A model generated the notes under the pieces. It did no database searches and was not told the origin of the DNA. It saw nothing but the letters and a program-made list of their open reading frames with translations. A DNA stretch of 64,000 nt from Zygnema circumcarinatum SAG 698-1b (lineage: Eukaryota; Plantae; Zygnematophyceae), in assembly GCA_037447605.1 (NCBI GenBank), contig CM074811.1:248001-312000 (forward strand). Direction: 5' to 3'. Shown here piece by piece: positions 1-64,000 of this stretch (position 1 is its first letter; each line of letters starts with the position of its first letter). The position numbers and the translations under genes were made by a program.

Positions 1-390
1 GAGGGTGGAAGAGCCCTTCTTCATGGTGCAGAAGGAGTNNNNNNNNNNGCGACCTCGTACACCCTGTTAATGAAAGCAGTCTGGCCGGCGCCGGAGCCGA
101 CGGAGAGGTAATCTCCGATGGAGCCCTGGCCGAGGCCGGCAATGTTTGCAGCCAAGTCGGTGGCCTTCTGCACAATCTGCAGAGAGAACACGAATTGACA
201 GAAACGCTCAGTATAACGCGGAGACCACGTCAACCGGAACCCAGCGATGTGGTGGAAATAATCCCCACCGCGGCGGTACTTCCAGACCACTCACCGGCTG
301 GACGGAGCTGGCTCCTCGGATCTGGATGGTGCTCGCCTGGGCGGCGGCGGCGGAGAGGAGGATGACGGTGGTGAACACAAGGGCGGCCAT
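1..390 (-). CDS. Secreted PstS/DING-like phosphate-binding protein (5' part only; runs into a gap and off the window edge)
   Basis: Exon 1 is 390-295, followed by a GTGAGT...TGCAG intron (294-177) and exon 2 from 176. Spliced product: MAALVFTTVILLSAAAAQA|STIQIRGASSVQPIVQKATDLAANIAGLGQGSIGDYLSVGSGAGQTAFINRVYEV. It has a signal peptide and motifs resembling the PstS/DING N-terminal GA(S/T)xxxP and YxxxGSGxG motifs. TATA-like CTATAAAA at 480-487 on the minus strand. Confidence 0.6.
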
Positions 391-551
391 GGCTCCTGAG
401 TGAGTAGGCGGCAGAGGAGGAGTGGGAGTAGTGGGAGCGGTGAGTGCTTGAGTGCTGACCTCTCAGCGCGCTGCGGCCGTTTTATAGCGACTGCCGCCGC
501 CAGCCGCCCGCCCGGCGGGGCCCGCCATCGCCGCCTGACGGGCCTCCCCGC

Positions 552-866
552 TGTTGAGAATCCGACATTCTCAGTTTTGTCGTACTATTTTGTCGTTTTC
601 CCAGCCACGTGTACTTACACCTGGCTGTCCTTTTAGCTTGTACTTTCTCTGTTAGTTTAGTTGTGCTTTTGCGGCTCTGTGCTTACACCTAGCCGCCCTT
701 ACTCAGGCTAGTTCCACACTCTTTTGTCGTGTAGCTCTAGCCGCAATGTATATAAAACAGATTAGGACATTGTACTTTTTACCACGTTAATCACACATCT
801 GTTTTTGTGTCAACTCTCTCTGTCCTCACTTTTGATCGTACAATGTCCACTCCGTCTTTTTCAATA
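552..866 (+). repeat. 5' LTR (TG...TA)
   Basis: Appears identical by eye to 5010-5324. Contains TATATAAA near 748 and a G-box GCCACGTG near 604. Confidence 0.95.
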
Positions 867-3800
867 GGTTATGGGCCCACTCATGCCTCAAATGCGCTTG
901 AAAAATTTGATGGGACAAACTGGCACGACTGGAAGTTTCAGTGCTTGCAGCTTTTTGAGGAAGAGAATCTGTGGTCTGTCGTTATTGGTCTAGAGACCTG
1001 TCCTTTGCCACTTCCCTCCACCGCCGACGCGGCCGCCTTGGCTGCACGCGCGAAGGAGATCGCCGATTGGACAAAACGCGACAAGAAGGCGTTTCTCCGC
1101 ATCACACTCGGCATTCAGCGCAGTCTCATCGGACACGTCCGTGACGCCACCAGCTCCCACGACGCTTGGACTCTTCTGACCAATGCGTACGAACCTCGGA
1201 AGTGGTCTCACAAACTCCGTTTGCGGCGTGCCTTCACTAACTGCGTAAAGGAATCCTCTGAAACCATGCTGACATATACTGACCGCGTCAAATCCTTTGC
1301 TAGACGGCTTCGCAGCATTGATTGCGTAGTTCATGATGATGAGATCATCTGTAATCTTTTAGGCGGGCTGCCCGACTCTTTCCGGTCCTTCATCTCGTCC
1401 ATTGATGCTGCCTCGATCTCACTAACCGTCGCTGATCTGACCGACCTTCTTTTGAACGAGGAGGAAAAAGATTCCACCCCCTCCAGATCCTCCCACGCGT
1501 CCGCGCTTTTCGGATCTGGTCCTCCACCGCCCAAGTCTCCTGGCGCCCTCTTTTGTCGGTATTGCAANNNNNNNNNNCCTTTCTGGCCGCGGACCCTTTT
1601 GGGTATGACCCTTCTCTCCCTGACTCCACTTGGCTTATTGACTCGGGTGCCTCCCATCATCTAACTTTTCGTCGTGACTGGTTCTCTCGGCTCTCTCCCC
1701 TCCCTCTCCCCATGACCATTTTCTTAGGGGATAACCGCTCCTTGACTGCCACGCATGTCGGCCAGGTTTCCACTCTAATTGACGGCCAGCGCTTCATCAT
1801 CGATGACGTCTACCTGGTGGATGGCCTCGCGAAGAATCTGTTTTCAGTAGCCTCCATCCTGATTTTAGGCATTTCAGCTCTTTTTAGGCCAGACGGGGTT
1901 ACTTTCTTCACCCCAGACGCTGTAGTTGGGCACGGCCGCAAAACCGGCCGCTTGTTTTCCCTTACATCTTTTGCAGCCTCCCTTGGGCACGCCCATGCTC
2001 ACACCACTGACCCCCCCCTTACCTTTGCTCGGTGGCACCTCCGCTTTGGCCACCTTGCTGAAAGTAGCCTCCTCAGAACTCTCGGACAGGGCTTAGTGTT
2101 AGGTTTAGACTCTTTCTACCGACAAGTTAGATTTTTGTTCAGGCTGTATTCAAGGAAAAATGACCAGATTGCCTTTTCCCTCAAGCTCCACCCTTGTCTC
2201 TGAGCCTCTGGCACTCATTCATTCTGATGTCTGTGGCCCTATGCGTGATGTTAGCCTCGGCGGCGCATCATACTTTGTCACTTTCATTGACCAAGCGACT
2301 CATTTTTCCCATGTTTTTCCCATCGCTCACAAGTCTGACGTTTTCTCCCGCTTCCAAGAGTTCAAAGCCCGTGCAGAGACCCTTCTCGGTCGCCGCATCA
2401 AGACCCTTCGCACTGATAACGGCGGCGAGTTTATGTCCACCGCCTTCTCCAAATACCTTCGCCTTCACGGCATCACCCATCAGACTACCGCTCCCTACAC
2501 CCCCCAGCAAAATGGAGTCGCCGAGCGGTTTAACCGCACCATTCTCGACATGGCTCGCTCTATGCTTCATTTTGCCGACCTCCCTATGGCCTTCTGGGCG
2601 GAAGCCATCTCCACGGCCACTTACCTTCGAACCTTCCCACCTCTGCCCCTTCCTCACAAAGACTCCCTACTTAGGCCCGCAGGCTGCAAGCCCTCCCGCC
2701 TCCCACCTCCTCAGATCTTTACGCGTAGGCCCCGTACAAAGACTTCGTCCAGTCGTTCGGCAAATGGGGACCGCGAATGCACGCTGCATTTTTCTTGGCT
2801 ACGCTTACGCCCAAGGCCTATCAGATTCGGTGTTGTAGCGACAAATCAATTGTACTTTCGCTACGACGCCGCGATTTAATGAGGCTCTCGCGCGTTTATT
2901 CAAGCACCGCACCACGAGCACCCGCCGACTTCCTCCCCGTCGAATTCCAATCTTGCGCCGTACGATTCCCCCACCTACGTGACCGTGGGATATCATTCAC
3001 CTCCCCCCCCCGCGGCCGCTCCCCCATTGGCCGCCGACATTCCTTTTGTCCCCCCCCCGGTCGCCGCTCCCCCTTCCCCTCCCTTCGGTGCCCCCGCGTC
3101 CCCCTCCGTCGACCCTCCTCCCCCCGCCCCCCCCCCCTCCCCCTCGTCCTCTCTGCTCGACCCTACCCCTTCTGTTCAGAGGGAGATTTCAACCTCACCC
3201 GAGCCGGACGCGACCCCTCCCCTCCACCTACGCACCTCCCCCTCCCCTTTTCCCCCTCAGGCCTCCCCGCCTACCTGACCCTCCCCTTCACCGCGCCTCC
3301 CTGCCACCCTCAGCCTCCTGCACCCCTCCCTCCGCTCCCCCGCCCTGCTCCCTCACACGCACTCGAGATCGGCGACCCACGTGGAAAATTATCGACACTG
3401 CCGCCCATGCCCTCCTCTCCTCCGCCATGGCCTTCATCGCCTCCTCGTCTGCCCCCCCTACTTTTGCTGCCGCCCTTCGCACCCCTGACGCAGCCCTCTG
3501 GAAAGCTGCCGCTGATGCTGAATTCCTCTCCCTTCAGAAAAACAACACCTGGGACCTTGTCCCCCTCCCACCCGGTCGTCGCGCCATCGGCTCTAAATGG
3601 GTATTTAAAATCAAACAAAAATCCGACGGCTCGGTTGACCGCTATAAAGCCCGTTTTGTAGCCAAGGGGTTCTCTCAGCTTGAAGGCATCGACTTCACCG
3701 AAACTTATGCCCCGGTGGCCAAATTCACCTCCATTCGCGTCCTCCTTGCTCTCTCCGCCACCCACGATTGGGAAATTCACCAGATGGATGTCAAAACCGC

Positions 3801-5002
3801 ATTCCTCTACGGGGACCTTCAAGAAACGATCTTTATGCGCCAACCCGACGGGTATGTCACTCCCGGCACCGAACACCTCTTCTGCCGCCTCAACAAATCC
3901 ATCTACGGCCTCCGGCAAGCACCACGCGTCTGGAACCGCACTTTGGATGCTGTCCTTCTTGCCAGCGGCTTCACTCGCATCGACGCCGATTTCAGCATCT
4001 ATCTTCGTGGCCACGGTCAGACCCTCACCATCCTTGCCGTTTACGTTGATGACCTCATTATCTGTGGTCCCTCCCTTTCCCCCATTTCGGATGTCAAAAC
4101 AGCTCCTTCGCAGCCATTTTGACATGACGGACCTCGGCGAACTGCAATGGTGTCTCGGGATTCACGTCATTCGAGATCGGGCTGCTCGGACCCTTCACCT
4201 CAGTCAGGAAAAGTATGTTTCCGATCTCCTTGACCGTTTTGGGATGGCCGCTTGCAACCCCATCTCCACCCCCCTGGACGCCCACATTCACCTTACCTCC
4301 CTTGTGGCTGGCTCCCCCGACCCCACGGAGCATGCCACTTACCGATCCATCGTGGGATCCCTTATGTATGCAATGTTGTGTACCCGGCCCGACCTAGCTG
4401 CCGCCGTCGGGCAGCTCAGCCAATACCTTCACCGCCCCTCTTCTGCTCACTTCAGCGCTGCCAAGCGTGTCCTTCGTTACCTTCAGGGCACCAAGGCCCT
4501 GAGCCTTACCTTCTCCTCTGGCTCCCCCACCCTCGTTGGCTATTGTGACTCTGACTGGGGCAGTGACCCCGACACAAGGCGTTCGGTTACTGGCTCGTGT
4601 TTTTCTCTGGGCAGTGGCCTTATTTCATGGTCCTCTCGGAAGCAGCCTACAGTGGCCACATCCTCCACTGAAGCAGAGTATATGGCCGCCTCCACTGCTG
4701 CCAAAGAGGCTGTTTGGCTCCGATCCCTCCTCTCCAACCTCACCTTCCCTCCCCCTCACGCTACCACCGTCTTCACGGACTCTCAAGGTGCCCTTGCCCT
4801 CATGCAAAACCCCGTGCACCATCAACGTACCAAACACATCGACATTCAGTTCCACTTCACTCGGGACAAGATTGAAGACGGCACCCTTACCTTCCTCTAC
4901 TGTCCTACCGGCAAGCAGACCGCCGATTTTCTTACCAAGGCCTTACATCGGCCAGCTTTTGAGCTTCACCGCTCTTCTGCCGGACTCCACACTTTCGAAT
5001 GA
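843..5002 (+). CDS. Copia gag-pol polyprotein (split across frames, with a 10-N gap)
   Basis: Gag FDGTNW with a CRYC knuckle start; protease WLIDSGASHH; GAG-pre-integrase WHLRFGH; integrase HSDVCGP, TDNGGEF, QQNGVAER; RT KARFVAKG, QMDVKTAFL, YVDD; RNase H CDSDW, TEAEY, RTKHID. Frame changes near 2110-2160, 2640-2880 and ~4105. Confidence 0.9.
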
Positions 5003-5009
5003 GAGGGAG

Positions 5010-5324
5010 TGTTGAGAATCCGACATTCTCAGTTTTGTCGTACTATTTTGTCGTTTTCCCAGCCACGTGTACTTACACCTGGCTGTCCTTTTAGCTTGTA
5101 CTTTCTCTGTTAGTTTAGTTGTGCTTTTGCGGCTCTGTGCTTACACCTAGCCGCCCTTACTCAGGCTAGTTCCACACTCTTTTGTCGTGTAGCTCTAGCC
5201 GCAATGTATATAAAACAGATTAGGACATTGTACTTTTTACCACGTTAATCACACATCTGTTTTTGTGTCAACTCTCTCTGTCCTCACTTTTGATCGTACA
5301 ATGTCCACTCCGTCTTTTTCAATA
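5010..5324 (+). repeat. 3' LTR (TG...TA)
   Basis: Direct repeat of 552-866, preceded by the PPT and followed by the TSD. Confidence 0.95.
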
Positions 5325-7929
5325 CCCGCCGCCGCCGGTCCCCGCCCGGCCGGCCGCGTGCGGCGGCGCGGCCGGCCCGGGTCGGCGCCGCGGCATCTTT
5401 GGCCGAGGCTGCCCGGGAGAGTTTCGCAACCGGATTCTGCGAAGTTTCGAAACGTTGGCCGTCGGTGGCACGATTTAATAGGATCGGAAGGTCACCAGGA
5501 TCGATCCAAAACGATTTCGTCCTGCCCGGAACATTTCAATCTGAATCCGTCGTGTTTGTTTGGATGTACGATCAAAACGGATCGTTCGTACGCGCAACAA
5601 GCCATCGTGAATTTGCGATACGCCGCCGCCGCTAAGGACAAGAGACGCCGCCACAGGCGACAAGGGACGGCGGCGGCGGCGTTTGCCCGCCCCCGGACGC
5701 GTTCGGGAGAGCGCGGCGGCCCGAGATGGCGACGGGGCCGGTAAGAGCCGCGGCCAGACCTGCCGCGGGGAAATGGCATCGAGAGGATTATTCCTTCGCT
5801 GTTTGAAGCATCGAAAGAGCTCGTTCTCGCTCCTTTGAGCGTGGTGTGCCCACCGCACTCATCGGAGCTTTGTTCAGATATGGCTCGGATCGAGGGGCCG
5901 GGGTGGGGACCGGCTTTGGAAGGTGCTCGACATGTTGGCGGTGTCGTCAAGTTACATTCATAAGTAATAAGCGTCTGCACAACTGTGGCATCGTGCTGGT
6001 TACTATGTGAAGCATGGACTGCGATTGGTTCCATGACGATAATATTGGTCGGTTGCTTTCATTGTCGATTTTGTCTGTTGGGACGTGAGCGAAGGTGACC
6101 ATAATGTTGTTTTTCCGATTGGTGAAGTGCGAGCCTGACACAGGCAGGCGCTTCAGCGGAAGGCACGGTTCTGAAATTCTCTGCAAGGCCATTGCGCCCT
6201 GCATGAGCATGTGCTGTTTTGTACATGCGATGAACTCCGTTGCAGAGTAGCAGAGCACAGCAAATTGGGGGCAAGGAGTGGCGTTGATCTTACTGACGAC
6301 GGCGAATTGGCGATGTCATCAATAAGCGACGAGCTGAAATCTGCTTCTACGGCAAGCTCACTTCTAGCGCCGGAAATTTGCGGCGAACCGCGACCTCGAC
6401 CGGCGGTCACCGCGGTCGACGGCTGCTCGGCAGCAGCGCTGATTGTACCGCCACGTGGCAGCGGGCGATTGGATAAAGGCCATCCAATACTGTCGAAATG
6501 TCGCGACACGTTGCATAAGCCGCTGACATGGTAGTCAAGTGACAGCCGCGTGGGCACCACGTCGGCAGAATTGGCCCTCATGGAAGCCGGAAACGCGTCG
6601 CACACAACGCCAAAACGCTGCATGGAGCCCCGCCCTCGCCATCGCATGTAAATAAAACAGGAGCAGATCCACAGGAAGTTTTCGCAAGTTTTTATGATCT
6701 TAACATGGCGCATGCGAAATCTGACCTTGCAAGGCTTCTAAGGTACGACTTTTGGGTTTAGAGGGCTAGGCTGCTAAAGCCCTGTTGCAACTACCTTGGA
6801 AAACCCATCAGCGTCCGTCCACGAGGATCTGAAGCAGTGTTGCCCAGAGCTATCTTCGGAGCCCAAATGTCAGATAAAACCCAGGGCCCTTCGATTTCGC
6901 CATTTTTTCTCAAGGGCGGACCCGGACGCGACCATTGAAGAGCCGGCCAGTCTTGGTCGGACGGTCGATATCGTTGAGCTGGTCAGATGGGTTTGACCAA
7001 CCGACTAACGCAATTGCTGACATGACACATGCTGGAATGACAGCGGCCGTAGTCGACTGCTTCTCCCTGATGCAATCCATATGCTGCCATAGGATATGGA
7101 CATATTTTTTGTTTGAAGTCATTTTTAGTTGCATATAATTTGTTGGATATGATCTAAAGGCATGGAGCACAGACAATTCTCCAGCGCGTCCATTGCTGCG
7201 GTAGAGCACTATCCTGCGTCAGTGTGCGACCATCTTTCAACATATGGACAAACACTAGGGGTGGAAGTCCATATGGATGGCGACCTTCAGCGCATTTTAC
7301 CACCACAGAACTCCACTTAGGACCAAAAACTTCCGTGTCAGCCACTGATCCCCAGACGCCCCTTAAGAATACCCTAAACCATACTCACCAACTCAGCTGT
7401 CCCTGCAGAGCATTTAAGAACTGCACCTGTAGGGAGAGGGAGAGGGAGAGGAAGAGGGAGAGGGAGAGGGAGAAGGTGGAGAGGGAGAGGGAGAGGGAGG
7501 GGGAGGGGGCGGGCGCAGGAGTGGGCGAGGGTGCGGGCACCACCCATTTAGATGATGTCAAGAGTTTGAAAAACGAAGATAATATGCAACCCCCCTCGTT
7601 TACGCCTCACGCATTCCATCAAGTCGAGCTCATTCTGTGTACCGTACCACGTCTCTATTCTCCATATTCTCTCCTGTCCTGCGTCTACTAAGAGGCAGTC
7701 TATCTATAGGTTCACTGTCAAGCATTTGCAATGCAGAACTAGAGGCAGGAATGCACATAGCGGGCGCGAGCAGTGGCAGGCAAACTGCCCACTAGGATCA
7801 GAAATCCACGAAATCTTTGTTGACGTTTCCATTCATTCCTACCGAGACACGCACTGTGGCACAAGTCTCGTCACGCGCTCTACACTTCCATGTCTGTGTG
7901 TCTTTTGCTCGTTATACCTATATAAGTAG

Positions 7930-10900
7930 TCAATTCAAGTCAACTTCTTTATTCCCACGAAGGACGGACGAACAGCAATCAAAGCTTCTCCATATCCGAC
8001 AGGATCTGCAGCCGACATCCCAGTTCATGTCACGAGGGAGCAAAGAAACGGCATCCTCAACTCCCCTTCCATTTTATTACTAGCAGAGAGGCATTGCAGA
8101 CATAGCTTACCATACAAAATTCGATTACATACAAAATTCCACCAAAAGTTTTTTTTAACAATGGACCGATGAACAAAATTATAAGTTAAGCGAATATGAC
8201 GAGAGACTATGGAAGAAGCACAACTTGCTGATCTTGGAACAGTCTTAACATGCAAACAAAGCGGGATAAGAAGCAATTGATTTTCAGGAACTGGCCATTG
8301 CAGAGGGAACAATGCATAAGTCATAGGATGCCACTCACCCCCATCCTCCACCATAACCTTGACTACTTCTCCAGCGTGCTCCGACTGCAGATTGCGATTC
8401 AAAAGAGCAAGTCAGCTCCCTGGCAGACTCTTCCCTCTCTAAGACCCATTGGAGAAAGGTCACACGATTGAGAAATCGAGCAAACGCGCAGATTATAACT
8501 GACTGCCTCTCCTCCCTCCTGCCACTGGCTATTTTCACAAACGTTCAGATCCTCTTGAATTGTTCTCAGAAACTGGCTTCCACCTAAGGCTCTGTCCACA
8601 CTCACAGAACCAGCACTTATCTCCATTCGTCTGTGGCAGATGCTTGAGGGAAAATTGCAAAGGGAGAAGGTGGGGAAGAGAGGAAAGAGAGGAGTACCTC
8701 AACTGCAAGCTGAGTGCCAAGCTGTTCCAAGTAGCACACAACTTGTCCAGCTTTTACCTCCACACCCTGCATTTAAGAACCAGGTATAATTCAATCACAT
8801 TAAGCTTGCAGTCACCAGTTACATGGAAACTTGACATAGCCTTCCGTACAAGACATTGCTTTTCCTCACGAAAAAGCAAAACTAAGCTTATCTCGTTCTT
8901 AAGTACAAAATGTTGAAGTAAAATATGAAGAAATTGCGAGCAGGTGAACATATTTTGATGTCCCACTTTTGATGAAGCTATAAAACCCTTTTGAGACCAA
9001 TCTTCCTGCAGGAAGTCTACCTTTGAAAGAGCCCTCAGCATCAGAGACCTCAGGTTTCACTGTCATGATGTTTCGCTAATGTTCATTTCTGGAGACGGCA
9101 GTGACTGGCATTCGTCAATTATTCACTTCACGCTATTCACCAAGTTGGGTTTCAAATCCAGGATCTTGAAACCCTCACCTCAGTTACCATCGGCCGCCCA
9201 TGCTTGCCCTTGTAAAAACGCCCTTTCCTAAATATGCCCACCTGCACAGAACTTCGCGCATTTTTCCGCGACGTCAAACACTTCAAACGTAGATCTTCCT
9301 TTCCTCCGCTCATTTTTAAATTGGCTGAAAAATCATTTTTCAAAGGATTTTAGAAGCTGCAGTTTAAACAAAGACTAATTTCACAATAACTAGCACTGGC
9401 CTATCGGCGTACTAATAATCAAGCCTCCAAGTTCCATGTCTGTCGCAAACAAGAAACCGCAACGTAGGCTGATGATGCATTGCATGTCGTGCGGAAAAAA
9501 CGGAGAAGGCAATATCCTTGTCAGTGGACGTCTTCCCATTATCAAAAAACTTCCAACCTATCGTGAAAAACAGACTCATTCCTACCTTTGGGGAACTGAC
9601 GAATGCGAGTCCCTCATCCACTTCTTCCTCATCCTCCTCCACCACTCTCTTTGGGGGCGCAGGTGCTGCAGGGATCGAGTTGATCATTGGAGGACTTGGC
9701 ACCGGTGGTGCAACTGCCACTACACCAGCTACGGCTCTGCTCGCCTTGCCTCCCACATCTCTCCTCACATGCAGCTCGAAGCTTCCAACCTGATAAAAAA
9801 ATAATGGATTCAAATGAGAACATGACAAAGAGCTCAAGCTCGTCAAAAGCCCAAAAAATCAACAACGGTTACCAAAACAGCCTTTCCGTTGATGGTCATA
9901 AAACACCTGATAATTTACTTTCTTGAGTCAATCTAGCACTTCACTAATCGAAATCCTAACACTTTGATCACCTTCGCTCATGTCACAGATAAAGAAGGTG
10001 ATAAAAGTTTACGACTAATATCGTCATGATGAAAACAATCCCATTCCCTGTTTCACATCGATAACAAGATGATGCTACAGTTATGCAGACGTTTTATTTA
10101 TGAATATAACTAGATGAAACTAACAAATTTTAGGCAACTGTCAAAGCCAGTCTTCAGCCTCACGATACTAGGTATATCTGAACAAGTTTCCGATATGTGT
10201 GGTTGGCACAACACACTCAAGGTTTGTGTGCTTTCCAATACTACAAAGTAGAGGTATAATCATCTATATGATAGGAAACAAATGCCGTATTTTTCACATT
10301 GCAACATAAATCGTAAATCCCTTGAAACTTTCCATGCGCTAACTGCAGGTCAACTTTCTCCTCATCTTACTGAACTAGTGCCTTTAAGCCTTCACAGTCC
10401 TTCATTAGGGTGTCAAAGCACTGAAAAAGTCTGAAATAGGAGGTGAAGTGTGCAAATGATCTCTGAGCAAAGTAGCAGGGGTCGAACGCACGCATACCTT
10501 TAGTTGAACTTCTGCAATATTTGTCTCATCACATAACTCCATGAGCAGTGATTGGATCTGCAATACACATTCAACCACTATTTAACAATTCCCTCGGCAT
10601 GCATTGGTACTATCGTGAAACTCGTGAAATGCAGCCAAGAAAACAGAAGAAACCAATACTTGTCTCAATGGCCAATGAAACGATTGTGCAATCAAGTGGT
10701 TCAATCCAATACCCGAACATGGATAATCAAGCAGGTTCTTTCCTTTGCAAACAATGCATTCTTGTACGTATAACAAAAAAACCTTGTGCTTGCGCGTTAT
10801 AGTCCTTAGTGGGAGAGCAAACCTCAAACGCGTTGGGAATCGGAGTCTCATCATCGTCTTCCTCTTCTGGCTCCTCTACGACCTCGTCCTCCACTTTGTC

Positions 10901-11046
10901 TGACAAGGTCAATTCTGTCGCCAATTCTGACAAATTTCAGAACATGCCCCCCTTGAATTCCCATTCACGTAGGCTTTACTGTGACTATGCAGACACAAAC
11001 GCTAAAAAAAAAGAACCGAGACGTTCAGTATCTAGAGAGATCTTGA

Positions 11047-11090
<44 letters not shown>

Positions 11091-11988
11091 AGGAAAGATA
11101 GGTAGAGAACTAGTCTAGTTATTTGAGAAGTTTGAGAGTTGTTTGAGAAGACTACTAACTAGCGTTTTTATCAAGAAAGACAGGGTCAAGGTGAAACACA
11201 AGCTTAGATTGCAAGCGTGATAAAAGATAAACTTAGTGCACGGTCAGACATAGACACCCAGATGACCGCGACAGAGCTAGAAGTTTTAAAGAAAGGCTTC
11301 CGAGCCGCAAGCAAAGAGACGGGGTAAAACTGGTTCAAGACACACATGCACTCCATTAATACAAAAAAGTCCATAGAAGACAATTCGCAAATGACAGAAG
11401 ATACAAGACAAGCTCTGCATGGGAATAACTGCAACCATTTTGTGACAGTAGTTGAAAGCAGATACTCTTTTGCAATTTAGAATGAGGCAAGTGCTATTAC
11501 AAACGGGCTCACTTGCATCACCAGTTAGTCCGCCAAAAGGCATTCAACGAAATAATGCTTCTTTTATCGATACCACAGATGAAAGCTCCCTGGTCGTTTC
11601 TGAACAGGAGCCAACTGAGCTCTTCCACACCTTTTGTTGTGGCGACGGAGGCGACATGAAGAGGGCGGTGCTGATAGTGACTGTGATTGCTGCCGGATGC
11701 GCTTCGAGGCCTGTGAAGCGAGCGACCAGAAATTCTCAAAGTCGACTGCAACTTGACCGATTTGAACGACAAGTCGTCTTTCGAAAGGGGTCCAAGCGCC
11801 GACGCAGTGGCGGCTCTTGAAGTCGCTGACAAAGAACAGAAAAGATGTATGCATTCAGGACTGCAGGCAGCTTCAATCGAGCAAGAGAAAATCCTTGTAA
11901 TCCAAGAAGGCGAGCGAGAAGTAAACAAGCAATGCTACTAGTATCAGCTCACTGTCAAGCCAGGAAAGAAAACAGGCAGCATTGCCAT
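7930..11988 (-). CDS. BADC: Biotin/lipoyl attachment domain-containing protein (BCCP-like, plastid ACCase regulator), about 9 exons
   Basis: Spliced peptides: transit-like MAMLPVFFPGLT/ATSRAATASALG..., TPIPNAFE/IQSLLMELCDETNIAEVQLK/VGSFELHVRR...GLAFVSSPK/VGIFRKGRFYKGKHGRP/GQVVCYLEQLGTQLAVE/SEHAGEVVKVMVEDG/DPVGYGEALIAVRPSF. It lacks the biotinylated EAMK motif (has EQLG instead), which is typical of BADC. Confidence 0.88.
11045..11091. repeat. (GAAA)n microsatellite in a BADC intron
   Basis: About 11 tandem units. Confidence 0.9.
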
Positions 11989-12844
11989 CGCTTCTTTACC
12001 GACTAAATTCTTGCAAGCACAGTTTCAATACTAGACTTGAGTGCTGCTTGCTTAGTCATCCGTCGTCATACTTCCAAGCCAGGTACATGCATAAGCAATA
12101 AGTGCCAATACGAGTTCAAAAAATTCCCGCCAGAAGCAGCTAGCACACAATCCACAGAAGTTGAGGGGACCTGCTCCAAAACCTGCTGGACAGAATGCCA
12201 GAGCCGCCATGGCCACTTTCCTCCAAAACCGCCAAGACTCCTTCCTGTTGTCTCCCTAAATGCAGAATGCACCTCAAGCAGTCCCACAAACCAGTTTGTC
12301 AAATACGCAGTTTACCTCAAAGTTCTGCAAACTCGCCAACTCGGTATTTCTGTATTTTCGGTGATTTATACCCCGTTTGCACCCAAACATCCTCATCGAA
12401 CGGTCGGAATTGCCCAGCTATACCCCATTTGTACGCGCATAGTAAAGCTGCGTGAGAGGCCAGCGTCGTGCCGCGGTTGGTCGGCCCGCGGATTGGCTCG
12501 CGAAGGGTCCAGTCAGCCGCCGGGCAGATCAACCAGCGCGCGGGGCCAACCACGTGGCAGACGGCGCGGTTCCACACACGTGGCAGAGGGCCAGCAGGCG
12601 TCAACGTACCGATAGGGCGCGGTGCCGCGGGTTGTGGCCAGTCCTGGACCGCCACGTGCTGCCTTGGTTGGAGTGGATCCGGAGCAACACGAGCCCCTCA
12701 TGCCGCTTGGGCCGAGCTGCTGACCGATACAGCGCGATATATCTGCATATCGGATAGATGATGACAAGAAAGATGGGGTGACGTGGATCGATCAGGTCGC
12801 GACATGTGGCTATGACCGTGTTGTTGGGCCTAGGAGAAGAGTTA

Positions 12845-13582
12845 CGCTCGCAACTCTGGGCGATGCCATGAAATGTGCATGGACAATAACAACAACGTGG
12901 GGAACCACGAGCAACTGGTCGCAAAGGACCCAAATAAACATAAGGAACCCGCAAGAGGGCCTCCCGGGAGCGAACAACATCAAGTGAGGAAGGAAGAGAG
13001 GAGGGACCAAGGAGGAGAGCAGGGGTAGCAACAGAAGACGCATTACAAGAGGGTCGAAGGGAAAGGGGATCGAGAAGAGCGACATGGCGGCATGGCAGAG
13101 GAGTTCCAGGCGGAGCCGGTGGTGGCGGAATCCGCAACAATGCGCTACAACCACGCCTTACGAGCTCCACAGACGCCGAAAAAGAACCCACCGAACCAAA
13201 GAAACAAAAACCCACAAAGCTTGCGCCAAAAAAACTTCCCAAAGTCAAACAAAAGCAAGAACACTAAAGCCCAACAACGAAAACAGCGCAGGGCAGCGAG
13301 ACGCAAATCCATTTCTCAACTTGTAGCGGAAAATGATTGTACGCGCTGCAAATAAAAAAAAAACAATAGCAATAGGGAGGATTGGCATTGCGTTGCAAAT
13401 GGTTTTGCTTTGCGGCTGCTTCGAGGGAGGGCTTGAAGCGTTGTTGCTCCAAGGCGTAGTTTTCCGCTCCTAGCTTTTTTCTTTTGTGCTTAGGTCCAGT
13501 GCCCCAGTTCCTCGTGGTTCCCCATGATGCTGATGTTGTCCATGTACATTTGATGGCCTCGCCATCGTGAGATCAATGCCAC
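12845..13582. mobile_element. Non-autonomous element with ~100-bp terminal inverted repeats (MULE-like?)
   Basis: 12859-12935 (GGCGATGCCATGAAATGTGCATGGAC...GGGGAACCACGAGCAACTGGTCGCAAAGGACC) is the reverse complement of 13482-13582 (...CCAGTTCCTCGTGGTTCCCC...CATGTACATTTGATGGC...GAGATCAATGCCAC). The same arm recurs elsewhere in the window. No TSD was identified. Confidence 0.55.
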
Positions 13583-14400
13583 ACCTCTCTCTCGCAGGCC
13601 ACTTTTAATCATAAAAGTATTCATGAACCGTCCCTCGCGATCGCGAGTTTTGCAGTACGGTAGAAGTGTAAACTAACCTGTAGTTCTACTTTCTGCGCGA
13701 AAACTTGCGCTTGGATGATGTCATCCAGTTGCCCAAGGCGGCGCAGAATCTGGAATATGCGCGGAATGGAGGGCGCTCCCTTATTGAGGCGCAAGGCGCG
13801 TTTTGTCGTTTAGCGCCGCAGAAAATTGCTGGCGCATGCAGCAACGTACGCAGAGTCCAAAGTTTTTCGGTTTTTCGCGCGCCGGCAGCTGCAGGAAAAC
13901 GTGCTTCTCCGTACGGTACGGCCAGACTGGGGAAAATGAACTACCGTACGGTACCATGGTGCAGCTACCGCACGGGACATCATTTGTGTCTATACCACAC
14001 CAATTACAGCATGTCACGTAGAAGCGCATGGACACATGGCATGTTGTAATTGCCTTCCTTGTATCAATGTGTCTCTAGCTTGTTCCAAGAAAATCTACCC
14101 GCCTTGGCCTGTGCCCGCCTCCAGCCTTAAAGCCTGGAGGACCGGCCTGCACTGCAAGCTGGGAGCTGCAGCGCCTCCCGAGGCCTACCCCGAGCGAGCA
14201 GGCAGAGCATATTACATTAGCAGACGGTGGCAAGACGTAATAATCATAATAAGCAAAGCAATGACATATCTTCTACAGGCAACAGGCCGTTTCTTCTTGC
14301 AAGCATTACGTTTCTTGGAGGCAGAAACGCCGCCGAGGTGGCTCCACTTCTGAACTCCGGCAGCAGCAAGGCCCGCACAGTGTCTCGCAGACAGGCCGCC

Positions 14401-15936
14401 ATGGCTGTGGAGCTCGCCTCCTTCAGCTTGGAGCCTGCAGGAAGTGGGGGGGGGAGCCAGCTGTCGCCCTCCATTCTCCTTCCCTTTGCCACTTGGCGCA
14501 CGCAGAGCGGCTCTGGTCGCCTTCCATTTGCGAGCCAGCAGGTTTTAGCAGTGGGAGGCGTCATAGCCGTTGTTCTGACGGCCATGGCTGTCATTTCTGT
14601 ACTTGTGTTTAGCGCCCACAACACTCATAAGGAGGGGCATGATGCGAAGGCGGACATCGTGGGAGCTGCTGTGGAGACTGAAGCCTTGATGCTGCCAGGT
14701 GTGCAGCTATCGACATTGCTAACTTCTTGTAGCTACTCTTTGCACTTGTTTTTGTTGAAAGAAGTTCCATTTGTTTTCCTTTTTTGGCCTTTTGATTCAT
14801 TCACGGATATCCTGGATAGTTCGCGTTTTAGGGTCAGTCTGTGTCTCAACCGGAAATGGCCACTAGCTGTGGAAGTAGTGAGAGAGAGAAGAGAGAGGAA
14901 TGAAGGACGGGTATGTTACGTGGTACACGGTATTTTACATTTTACATTTTTTCAGATATTGACTGATCGTACCAAGTTAGGTCCTAATATACAATCTGGG
15001 GGCAGGAGTTATTGTGAATATCCTATCTCAGTAACAAGTTAATAAAAGAATATAGACTGAAAGACTGAGCATAATGCAGATACAGAGAAACCAATGGTGC
15101 ATACAGACTTGTTGACCTTCCATTCATGTCGTNNNNNNNNNNNNNNNNNNNNNNNNNNNNNNNNNNNNNNNNNNNNNNNNNNNNNNNNNNNNNNNNNNNN
15201 NNNNNNNNNNNNNNNNNNNNNNNNNNNNNNNNTNNNNNNNNNNNNNNNNNNNNNNNNNNNNNTAATCAAAACAAGTTAGGGTAGATTCAGTTTAATGGTC
15301 GACAAGTATGTTGTAATGTCTACAAATACTGAAATTCTGCAGTCCCGAGAGCGAGATTTGGAGAAGGGTAAATGCTAGGAGAGTGACACACACCAGGTAC
15401 CATATAGTTGCTACGTGATAGGGATCGCTAAATGAATCACTGTAGTACAATCGAACCACTGAAGTTTAGTGGATCATGTTTTGCAGGAAGAAGGCCCTTG
15501 AGAAGCATGAGGCCCTGTTGAAAAGCGATAACGGGAAATGGATAAATGAAATCAGTGAAGAGCTAAATCTGGCCTATGGTGAGCACACTACTTGCAGAGC
15601 GTCTTTATGCTGCAGTTTCAGTTCAACTGTTTCAGGGCCAGTTGTGTCAGTTCAACTGTTCAAGCGCGTGCTGTCTTGGAAAGGGAAGAGCAACGCCCTG
15701 TCAAAGGGCTGTGAGATTAGAAGCTCAACTTTCTGAATACGTCACTGACAGTAAATGGTTTTGTATTGATGGTTCGCCTGTCTGAAACCCTCACATTCTG
15801 TGTTGCAGCCATGCACGAGCTCACGAGCCTGAAGGCGCCGGAGACATTCGATTGGTTCAAGAACCGATGTTGGTCCCGCGGGCAGTACAGGCACCGCCGC
15901 TGCCGCATGTACACGGACCGGGTCACAGTGCGATAG
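14401..15936 (+). CDS. Hypothetical single-pass (type II) membrane protein; the model spans an assembly gap
   Basis: Hydrophobic segment VLAVGGVIAVVLTAMAVISVLVF. Phase-compatible downstream exons KKALEKHEALLKSDNGKWINEISEELNLAY / AMHELTSLKAPETFDWFKNRCWSRGQYRHRRCRMYTDRVTVR* with GT-AG sites. No family recognised. Confidence 0.45.
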
Positions 15937-15982
15937 ATAAAGGAAGATGTGGCATTGATCTCACGATGGCCATGCCATCAAA

Positions 15983-16004
15983 TGGACATGGACATGGACA
16001 TGGA

Positions 16005-16044
<40 letters not shown>

Positions 16045-16118
16045 GACATGGACATGGGCATGGGCATGGGCATGGGCATTGGCATGGACATGGACATGGA
16101 CATGGACATGGACATGGA
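15983..16118. repeat. (GGACAT/GGGCAT)n hexamer microsatellite
   Basis: Direct tandem array of about 22 units. Confidence 0.95.
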
Positions 16119-17271
16119 TAGATAGACACTGCTCAGCCTATTCGGCAGTCCTGTTTTGTTTACTTTATCCTTCACATAGTCTTAGACTTTTTATAAACTT
16201 TCTTGTAAAAAAGGGTCCCACCCGGTCCTCGTTTGAGCCTCGAGATGTGCACTGGTCTGTCCCTTATAAGCAGATGTACGCACGTGTGGATTCCACTTTT
16301 CGACACGTTGGATCCGTGTGATTCGAAGGATCAGGTTAACCCGAGCGCGAGTTTTGCCGTACGACTCTGCGGGCGAGCAGATCAACAAGTTCTGTACGGA
16401 CAGCCTTTTCCACGCGCTTTGCGATCCGCTGAAATCTCACTGTTGATCGGTGAACCCAAGGACAACTCAGATTGAACACAAACGATAATTGAATGTTCAG
16501 TGTTCAATTGGTTCTCCCGATGTTGATTTCCTTCATGTACGTTTGATGGCTTTGCCATCGTGAGTTCAAAATATATCATCCCACGTAAAAACTTATACTG
16601 AGAAACAAAATTAGGAATTCATTTCTCATTTCTCAAAATGAATCGTGTTCACAAATAAAGGGACCTTTTCTTGAGGAACTGGTTTTGGGATTTTTCTTTT
16701 CTTTTTGAGTAGCCAAAATCATATTTTTTTCTTTTTTCTCAACCTGTCCGGTTTAACGGTATGTTCGGCCATATGTATTTTGTCTTGATGCCACACGTGT
16801 GAAACCGCTTTCTTGGAAGTTTCGTTTCTGCCGCTGTACCGTTGTTTTGGGAGACGGGGAGCCCTAATTTCAGCCATCTCTATCTGAAGGCTTGAAGCTG
16901 CTTGTAACCCTAATAAGCTTGGCCTAAAACGTCATCCGACCCTGCTGCTTCTCGAATTTACCCTGCTCTCTTGTGCCTGTTACTGATTCCAGCATGACGC
17001 CTTGACATTAAGCGCTCTCTTCCACGCTAAGATTAACCCTTTTTTAAGCGAAGAGTTTTGGAGATTGATCGACAGACCAGACATTTCATTGTTGGCGAAG
17101 CATCGAGAAGATGGAAGGCAGTGGGAGAGGAGCGGGAGGGAAAGATGTTGGGACGTCTACGTCCTCCTTCTCTGGTCGGCATCATCCTTACAGAAGGGTA
17201 AGTCAAAGGGGAGGAAGTGGTGCAGAACAATAGTGATGTAGGGAGCGTGATCAAGCAAGCAGACGCCAGAG

Positions 17272-18707
17272 ATGAGAGAGGAAGTGGAAAAAATCTTGGA
17301 GAACTGGGAGAGGAGAGAATGGCAGGTAGTCATGGCTGTGGGATTCCTTTCATGCATATGGACGACCAGCAGCAGACAATCTTCAGTTGAAGGGCAGGAG
17401 GTTAGGTTTCTATTTGCAGACTTTCTACATGCATTTGAAACTGCTTAATCGCTTTGAAGTGCGTGTTTGGACTGTGTTCAGGACTCAGAGAAGCCATCAG
17501 GGTTGGAGAATGAGAAGGTGGAGAACAAGTTGTATGTTGGAAATCTCGACCATCGAGTTACAGAGTAATCCCCTTGCCACTAAAGTCACTTGCACGTCAC
17601 TATACTTTAGGGCTGGACCCCCAGATTTTCTTTCGTGAATGAAGGGGACACCTGTAGTCCAACCACATTCGATTGGCGTCATTGACTTCATGTGAACCCT
17701 TTCCATACATATCCTTGCTGTGCTTAAGTTGTGTTTGGGAGAATTTTCATTATGTGCTCGCTTCTCCCTCTGCCCATTTTTTACTCTCAGCACTCAAATT
17801 CTTGCCTATGCAGTTTCAACCATGGAGCATATGAAGCCCCCCTTTTCTCTTCCGAGCTTATGTTATCATCAGAGAAGATTTCCAGTGCAAGGAGCTGCTG
17901 CCAAGATGGAAGGGGGGTTGGAGGGGAATGATTGGCAGGTACCATCTTATAAAGATGTTTTCGCCTTTCGGAAAAATCCGGCATGAAGAGTATCTGTGGC
18001 ACACGCATGGGCCGCGGCGCGGGGAGCCTCGCGGGTATGGTTTTGTGGAATATTCAACAAAAGAGGTGAGAATTGCACAAAATGTACCTACATGTGACAG
18101 GCAAAATGATGCAGTTTTGGTTTGTGTCAATGCTTCTCATTGTCGCTCGCATTGAATTCACAAGAATTTCTTATGTCCCCATGAAGTTTGAAATTTTTTT
18201 GATGTATGATTCGGGATTGAATGTCTGCCTGTGTGTTTTTCTTGGAATGTTCGTTCTTCTCAGGAAGCACAACGTGCCAAGGAGAAGATGAATGGTAGAT
18301 TAGCATTTGGACGGCCCTTGGTGGTTCGATTTGTTGAAGAAAAAGTCACAGCACATAATGCGGATGCTCCAGTACGATTTATGGAAGCAGCACCAGGGGC
18401 TTCTTCAAGCAGCACAACATCGACAACATCCTCATCCGCAGGGGTTAGCAGGAATGCTAGAATTGCTGCCATTCAAAATAAACTTAGGTCGATGGAGACG
18501 GAGGATGCAAGCAAGAAGAAGGTAGTGAGGGGGAAGGATTCGGTTGGAACTGTTTCTGGGAGAGGTGCTTTGCAGGGCTCCTCTTTAGGGGCTGGGAATC
18601 AGGCAGGACGACTGAGACCCAATACTCCTCCTGGGCAGGCAGCCTCGGCGGCCTCACAGCCGCGGACCCTGCTACAGTCTGGGCACAGGTGGTCTGCATG
18701 GGGTTGA
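17272..18707 (+). CDS. RRM protein, RBM18-like
   Basis: Spliced KLYVGNLDHRVTE (RNP2) / YHLIKMFSPFGKIRHEEYLWHTHGPRRGEPRGYGFVEY (RNP1) / EAQRAKEKMNGRLAFGRPLVVRF...IAAIQNKLRSME. The first exon is tentative. Confidence 0.85.
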
Positions 18708-21700
18708 GGCAAAGAAAACTTCTCTATTTCTCACAGGAGGCAAATTTTTTCATGGCTGCGTGGATGTCTGTGATATGGTTTTAGTCTCCTACTTGTTGGT
18801 GTTGACATTGATGGTTGGACGATGGACCATGGTTGGACGGTTTTGATTTTTTAACCCCCTAGTACAGTAAGGGGTTTGAAACTGAACTGGACATTTTCAC
18901 TAAGAAACCAGAATAATGGCCTTATGAAGTTGGCATTTGGCACTAATGAAGTCTGTGGAATCTTGAAAGTTGACCCGGTGTAAGGAATCTCTCAATCGAC
19001 GTTAAAAACTAGAAAGGTTTTTCAGAAACTGAAAGCCGTAAAATTTATGAAATTGAGGCAAATTTTGCGAAAATAATCCACGGTTGTGAAATTGCAGCGG
19101 ACAAGCTGCTTATTTGAGTCGCCTGAAGGCGGAGTCTCGGCCCCTGGGCTTGGTGCCCCAAAGTTTGGGGTCTGGGCTGGTCTATGGGCTATCGCCATGG
19201 AGTTCACATTTCATAATTAAGCCGACCTGTGCGACTTGTAGCAAGGACGACACTGCCGGCCTATCCCTCAGTACAGTATCGGAAATGACTAACTTTAACT
19301 TGGAAAAGAAAAGTCAAAGGTTGGGTGAGAGAGAAAAGCTTCTCAGCAAGTGACGATTAGTTTCCGCCGATGGCCCTGACATAATAGATTTCACAAACAG
19401 AAATAGATTTGGCCAATTTCTTACCAAAATCAGATATCTGCAACATAGGCTTGCTTATCTTCTTCTATCATTCTTAAGGAGATGCGCTGCGCAGTGCGCA
19501 GCGTTTCCAACCGTTGCGGCTGCTGCCGTCGCCTCTGCTTCGACCACGTGGCAGCCTCTCGTTGTTGTTTTGGTTTCCTGTGGCGTGTCCCGCTGCATTG
19601 CACTGTCGTTGTTGTCTGTGTCTTTTTGTTTTTTGTTTTGTTTTGAGCTGAGAGTAATGATCTGTTCTGTTCGAGACAGAGCCGGCCAACCCGCCCACCT
19701 CTTGACATTCTCAGCGGGTCTGGATACCCACGTCAGTGAAACAAAACAGTCTTCAGTCTTCTTCTTGGAGGCCCAGGGAAAAGGCTTTAAGAACAAGTAC
19801 TGCTCTCTTCTTCTTCTTCTTCTCTTCTCTTTCTTCTTCTTTCTGCTTTTCTTCTTTTTTTGTTCTTCTTTTCTTCTTTCTTCTTCTTTCTTCTCTTTCT
19901 TCTGCTCTATAATACCACTGTAGCAGGGCGGCTTCTCAGCTTCCTTGCTCACTCGTCTGTAAGCTGGCTCCTAACGAGAGGGGAAATTGGCCAGTGTACC
20001 TGCGCTCCCCCAAACACTTTACCAGGAGCAGGGTTCGCACCCGAGGCGAACCCATGCCAATGGCAAGGCGCCACGTGGCATGGTTTGCCCCTGATGCGCG
20101 CACTTCCGAGTCCAAGCCCAAAGGCGCTCAAGGACGCACGGTTCATGCGGTCCGTACGACCGACCGTACGGTTGGGGCACAAATGGTGCATGGAGCACCA
20201 TGGGAGCAACACTTGCTACAAGAGGAGGGGGGGGACGGCACGGAACGGAACGGAACGGGAGGAAGAAGGAAAGGGAAGGGAAGGGATCAGGGAAGAGAAA
20301 GGGAGAGAACAGCAGAAAGTAGGGCAGGACGCAAGAAGACAAAACATAAGAAGAACAAGGACGAAAACATCACAAAGATGAGACAAAAGGAACAGCGCAA
20401 CACATCAAGCCAAGGTACGGCAGAAAACGTCAGAAAACAGAGCGAAAAATGGCAAAAATAAATAAATACCCGCAGCCAAAGAGCAACAAAACAAAACAAA
20501 CCAAAACACAAAACCTCTCTCGCTCGTTTCTAACGGAAATAACAGAAATCAAAACGATGACTGTCGGTGCGCCGAGCCCCGCCGGGCGGGCGGGCCAACC
20601 AAAGATTCCGCGGGGTCACTGCCGCGTCCGCGCGCGCGTGCGGGCGGTTCCCTTCCCTCGCGGGGGGACCAGGGAGGGACCGGACCAGGGACCGGTGACG
20701 GGTGGGAGGGAGGGAGGGAGGGCGGACCAAAGACCGAGTTTGAAGGGAGCGACGTCGTCACGTGACGATCGATCCACTCCACGACTCTATCGCGAATCCA
20801 CGGCAAGTCACAAGCGTGCCGAAACAAAAGACAGTACCCCGCAGAGTGGAGAAATGCGAAGTTGAAAGTACTTCTTCTTGTGGTGAGAGCAGATTCCGCC
20901 ATCCATCCATCGCAGCCGACCGATCCCCACGCGGTCGGGCCCTCCTCGATCTGCCGACGGCCAAGACCAGACCGAGCCACTCTAGTCACAATCTAGCTAT
21001 AGTTTAGTTATAATCTAGTCACAATCCAGTTCCCAACCAGACCCAACCCAGTCCCTAGCCACTCCCTGACCGGTCCCTGTCCGGTCCCCAGACCATTGCG
21101 CCATCCCGCGCCGCCGCAATCCGCGGTCCCATGCGGCCGCGATTGGTCCGTTTCCGTACGGTTTTTCAAATCTGGCGCTCCTCGGGGCGCGCGTCCAGCG
21201 CAGCGTGGCGTCACGTGCTCGCACGTGCGAAAGCGCAATAAGGCAGCGGTGCCGTACAGTAACTGTACGAAACGTACGAAACGACAAGCGGCCGAAATCT
21301 CCCGAGGAAATTCAAGCCGCGTGGCTGCGGAAACCAAGTCGGAATTTGCATACGTGGCAAACGATGGCTGAGGCCAATGCATGTATGCCACGTAGGACCC
21401 GATATCCCACCTGCCATATCTTGACCCTCTGGACCAGGCGGCCCGCACCACGTCAGCCGCCCCTCCGCACGTGCGGTCGCGCGCCGCCGCGAAGCGTCGC
21501 GAAAGGTCGTTCACGAGCCGCGTCGATTCGGGAGGGGCCGTCACATGACGCCATGTGACGTGACGTTACGTGACGTGACATTATGGTAAGCTGAGATACG
21601 TTACGGCCGGTGACGCGACGGGACACGCGGCAGGCAGTGGCGTGTTGAGGGGGCGAAGTCCAGAAGGATCCGTGGCGGCGAGGGAGGGAGGGGGAGAGGA

Positions 21701-21918
21701 GGGAAGGATCTGGAGGGAGGGAGAGGGAGCATAAAGACGACTAAGGGGAATTGCGGAAAGCAGGAAGAGGGCGCAGAGAGAAAGTCGCGAGTGCGCAGAA
21801 CAAATCGGAGGGACGTCGGTGAGAGATAGGCGAGTGAGAGTTGAAGCAGAGAGCCGAGGAGGACGAGGCGTCGGTAAGGGGAGTAGGCGAGTGAAGGAAG
21901 GCGGAGAGCGCGCGTGCC

Positions 21919-22903
21919 ATGGGGAGGGAATTTGAGTTGCAAGGAGTAGTGGGATTAGGAGGCGGCCTCGTGCGGTGTTGCGCCGATGGAGGGCGATCTA
22001 TGTGTGAGGAGGCGGCGGCGGAATTGATGCATGCAGATGTGGTCGTGGCATACGCCAAGGTGCGGAGAGTGGTCGAAAAACTAAGCGTTTGAGAGAGTTG
22101 AACGACAGGAATTCATTATTAGCATTGGTTCTGTGTGACGAGGAGGGACGGGGTGACAGATGCAAACCTAACTTCTGGATGTATTTGTGTTTGCAGGTTG
22201 ATGGATTCCGCCCGTCTTCTTTTTATTCTCCTCAGGGCGAAACCTATCTTGGAGAGTGTATGCCAACTCCTCCGAGGTATGCCGCACAGAGGAGGCGATT
22301 CGAGCCCTACACAGTGTCTCCTGCTCAACGGCGCTCTTCTGCAGGTGATTCATTCTCTGCTTGTCAGATGCATGGTGGTCGGTTGAATCTGAGTAGCTGG
22401 CCTTGCATTTCCAAGGAAAGATGCTCGCTGTCGGCCTTAGGCTTTTAAGGCCTGTACACAAGCTTTACGGAGCCTGGCTGCACTCTCACAGATCTTTCCC
22501 TTAACAGCTGTGCCGGCCCCTGGTTGAAGTGCTGTTTGAAGAATGTCTGCACATCAAATAAAGGCAAGAAAGGGAAATGTTGGCATCTTTCAGAAAAGAA
22601 TGTACATTGGATATGCAGAATGTGATGTGGAGTGGTCGCTGCATCAGAATACGAAGTAGTTATACTGATCGGTGTTTTATTTATGCAGGTTCTGAAAGGG
22701 GAAGCAGCGATGGCGATACGGCTTTGGAGTGCAGAACACCGGCTGGAAAGGAGTATTGCATAGGACCTCTTCTGCGGTGTCCTGGAGCCCCTCGGAAAGT
22801 GTCATCGTCTCGGAGGAGGAGAGCCTCGGGAGACAGTCTTCGGAGGCTTCTTACACCTTTAGACTTTGAAGCGTGTCTCCCGAAGAGGATTTCTGTGCAG
22901 TGA
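21919..22903 (+). CDS. SIAMESE-related (SMR) cyclin-dependent kinase inhibitor, 3 exons
   Basis: The last exon has ECRTP...I...CPGAPRK followed by a basic run, matching SMR motifs 1-3. Exons join in phase at GT-AG sites (~22059/22197 and ~22344/22689). The start codon is uncertain (21919 or 22000). Confidence 0.7.
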
Positions 22904-23956
22904 GCAACTGAGAACAGGGAAGATTGTATGGCAGGCAACAAACAGCACAAGCTGAGTTTTGCTTGCTTTTCCGTTACTCTTTCTGGAGCGCGCTCAGCTG
23001 TTAGTCAGTGACCATTCTTTATTGTGATATAGCTGTAAATAGCGGTATGAAAGTGAACATATTTTGTACTTTAAAGGAGGTTTTGTGCGGAAAGTTGTTG
23101 GGATGTTTACGCGTGTCTTGTAGGGAAACCGGAAGGAGCAAAGCAGAAAAGTCTGCTGGGGAATAGTTAGAAGACTTGAAGAGTGGTGTCTGCACAAATC
23201 TGTGCTCAGGTAGTCTGTCTTGTTCAATCATTCAGAGCAATTCTTAAACTACATTGATAAGTTGTTTTACCCACCTTCTGTCTTGCTGCTTCCTGTCATA
23301 ATTCGTTTTTTTTATCTCTCAATCCGCCTCCTACCACTCCCATTCCCTCACGTCCTTCCCCTCCTCCGTCTCGGGTATGAGGGGGACAAAACTGCTCTCA
23401 GCAGAAGCTTGAGGCAGCTGAGCAATAGCTGGATCTGCTCCAAAACGAGAAAAAGAAGCCTACCCAATGAACATCTGCTTTTATGCCAAAGTAGAACAGA
23501 ACAGGGTATCGCGGCAGTATGCATATGTAAACTAACGGCAGCAAGCATAGACCGATGTGTGCCTCTACACATTTATCATTTGTTGGGTCCACTAAGTAAA
23601 CAAATTACAACTAGCAGACATTTCAATTGGGAACATCATATTCCATACGGTAAAGCAATATGCAGGCGCTGTCTGAGACAGAGTGTCTAATACCATGCAT
23701 GAACTTCTTAGAATGTAGGGTAGAAGTAGGCATGCATGTATATTTGTTGTTGTATATACGCACGTAGAAATGGATAGATATGCCTCGAAGTTTCTGAAAT
23801 GCCCTTCGCGAATTAGCAAGGTCATGTATGGCATCAATTACAATAGGTAAGAGAGGAGGGTCGGGTAAGCAAGTCTCGAATTCTACTTTGGCCCAGGCCT
23901 ATCCTGGAACGAGCTGCGCTTTGGCCTGATCCTATACTATGCTCGAACGAGCAAGA

Positions 23957-26900
23957 TTACACATTGGGAGGCGGCCAGATTTTGGTGAAAAACTCCTCCA
24001 CCCGCTGCGCCTGAGAGACAGTGCTCTCAATCTCAGCCGCCAGGAGCTCCTTGGCACAAGGCCCTATCTCAGCATCGAATCTTGCCTCGTCCCATCGCTC
24101 CACCTGCAGAGAGGTGGGAAAGGACGAAGAAGGGAAGGAGGGAGGGAGGGAGGGGAGTAGAGGGGAGAGAGGGAGGGAAGGAGGGAGGGAGTGGGGTTAG
24201 CTCCAAATCAAAAGAAAGGAGGGAGCAAAGGGTGCGGAACGCGTTGTCTTGAAAACTTCCTATGTACTCACTTCATCCCTGGAGTACACAAGGCCGGATG
24301 GAGAGTCAAGGTTGATTTTTCTTTGATAGAGAGGGTCCTCCTCGGCCACCGCAGGAGTGCTCTGAAGGGCTTCCAAAAGCTTCACTGGCACGATGAGATA
24401 GTCCACTCTGAAAAGCAGAAGAAATGAAAGAGCCTCCAACTTAGACACACAATGCAGTCAGCGACGATCCATTGTGCTGCTGCTGTTTTCATGCAAAAGT
24501 TGCCGACTTGTCTCTCGCTCAAGAAATGAAGTTATGCCCTGAACTGGCAACTATGGAAGAGTGACGGGCGGATGGGGATAGGAAAGGAGGGGCAGAGGAG
24601 GGTGGGTGGGAGCGGGGAGGAGGTGCTGACTCCGTCAGAAGGGGAGACACAGAGGATTTACGGCATTATAACTGCAATCAAAAGAGAATGTTTGTATATT
24701 GTTATACAAACAATCTGCCGTCTAATCATACAGAAAAAGGGATGAAACTTACCCGAGCAAGCTGAGGACATCTTCTCTGCTTCTTAAGTTCGAGGCCATT
24801 ACCCGCGTCTTATGCCCGTATCTGTAAATGAGGTCGCAAGCCCTTCTCACCTGCCAAAATCATCCTCAATTTATTTACCTCCGGCTAATTTTTGAAGTGC
24901 AGAAGCACGTGAGACTGAATAGCGAGTGGCACAAAGCCGAGCACGACCCAAAAGAGAAATACGTGAGGAATGCAAACACATGAAAAATTGTACTTCCAGT
25001 TGCGCTCCAAAACTTACCAGTTCCACCCCCGGATCTCTTTGTCGCTGTAAAGCTGCCTCAATATCTTTATCGCCCGAGTTTGTGCGTGCCCATTCCTGTG
25101 GAAGTTTCAGACAACAGGCACACATACAGCACAGGATTAAGATGGTTTGTTTCCAGTAGCCTCCCCTCTAAGCGAACATCTTTCCTAGAATGCTGTAGAA
25201 AAGTACAGCTGGCACCGCATGCAGTTAGCTCTAATAACCCAAACGCTGCTGTTGTAAACATTGTAATCATTTCACACATAGGAGCTGCGACATAAGCTGA
25301 CTTCCAAAAGTACTCCACGAATTCACACCAACCGTGCATTGGACGAGCAAGCAAAAATACTCACTCGAACCCGAGCGAGGGATATCTGAATGACAGCAAC
25401 TCGTGCTTGGGCACACGCAACTGCTTGAGCGAAGCTGCATTTAAGGAGATGGTCACATCCCCAGAAACCCTTCAACAGCGGCATTAAACGAAACCCCAAT
25501 AGTAGCAGCTTAAGTAAAAGCTTACGTAGCAGACTTATGCCCTGCTTTGAGTTACACTAAAGTGTTTCCTTTCATGGCCCTCATATCACTATCCGCTCCA
25601 GCATAACAGAGATCATAAAGCGAGGATAAGCAGCAGGTTCACTTTCGCCGGTGGTAGCCCCCTTAGATTAACTGGTCAAAAGTGCAGAGAACAAACTACA
25701 GAGCGTGCCGATAAACAAATACAAGATTTGCATGAATATAATTAGGTTTGGAAGAGAGACAAAGTGACTGTATTGTGAAAAGGTGCAGTTGACCATTTAA
25801 CCCAACGGTGGAGAAAACTGTACCAGTACCAGAATCTTCTCAAGCAGGTGAAGAGAAGCCAAACCTGTGTACACCAGTAATGTGAGTTTGAATGCCGTCA
25901 TCCTCAAGCTGGCGGGCTGCTTCAATACCCTGAAAACTCACACGAAAAAGCAAAAGCAAGAGGACTGATGAACTTATTGTTAGTTTCTACTGCAAATCCA
26001 CAACCACTTCACAAAGCTGCGACTGAAGGGAAACGAGCAGATGTTCTAGCAGGAGAAACTACTAACTTAGCAAAAAAGAGATCCTATACACTGAAACATT
26101 AAGCATTGAACATTCACAGAAAGTGAGAGCAAGGAGTGGGAATGAGGATTTTGTTGTCAAGAACCTTCCATGTTGCCGGGATCTTGAATAGAATGCGTTC
26201 TGGTGGTACTTCAAGCTCGTTGTACAGCTTGACGAGAGTACGGACCTGGTCAATCAGAATTCCTTTTCAAATTAGAAATCAATGCAGCACCTCAGCTCTT
26301 ATGCCCTTTCACATTTTCTTTATTGCATCATCAATGCAGAGAACTAGTTGAAATATCTGAAAGCGCTAAAAAGGCTATCGAATTCGACAATCATGGATTT
26401 GTCCAGTTACAAGGTGATTCGATATTATGATTGCCTGAGTGCGAAAACGTGCCTGTCAGCACCCCATACGCAACAGAAACTATGCATGCCCATATTTACC
26501 TTGTCAATGATGGCATTAGTATCATAAGCAAGGCGAGCATCTACTTCAGTTGACACTCGACCAGGCACCTGCTTCACAAGCTGAGCACCAACGTTCACCA
26601 TGGCCTGTTCCAACAAAGTCCAAAAGCAATTTTTTTTAAACATCCAATTGTCAACTGTAACGATTACACAGCAAAACCTCTGTACATCATGAAAGCTATT
26701 CAAATAGCGTGAATTAACTTTCTGCAAAGGACGATACGACGATCACAGGCGGCCCAGGATGAAACACAACGAAGATAAAGATTGAACACATTGGTGATAT
26801 CTTTTCCTCTTGACAGGACAATGTCAAAGCGAAATGAAGCTCTGCTGTGACTGCGGGCAACTGGAGAGTAATATTAACAGTCTCTTTAAGCTCACCTTAT

Positions 26901-28631
26901 CCAAGAAGCATGACATTCGGGAATCATTCGCTTCCTCTATGAGACATTTCCCGTAGGCCAGTGCGCTTTCAATAGCACCCTGTACATAGGTAATGCATTA
27001 TAGTCAAGCCTCATAGTGCAAGCCGGGTAGCTTTAAGAAAATCCACTAAAGCAAGGCACCCCTGCTGACAATTTCAGATGAGTCTCTTCTGTTTGTAACA
27101 CTAACAGCCTTAACAATAAAGCACGATACACATTACTGCTCTCGAGCCGAGCCCTCTGGGTAACAATGCTACAATGCTATAACGGCAAGAAAGTTTTACA
27201 TGGGAAGTGCTATAGCAAGGGGAGGCTATCTCGTAACGTATGGTTCGTATACAACACAATGAAATTTCATCAACAATCCGATGGAAAGTATTCTAAAATG
27301 TTTTTGAGAAACCAATACAAGCTCTTGTCAACTGGCAAGTCAATCTTAAGGGGAGCAGAGCACAAAAGAGCACTACCTCAAACTTTGGAGAAGGCAAACT
27401 GCCAATGCCCAGAAGTAAAGAGTAAGTAACTGTTGCTGCTGTGGGCGGAAAGCTACAATACAGAAACAGCTACGAAAACAAGTCAGCCTTTCACCATTGC
27501 AGTGCATGCTCGGAATCAAGATTACGTCCAAATGCTACTAAAAAGACAAGAGGGAGCAAGTCAGAAAAAGGATGCAGCCAAACACATGAAATGTGCATGT
27601 TCGAAAAAATGCTGCTGTCAATTTGCAGAACTAAGGAAATCTTAAACTGCAAATTTGGCAATGGAATACCTCTCGAAGTCGTCCACAACTACTGTGTCTG
27701 GGACAATCTCTGAGATTCTCGCGACAAGGTCCAATTCGCTCAGCCCAACTGGAGCAAATGAGAAACGGAACAAACAAAACCACGACGAGAAAGCGATTAC
27801 TTGATTTTTTCTGTAGGGAAAATTCTCTCGGACTGAAAAAGTCAGGCAAGTTTTCATGAAAACCTGTCAAGTTGAGTTCAAGATAGAAAGAGCCGAAATC
27901 ATTATCCGGCCCATAAAACAGCAATCGAGCTTTTAAATCACGTCAAACTAGCTCAGACAAGGAAACACAAGGGTTTCCAATCGCCGACAAACACCAACCT
28001 GCTGCAGCAGAAGCTTGTATCCGACTACTTTGTCTGACTTGCTTGCGCATTCTTGGAACCATAAGAGCAACTGGCCCTCTTCCAGGAATGCCATTGCCAT
28101 GCTGAACACCAGCGCGGGAAATCTTGGATATCGAATATCGAAGCTCATGTATACCGGGAAGCTCCTGTTGACGACATTATACAAGCATGGAGAAGACGAA
28201 GAAGGAAGGTACAAGCATCAGCGGCTGTCGATAATTGGTTTAAACAAAACAAGAAACAAATGAGGAGCCCGCTTAGAAAGGTTAAGAGTCATAGCACTTG
28301 CACGAAGAAGCAGGAACGAAGGACAAAAGCACGCCTGCTGGAAGCCGTATGCTGCAAGTCTGAAGCAGCTCTCTCTACTTGTGTTTCACCTGAAAAGCAT
28401 CATAGCCGACATTCGTTGCGACGGGCACACTGCATTACGTAACCATGAAGACAAAAAACTTCACATCTTGACTGAAGCGATGTGGCATTGCTCCACGATG
28501 GCTACCGCCAGAACTCAGTTTTAAATTTCTTGACAATCTCCCGCCTAACTTCATTCATTCACCTGTTTGGAGCAGCAAGAAGCAGTCGAAGTCATCCATG
28601 CTCCTGCCAAGACTCTGCAAGCAGCAGCCAT
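23957..28631 (-). CDS. Plastid transaldolase (At1g12230-like), multi-exon
   Basis: Spliced ELDLVARISEIVPDTVVVDDFE/FPPTAATV, VNVGAQLVKQVPGRVSTEVDARLAYDT, RILFKIPATW (Schiff-base Lys), GIEAARQLE, and C-terminal IWPPPNV*. Confidence 0.93.
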
Positions 28632-30193
28632 GGCTATCGCTGTAGTGCTGTTGCAATGCAACTCCTCCTTTGATAATTCTCTCCTTCAATGATATTATTA
28701 CTTGTGCCTTTTCTGGGAAGCTCCCTCCCAGAGCGAGCACATCCAAGCTGTTACTGAGTCGTTCTCTCGAGCTCTGCTCCGCTCCTCTTCTAGCCAAAGT
28801 TTTCCTCTGCAAACTTTGCCGCAGATTCCTGAAGTGAAAAATATTACAACCCTGTTGTCCGGTTCTCAAAAACATGTTTTCGCAGGTTTCGGTCAGGTTT
28901 AGCTTCCAAGTTTTGATCTTGGGCAGAACCGAAAAAATCCTGTTAGAAGGATAAAATACGATACTTTCTTTTACCAGCCAATTGGCAGCATCAAAAAATT
29001 TATTGTATATGCCCGATGCCCGTTGGCTACATATTTCTGCCTCGCAAAAATGTTTTCAGGAAAATATGAAACATTTGTCCCAGCCTGCCCTCCTACCCCA
29101 AATTTCAGTTTTTTTAGTTTCAACTGCTGACCGTTGCCACGTCCTCCTCTGCCACGTGGCAGGTGACACCCGCTTCCACCACGTGTCAGGTTGCCGATTG
29201 GCGGATGGCTCCTCCTGCGATCTCCCTCTTCAGCACAGGAGATCTGCGGGACCATCCGCCCGCGCCGTGCCACATCAGCATGTCGCGTCACTCCTCGGCT
29301 CGCCAGCAGGGAACGGAGCGCCCTCGTTCGACTTCCTGCGTGAAAACTCGAGTTTTGCTGACGTCATAAAGTTCGCAAAAAGAGGCGCAGAATATGGGCG
29401 AAACCTCGTTTATGGTGTGAGAGGCATCTGTCGTTTAGCGAGGCAGAAAAACCGATCACGTATGCCCTAGGGGCCAGGAGACCCGATGCTTGGTGAACAA
29501 TAGGCAATTGCTAATCTGGGTTGGCTGGGAAGAGTCGATGACTCCAAATGCTTTCTAACCAGGGATAGGTACTACAACGCTCTGACCAAAGAAAAAAGCT
29601 GAACAGATAAATGTGAGATGCGTATGTCAATACAAGGTGGCCATTGGCTTGCGAAGAGGTCTTCAATTGCTACGAATTTGCTTTTGCAAAAGCGTTGGCG
29701 AAGTTTCGACTGTTAACCCGGACTCCGTAACATGTCATATATGTGACATTGACGGCAGTGACATCGGTAACATCATCAGCCAGATGACAGCTTATGATAC
29801 TTGCAAACCTCCCCTAAAATCCGTCCAGAAAAATGGCAAGAATTTCAGCCTGTTTTTGTGGTGATTGTTTCCATGTACTGTACGGTTCCGCATCAAAACT
29901 TCTCGCCTGCCTAACGTTCCCTGGCGGGGCATGACGTCAATGCCAAACACGAGAAGGGTTTGCGGTTTCTGGTCCGAAAACTAGTGGTTACCCAGGTCAA
30001 CGCTTGCCCGTAGGCTGATAAAACAGTGCTCCGCCAAAAAAAACGCGTTTTATTAACACATTCTGGCTTCACCTATTTGTACAATATTATCATCCAACCA
30101 GGTAGTGTGAATGAAGCCCAACATCACTACTCAAAAACAACCACATCGTCAGCATACCATAAGAAAAGTCAGCTCTCTACCACTTGCTAGGCC

Positions 30194-32579
30194 CTAGAAA
30201 CCGACTGTTGATTGCTCAATCTCTTCCGTAGTTATTTTCTGCACCCGCCATACATTGGAGAGTCCAGACATATAATTAGGTCATCATTGATCTCACTCTT
30301 CAATTAAAGAGCGCGCGAGAGAGAGACACAGAGAAAGGACCTGCTGTGAGTAGAAAGGGAGACATCATTCACCAGAAACGGCCAAGAACAGGAGGGCCAG
30401 CTATGCTTTCAAGACAGAAGGAACTCAAACAAAATAGTTAGTTTCTTTTCTCCAGTTTAACTTTTCTCTCGTGGACTAGGGGATGCACGAATGGACTGAG
30501 ATTTCTAAAGCAGTGGATGAGCATGCAGCAAAAGCGACAAGTATGACTAATCATATGTTGGAGACATCGGCAATCAATCTATTTCCTATGTCATGGTTCT
30601 GGCCTTTACTCACCTGCTCTTTGCCCGCAAAATCGTTGTCCTCCGTGAGGAAAAGCATGCAGTGACACTCCTTCCTGCAAACAATCAAGAGAAACTCCAT
30701 GGTTGAAGCTCTTCATGCAGCCGTGCACGGCAAGATAAGAATAATGAAACAAAGTATGAACCTTGAGAAACCACTCTTAGCTTTCTATCTTAACAATTGT
30801 GGGCAGCAGTGATTAAGTAGACATCTCATCCACATCATGTAGGGGGTTCGAAATCATCAACGTCGACGTCTATCAAAGCAATAACAGGACAGTAAGGCAT
30901 TTCCAAGCGCAAAAATACATTGGCGCCATTGTTTCTGGGCTGGACATAGAACGTATGCTCGCCTGTTGAAACTTTATTAAATTTTATAGAAGCCAAGTAG
31001 ACACTCGGCTCAATAAAGTGAGAGAAGTGACGAATTCTTTCACAAAGTGAACACGGTACAAATAGACAGAGCCGCGGCGTGAAAATACATCTCAGGTGAA
31101 ATCGAAATGCCAACATACACAAACTGCAAAGTGGCCTAGTTGAAGCCCTCCCCTTAATTGTCACAAGACCAGAACCAACAAGTCGATGTCCCTCTCGCAG
31201 CGAAGCAAGAAGAGATCGAAATTGCCATGGAGAACCACCAACTGAATTTGCCAATGCTGCCAACCAAATTATGACTGACTGAGTACACTGTGACTCACCT
31301 TTCTCTCATTGGCACACAAGGACAATTCCAAAAACCTTGTTGAGCTTCTGCCTCCTTGTCATCATAATGCCTGTCAGGATGCAAACCACATTCACCTGTC
31401 AATGCTGGATGTCTATGAAACACATTCATGAGAATGCAATGCATTGCAGTTCGAAATAAACAGCTCCCCACAAAAGCGAAATAAGAAAATGGTGGTTTGT
31501 GGACGCTATCGCTTCAGGGGCGTAAAACAAAAAAGCATTTGTCACCGTTGTTTGCAAATGTCCTGAGCGCAGATGCCAGCAAATCCAGTTCAAGGCTTTT
31601 CTTAGGAGTTTAAAACCTCCATTCGAAAGAGTTCTAGACCTTACTAACATACAGAGCAGCACATCACCTGCATGGGCAGAGGGGAGCCCCAAGCGTATCC
31701 TTGTGTTCCGCCAAACCCTGCAGAAGAATCAAACGCAGAATATGACGCACTAAAACCGCAGATGACGCAGATAGGAATAAGGTGTCAGGCTGTCAGCATG
31801 AACTGGGAAGGCCATCTCAAATCCTTTCTCCAGTGCCAAACCTGTCGATGTCATGACAGATCTTTAGTTCTTTTACACGATAATATTATCACTCAGCAAG
31901 CTAAGCATCCCAAGTATCGCATGGTACGTGCAATCAACTAATCGTCCTTGCATTGTTTCCCCTGTTCCTACAACTAGCTAAAAACCCTAAAAATCCAAAA
32001 AACGAGTTACCGCCGTACCTTGATAACCACAGCAGTCACACCCTTGTCGACGCAGAAGTATGTTCCCGAACGCCTCGCGTACTGTTCAGAAAACCTCCGC
32101 ATGACCTCCAAGGACTGCGGCGTAGGTTCAGCTGACCGGAGACGAGCCACAGCACAAACGATACAATGCCACTTTTCCCAAGTCAACTTCAATTCATAAC
32201 CCTGACAAGGTAGCCACAATCTATCATAGTCCTCAGAATGCACGGACTCGTCCATAGAGCGAAAGCAAAAGCCTTTGAGCTTCACTTTGCTGTGTCCACC
32301 TAACAGAAACCACTCGACACAGATCTTCTCGGATGTCCACCTCATTGTTCTAGACAAAAACTGAACCTCCCGCCCTTATCTCATCTCTGTCCCCCTCTCT
32401 CTCCCAGAGTCAAACAGCAGCTCACCAGCCACGACAAGCAGTCTCTGTGACCTCCTCTGCGCCACTCTCTGCAGATTCTGCAAGCTGCCGGGCGCGTCAG
32501 CACGGAGCTGCGCGCCATGGCTCCAAGGCGATGCCAGGAGAGCCATGGGAGATGCCAAGTGTGTGCTGTATAGCGCCAT
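30194..32579 (-). CDS. FTRC: Ferredoxin-thioredoxin reductase catalytic chain, plastid-targeted
   Basis: Transit peptide, then SLEVMRRFSEQYARRSGTYFCVDKGVTAVVIK/GLAEHKDTLGLPLCPCR/HYDDKEAEAQQGFWNCPCVPMRER/KECHCMLFLT/KITTEEIEQSTVGF*. The CPC, CPC and CHC motifs are intact. Confidence 0.96.
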
Positions 32580-32939
32580 GGCCGCGTCGTTGGAAGCTCT
32601 GCCCTCCTTTCCCTCTCCGGCTGCTGCAGGATGGCAGGCAGAGATGAATAGTGAGCAGGATGTCATCCAAATGCGCTCCCAATGCTTTAGGGGACCTGCA
32701 ACTTGCAGCTTCCAACGACCATTTGTACCCCTTTACATGTAAATGGGCTAACTGGCTCTCCTGTTCTCAATGACCACCACTGTGACGTCATCTTGGTTTC
32801 TATCATTCTGAAATCCGAACTTCCGATGGCTCTTGTACGGACAAAACGGAGCTTGGAGTTCAAAAAAAAAAAACGATATATCGTACTGCTTCGTATCGTA
32901 TGGTATCGTATATTATTGTATCGTAATATGTCGATAATA

Positions 32940-33022
32940 CTGCCACGTGCTCGCTTGGCAAGCTTTCTGCTCTCGTTGACCGCCACGTGTTGAGCAGAGG
33001 CGGTCCCTGTCCGCCACGTGGC
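32940..33022. promoter_or_regulatory. G-box cluster in the divergent FTRC/lipase promoter
   Basis: GCCACGTG at ~32942, ~32982 and ~33013, between head-to-head genes. Confidence 0.45.
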
Positions 33023-33529
33023 ACGGCGAGCTGCCTTCGGACCCTCGGCAGGCTCTGAAGCACGAGGGTGAAGGCAAGGGTCACAGTTCTTCAGGGCGGG
33101 AATTTTAATTTGCACGCTCTTGCCTTGTACATCTGCTGCTGCTGCATTTGCTTTCTTCCTCTCAATCAGAAATAGTGAAAGGGACTGCGATACAGGGATT
33201 GAAAGCAGCTTCAACTGACCGTCTAAGCGTGAAGGTGAGAAGAGCTGCGGTTGGCGGGACGTATAGTGTGCAGAGGTCCTGACTGCATCACGATGACAGA
33301 AGTGCGAGAAGCAAAACACGAAGCGGATTCTTAGTCTTCTTTCTACGGAGCATGGCTGCTCCTGGGAGGTGCTCGCCATTGCTTTTAGTAGTTTTTGTTT
33401 GTATTTATAACTTAGTTTCTTAACTAGTCAATTATTTCTTCTCTAAATTTGGTGTATGGAGCAGGTCAACAAAACCTGGCCTTGCAAGACTCTCCTCCCT
33501 GGTTGGCTTCAGGCACTTGGAAGCAGACC

Positions 33530-34060
33530 ATGCTGCGAATTGTACTGCTCGGCAGCGCTTCTGTAGGAGCATTCGTTATTGGTCGCAAGGTATGCTGCAT
33601 GGTTTTAGTATTTCGAACATGTTCCTTTTTTCCAAGCATCTGCTCTCGGAACAGTCGGCGGACCATCGCATTTGTGAAGGATTTCAGCCCCTTCAATACG
33701 TTTACGGATGTAATTATGAGATGGAAGTGTTTAACTCCTGCTGCGTTATTTTTGGACATTCTGACACGAACCATTTCAAGCACTGTAGCTCAGCACTCTT
33801 GGCGGCTTTTTCCTTTTTTTGAGAATCGGGTAAGCGCTGCTTGACATGATCCTACAGACTTTCCTTCATCTAAAGCCGAGTGAAAGCAAGAGCGGGAATG
33901 GATCTTCCCCTATGGAGATCGTGGCCAAGGGCGCAAGCTGCCTTCAGAGCAGTATCGGACCTATTGAGCCACAAGACTTGGCGATAGGCCTTGCAGCCAT
34001 TTCCAAGGTGTCACTCTCTCCCCCGGCCCCCCCTCTTTCTCTCCCTCTCTCTCTCTCTCA

Positions 34061-34127
<67 letters not shown>

Positions 34128-36144
34128 GATCATGTCGGCTTGATTTTTGCTTCTTCGACCCCGAAGAGAAATGCACTTCACTTTCACCATGAAGGTTGTT
34201 TTCCCTCTGTATGTTTTGCAGGTGACTGAAATGAAACCACCAGAAGCTGTCGGGAAATTGGCCGATAAGGAAGGAAGTGATCCCCTGTTTCTTCTGGAGG
34301 CCCAGCATTGGAGAGCACATTGTGAAGCAATCTACGCGGGAGAACCAGCGGCCTGGTCGTTGCTGGTGTGCATGTCCTAAAACTCTGCCTGAACAAGTGA
34401 AAAAAGCAACATGCATGAGCATGAGGTGTGGATCGTCAGCTTCTTTCCCTTCTAGCCTTCTTTCCATCCTTTGGTATCCTTTCTTGAGCCCTTATCTTCA
34501 GCAAGTAACATGGAGATATCGTGTTGTTTGGACAGACTCATTTGCCGGAGAATACCATAGTGGCAGCACAGTGGGCCCCGGACAACAACACTTTGCGACC
34601 TGCCTATGTGGTGTGTGTGGACGCCCCATTTGGTGCCGCTGTAGTTGCCATTCGAGGAACAAATGACGTTACGGACATTCTTCTCAGTGGTTCCACCAGT
34701 CCGGAGAAGTTCGATGATGGGGAAGCGCATGCGGGATTCGTACACGCAGCAGAACATCTCATCAAGTAAGCACATGAATTACTAAAAAAAGAAGGGTGGG
34801 AAGGCAGTGAATACTAAAGTCATCATTCCAATTCACTGATTTCTCACTATGCCGAAAGTCCATCTTGTTAGTTGATTGTTCCGGTAAAGAAAGGACTTAA
34901 TGTAAGGCTGATGCTTTTATAGGCTCACTTACCAACACGAACACGAGCATTGTGTTGTAAACGGGCTTTCAATCGAAGTCAAAGCACAAGTATGAAAGTG
35001 AAAGTTACTTCATTCAAGTACGGCTTCTATTTTCTCCTGTTTTTTTTAACTATGTTTCAGGGAAATAGAACCCCACTTGGACACAGCCATGGAAGCTCTC
35101 ACGTGCCCAAATCCGCGTTTAATATTGGTCGGCCATAGCTTAGGCTGTGCTGTCGGAACCATAGTCGGCCTCAAGCTTAGGCAACGCTTCCCCAGTTTGC
35201 GGTGTTGGGGTCTTGGCCCACCCGCATGCCTGAGCTTGAACATTGCGCGGCGCTGCTCAGAGTTCTGCATCAACATATTTGCAAGTCACGACCTTGTCCC
35301 GAGGTAGGCATCCGGAGCCTGTCTCAACATCATGGGCAAAAAATTGCTTTGCATGACTTCTGGTATGGGAAAGCAGAAAGAAAGCAGGAGTGGATGGAAG
35401 TCGAGCCGAGATGGCCAAGTAGACGGAAGGAGTAACAATGTCAAAATTTGGTAGACGGTTGGAACAGACATTGGGCAAGTACTTATTGAGTCTGTTGAAA
35501 TGTGACGCAGGTTCTCTTTGTGTACACTAGAGCGATTGCGGAAGCGAGTGCTTTCCTTTGACTGGGAAGAGGCGGACAAGCTGGCACAGGGAGACGAAGA
35601 CTGGGAAAACATCAAGAAGGCTTCAAGCACCCTCCGTCAGATGGGCGAAACCTCAAAAGGTGTTACAGACAATATAAAAGAAACCGGAACCAAATTCATG
35701 CAGGTCGGAGACAGAGTTCAGCAAGGAAAAGATGCGGTTTGCAAGGCTCTGCCCTTTGGAGGTGGGCAGGAGAACGGGCAGAAACCAGAGGAGGGTAAAC
35801 TGGGTCAGCAGGAGAACGACGAAGCAGGTGAGGGTGAGGAGAAACAGGCTCAGCCCTTCATGCTGTATCCCCCCGGGAGGCTATTTGCCATCCATTGCGA
35901 CCCCCCGGGATGTGGAAAGATGCCGGAAAACAATTCGAATGCGCCCCAACAAAGGCAATACGGAGCATTTCCCACATTTGAAGAAGCCAAAGGAGCGAGG
36001 TGGAAGATGACGGAGGTGGACCCGGACTCTCTCGGTGAAATTGTGGTGTCTCCATGGTGCATTTCTGACCACATGCCGGGAGCTGTCAACCTCGGATTGG
36101 ACGCTTTACAAAGGTTGGCATCCCCGGTTGTCTCAACGAAGTGA
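33530..36144 (+). CDS. Class 3 lipase (alpha/beta hydrolase, DAG-lipase-like)
   Basis: VVAIRGT, AHAGF, nucleophile elbow LVGHSLG, HDLVPR (Asp) and DHMP (His) spread over GT-AG exons. The start is uncertain. Confidence 0.88.
34075..34123. repeat. (CA)n microsatellite following a (CT)n tract in a lipase intron
   Basis: Direct tandem dinucleotide. Confidence 0.9.
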
Positions 36145-36724
36145 GTTTTTGAAGTGGTTTGAAACTCAATCGGCAACTACGACGGTTTTTTTAGGGCAAA
36201 AAGCTAACGAAAACCAATGACAACCATGTGCGTGTTAGTGCTTGCTTTTCGTTTTTGTTCACGTTGTATGATACATAGATTGGAATTTTTCAGGGTTGAG
36301 GCGTAGAGAGACAGAAGTTCAGAGTCTCAGAGTCGATTAAGGCGGAATCGCGGACTGGAGCCGTAGAAAGCTCACCGGTTTGAAACGCGAGATTAGGGTT
36401 TTCTTTTCATTGGAAGCTTTACACTGCTGTCAATGCAGGGAGAGGATTGAGAAAAAGGGCACATGCTTCTATTGCCAGCAAAAGGCCTTCCTCAAAATAT
36501 TTGATATTGCATACCTTAAAGCTCACAACAAAAGCTCTCTCCCTCTCTCCCTCTCTCCCTCTCTCCCTCTCTCGCCTCACACACACACACATGTCCATTA
36601 ACGACGCGTCCAACGAGACAAAATGAAAACACACGATTGACCATCAAACAATCTTCCAGAGCTTCACTCTCTAAATTCTACCTTTGTGGCCCCACATGAT
36701 GATGGATAAGGGAGGGGACCTGCC

Positions 36725-37899
36725 TCAAGCCGTCCCGAACTCCTCCAACGTTTTAGTGGCTAATATCAAAACCTCCATAAAGGCATTGAAAGCTGCTCGC
36801 AAAAGTCTCAAGTCGGATGTAGCGAAGCCTCTGAGCTCCAACCGACAGAAGAAAGGAAGGCGGCCGTACCAACATAAGGCTGAAATCGCAAAACTGTTCT
36901 CTTTCTGCTCATCGGCATGTGATGCACAAGCAGTGAACTGCTACAAGGACCTAGCTATCAGGATTGGCTTAGTCACAATTGGCTTCTTTCAGGATCGAGT
37001 CAAATTCGTTGCCCAAAGGAAGAAAAGGGAATCATAAGAACACAGAGTGAGCAAATACATCTGCATTCTGAGTTGTAAGAGAGCACAAGACACATGGTAT
37101 CGGACAGGCAGTTGAAGGGGAACGAATGGGCGCTTGTTCAGGCACTCACACTCGAAGTTTGTTCCCAAGCACCGAAATCTCCCTCCGCAGTTTCTGAGGT
37201 TGCAGCTGCCACAATAAAGCAAGCTCAAAACAAAGCGAGTCACAAGTGAACAGTCATTCGTGAAAGCTTCTTGTGTGAATTCAGCAATACTTCGTCGAGC
37301 GTTAAAACCGACAGCCTTCACTCCTTAGACTTCAAATAAAACCTAAAATTCATTCATATACGATCGCCGTAAGCACATTCGGAATGCTGAAAGACACTCC
37401 TTGACATTCGATAAAGTTACCACCCAACTTATGCGAAAGGGAAGATAAATATTATTATTGATTCAGACACGAAGGCTTGCTCTTGCTCCTGTAAAGTATG
37501 TATTTCAACAATTTACGCTCAGGTTAAGAAACGGAGGTTCAGAAAATTACCTCTGCGTCAACAGAGAGGGCATTCATAACCATGATCGCCCATTCGTCTG
37601 AGGGATAGTTCACTTCTAATATACTGGCCACGAATGAAAAGAACAAAAAAAAAAAACACTTGGTTTCAGATAGAAGTAAAAAAATGGCGCCAAATAATAA
37701 GGTTTCCAAAGCTGCAAACCACTCCTGAATGCGCAAGAACGTCATAATTATATATGCACAAAAGAAAAAAGAAAAAAAAACAAAAGAAGATTCCTCACCT
37801 CTTGTAAGTATGTCCATTGTCTCCTTCTCCCGCAAACGAGCTCAGCGCCACTCCCACACCTTCCCGGCTGGAGCCGCCTCCACCCTCCCCGGCAGCCAT
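36725..37899 (-). CDS. PCC1: EKC/KEOPS complex subunit Pcc1/LAGE3, 4 exons
   Basis: Spliced ILEVNYPSDEWAIMVMNALSVDAE/LQPQKLRREISVLGNKLRV/GFATSDLRLLRAAFNAFMEVLILATKTLEEFGTA*, matching the Pcc1 pattern. Confidence 0.85.
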
Positions 37900-38721
37900 G
37901 GCTCCTGAGCTCACTGCAGGGCGACCCTTCACATGACACCCTCTCCCCCGTCCAGTCCCGCCACTCCGTTGAACTGGAAATTCAACAGGACAAAAAAATC
38001 AGCTAAAATTGTGACGGGATATATATCACATATTACGCCCAATGTCACCGTTCCTTGCTCACACGCATCGATATACCGAAACATATCGGATACTGTCAAC
38101 AATAAGATCTCGATATGATACGGCATTGCCGCATTCTGTGGTACGGTCGAACAATGACAATCTCATTTCTCGGCGTACTGTACTTTTTGAAGTCAGCAGC
38201 CAATCGGAGATCGTCACGCAAGCATTTTATGCGACGTGGCGGGCTATGATTCGACGAGGCCCTGCAGGGTGCCCTCGCGGACAGTGGCGCCTTGGGGTGC
38301 AGCTGCCTGGAAGAAGCGCAGCGAGGTTCTGGAACCAAAGCTGCATCCAACATAAAATAAAAATAATTAAAATATAGAAATTAATGTCGCCAACACAGAA
38401 AGTAACGTAAGTAACGTAAGTTCAATTCCTTTTTTTTTTTTTAAGTATTGCAGTTTTTAAAGCCTTTTACTTTCATCTCTGCGCAAGCCTTGCCTTTTGA
38501 TGTTCTGACTAGGAAAAAGAATGTTTCTTTGTCTTGATAAGAACGAAGTGGAATGACATTGATCTCACGATTCCAAGAAGCACTCGCTTTAATTGGACGG
38601 CGTGAAGTGCTTGTGTTGCTTGCAGAGCACTAAGAAGGGGAGTCGATCACTTCCAGGATTCACTGAAAACGGCTTTCCTTGTGTAAGCTGCTCTGGTCAG
38701 TTCTATAGAGCAGAAGCATCC

Positions 38722-40404
38722 ATGGCTTCCGACAAGATTCAGCTCTACTCTGTCTTCACCCCGAATGGGATGAAGGTGAGGCTTCACTACTCCTCACAGG
38801 CCTTTGCAGCTTATTTGCTGGTCCAAACTCCTTTTTGTACATATGGACGGCAATTTAGCTTTACTTTCTTCTTTATAATGTGATCACTCGAAGCTGAACA
38901 CACAGGCACTGGTGGAGTAAAGCTTGATGATGTTCCCCTGCTTGCCTCTCTAAACGTGTGTGCTTCAGGAACGTTGTGCTTTTGGCTTGCTTTTCACTTT
39001 TCGGAAGTCGAGTGTAAGTTTAGACATTTTTCATTTCCTTGGACAGGTTGCTATTGCATTGGAGGAGATGGAACTAGAGTACGAGCCACACACTGTCAAC
39101 ATCTTCAAAGGGGAGCAGCACACTCCGGAGTTCCTTGCCGTTAATCCCAACGGCAAAATTCCAGCGATTGTGGATCCGAATGGCCCTGGTGATGCCTTCA
39201 TCCCAACATGAACTCATGCTAAAGGCGAAACTCTATTTGTTTCCACATGCTTATGCGTCTCCATGTTTTGCTAGTAACCCTTCTCTTTTTTAAGCTGAAC
39301 CTTTTGTTTTGTCGTTTGACTCGATTGTGTGCAGGAGGCAAGCCGATCAACATGTTCGAAAGTGGCGCCATATTGATGTACCTTGCGGAGAAGTCAGGCA
39401 AGTTTTTGCCGAAGGATCCCGTCCACAAGTGGGAGACAATTCAGTGGCTGTTCTTTCAAATGGCCGGAATTGGGCCCATGTTTGGCCAGGTAAGGAAGCC
39501 TTCTTCTTCAAGTTTCTCTTAACTGCTTTCGGGATAAAAATCTGCCGACTTTCTATTGTGTTCTCTTGATTTGAGGAACGCTAATGTTCTACGACGTTTG
39601 GGATGTCTTGGGTCTGCAGTTCGGCCACTTCTTCAAATTTGCCAAAGATAAGGTATACATTTATTTTGCATTTTCCGCGGTTGACTTGTCTTTTCGGCCC
39701 ACAGCTTTGGCTACTATGTGGCGCCATTGAGGAGCATAAGTGATAATGTACATCTTGGACTTCCAAGGAGAACGACATCATTATCGTATCAGTATCAGTA
39801 TCAGTATCAGTATCAGTATCAGTATCAGTATCAGTATCAGTATCAGTATCAGTATCAGTATCAGTATAGTAGTAGTATAGTAGTAGTATCAGTATCGACA
39901 TCAGTATCTGAAGTTTGACTTTGCTTTCGTTCTAATTTGTTCGTACTTTCTTGTGCAGTGTGATCATCCATACCCTGAGGAGCGGTACACTACTGAAGCC
40001 AAGCGCTTATTGGGAGTTCTTGAAAAGAGATTGGAGGGGCGAGACTTCTTGATCGACAGCGGATACACTATTGCGGACATGGCGACTTTTCCATGGGTGA
40101 TATGCCTTACGGTCAGAAATCAGCCCCCCACCTCATGAAGGAGCAATTGGGGGTTCATTTTTATAGTGGTGATATGTTGGTCTTGGTAGGGAGAGGAGAA
40201 TGACTGCGCATGGGGTCATACGGAGGTGATTTTAATTTCTATTGTACGTCTAACTCTTTTGACTCGCTTTGTGGACAGAAATACTACCAAGCCGATGAGC
40301 ACCTTCAACTTGAAACGTTTCCAAATGTTATGCAGTGGGTGGAGCGATGCAAGGCACGCCCACTCAGCGCGAAGGGACTTGAAGTTTGCGCATTAAGCTT
40401 TTAG
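38722..40404 (+). CDS. Glutathione S-transferase, Ure2p/Nu (YfcG-like) class, copy 1, 6 exons
   Basis: [71 protein letters not shown]. Confidence 0.92.
39787..39866. repeat. (TATCAG)n microsatellite in a GST copy 1 intron
   Basis: About 13 tandem hexamers. Confidence 0.95.
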
Positions 40405-41561
40405 GTTTTTTAGCGAACAAAGTCTGTCTGCCCATTGTCATAAGCGACTTCAGGCTTGGGCTTGGTAGTCCAACGCGGGCGAGTAGCGGTTGCAACAAAG
40501 GAGGGAGAGCCATGGGGGGCAGAAGCTGCCGGCTTTACTGCATCCTGCAAGCTAAGTCATGCTTGCAGAAACAAGGTGTTTGGTTAATGTAAGGAGTTGC
40601 TGCAAATGCTTGAAAGGTCACTCAATGTCGAGCACAGTACTTGGTGTGCCATTTTAATTTGTGTCTCATGAAAGGACACGTCGTGCCTCATATGTCCAGC
40701 GTGTTGTACCGGGCATACACAGTCTAAGGTATGGGTTTGATTTGGAACAAATACCGTAGCTCCATCCTTCGGAGATGGAGCTACGGAGCTTTCCTTTTGA
40801 GGAAAGTCTGAGCCTCGGGCTGGAAACGAAACGAACAGTAGGATGCAGAGAAAAACTCGATTATACTTCAGTCGCCCTCTTCAGTTCCTCGCATCAACTA
40901 AAGACGAAGTTATTTGCAAAATGAGCTTTGTCTGGCCAAAGCAAAGACCATAAATGATTCATATGCTGACGAAGAAACAAGACCGAGAGCAATTTGGATA
41001 AATCAAAGTCGACGAGAGGCTCCGAATTCGCTTCAGGAAAGTTTCGTTCGAAAAAGTGGCTGCGGCTGTGGTTTACAGAAATTGCGTTAAAAAAAAAAAA
41101 GGGAGACATGGGTTCGCATACAAGCATAAGCAAGGCTTACCCGACAGCAATTCTATTAGCACGCTCATAGCGCGTAACTATAATGAGCGAACTGTGTCCA
41201 GACTGGACCACTCGCTGCATGAAACCTCATCTGCAAACTTGCAACCTTTTGTGCTTAGGTCCTTTGCGATCAGTTCCTCGTGGTTCCCCATGCTGCTGAT
41301 TTGTCCATGTACATTTGATGGCATCATCGCCATGCGTGAGATCAATGCCACATCCTTTGCAAATTGAACCTATGAGCGAAAGAAAGGCTGTGAGCGGCCA
41401 ATGACGCCTTCAACAGTGCAATGGAGACCACCCATACATATTCAGTGGCAGCAATTTGTGGAGAATGTCACGTGAGACATGACGCGTTCTATGACAAGGT
41501 GAACTGCCTCCTGTTGCCACAGATGCAGCATCTTTGTGCCTGCTTGTGACGTTAACGAGCT

Positions 41562-41820
41562 GCGATTTTGCAGCTTCTGCTTCACTTGCCGAGCAGCTTC
41601 CGGCGAAAGAGCGCAACAATGAATGGCCTGCAAAACGTCACCAGTTCCGTTTTGTGACTTCAGAAACGTTGCGGATTTGCAGCTTCTCCTTCACTTGCTG
41701 AGCAGCTTCCGGCGAAAGACCGCAACAATGAAATGGCCTGCAAAACGTCACCAGTTCCGTTTTGTGACTTCAGAAACTTTGTGGAGTTGCAGCTTCTCCT
41801 TCACTTGCTGAGCAGCTTCT
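41562..41820. repeat. ~110-bp tandem repeat, about 2.4 copies
   Basis: TTGCAGCTTCT(G/C)CTTCACTTGC(C/T)GAGCAGCTTC recurs at ~41568, ~41677 and ~41787. Confidence 0.85.
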
Positions 41821-42714
41821 AACGAAGGAGCGCAAGAATGGCCAGCCGCGTCGGTGCCGTACTTTCCAAACCGGCGTGCAAGTAAAAAGGACAATGGATG
41901 ACGCAGTTCGATACATAAGAATTGGTACAGTTCTGAACGAGATTATCGGCTTTGATCCTACTATTGTACAGTACAAAAATATAAGATATCGGATACGGTA
42001 CGGTAAGAAAGCGTGATGATCTGCAGATTCTGCAATTGAAGATTTCATGTCAGTGGGTGATGCTGCACGCCGAGTAGGGAGCGTACGGTAGCTACTGAGC
42101 CGCTCCTACTGAAAATGTATAAAGCAGAATACGGTAGAGGTAGAGCAGGAGTCAACATTGGTTTTCGGGCTCGACTGCTGCAAGGGAGGCTGCATCCTTG
42201 AAGTTAACGTATGTCTTTCAAGCTCTTCAGTTTTTTTTTTATTGGAGAGGTCTCTGACATTTTGTATACGTGGTTTAAGCATAATAGAGTTTAAAGTTTT
42301 ATTGTTCGTGTGGTCATACATTATTGTAGAAAGCTTGCATGCAGCTTGAAAAGAAACGTGCCTCGGGTATCGCGATCATATCACCTGCTGTTTGCTGAAC
42401 ATCGTCTTTGCCGACTTTACGAGTTTGATTGATTTCTGTCATTCATATCTCGTTTTTAGTCTTTAAGTCGTATTTAGTTTTCCTTCCTTCTGTCTTTTTC
42501 CTTTGAGATGAGAAGCTGCCAAGTTTGAACACGCTTCGCCTCATTTTTAGATTGAAGATTCTTATTATTCTTTTCCCATTTTTAATATTTTTTTGTAGGC
42601 GGATTGAATGAATTTGCATCCAGCAGAGCACTGATAAGGGAACTTAATCTCGTGCAGGATTCCGGCTTTCCTTGTATAAGCTGCTCTGTTCAGTTCTAGA
42701 GAACAGAAGCATCC

Positions 42715-44211
42715 ATGGCTTCCGAAAAGATTCAGCTTTACTCTCTCCATGCGCCAAACGGTATGAAGGTGAGGCTTCAAGAAACGTCAACTCCGAAAAC
42801 TTTCTAGCTTCCGTCTTTCTCTTCTTCGTTTGGCCATTTTTCAAGCTCGTAAACGGCAGCTCAAGGTCCTCCATTTTCACATAGCCTCTTGGGAACCTCA
42901 AGTTTGAACTGCGGGTGGTTTTTTGTGATCAGATTTCTGTTGCATTGGAGGAGATGGAGTTAGAGTACGAGCCGCACACTGTCAACGTCTCTAAAGGCGA
43001 ACAGTTCAATCCGGAGTTCCTTTCCATAAATCCCAACGGCAAGGCTCCGGCAATTGTTGATCCAAACGGCCCTGGTGATGCCTTCATACCAACATGATCA
43101 CATGCTAAAGCCGAAACTTTACTTGTTTCCACATGCGTATGCGTCTCCATGTCTTGCTAGTAACCCTTCTCTTTCATAAGCTGAACCTTTTGTTTTGTTG
43201 ATTGGGTCGATTGTGTGCAGGAGGCAAGCCGATCAACGTGTTCGAAAGTGGCGCCATTTTGATGTACCTTGCGGAGAAGTCAGGCAAGTTTTTGCCGAAT
43301 GATCCCGTCCACAAGTGGGAGACCATTCAGTGGCTGTTCTTTCAAATGGCCGGAATTGGGCCCATGTTTGGCCAGGTAAGGAAGCCTTCTTCTTCAAGTT
43401 TCTTCTTAACTGCTTTCGAGATAAATATCTGCTGAGCTTGTCATATTGTGGACTATTTGTCGATTGGGGAAACCTAATGTTCTTATTGTCTTGTGTTTGC
43501 AGTTTGCCCACTTCTTCAGGGTTGCCGGAGATAAGGTACGGTGCCTCTTTGTCCTTGTTGTTGGGTCACTGCTTTGGTTCTACATGCTTACATCAAATTG
43601 AACAGTGAAAGGATGGCATTAGAGCCTGTAGGTTGGACCTCGCGTTTGGTGATCCTCTTCTAATAATAATAGCAGGCTGCTGTTCTTTCTGCAGTGTGAT
43701 CACCCATACCCTTTGGAGCGGTACACTACTGAAGTCAAACGCTTATTGGGAGTCCTTGAAAAGAGGTTGGAGGGGCGGGACTTCTTGATCGACAGCGGAT
43801 ACACTATTGCGGACATGGCTATTTTTCCATGGATGATTGGCATCTCGGTGAGAAAGTAACCCCGAATCATGAATAGGTAGACGTAGGAAGGGAGGGCAGC
43901 GGAAGGGGGGTGATAGGGAATCTTCCTCTTCCCCTTATGAGTGCTATGTGTGAGGAGGCGAGAGGGGGGGAGGGAGAGAGAGAGAGAGCGAGAGAGAGAG
44001 AAAGAGAGGGAGGGAGAGAGGAAAGGATGATCATTCGTGTGCTCTACCACACATCTAACCCTCTGTATCTTTCTTGTCTGGACAGAAATTCTTGAAAGCA
44101 GATGAGGTGGTTGGAATGTCGAATTTTCCGAACATTCTGCAATGGGTGGAGCGATGCAAGGCGCGGCCCCTTACTGCGAAGGGTCTGGAAGTTTACGCAC
44201 CTAAAAATTGA
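42715..44211 (+). CDS. Glutathione S-transferase, Ure2p/Nu class, copy 2, 6 exons
   Basis: Paralog of 38722-40404 with the same intron positions; N-terminus [12 protein letters not shown]. Confidence 0.9.
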
Positions 44212-44889
44212 CTCTAGGCTTAGGGTTGAGGTCTTCTATTCTGCAGTTCAAACAGGAGGTGGATGGAAAGGTGTTTCTAATGTATTATGGGTGCGGGAAG
44301 ATGCCCTCAAAAAGTACGTCGCCTTTTTTTGATAAAGGCTGTTTGGCCCATAAGGAAGTGGAGCGGTGTGAAGCTTGCAATGTGATGGGACTGAATGGCT
44401 TTGCGGATGAGACATAAAACGATGAATGCTAAAAGCTTTATATGGTATACGAAACCAAAAGCATACAAAAGGAGCTCATTTATTCTTAACTACAGTTCAT
44501 GCCACTGACAAAGAGCTGTTGAAAAAATACAAAGCAAGACTTTCCTTCTGTCTCCATATTCCACATAAGTTGGTAGTACTGATGCTGCAAGGCTACGTTT
44601 GTCATATCCCTTTCTTGCCGACCTGTTATGGCCGAGGCTAGAATGAACTATGGACAGTGAAAGCTCCCGTTGGCTCTGTCTTACATTCTTTGCTTTCTAT
44701 CGGCAGTGCCTGCCCGTTCCTTTTCTTTTCTCATCTGTATCTGTACCTTGCCGCCATTGCCATTTTTCGAGGACTTTGGCGACAGAGTCATAGTTCTTCT
44801 TCCAAATTTCTTCTCTTTGCCGACAGAGTGATTGCATATCCAGTTCGTGCAGGTCGCCTGTGTTTCTCACCACCTGACCTCCACTACAC

Positions 44890-45168
44890 CTTGCACAATG
44901 AGCCTTTGTAAAGTCAATGAAATATGACATGACTTTAGATTGAGAGTGACTATATTAAAGGATCCTGATTTACACGCATGCCCACGTATAGAGATGGCCG
45001 TAACTTTACCATTATTTTTTGGAAAATTAAATTTACACACCTTTTTGTCTAAATACACACCTTTTTTACATGGTAAAAATTTACTTGGGTTTTAGGTGTG
45101 TATCTAGACAAAAAGGTCTATCCACGTGGCAGCTTGTCATTGACTTTATGAAGGGACTGTTCTGCAAG
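44890..45168. mobile_element. Putative MITE/foldback remnant upstream of the Nit1 gene
   Basis: Outer imperfect inverted repeat CTTGCACAATGAGCCTTTGTAAAGTCAATGA / TCATTGACTTTATGAAGGGACTGTTCTGCAAG. Inner inverted repeat CCTTTTTGTCTAAATACACACCT / AGGTGTGTATCTAGACAAAAAGG. No clear TSD. Confidence 0.55.
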
Positions 45169-45234
45169 CTCAGCCGCTATCATAGATGATGGCATTATGA
45201 CTTTCGGGCATTTTTTTTGAGGGAATTTTCACAC

Positions 45235-48329
<3,095 letters not shown>

Positions 48330-49514
48330 TGCCCCCCTTGGCTTGGCTTGCTCGATCGCATCAACATCAAAAACTTCATGAGAAGTGATGAAAGCAGAGG
48401 CAGAGTCCTCGTTCAGAAGAAATGGGAAGCTACAGCTCCCTCCGTAGGGCATCAAGTAAAACATCAGTATTAAACCTCGATTTTAGAGGTTCTAACACAA
48501 ACCAATCCTCGCACGGCCTCGCAGGGGATTGGTTTTCTTAGTTCCCAGTAATGTAGGATATTCATGCGGTGTATAATTTCGGCCTTTTTGCTTTTCTTGT
48601 GAATCTGCTGTACTATATCTCTGCAGAAAACTGCGCAGGGTCCTTATAGCGAAGAACGCTGCGTAGCAGCAGGACTCTTCATCCTTTCTGCAGAGTTTTT
48701 TGGCAAAGATTTTCGCTCGTCTGATGGAACTGCAGCTCTTTTGCTTTCCGAGCCGCCGAGTCTGCCTGCAAGCAAACAGGCAGACTCTGCGCTGGTCGAA
48801 CATTGCGACCCCATCTGGGTTGAAATGTGTGACCAAAGCAAGCCAGAGTACGTGGGACTGAGGCTGCTTTGGAGGGAGGATGGAGTCGCCACATGGACCG
48901 AGCACCTGTTGCGCTTCTTGTGCATGCCTCGCGCCAAGCATTGGAGAGGAATTGGGCTTTCCCTGTCTTGTGGACAATGAGCTTATGTTTCGCACAAATT
49001 ACTTTAAAATGAGCGAACGTAATCACTGCACTGTACATCAGAGAACTGGGCAACGCGTCATTCATCATCATTTGATGGCATCATCGCCATCGTGAGATCA
49101 ATGCCACATACTCCTTCCATCGTACATCCATAAACAAGGTCATGGGACACATAACCATCATCATCATCATCATGCGCATGCAGTGACCCAGTTTTGAGTC
49201 CAGTGAGGAGGGGAACAAGCATATCCGTATGGTGAGGACTCTAAAAGGTGAAGTGGCATTGATCTCACGAGAGCGATGATGCCATCAAGTGTACTAAAAA
49301 AGTGCTCTTCATCAGGTTCTGGCCGTACACATTTCAATCAACTGCACGGACGTAAGAGTTTTCTCAGGAAAGGGGAGAATTGGACACTGAACCTCCATTA
49401 AAAAGGAGAAATAAAGGAGCTCAGGCTTTTGGTGGTCTTTAAAAGGGAATGAAAAGGGGTGGGGAAGGAGGAATAGAATAGAAAAAAATATTTTTTCTTG
49501 GGATGAGGGAAACC

Positions 49515-52616
<3,102 letters not shown>

Positions 52617-52782
52617 CTGGGACAGACCTGCCCTGCGCGTGCAGGCGATGAAGGGGAAGGAGAACCGGCAGGGGCAGGGTTCGAACCGGGGACCTCCCGG
52701 TACCCACACTGGAGGCTCGAACGAGTGCACGTGTGGAATTGGGCAGTTGGCGGCAATGCTCTCATGACTTTCGATGTGCAAT

Positions 52783-52917
52783 AGGGGGTGTCAGACTTAA
52801 AAATTGTTCGTAAGTTTGAGACCAGAACGAGTACTTCGGTGACATCGCAATCCTGGTGCGGCGGAGTACTTACAAAACTTTTTTGTTCGTAAGATTTCGT
52901 TAAGTCTGACACGCCCT
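52783..52917. mobile_element. 135-bp MITE, PIF/Harbinger (Tourist)-like
   Basis: TIRs AGGGGGTGTCAGACTTAA / TTAAGTCTGACACGCCCT and 3-bp TSD AAT. The empty site GCAATGTTGGG is at ~59884 in the paralogous unit. Confidence 0.85.
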
Positions 52918-53327
52918 AATGTTGGGTTTGTGTGGGGAGCAATGTGAGAGGTTTATCGCATGTAAGCTGCAATTCCAGATTCCCAACGAAGAGGAACATG
53001 AATTGGCATTGATCTCACGCATGGCGATGTCATCCAATGCACATGCACAAGAAAACATGGAGCATGGAACCAACATGGATGGTGTCCCAACAACATGTTG
53101 TTCGTCCTTCCAGTTTGTTCCCAAGCAACATGGTCCGCCCGGACCTCTTCCCGCTTTTTTTTTGGTCCCTCTTGAGCCGCCGCTCGTGCGCGCCTCGTGA
53201 ACGGCTTTTGTCGGCAAGCGCGATGCATGGCGTCTGGGACCTGACGTGGCAGAACCCCCGAATTTCGCCACATGCAATATCACTTTTTAGGTGCGCGCAA
53301 ATTTCGGGCCGCCGGGACATAAATAAA

Positions 53328-54021
53328 GGGGGCGACTATTTACAGTGTACGGATTCTGAATGAAGTGTACGATTTCGTCGGGCAGCAAAAAAAAGGTTTT
53401 TTTTGGAGAAAAATGCTGTTTCACACTTTTCAGAATAGATACAGACCTTTTTTCGTCGGATGTACGGATAGTGATTTGAAATGTACGAAGCGCGCGCGTC
53501 TACAAGGTATAAGGGCGCAACACGTGGAGCGACATGATTGGTCGCGGCAATATATGACGTGACAAGTATGTTTGTGACCGTGACGTGACGAAACGAGACG
53601 CGACAAAAGTGGAGTCCGCGGACGGCAGTCGGAAATAGCGGGGATTAAAACTGACAGAAAAAGATAGGGCACATAACGTAGCGTGTTTCAGGAAAAATCT
53701 GTCAGTTTTATTCCCGCCATTTCCGACTGCCGTCCGCGGACTCCACTTTTGTCGCGTCTAGTTTCGTCACGTCACGGTATACTTGACACGTCATAAGTTG
53801 TCCCGGCCAATCATGTCGCTCCACGTGTTGAGCCCTTATACCTTGTAGACGCGCGCGCTTCGTACATTTCAAATCACCATCCGTACATCCGACGATAAAA
53901 GGTCTGTATCTATTCTGAAAAGTGTGAAACAGCATTTTTCGGAAAAAAAAAACCTTTTTTTTGCTGCCCGGCGAAATCGTACACTACATTCAGAATCCGT
54001 ACACTGTAAATAGTCGCCCCC
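53328..54021. mobile_element. 694-bp foldback non-autonomous DNA transposon
   Basis: ~330-bp TIRs starting GGGGGCGACTATTTACAGTGTACGG, a ~40-bp spacer, and 8-bp TSD TAAATAAA (53320-53327 and 54022-54029). The empty site TGAATAAA is at ~60295. Confidence 0.93.
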
Positions 54022-55483
54022 TAAATAAATCTGCAAATGCAAAATTTCGATCCGCCTGGTCAGCAAGTGGCGGAGGTCCTGCAGGAGCGGTGCTGACGTG
54101 GCACCCAACAAATCGTGGCCAGCCATACATTATCCAGAATATGATTCCAAAAATAAAACTAGATTTTGTAGAAATAGTGGAAATCTAAAACTGGGACCCC
54201 CTTGCGCCGATGGATCCACGTCAGCGCAAGCGCATCAAAACGTCGCACGAGATTCGTCGGTCACCCGGATTTTGGGGTGCTGACGAATCGGCCGACTGCC
54301 GTATCCGTTTGTCTTTTTCGTAACAACCGGTCGATTCGTCGTCAAAATTCAGCTAAACTTTTTGTTTTTTGCGCCACGTGGCCAGCATGTGCAGAAAAGA
54401 TTGCCTGATGTGGCACAAACCAATGAGAACGCAAAAAAGGATTGGCAGAATCTTTTTCTATGCTGTCTTTCTGCCACGTCCTAGTCCCACCCCACGATCC
54501 CCACAACGTTCCAAAAAATGGAATTTTCCGTTTTAAGGACCCCATCTTCGTATCTGAATGTGACCTTAAATCAAAGTGAAATCCAGTCTAAATCTTGTAC
54601 CACGTGTTGCCCCCACAGTACACGCGGCTCCGGGAAATCCGGTCCTTTCCCAAATTAAATGAAGCCTTCAGACGGCCCCTCATTGGCCCCGCAAATATCG
54701 GGCCATCGCGTGTCTGAGTTGACCTTCTAAACGAACGGTTAGATCGTACCCGATCCGAGTCCCGACAAAATCAATCGACGGTCCCTATTTCTCAAAATAA
54801 TCTGTTGAGATGCGGGAATCGTTCCCTCCATCAAATTGATTTTCTGTTTGCCATTATATCGGCCCCAGATCCGCTCCTCGTGCAGCAAATTTCTTTCAGC
54901 CAATAGGAAGAGAGGCTGCCGGCAGCGTGGCCCAAAAAAGTCAAAAACAATTGGGACCGCGCGTGGCCGCGCTGGCCGCTGGCCAATTGCTGACGCTTTT
55001 TCGCCTCCGGGCAGGGAAAAATATTTTGCGCGTGCACAGCGGTACCCTCATGCGACAAAACAAACGGCAGAAGTGGACATGTTGCAGTCACGGGCAGCAT
55101 TAGAAAAATGAACTTTGACCAGAATTTGGATATAGGAAATTTTTTGGGACGCTGTGATTGGTTGGAGCTTTCCTTCAACCAATGAGAGTCTTTCTTTGAA
55201 TACTTTTTCTGCCCGAATGCGGCCAGGGAAATGTACACGCGCGCGGCTCCTCACCTGCCCGGAGAAAAAGTTGCATCTCAAACTGCCCAGAAAAAGTGCC
55301 TCCCTTTTCCTCCCTCGGACTTCACATAAAGCGCCGCCTCTCAGCTTCTTCCTCAAGGCTCTCTTTCTCGCTCTCTCTCCCTCTCCCTCTCCCTCTCCCT
55401 TCCTCTCTCTCCCTCTCCCACTATTCCTCTCTTTCCCTCGCTCTCGCTTCCTCTCCCTGTCTCTCTCGTGTGTCTTCCGCACC

Positions 55484-56332
55484 ATGATGAAGCTCGATCT
55501 GCATGTCGAACTGGAGGACGGCCCCGCCCACCGGCCTGAAAAGGCTGACCCTGCTCGATGCTGCTCCAGCCAATCGGAAACCCTAAATGAAGAAGAGGGA
55601 GAGGCCGACGGATTCCTTTGCGGACAGCTTCACGCCGTCGGGGACCACTCGCTGGAGTCCTTTTGGGGCGAGGAGGAGCGGGAGGAGGAGGGAGAGGAGG
55701 CCAAGTGGGAGGCTCTGTACGACAGCGAAAAGGGGTCTCCATGCTCCGAAATGGATTTCTGTGACCAGGAATGGGAAAATATGACATGGAGATACTGGCT
55801 GGAGCTGCCCAAGCGGAGCAGCAAGAGGGGGGTCAGCTGGTCGGTGGATTCGGAGGTGGATCCGGAGAAGGTGGAATTGGATAACGCGCGGAGGAGAAAG
55901 AGCACTTCTGCCTGCGGTGAGACAACTTCTTCGTTCCTTTTCGCTGTTAATTTTTTAGATTTTTTAGTGTGAGATTATCTTTAATTTAGTGGATTGAGTA
56001 GTATACGAAGGAGGAAGAGAGTGGAGGCAGAGGGAGAGAGAGGAGGGGTGATCAAGTTATCTAATGTAATCTTTCTCTCTCATTTTGTGTTTACAGAAGA
56101 ATATCGTGAGCTCTGCTCCTTGGAACGGATCGAGTCTGCGCGGGAGAGGGTGCAGCACGCGGCCCACAAGCTGGTAGACGCGCAGCTGCGACTGCAAGAG
56201 ATTCAGCTCCTGCACACGGAGCAGGAAAAGGAAGAAATAGAAGCGCCGAGCAAAGCAGGGTCAGGGTCGCGCTCTGGAGTCGTGCACTGGCTGGCGGCGC
56301 GCCTCAAGGGGAGCCGCAGCGACAAAGATTGA
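55484..56332 (+). CDS. Hypothetical acidic/coiled-coil protein, copy 1, 2 exons
   Basis: MMKLDLHVELEDG...KSTSAC / EEYRELCSLERIESARERVQ...KD*, with a GT-AG intron at ~55917-56096. The frame is conserved in copy 2. Confidence 0.6.
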
Positions 56333-57420
56333 AGGGGATACTTGTTTGCGAGGATTGCTTCACTCTTGCATTGGCAAGGACTAGACAGTGAAGACTTAGA
56401 TAGGAAAAAATTGCATGAATTATGTACATAGAGCGGCTGGTTACGCCTTTGACAGGGATTGAAGCGTGTAAGCGAAGGAAGAAAGTGTGAGAGAGTCGAC
56501 AGTTAGACATAAGATCGAGTGCTGGCAGTGAGGGGGGGCGGTGACCTCCCTTCGTGACTTTCTCTGTCGTCCTGTTGAAGATGAACACGAGTGGGGGACT
56601 TCGTATCGGCATGTCAGCACGAGGGAGAGGATCGCACCCAACTGGGTTTTTGGTCCCAAACTGGTCTTTAGACTGTCTACGAATTCTTGTTTGCCACATA
56701 CTTCGCTTACTAATATGGGAAGGTCGGAGCTCAGCTGAAAGCCGAGATTCTGGATAAACCATTCCTCCTTTTAGAAGATAACGTGTTTACCCTCTTTCTT
56801 CTTCTTGTCTTCTTCTTCTTCGGTGTGCTGTCTATTGCTCAGTGGGTGGGAAAAGGACGGTTACCGAACGGTGGTCAGAACGATGAGCTTATGTTGCGCA
56901 CAAATTACTTTAGAATGGTGAACATTTTCACTGAACTGTACATCATAGAATTGAGCAACGCATCACACTTTTTTAGTACATTTGATGGCATCATCGCCAT
57001 GGTGAGGTCAATGCCACATATTCCTTCCATCATACATCCATAACCAAGTTCATGGCACACATACCCATCATCATCATGCGCATGGAGGAACCCAGTTTTG
57101 AGTCCAGTGAGGAGGGGAACAAGCATATCCGTATGGTGAGGACTCTGAAAAGGGAAGTGGCATTGATCTCACGAGTGCGAGGCCATCAAATGTACTAAAA
57201 AAGTGTTCTTCATCAAGTTGTGGCCGTACGCATTTCAATCAACTGCACGGACGTAAGAGTTTTCTCAAGGAAGGGGAGAATTGGACACTGAAGGGGCTTC
57301 CATTGAAAAGGAAAAATAAAACAGACTTAGGCGTTTGGTTGTCTTTACAAGGAAATGGAAAGGGTTGGGGAAGGAGGAATAGGATAGAAAAAAATATTTT
57401 TTCTTGGGATGAGGGAATCC

Positions 57421-59721
57421 ATGGCTGCCGCTTCAGCAAAGAACGAAAGGAGGCGCGAGCATGGAGAGGCGGAGGGCGCCCCTCCGCGCAGCAAACGCAA
57501 GCGATATCTGTCGAGCAAGCAGGGGTGAGAGGAGGAGGAGAGAGGGAGAGAGACGGCGGGGAGGGGGCGTGCAGAGAGGGGGAGGGGGCAATGGGAGGGG
57601 GAGAGGGAGAGGGAGAGGAAAAGGATGAATTAAGGAGGGAGGTGGTGAGGAGGGAAGGAGGGGAGGGATAGAGGGGGAAAGGGAGAGGCGGTGAAAGCTG
57701 TGCTCTTGCTGGCTATGATGTCGCTTGTGTCATTGGCGAAGAAAAGAAGGTTTCAGGATGATGAAAGATACCCAAAAGTTGTGATAGAAGCAAGAGAGCT
57801 AGGGTTAAGCAGCCCATCTTCGGAAAGTCAGGAACCAAGAACACCAAGAAAGCCAAAATTACCTTGCTGGAAGCGCAACAGAAGTATTAAAGAATTTAAT
57901 GGTAATAGAAATGGAAAACCTTATGCTTTAAGGAGCTTAAAATATGAGTCCCAGAAGATGGAGGAGGAGGCAGCTGCAACCGCGGAGGCTGTGAAGGGCG
58001 ACTCCACCACACAAACCCTAAAACCAAAAAAGAGAAATTTGGATGATGTAGTTCAAAGCTTTGCGTGGAGGGAGGAGGATGTTGAGGGGGTTGGAAAGAA
58101 GAGGAGGTTTAGTAGAGAAGGGGCATGTGATTGTGCTGTGTGTAAAAATTATAGAGGGAGCGCTGCAGCAGGCGCGAGGGAGGGAGAGCAGATAGAGACT
58201 GACAAGGGAGGGAGCTCTCCTGTTTATGGAGGTCGGGAGGTAAGCTTAGAAGGGATTGTTCGGGCTTCGGAAGAGGAGGAAACCCTAAAATGTGAGCCGT
58301 TAGAGGATAAACACTCTGAAAAAAGAAACAGAGAGAGTGGAGACAAGCATGGAAATGTGAAGGATTGGGGAGACGGTCGGGAGATGACGGCATCCATGGA
58401 TGAGGAGTGTGGCAGAACTGCACAGGGAGGGAGGGCGATGGCAGAGTGTATAGGCGAAGGAGACGATGCTTTAATCGAGGGTGAAGGAAAGGATGCTACA
58501 TGGAAGGAGAGAGTTTTACTTCATCCAAAGATTAGTGTAGCGAGAGCTAAAGCTCAACTTGAAGCCGCAGTTTCCCTTAAGCTTGGACAGCATTTGAAAG
58601 GCGGTATTGCTGGGAGAGGGGCTGAAACCTATGGGGAGATGAAGGTGGAGGAGTTTTGGCGAGGGAGTTCGGAGGAGGAGTGTGTTGTGAGTGGTCGGAA
58701 ACGTAGAGAGAAGAAGGCAATGCAAGAGCAGCGGAAGTTAACTGAGCGGAGGAGAGAGAGGGCAGAAAGAGAGGGTGTGTCGATAGCGCGGGTGGTGAAG
58801 GAGCGGAGAAATGTGGTGGAGCCTTTCTGGAAGCCGCCGGCATCGCCATTCGGTTTAATTCAGGAGAGGCTTTATGCCGATCCATGGAGAGTCATGGTGG
58901 CTTGCATTCTCTTAAATAAAACAGCAGGAGCACAGGTGAGTCTAATGAGCAAAAGGTCGTCCTTCTTTCTGCTCATTTTCTCACTTGCCAAGTAATGTTT
59001 GTAGGGTATTTCAATCGATGCCACCCGGGAAGAGTAAATGGCCTCTAGAATGGCTGCTGAGTCCTTGTTGTGACGGAAAAATCGGCAGGCTTTTTTAATT
59101 TTAACCAAACGATTTCAACGACATTCTGACTTTAAGGCATGACTCACTAAGATTAGGGTTAAGATGCTTTGAAGAATTATGCTTGTTTTGGAGGATGATC
59201 ATTTCATGTTTGTGCAGATGCACAAGGTGATTTGGAACCTCTTCAAGCTGTGCCCCTCACCGGAGGCAGCGGCAAGCGCACAAGCGCGCGATATTGCAGC
59301 CCTGCTGGAGACTCAGGGCCTTCAAAATGTGAAGGCAAAAACAATCCAAAAATTCTCCTCGAGATTCCTCGACGACGACTGGACGGACATCATGGATCTC
59401 CCCGGCGTTGGGAAGTACGCCTCTCTCTCTCTCTCCCCCCCCCTCTACCTCCCGCCTTCCCCCTCCCCTCCTTTCGTCTCCCTGATGTCATTTTCCTCAC
59501 TATTCCGTATCTTTTCCTTGTTCTCATCCCTCCGCGCGGGATGCAGGTATGCCGCGGACGCCTACGCCATGTTCTGCGAGGGGCGGTGGAGGGAGGTCGC
59601 TCCCACGGACCATGCGCTGACCAAGTACTGGGCGTGGCTCCATGAGACGGGCGGGCAGGGCATGGCCTTCAAGGAGGAGGAGGAGCAGCAGGAGGGCTTC
59701 TCCCTCTCCGTGAGGGAATGA
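57421..59721 (+). CDS. MBD4L: MBD4-like HhH-GPD DNA glycosylase, copy 2
   Basis: Same motifs as copy 1, with an intact LPGVGKYAADAY. Confidence 0.88.
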
Positions 59722-61786
59722 TTGGAACAGACCTGCCCTGCGCGTGCAGGCGATGACGGGGAAGGGGAAAGGGGCAGGGGCAGGGTTCGAACCCTAGACC
59801 TCCCGGTACCCACACTGGAGGCTCGAACGAGTGCACGTGTGGAATTTGGCGGTTGGCGGCAATGCTCTCATGACTTTCGACGGGCAATGTTGGGTTTGTG
59901 TGGGGAGCAATGTGAGAGGTTTATCGCATGTAAGCTGCAATTCCAGATTCCGAACGAAGAGAAACATGAATTGGCATTGATGTCACGCATGGCGACCTCA
60001 TCCAATGCACATGGAGAAGAAAACATGGAGCATGGAACCAACATGGATGGTGTCCCAACAACATGTTGTTCCTCCTTCCAGTTTGTTCCCAAGCAACATG
60101 GTCCGCCCGGACCTCTTCCCGCTTATTTTTTATTTTTTGGTCCCAATTGAGCCGCCGCTCGTGCTCGCCACGTGAACGGCTTTTGTCGGCTAGCGTGATG
60201 CATGGCGTCTGGGACCTGACGTGGCAGAACCACCGAATTTCGCCACATGCAATATCACTTTTAAGGTGCGCGCAAATTTCGGGCCGCCGGGTCATGAATA
60301 AATCTGCAAATGCAAAATTTCGATCCGCCTGGTCAGCAAGTGGCGGGGGTCCTGCAGGAGCGGCAATTGACGTGGCACCAAAAGGAAAAGTCCCCAGCCA
60401 TACATTATCCAGGAAACGATTCGAAAAATAAACTTAGATTTTGTAGAAATAGCAGAAATCTAAAACTGGGACCCCCTTGCGCCGGAGGATCCTTAAAATC
60501 AAAATCAGGCACGTCGGGGATCCACGTCAGTGCAAGCGCATCAAATCGTCGCGCGAGATTCGTCGGTAGGCCGGATTTTGGGGTGCTGACGAATCGGCTG
60601 ACCACCCTACACTTTTGTCGTTTTCTTATCGGTCGACTCGTACTAAAAATTCAGCTAGACTTTTTGTTTTCTCCGCCACGTGGTAGCCAGCATGTGCAGA
60701 AAAGATTGTCTGACCTGGCTTGAACCAATGAGAACGCACAAAAGGATTAGCAGAATCTTTTTCTATGCTGTCTTTCTGCCACGTCCTAGTCCCACCCCAC
60801 GATCCCCAGAACGTTCCAAAAAATGGAATTTTCGGTTTTAAGGACCCCATCGTCGTATCTGAATGTGACCTTAAATCAAATTTAAATCCAGTCAAACCAG
60901 TCAAAATCTTGTATCACGTGGTGCCCCCACAGTACACGCGGCTCCGGGAAATCCGGTCCTTTCCCAAATTAAATGAAGCCTTCAGACGGCCCCTCATTGG
61001 CCCCGCAAATAACGGGCCATCACGTGTCTGAGTTGACCTTCCAAACGAACGGTTAGATCGTACCCAATCCTAGTCCCGACAAGAAAAATCGACGGTCCCA
61101 ATTTCTCAAAAATCTGCTGAGATTGCGGGAAATCGTGCCCACCATCAAATTGAATTTCTGTTTGCCATTAAATCGGCCCCAGATCCGCTCCTCGTGCAGC
61201 GAATTTCTTTCAGCCAATAGGAAGAGAGGCTGCCGGCAGCGTGGCCCAAAAAAGTCAAAAAAAATTGGGACTGCGCGTGGGGGGGGGAGGGGAGGCTGGC
61301 GGCTGGCCAATGGCTGACACTATTTCGCCGCCGGGCAGGGAAAAATATTTCGCGCGTGCGCAGTGGTACCCTAATGCGACAAAACAAACGGCAGAAGTGG
61401 ACAAGTTGCAGTCACGGGCAGCATTAAAAAAATGAACTTTGACCAGAATTTGGATATGGGAGATTTTTAGGGACGCTGTGATTGGCTGGAGTGTTCCGTC
61501 AGCCAATGAGAGTCTTTCTTTGAATATTTTTCTCTGCCCGAATGCGACCAAGGAAATGAACACGCGCGCGGCTCCTCACCTGCCCGGAGAAAAAGTTGCA
61601 TCTCAAACTGCCCGGAAAAAGTGCCTCCCTTTTCCTCCCTCGGACTTCACATAAAGCGCCGCCTCTCAGCTACTTCCTCAAGGCCCTTTCTCTCTCCCTC
61701 TCCCACTCCCTCTCCCTCTCCCACTATTCCTCTCTTTCCCTCGCTCTCTCTGCCTCTCCCTCTCTCTCTCTCGTGTCTCCCGCACC

Positions 61787-62638
61787 ATGATGAAGCTCGA
61801 TCTGCATGTCGAACTGGAGGACGGCCCCGCCCACCGGCCTGAAAAGGCTGACCCTGCTCGATGCTGCTCCAGCCAATCGGAAACCCTAAATGAAGAAGAG
61901 GAAGAGGCCGACGGATTCCTTTGCGGACAGCTTCACGCCGTCGGGGACCACTCGCTGGAGTCCTTTGGGGGCGAGGAGGAGCGGGAGGAGGAGGGAGAGG
62001 AGGCCAAGTGGGAGGCTCTGTACGACAGCGAAAAGGGGTCTCCATGCTCCGAAACGGATTTCTGTGACCAGGAATGGGAAAATATGACATGGAGATACTG
62101 GCTGGAGCTGCCCAAGCGGAGCAGCAAGAGGGGGGTCAGCTGGTCGGTGGATTCGGAGGTGGATCCGGATAAGGTGGAATTGGATAACGCGCGGAGGAGA
62201 AAGAGCACTTCTGCCTGCGGTGAGAAAACTTCTTCGTTCCTTTTCACTGTTAATTTGTGAGAGTTTTTAGTGTGAGATTATTCTTTAATTTATTGGATTG
62301 AGTAGTATACGAAGGAGGAAGAGAGAGAGGAGGCAGAGGGAGAGAGAAGAGGGGTGATCAAGTTATCTAATGGTATATTTCTCTCTCATTTTGTGTTTAC
62401 AGAAGAATATCGTGAGCTCTGCTCCTTGGAACGGATCGAGTCTGCGCGGGAGAGGGTGCAGCACGCGGCCCACAAGCTGGTAGACGCGCAGCTGCGACTG
62501 CAAGAGATTCAGCTCCTGCACACGGAGCAGGAAAAGGAAGAAATAGAAGCGCCGAGCAAAGCAGGGTCAGGGTCGCGCTCTGGAGTCGTGCACTGGCTGG
62601 CGGCGCGCCTCAAGGGGAGCCGCAGCGACAAAGATTGA
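61787..62638 (+). CDS. Hypothetical acidic/coiled-coil protein, copy 2, 2 exons
   Basis: Near-identical paralog of 55484-56332. Confidence 0.6.
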
Positions 62639-63722
62639 AGGGGATACTTGTTTGCGCGGATTGCTTCACTCTTGCATTTGCAAGGACTAGAAGGACAGTG
62701 AAGACTTAGATAGGAAACAATTGCATGAATTATGTACATAGAGCGGCTGGTTACGCCTTTGACAGGGATTGAAGCGTGTAAGCGAAGGAAGAAAGTGTGA
62801 GAGAGTCGACAGTTACACATAAGATCGAGTGCTGGCAGTGAGGGGGGGCGGTGACCTCCCTATGTGACTTTCTCTGTCGTCTTGTTGAAGATGAACACGA
62901 GTGGGGGACTTCGTATCGGCATGTCAGCACCAGAGAGAGGATCGCACCCAACTGGGTTTTTGGTCCCAAACTGGTCTTTAGACTGTCTACGAATTCTTGT
63001 TTGCCACAGACTTCGCTTACTAATATGGGAAGGCCAGAGCTCAGCTGAAAGCTGAGATTCTGGATTAACCATTCCACTTTTTAGAAGATAACGGTTTTAC
63101 CCTCTTCTTTCTTCTTGTGACAGGCGGAATTTTTTGCCATCGGAAACAGTTTTTTTCTCTTCTTATTTTGCGTCTGCGGTTTTCTACCTTCACGAATCGT
63201 GTTGTCATCACTTGAACCATATTTCTATTCAATGTGGACCCCTTTGATCATTGAACTTTTCAGATGAAGATACGTGTTTGTTCCCAATGTTGTTACGGGT
63301 TGTTTGTTTGTCTGTTGTGTTTGTGGTTAATTTATTTATGCTCAATTTTAATGTTATATGTTAGAAAGACACATTATGAAACATGTATATGTTTTGTGTG
63401 CATGCATCATGGCCCATGTCATGGCAACCAAAGGAACTGAACTTGACAATCTACTTATGTTATCACGGCAATGGACCATGTTCTAGCGTTGGCGGAATGT
63501 ATAGAGAAACTCTCGTTTCCCTTCAGGCCTCCTACCCGAGGCGCTCGCGCTCCCCAGAATCGTCATACCGATGGAAGGTGAATTCGCAAAAGTGACACTA
63601 CATTCCACGAAAACCTACATAACAATCCACACATCACACACCACAAAACACAAACACACACCAGTTCCAGCTAGGAAACAAACAAACAACAACAAAAAAA
63701 CGCTGATAACGCTGCAACGCAA

Positions 63723-63723
<1 letters not shown>

Positions 63724-63756
<33 letters not shown>
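63724..63756. repeat. (CTG)11 microsatellite
   Basis: Direct tandem trinucleotide. Confidence 0.9.
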
Positions 63757-63757
<1 letters not shown>

Positions 63758-64000
63758 AACGCTGCATACGACATACCGCATCGAACCACATACAGACATC
63801 ATGCGTCATGATCATGATGTGTACATCACACATCACACCCTACACGTGGTGATGCAAAAGCAGGCAGCCAACAAAAGTGGTAGCCCTGCTCCTCTGTTTG
63901 TATGGGAATTTGTATGATAATCTCAACGGCCTCAGCTTAGCTGTGCACTTGGAAGCAGGTGAGGCGCGGGAAGAGCTTCAGCAAATCCTCTCGCGACTTC

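Follow-up and report, generated by a model that had tools for sequence, protein, structure and literature searches.

Splicing and expression of an intron-containing nuclear gene for a probable secreted PstS-type protein next to a young copia element

To our knowledge, phosphate uptake in land plants and most model algae relies on membrane carriers only. Among the secreted or periplasmic phosphate binders, DING proteins and the PstS protein of E. coli have a first loop of the GAT.P form, which is shorter than the GSSTV.P type described below. DING proteins are defined by the signature N-terminus DINGGG (PMC7922408), and eukaryotic DING genes have been described as a missing item (PMC2817009). 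In diatoms, a nuclear gene product named 'Phosphate-binding protein PstS', which is listed as prokaryotic in origin and as bearing a signal peptide, has been reported (PMC3237598). A literature search on PstS in streptophyte algae found no paper.

The window (the whole 64,000-nucleotide stretch of DNA that was analysed) carries at its left edge the 5' part of a minus-strand gene (positions 1-390, first two exons), whose body extends beyond that edge. Read from the sequence, exon 1 (390-295, 96 nt) has 32 codons and encodes MAALVFTTVILLSAAAAQASTIQIRGASSVQP, starting at an ATG (390-388) in the good context GCCATGG. Its first 19 residues, MAALVFTTVILLSAAAAQA (334-390), end in AQA and form a putative signal peptide, with a mean Kyte-Doolittle hydropathy of 1.9 against -0.1 for residues 20-32. 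The N-terminus thus resembles a cleavable signal peptide, and cleavage is likely after AQA, because small residues occupy positions -3 and -1. The remaining, mature part of exon 1, STIQIRGASSVQP (295-333), corresponds in hhalign and profile alignments to a first beta-strand and a G-[AS]-S-[ST]-V-x-P loop, here GASSVQP (315-295). It is followed by an intron of 118 nt (177-294), which runs from GTGAGT to CTCTGCAG, contains a stop codon in the reading frame of exon 1 and has a GC content of 55%, against 70% and 62% for the two exons. Exon 2 is partial (49-176); it encodes IVQKATDLAANIAGLGQGSIGDYLSVGSGAGQTAFINRVYEV plus two bases of an Ala codon before running into an assembly gap. Its motif-bearing stretch reads YLSVGSGAGQTAF and includes a GSGAG loop at 98-84. 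No second copy of exon 1 or exon 2 was found within the window.

Four public runs (X1, X2, X9 and X17, of which X2 is DNA) were aligned to positions 49-900. In one contig each from X1 (1453 nt), X9 (1545 nt) and X17 (1176 nt), which come from three studies, position 176 was joined exactly to 295. The ends of the skipped segment are CT..AC on the plus strand, that is GT..AG for the gene, and depth across 194-280 was zero in all three runs. In the DNA run X2, several contigs covered the intron and the 176|295 joint did not occur, so the joined contigs of the other three runs are transcripts. The exact skipping of 177-294 in three runs, together with the retention of the intron in DNA, demonstrated that the splice is real and that the gene is expressed. 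The RNA contigs covered 49-176 without a break and extended 771-1131 nt past position 49, which leaves room for a protein of roughly 350-400 residues and a 3' UTR. A candidate splice donor, AG|GTGTAC at 62-57, was ruled out because the RNA contigs pass through it to position 49; VYEVA is therefore exonic. The X1 contig matched the window over 295-580, which includes the locus-specific leader and an LTR junction, with one difference, so that the present copy, or an identical one, is transcribed. The high and repeated recovery of transcripts in three unrelated studies fits an abundant product. The sequence-only reading had joined two open reading frame fragments through a canonical 118-bp GT-AG intron, noted a signal-peptide-like N-terminus, stated that only about 75 amino acids were visible and asked for RNA reads across 177-294. 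The transcripts contain exactly the joint it drew, the hydrophobic 19-residue start ending in AQA agrees with its second point, and the continuation of the gene past the left edge of the window agrees with its third.

Upstream of the start codon, the 5' UTR and the remaining proximal promoter occupy 391-551 and include TATAAAA at 486-480 (minus strand). This GC-rich promoter has received a Ty1/copia LTR retrotransposon (552-5324, plus strand, directed away from the gene), which lies 161 nt upstream of the start codon. It contains an RVT_2 domain match (E 1.9e-8) and two LTRs of 315 nt each (552-866 and 5010-5324), which are identical at 315 of 315 positions. A purine-rich tract, GAGAGGGAG, precedes the 3' LTR, and the perfect 5-bp target duplication CCCGC is intact on both sides (547-551 and 5325-5329). 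The insertion is very young and simple. Many contigs end loosely at 550-552 and 866, as expected at the edges of a repeat. The gag, integrase and reverse transcriptase of the element do not share one reading frame, and it also contains a proline-rich stretch (2777-3661) and an N-gap (1568-1577). Either the copy is young but non-autonomous, or the assembly has introduced indels into it.

Since the copia element with its target duplication sits 161 nt from the ATG, the surrounding DNA is nuclear eukaryotic DNA. Bacterial contamination is excluded by the presence of an intron, by its removal in RNA and by the neighbouring copia element with its target duplication; the earlier description of an intron-containing nuclear gene, and the argument that intron and adjacent copia speak against contamination, are borne out by the spliced contigs, the intron-retaining DNA run and the intact insertion. 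The TATA box fared less simply. TATAAAA is present upstream as proposed, but the RNA contigs run past it, since they reach 190 nt or more beyond the ATG on its 5' side. Contigs of X1 and X9 were unbroken over 295-580, and so covered about 30 nt of the 5' LTR on its antisense side. This distance is the limit of a k-mer assembly entering a repeat, and the contigs cannot mark a start site; nevertheless, some transcription must cross the LTR junction and pass the TATA box. This transcription could be LTR-associated or read-through. A long leader, if real, carries upstream ATGs at 568 and 528. The P1BS motif (GNATATNC) was absent from the remaining promoter.

The two visible motifs were compared with those of the PstS family. 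In this family a first anion-binding loop, G-S-S/T-T/S-V-x-P, follows the first strand near the mature N-terminus, and is present here as GASSVQP; the second loop, GSGxG, is present as GSGAG, 26 residues after the Pro of GASSVQP, where the family expectation is about 20-25. Each of the supporting statistics is weak alone. A profile was built from 19 plasmid-borne PstS-family genes of the GSSTV.P type (from, for example, Vibrio, Listeria, Leptolyngbya and Agrobacterium), and all six-frame stop-to-stop segments of the window (n=1954) were scored with hmmsearch --max, that is with filters off. The segment containing exon 1 ranked first of the 1954 (E 0.49), with STIQIRGASSVQP on profile positions 40-55. 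The exon-2 segment ranked only 65th; its best domain, SVGSGAGQTAFINRVYEV, fell on positions 76-93, at the next loop and at the right distance, beginning 20 profile positions beyond the exon-1 match. Single bacterial PstS sequences used as phmmer queries against the six-frame window were too weak, and only the family profile put exon 1 first. When hhalign was run against a 13-sequence PstS alignment (A1), exon 1 aligned to columns 47-62 (sgtI..GSsTv.p) with P 0.0045 and exon 2 to columns 86-96 (GSg.G.k) with P 0.055. The Fisher combination of these values is about 0.002, collinearity not yet counted.

A phmmer search with exon 2 against 177,635 distinct PDB sequences placed DING or phosphate-binding proteins at ranks 1-3, 5 and 6 (E 0.19-2.5). 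In this alignment IGDYLSVGSGAGQTAFINRVY of exon 2 pairs with FAPYIGVGSGKGKIAFLENKY of DING, with 9 of 21 residues identical, at chain residues 24-44, which is the expected place of the loop. The pattern G[SA]S[ST][VLI].P followed by [VIL]G[ST]G.G within 400 nt on the same strand had a single occurrence across all six frames of the window and none in 200 shuffles, the two-motif patterns having been picked after the sequence had been seen. A chance pairing of the two motifs is unlikely. The PstS motifs named in the sequence-only reading therefore hold up, as they fall on the first two phosphate loops of PBP_like_2 in the right order and with the right spacing. Since about 75 residues of the protein are visible and the exons, of 32 and 42 residues, were searched separately, the PstS reading is modestly supported.

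Taken together, these features suggest that the protein is probably a member of the PstS/PBP_like_2 superfamily; continued tight binding of phosphate is somewhat less probable. We regard the locus as an expressed nuclear gene for what is probably a secreted PstS-type protein, most likely a soluble extracellular phosphate binder; fold, ligand and secretion are what we infer from its motifs and N-terminus. The signal peptide would direct the protein via the ER to the cell surface or wall. At its start the mature protein would carry both of the anion-binding loops found at the N-terminus of PstS, whose family of periplasmic-type phosphate binders has a 'Venus flytrap' fold. Orthophosphate would be held between its two lobes as they close, by the serines of GASS and GSGAG together with ligands outside the visible part. 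In PstS these further ligands are an Asp/Arg after the second loop and, in domain 2, an Arg and the S-G-T loop; here their positions would fall in the gap or left of position 1. We know of no PstCAB partner in a eukaryote; lacking one, the protein may serve as a high-affinity sink that raises local phosphate for plasma-membrane carriers. A similar mode of action has been proposed for the DING and PstS exoproteins of bacteria.

The same fold might also do another job, in that tight phosphate binding has been lost, another oxyanion (sulfate, molybdate/tungstate or phosphite/phosphonate) is bound, or the protein has a wall or signalling role. The visible part includes just two of about eight phosphate-contacting positions, and the PstS consensus G..DI..ASR after the second loop is replaced by FINRVYEVA, a departure seen over the roughly 75 residues compared. 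Moreover, the window copy has an Arg beside the first loop. This Arg depends on base 318, which is G in the window and C in all four runs, DNA and RNA alike, so that codon 25 changes from Arg (CGA) to Gly (GGA) and the expressed protein reads IQIGGASS; the mismatch reflects a difference between strains or else an error in the assembly. Both visible contacts are kept, namely the serines of GASS and GSGAG, and the best solved-structure matches are all phosphate binders, which makes another job unlikely.

It is quite unlikely that the gene encodes an unrelated secreted protein in which two short glycine/serine-rich motifs resemble PstS by chance. In favour of such a protein, the curated libraries were silent: with single exons (32 and 42 residues), Pfam, NCBIfam and PHROGs gave no relevant match up to E 10, PF12849 included, and the sole row, to HPE1 (E 0.16), matched at the level of a signal peptide. 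The similarity statistics are marginal throughout (E 0.19, E 0.49, P 0.055), and the motif patterns were selected with the sequence in view. The search of 1.84 billion representative proteins with exon 2 was blank but for P0001, an 887-residue cysteine-rich repeat protein, which was rejected as spurious. Against it, two independent exons match loops that follow each other in one family, correctly ordered and spaced. The segment with exon 1 tops all 1954 segments, and DING proteins head an unbiased search of the 177,635 PDB sequences, aligned where the loop belongs in the chain.

Several other searches were negative. The PDB search with exon 1 was blank, as was tblastn with exon 2 against plasmids. 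In the ESM Atlas, exon 2 returned only unnamed short viral clusters, with recognition under the useful range. A word search with the 80-residue open reading frame at 51-290 (minus strand) listed one candidate, and none was scored; an exact look-up of the 60-residue open reading frame at 211-390 (minus strand) found no record. Rfam gave nothing over the whole window, and no host-gene domain was detected in ten of its larger open reading frames.

A link to the DING proteins and a domestication of a bacterial gene had both been proposed from the sequence. The DING stretch given there was accurate when compared with the PDB alignment, but the link itself finds no support. The mature protein starts with STIQI(R/G)GASS rather than DINGGG(ATLP), and it is therefore not a DING protein. 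In place of high identity to Pseudomonas-type DING over about 370 residues, the match covers a stretch of 21 residues, 9 of them identical (E 0.19). The gene has no bearing on the puzzle of the missing DING genes and clearly does not solve it. As for a recent domestication, no confirmed close relative of exon 2 was found in 185,579 bacterial and archaeal species (one genome each) or in JGI metagenomes, where only pattern matches occurred. The query was exon 2 extended into the open frame to about 50 residues, which detects close relatives only; therefore only a very recent transfer is excluded, and to that extent a recent domestication is not supported.

The gene is one member of a multi-copy family in the genome. 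Contigs of X17 and X2 depart from the window at 394, a few bases before the start codon, and the exons have several times the summed DNA depth of the leader at 397-541, where depth is not a copy count. The divergence and the excess of depth over the exons indicate several paralogues with near-identical coding starts and different leaders. The X1 transcript contig differs from the window at 140, 143 and 145, which changes N-I-A of exon 2 to S-V-P, and X9 shows the signal-peptide differences A15V, I10V, T8A and V5A; these amino-acid differences are those of expressed paralogues or alleles.

The assembly gap that interrupts exon 2 occupies 39-48 and has 10 N, a length that is only an estimate, as N-run lengths are. 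The 38 bases to its left (1-38, minus strand) are probably more of the same exon, in a frame that depends on the gap length. If the gap is taken as exactly 10 N, the frame of exon 2 continues for the 5 codons TPSAP before meeting a stop (TGA); the other two frames of 1-38 are open and read LLLHHEEGLFHP and SFCTMKKGSSTL. A 576-nt DNA contig (X2 record 11) reaches 440 nt left of position 49 and spans the gap, which public reads can therefore close. With transcripts that go on for about 1 kb, the gap-length estimate is more likely wrong than the protein is to end there, and the conclusions on the gene rest on sequence other than 1-38. It is very improbable that the present copy is damaged (truncated at the gap or disturbed by the copia element 161 nt upstream) with the transcripts coming from intact paralogues: the stop 5 codons past a 10-N gap, the Arg at codon 25 that occurs in no run and the existence of paralogues with near-identical exons would fit, but the X1 and X9 contigs carry the locus's own leader and LTR junction, the spliced exons 1 and 2 and more than 1 kb beyond, and the N-run length is just an estimate.

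Further assembly gaps in the window lie at 15133-15232 and 15234-15262. Two (CT)n microsatellites were seen, of 803 bp at 51535-52337 and of 182 bp at 47202-47383, the longer of which yields several spurious open reading frames of more than 340 codons. There is also a tandem repeat at 41567-41840 (110-bp unit, 2.5 copies, 92% matches), and hexamer arrays consist of 23 copies of ATGGAC at 15982-16118 and 22 copies of ATCAGT at 39777-39908.

For the secreted PstS-type protein preferred here, the locus adds direct proof of splicing and expression of the present copy. If a secreted high-affinity phosphate binder does exist in a close plant relative, it would be an unstudied step in phosphate scavenging and a possible trait. 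We also raise, tentatively and with more doubt than confidence, a wider proposal: that an amplified family of secreted PstS-type proteins, expressed at a high level, is retained in this plant lineage as a transporter-independent layer of extracellular phosphate capture, a eukaryotic counterpart of the bacterial DING and PstS exoproteins, and that the present copy was recently rewired by the copia LTR in its promoter, with transcripts crossing the LTR junction. The effect of this very young promoter insertion on expression is open to test.

Among known systems, the protein most resembles PstS of the PF12849 (PBP_like_2) and TIGR02136 type, which likewise has an N-terminal export signal, a first strand, a G-S/A-S-T/S-V-x-P loop and GSGxG about 24 residues on. 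Unlike these, the gene here is nuclear and spliced, it would specify a eukaryotic signal peptide in place of a lipoprotein or Sec signal, and no pstCAB genes lie near it. The PstS of E. coli (TIGR00975 type) would share the superfamily and the ligand of the family assigned here; BLASTP of this protein against exon 2 gave E 6.4 at a non-homologous place, with no pairwise similarity detectable. The DING proteins (PDB 2v3q, the human phosphate-binding protein, 3w9v, 2q9t and 4f18, PfluDING) are the best solved-structure matches of exon 2, and since they are secreted, bind phosphate and have no transporter dedicated to them, they may offer an analogy for the way in which the present protein acts. 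They differ from it in that the first loop here belongs to the GSSTV.P type, in which three residues precede the Pro, and has no DINGGG before it. The diatom PstS offers a parallel in setting, since the present protein would likewise be a signal-peptide-bearing PstS homologue encoded by a nuclear gene of a photosynthetic eukaryote, a likeness drawn by description.
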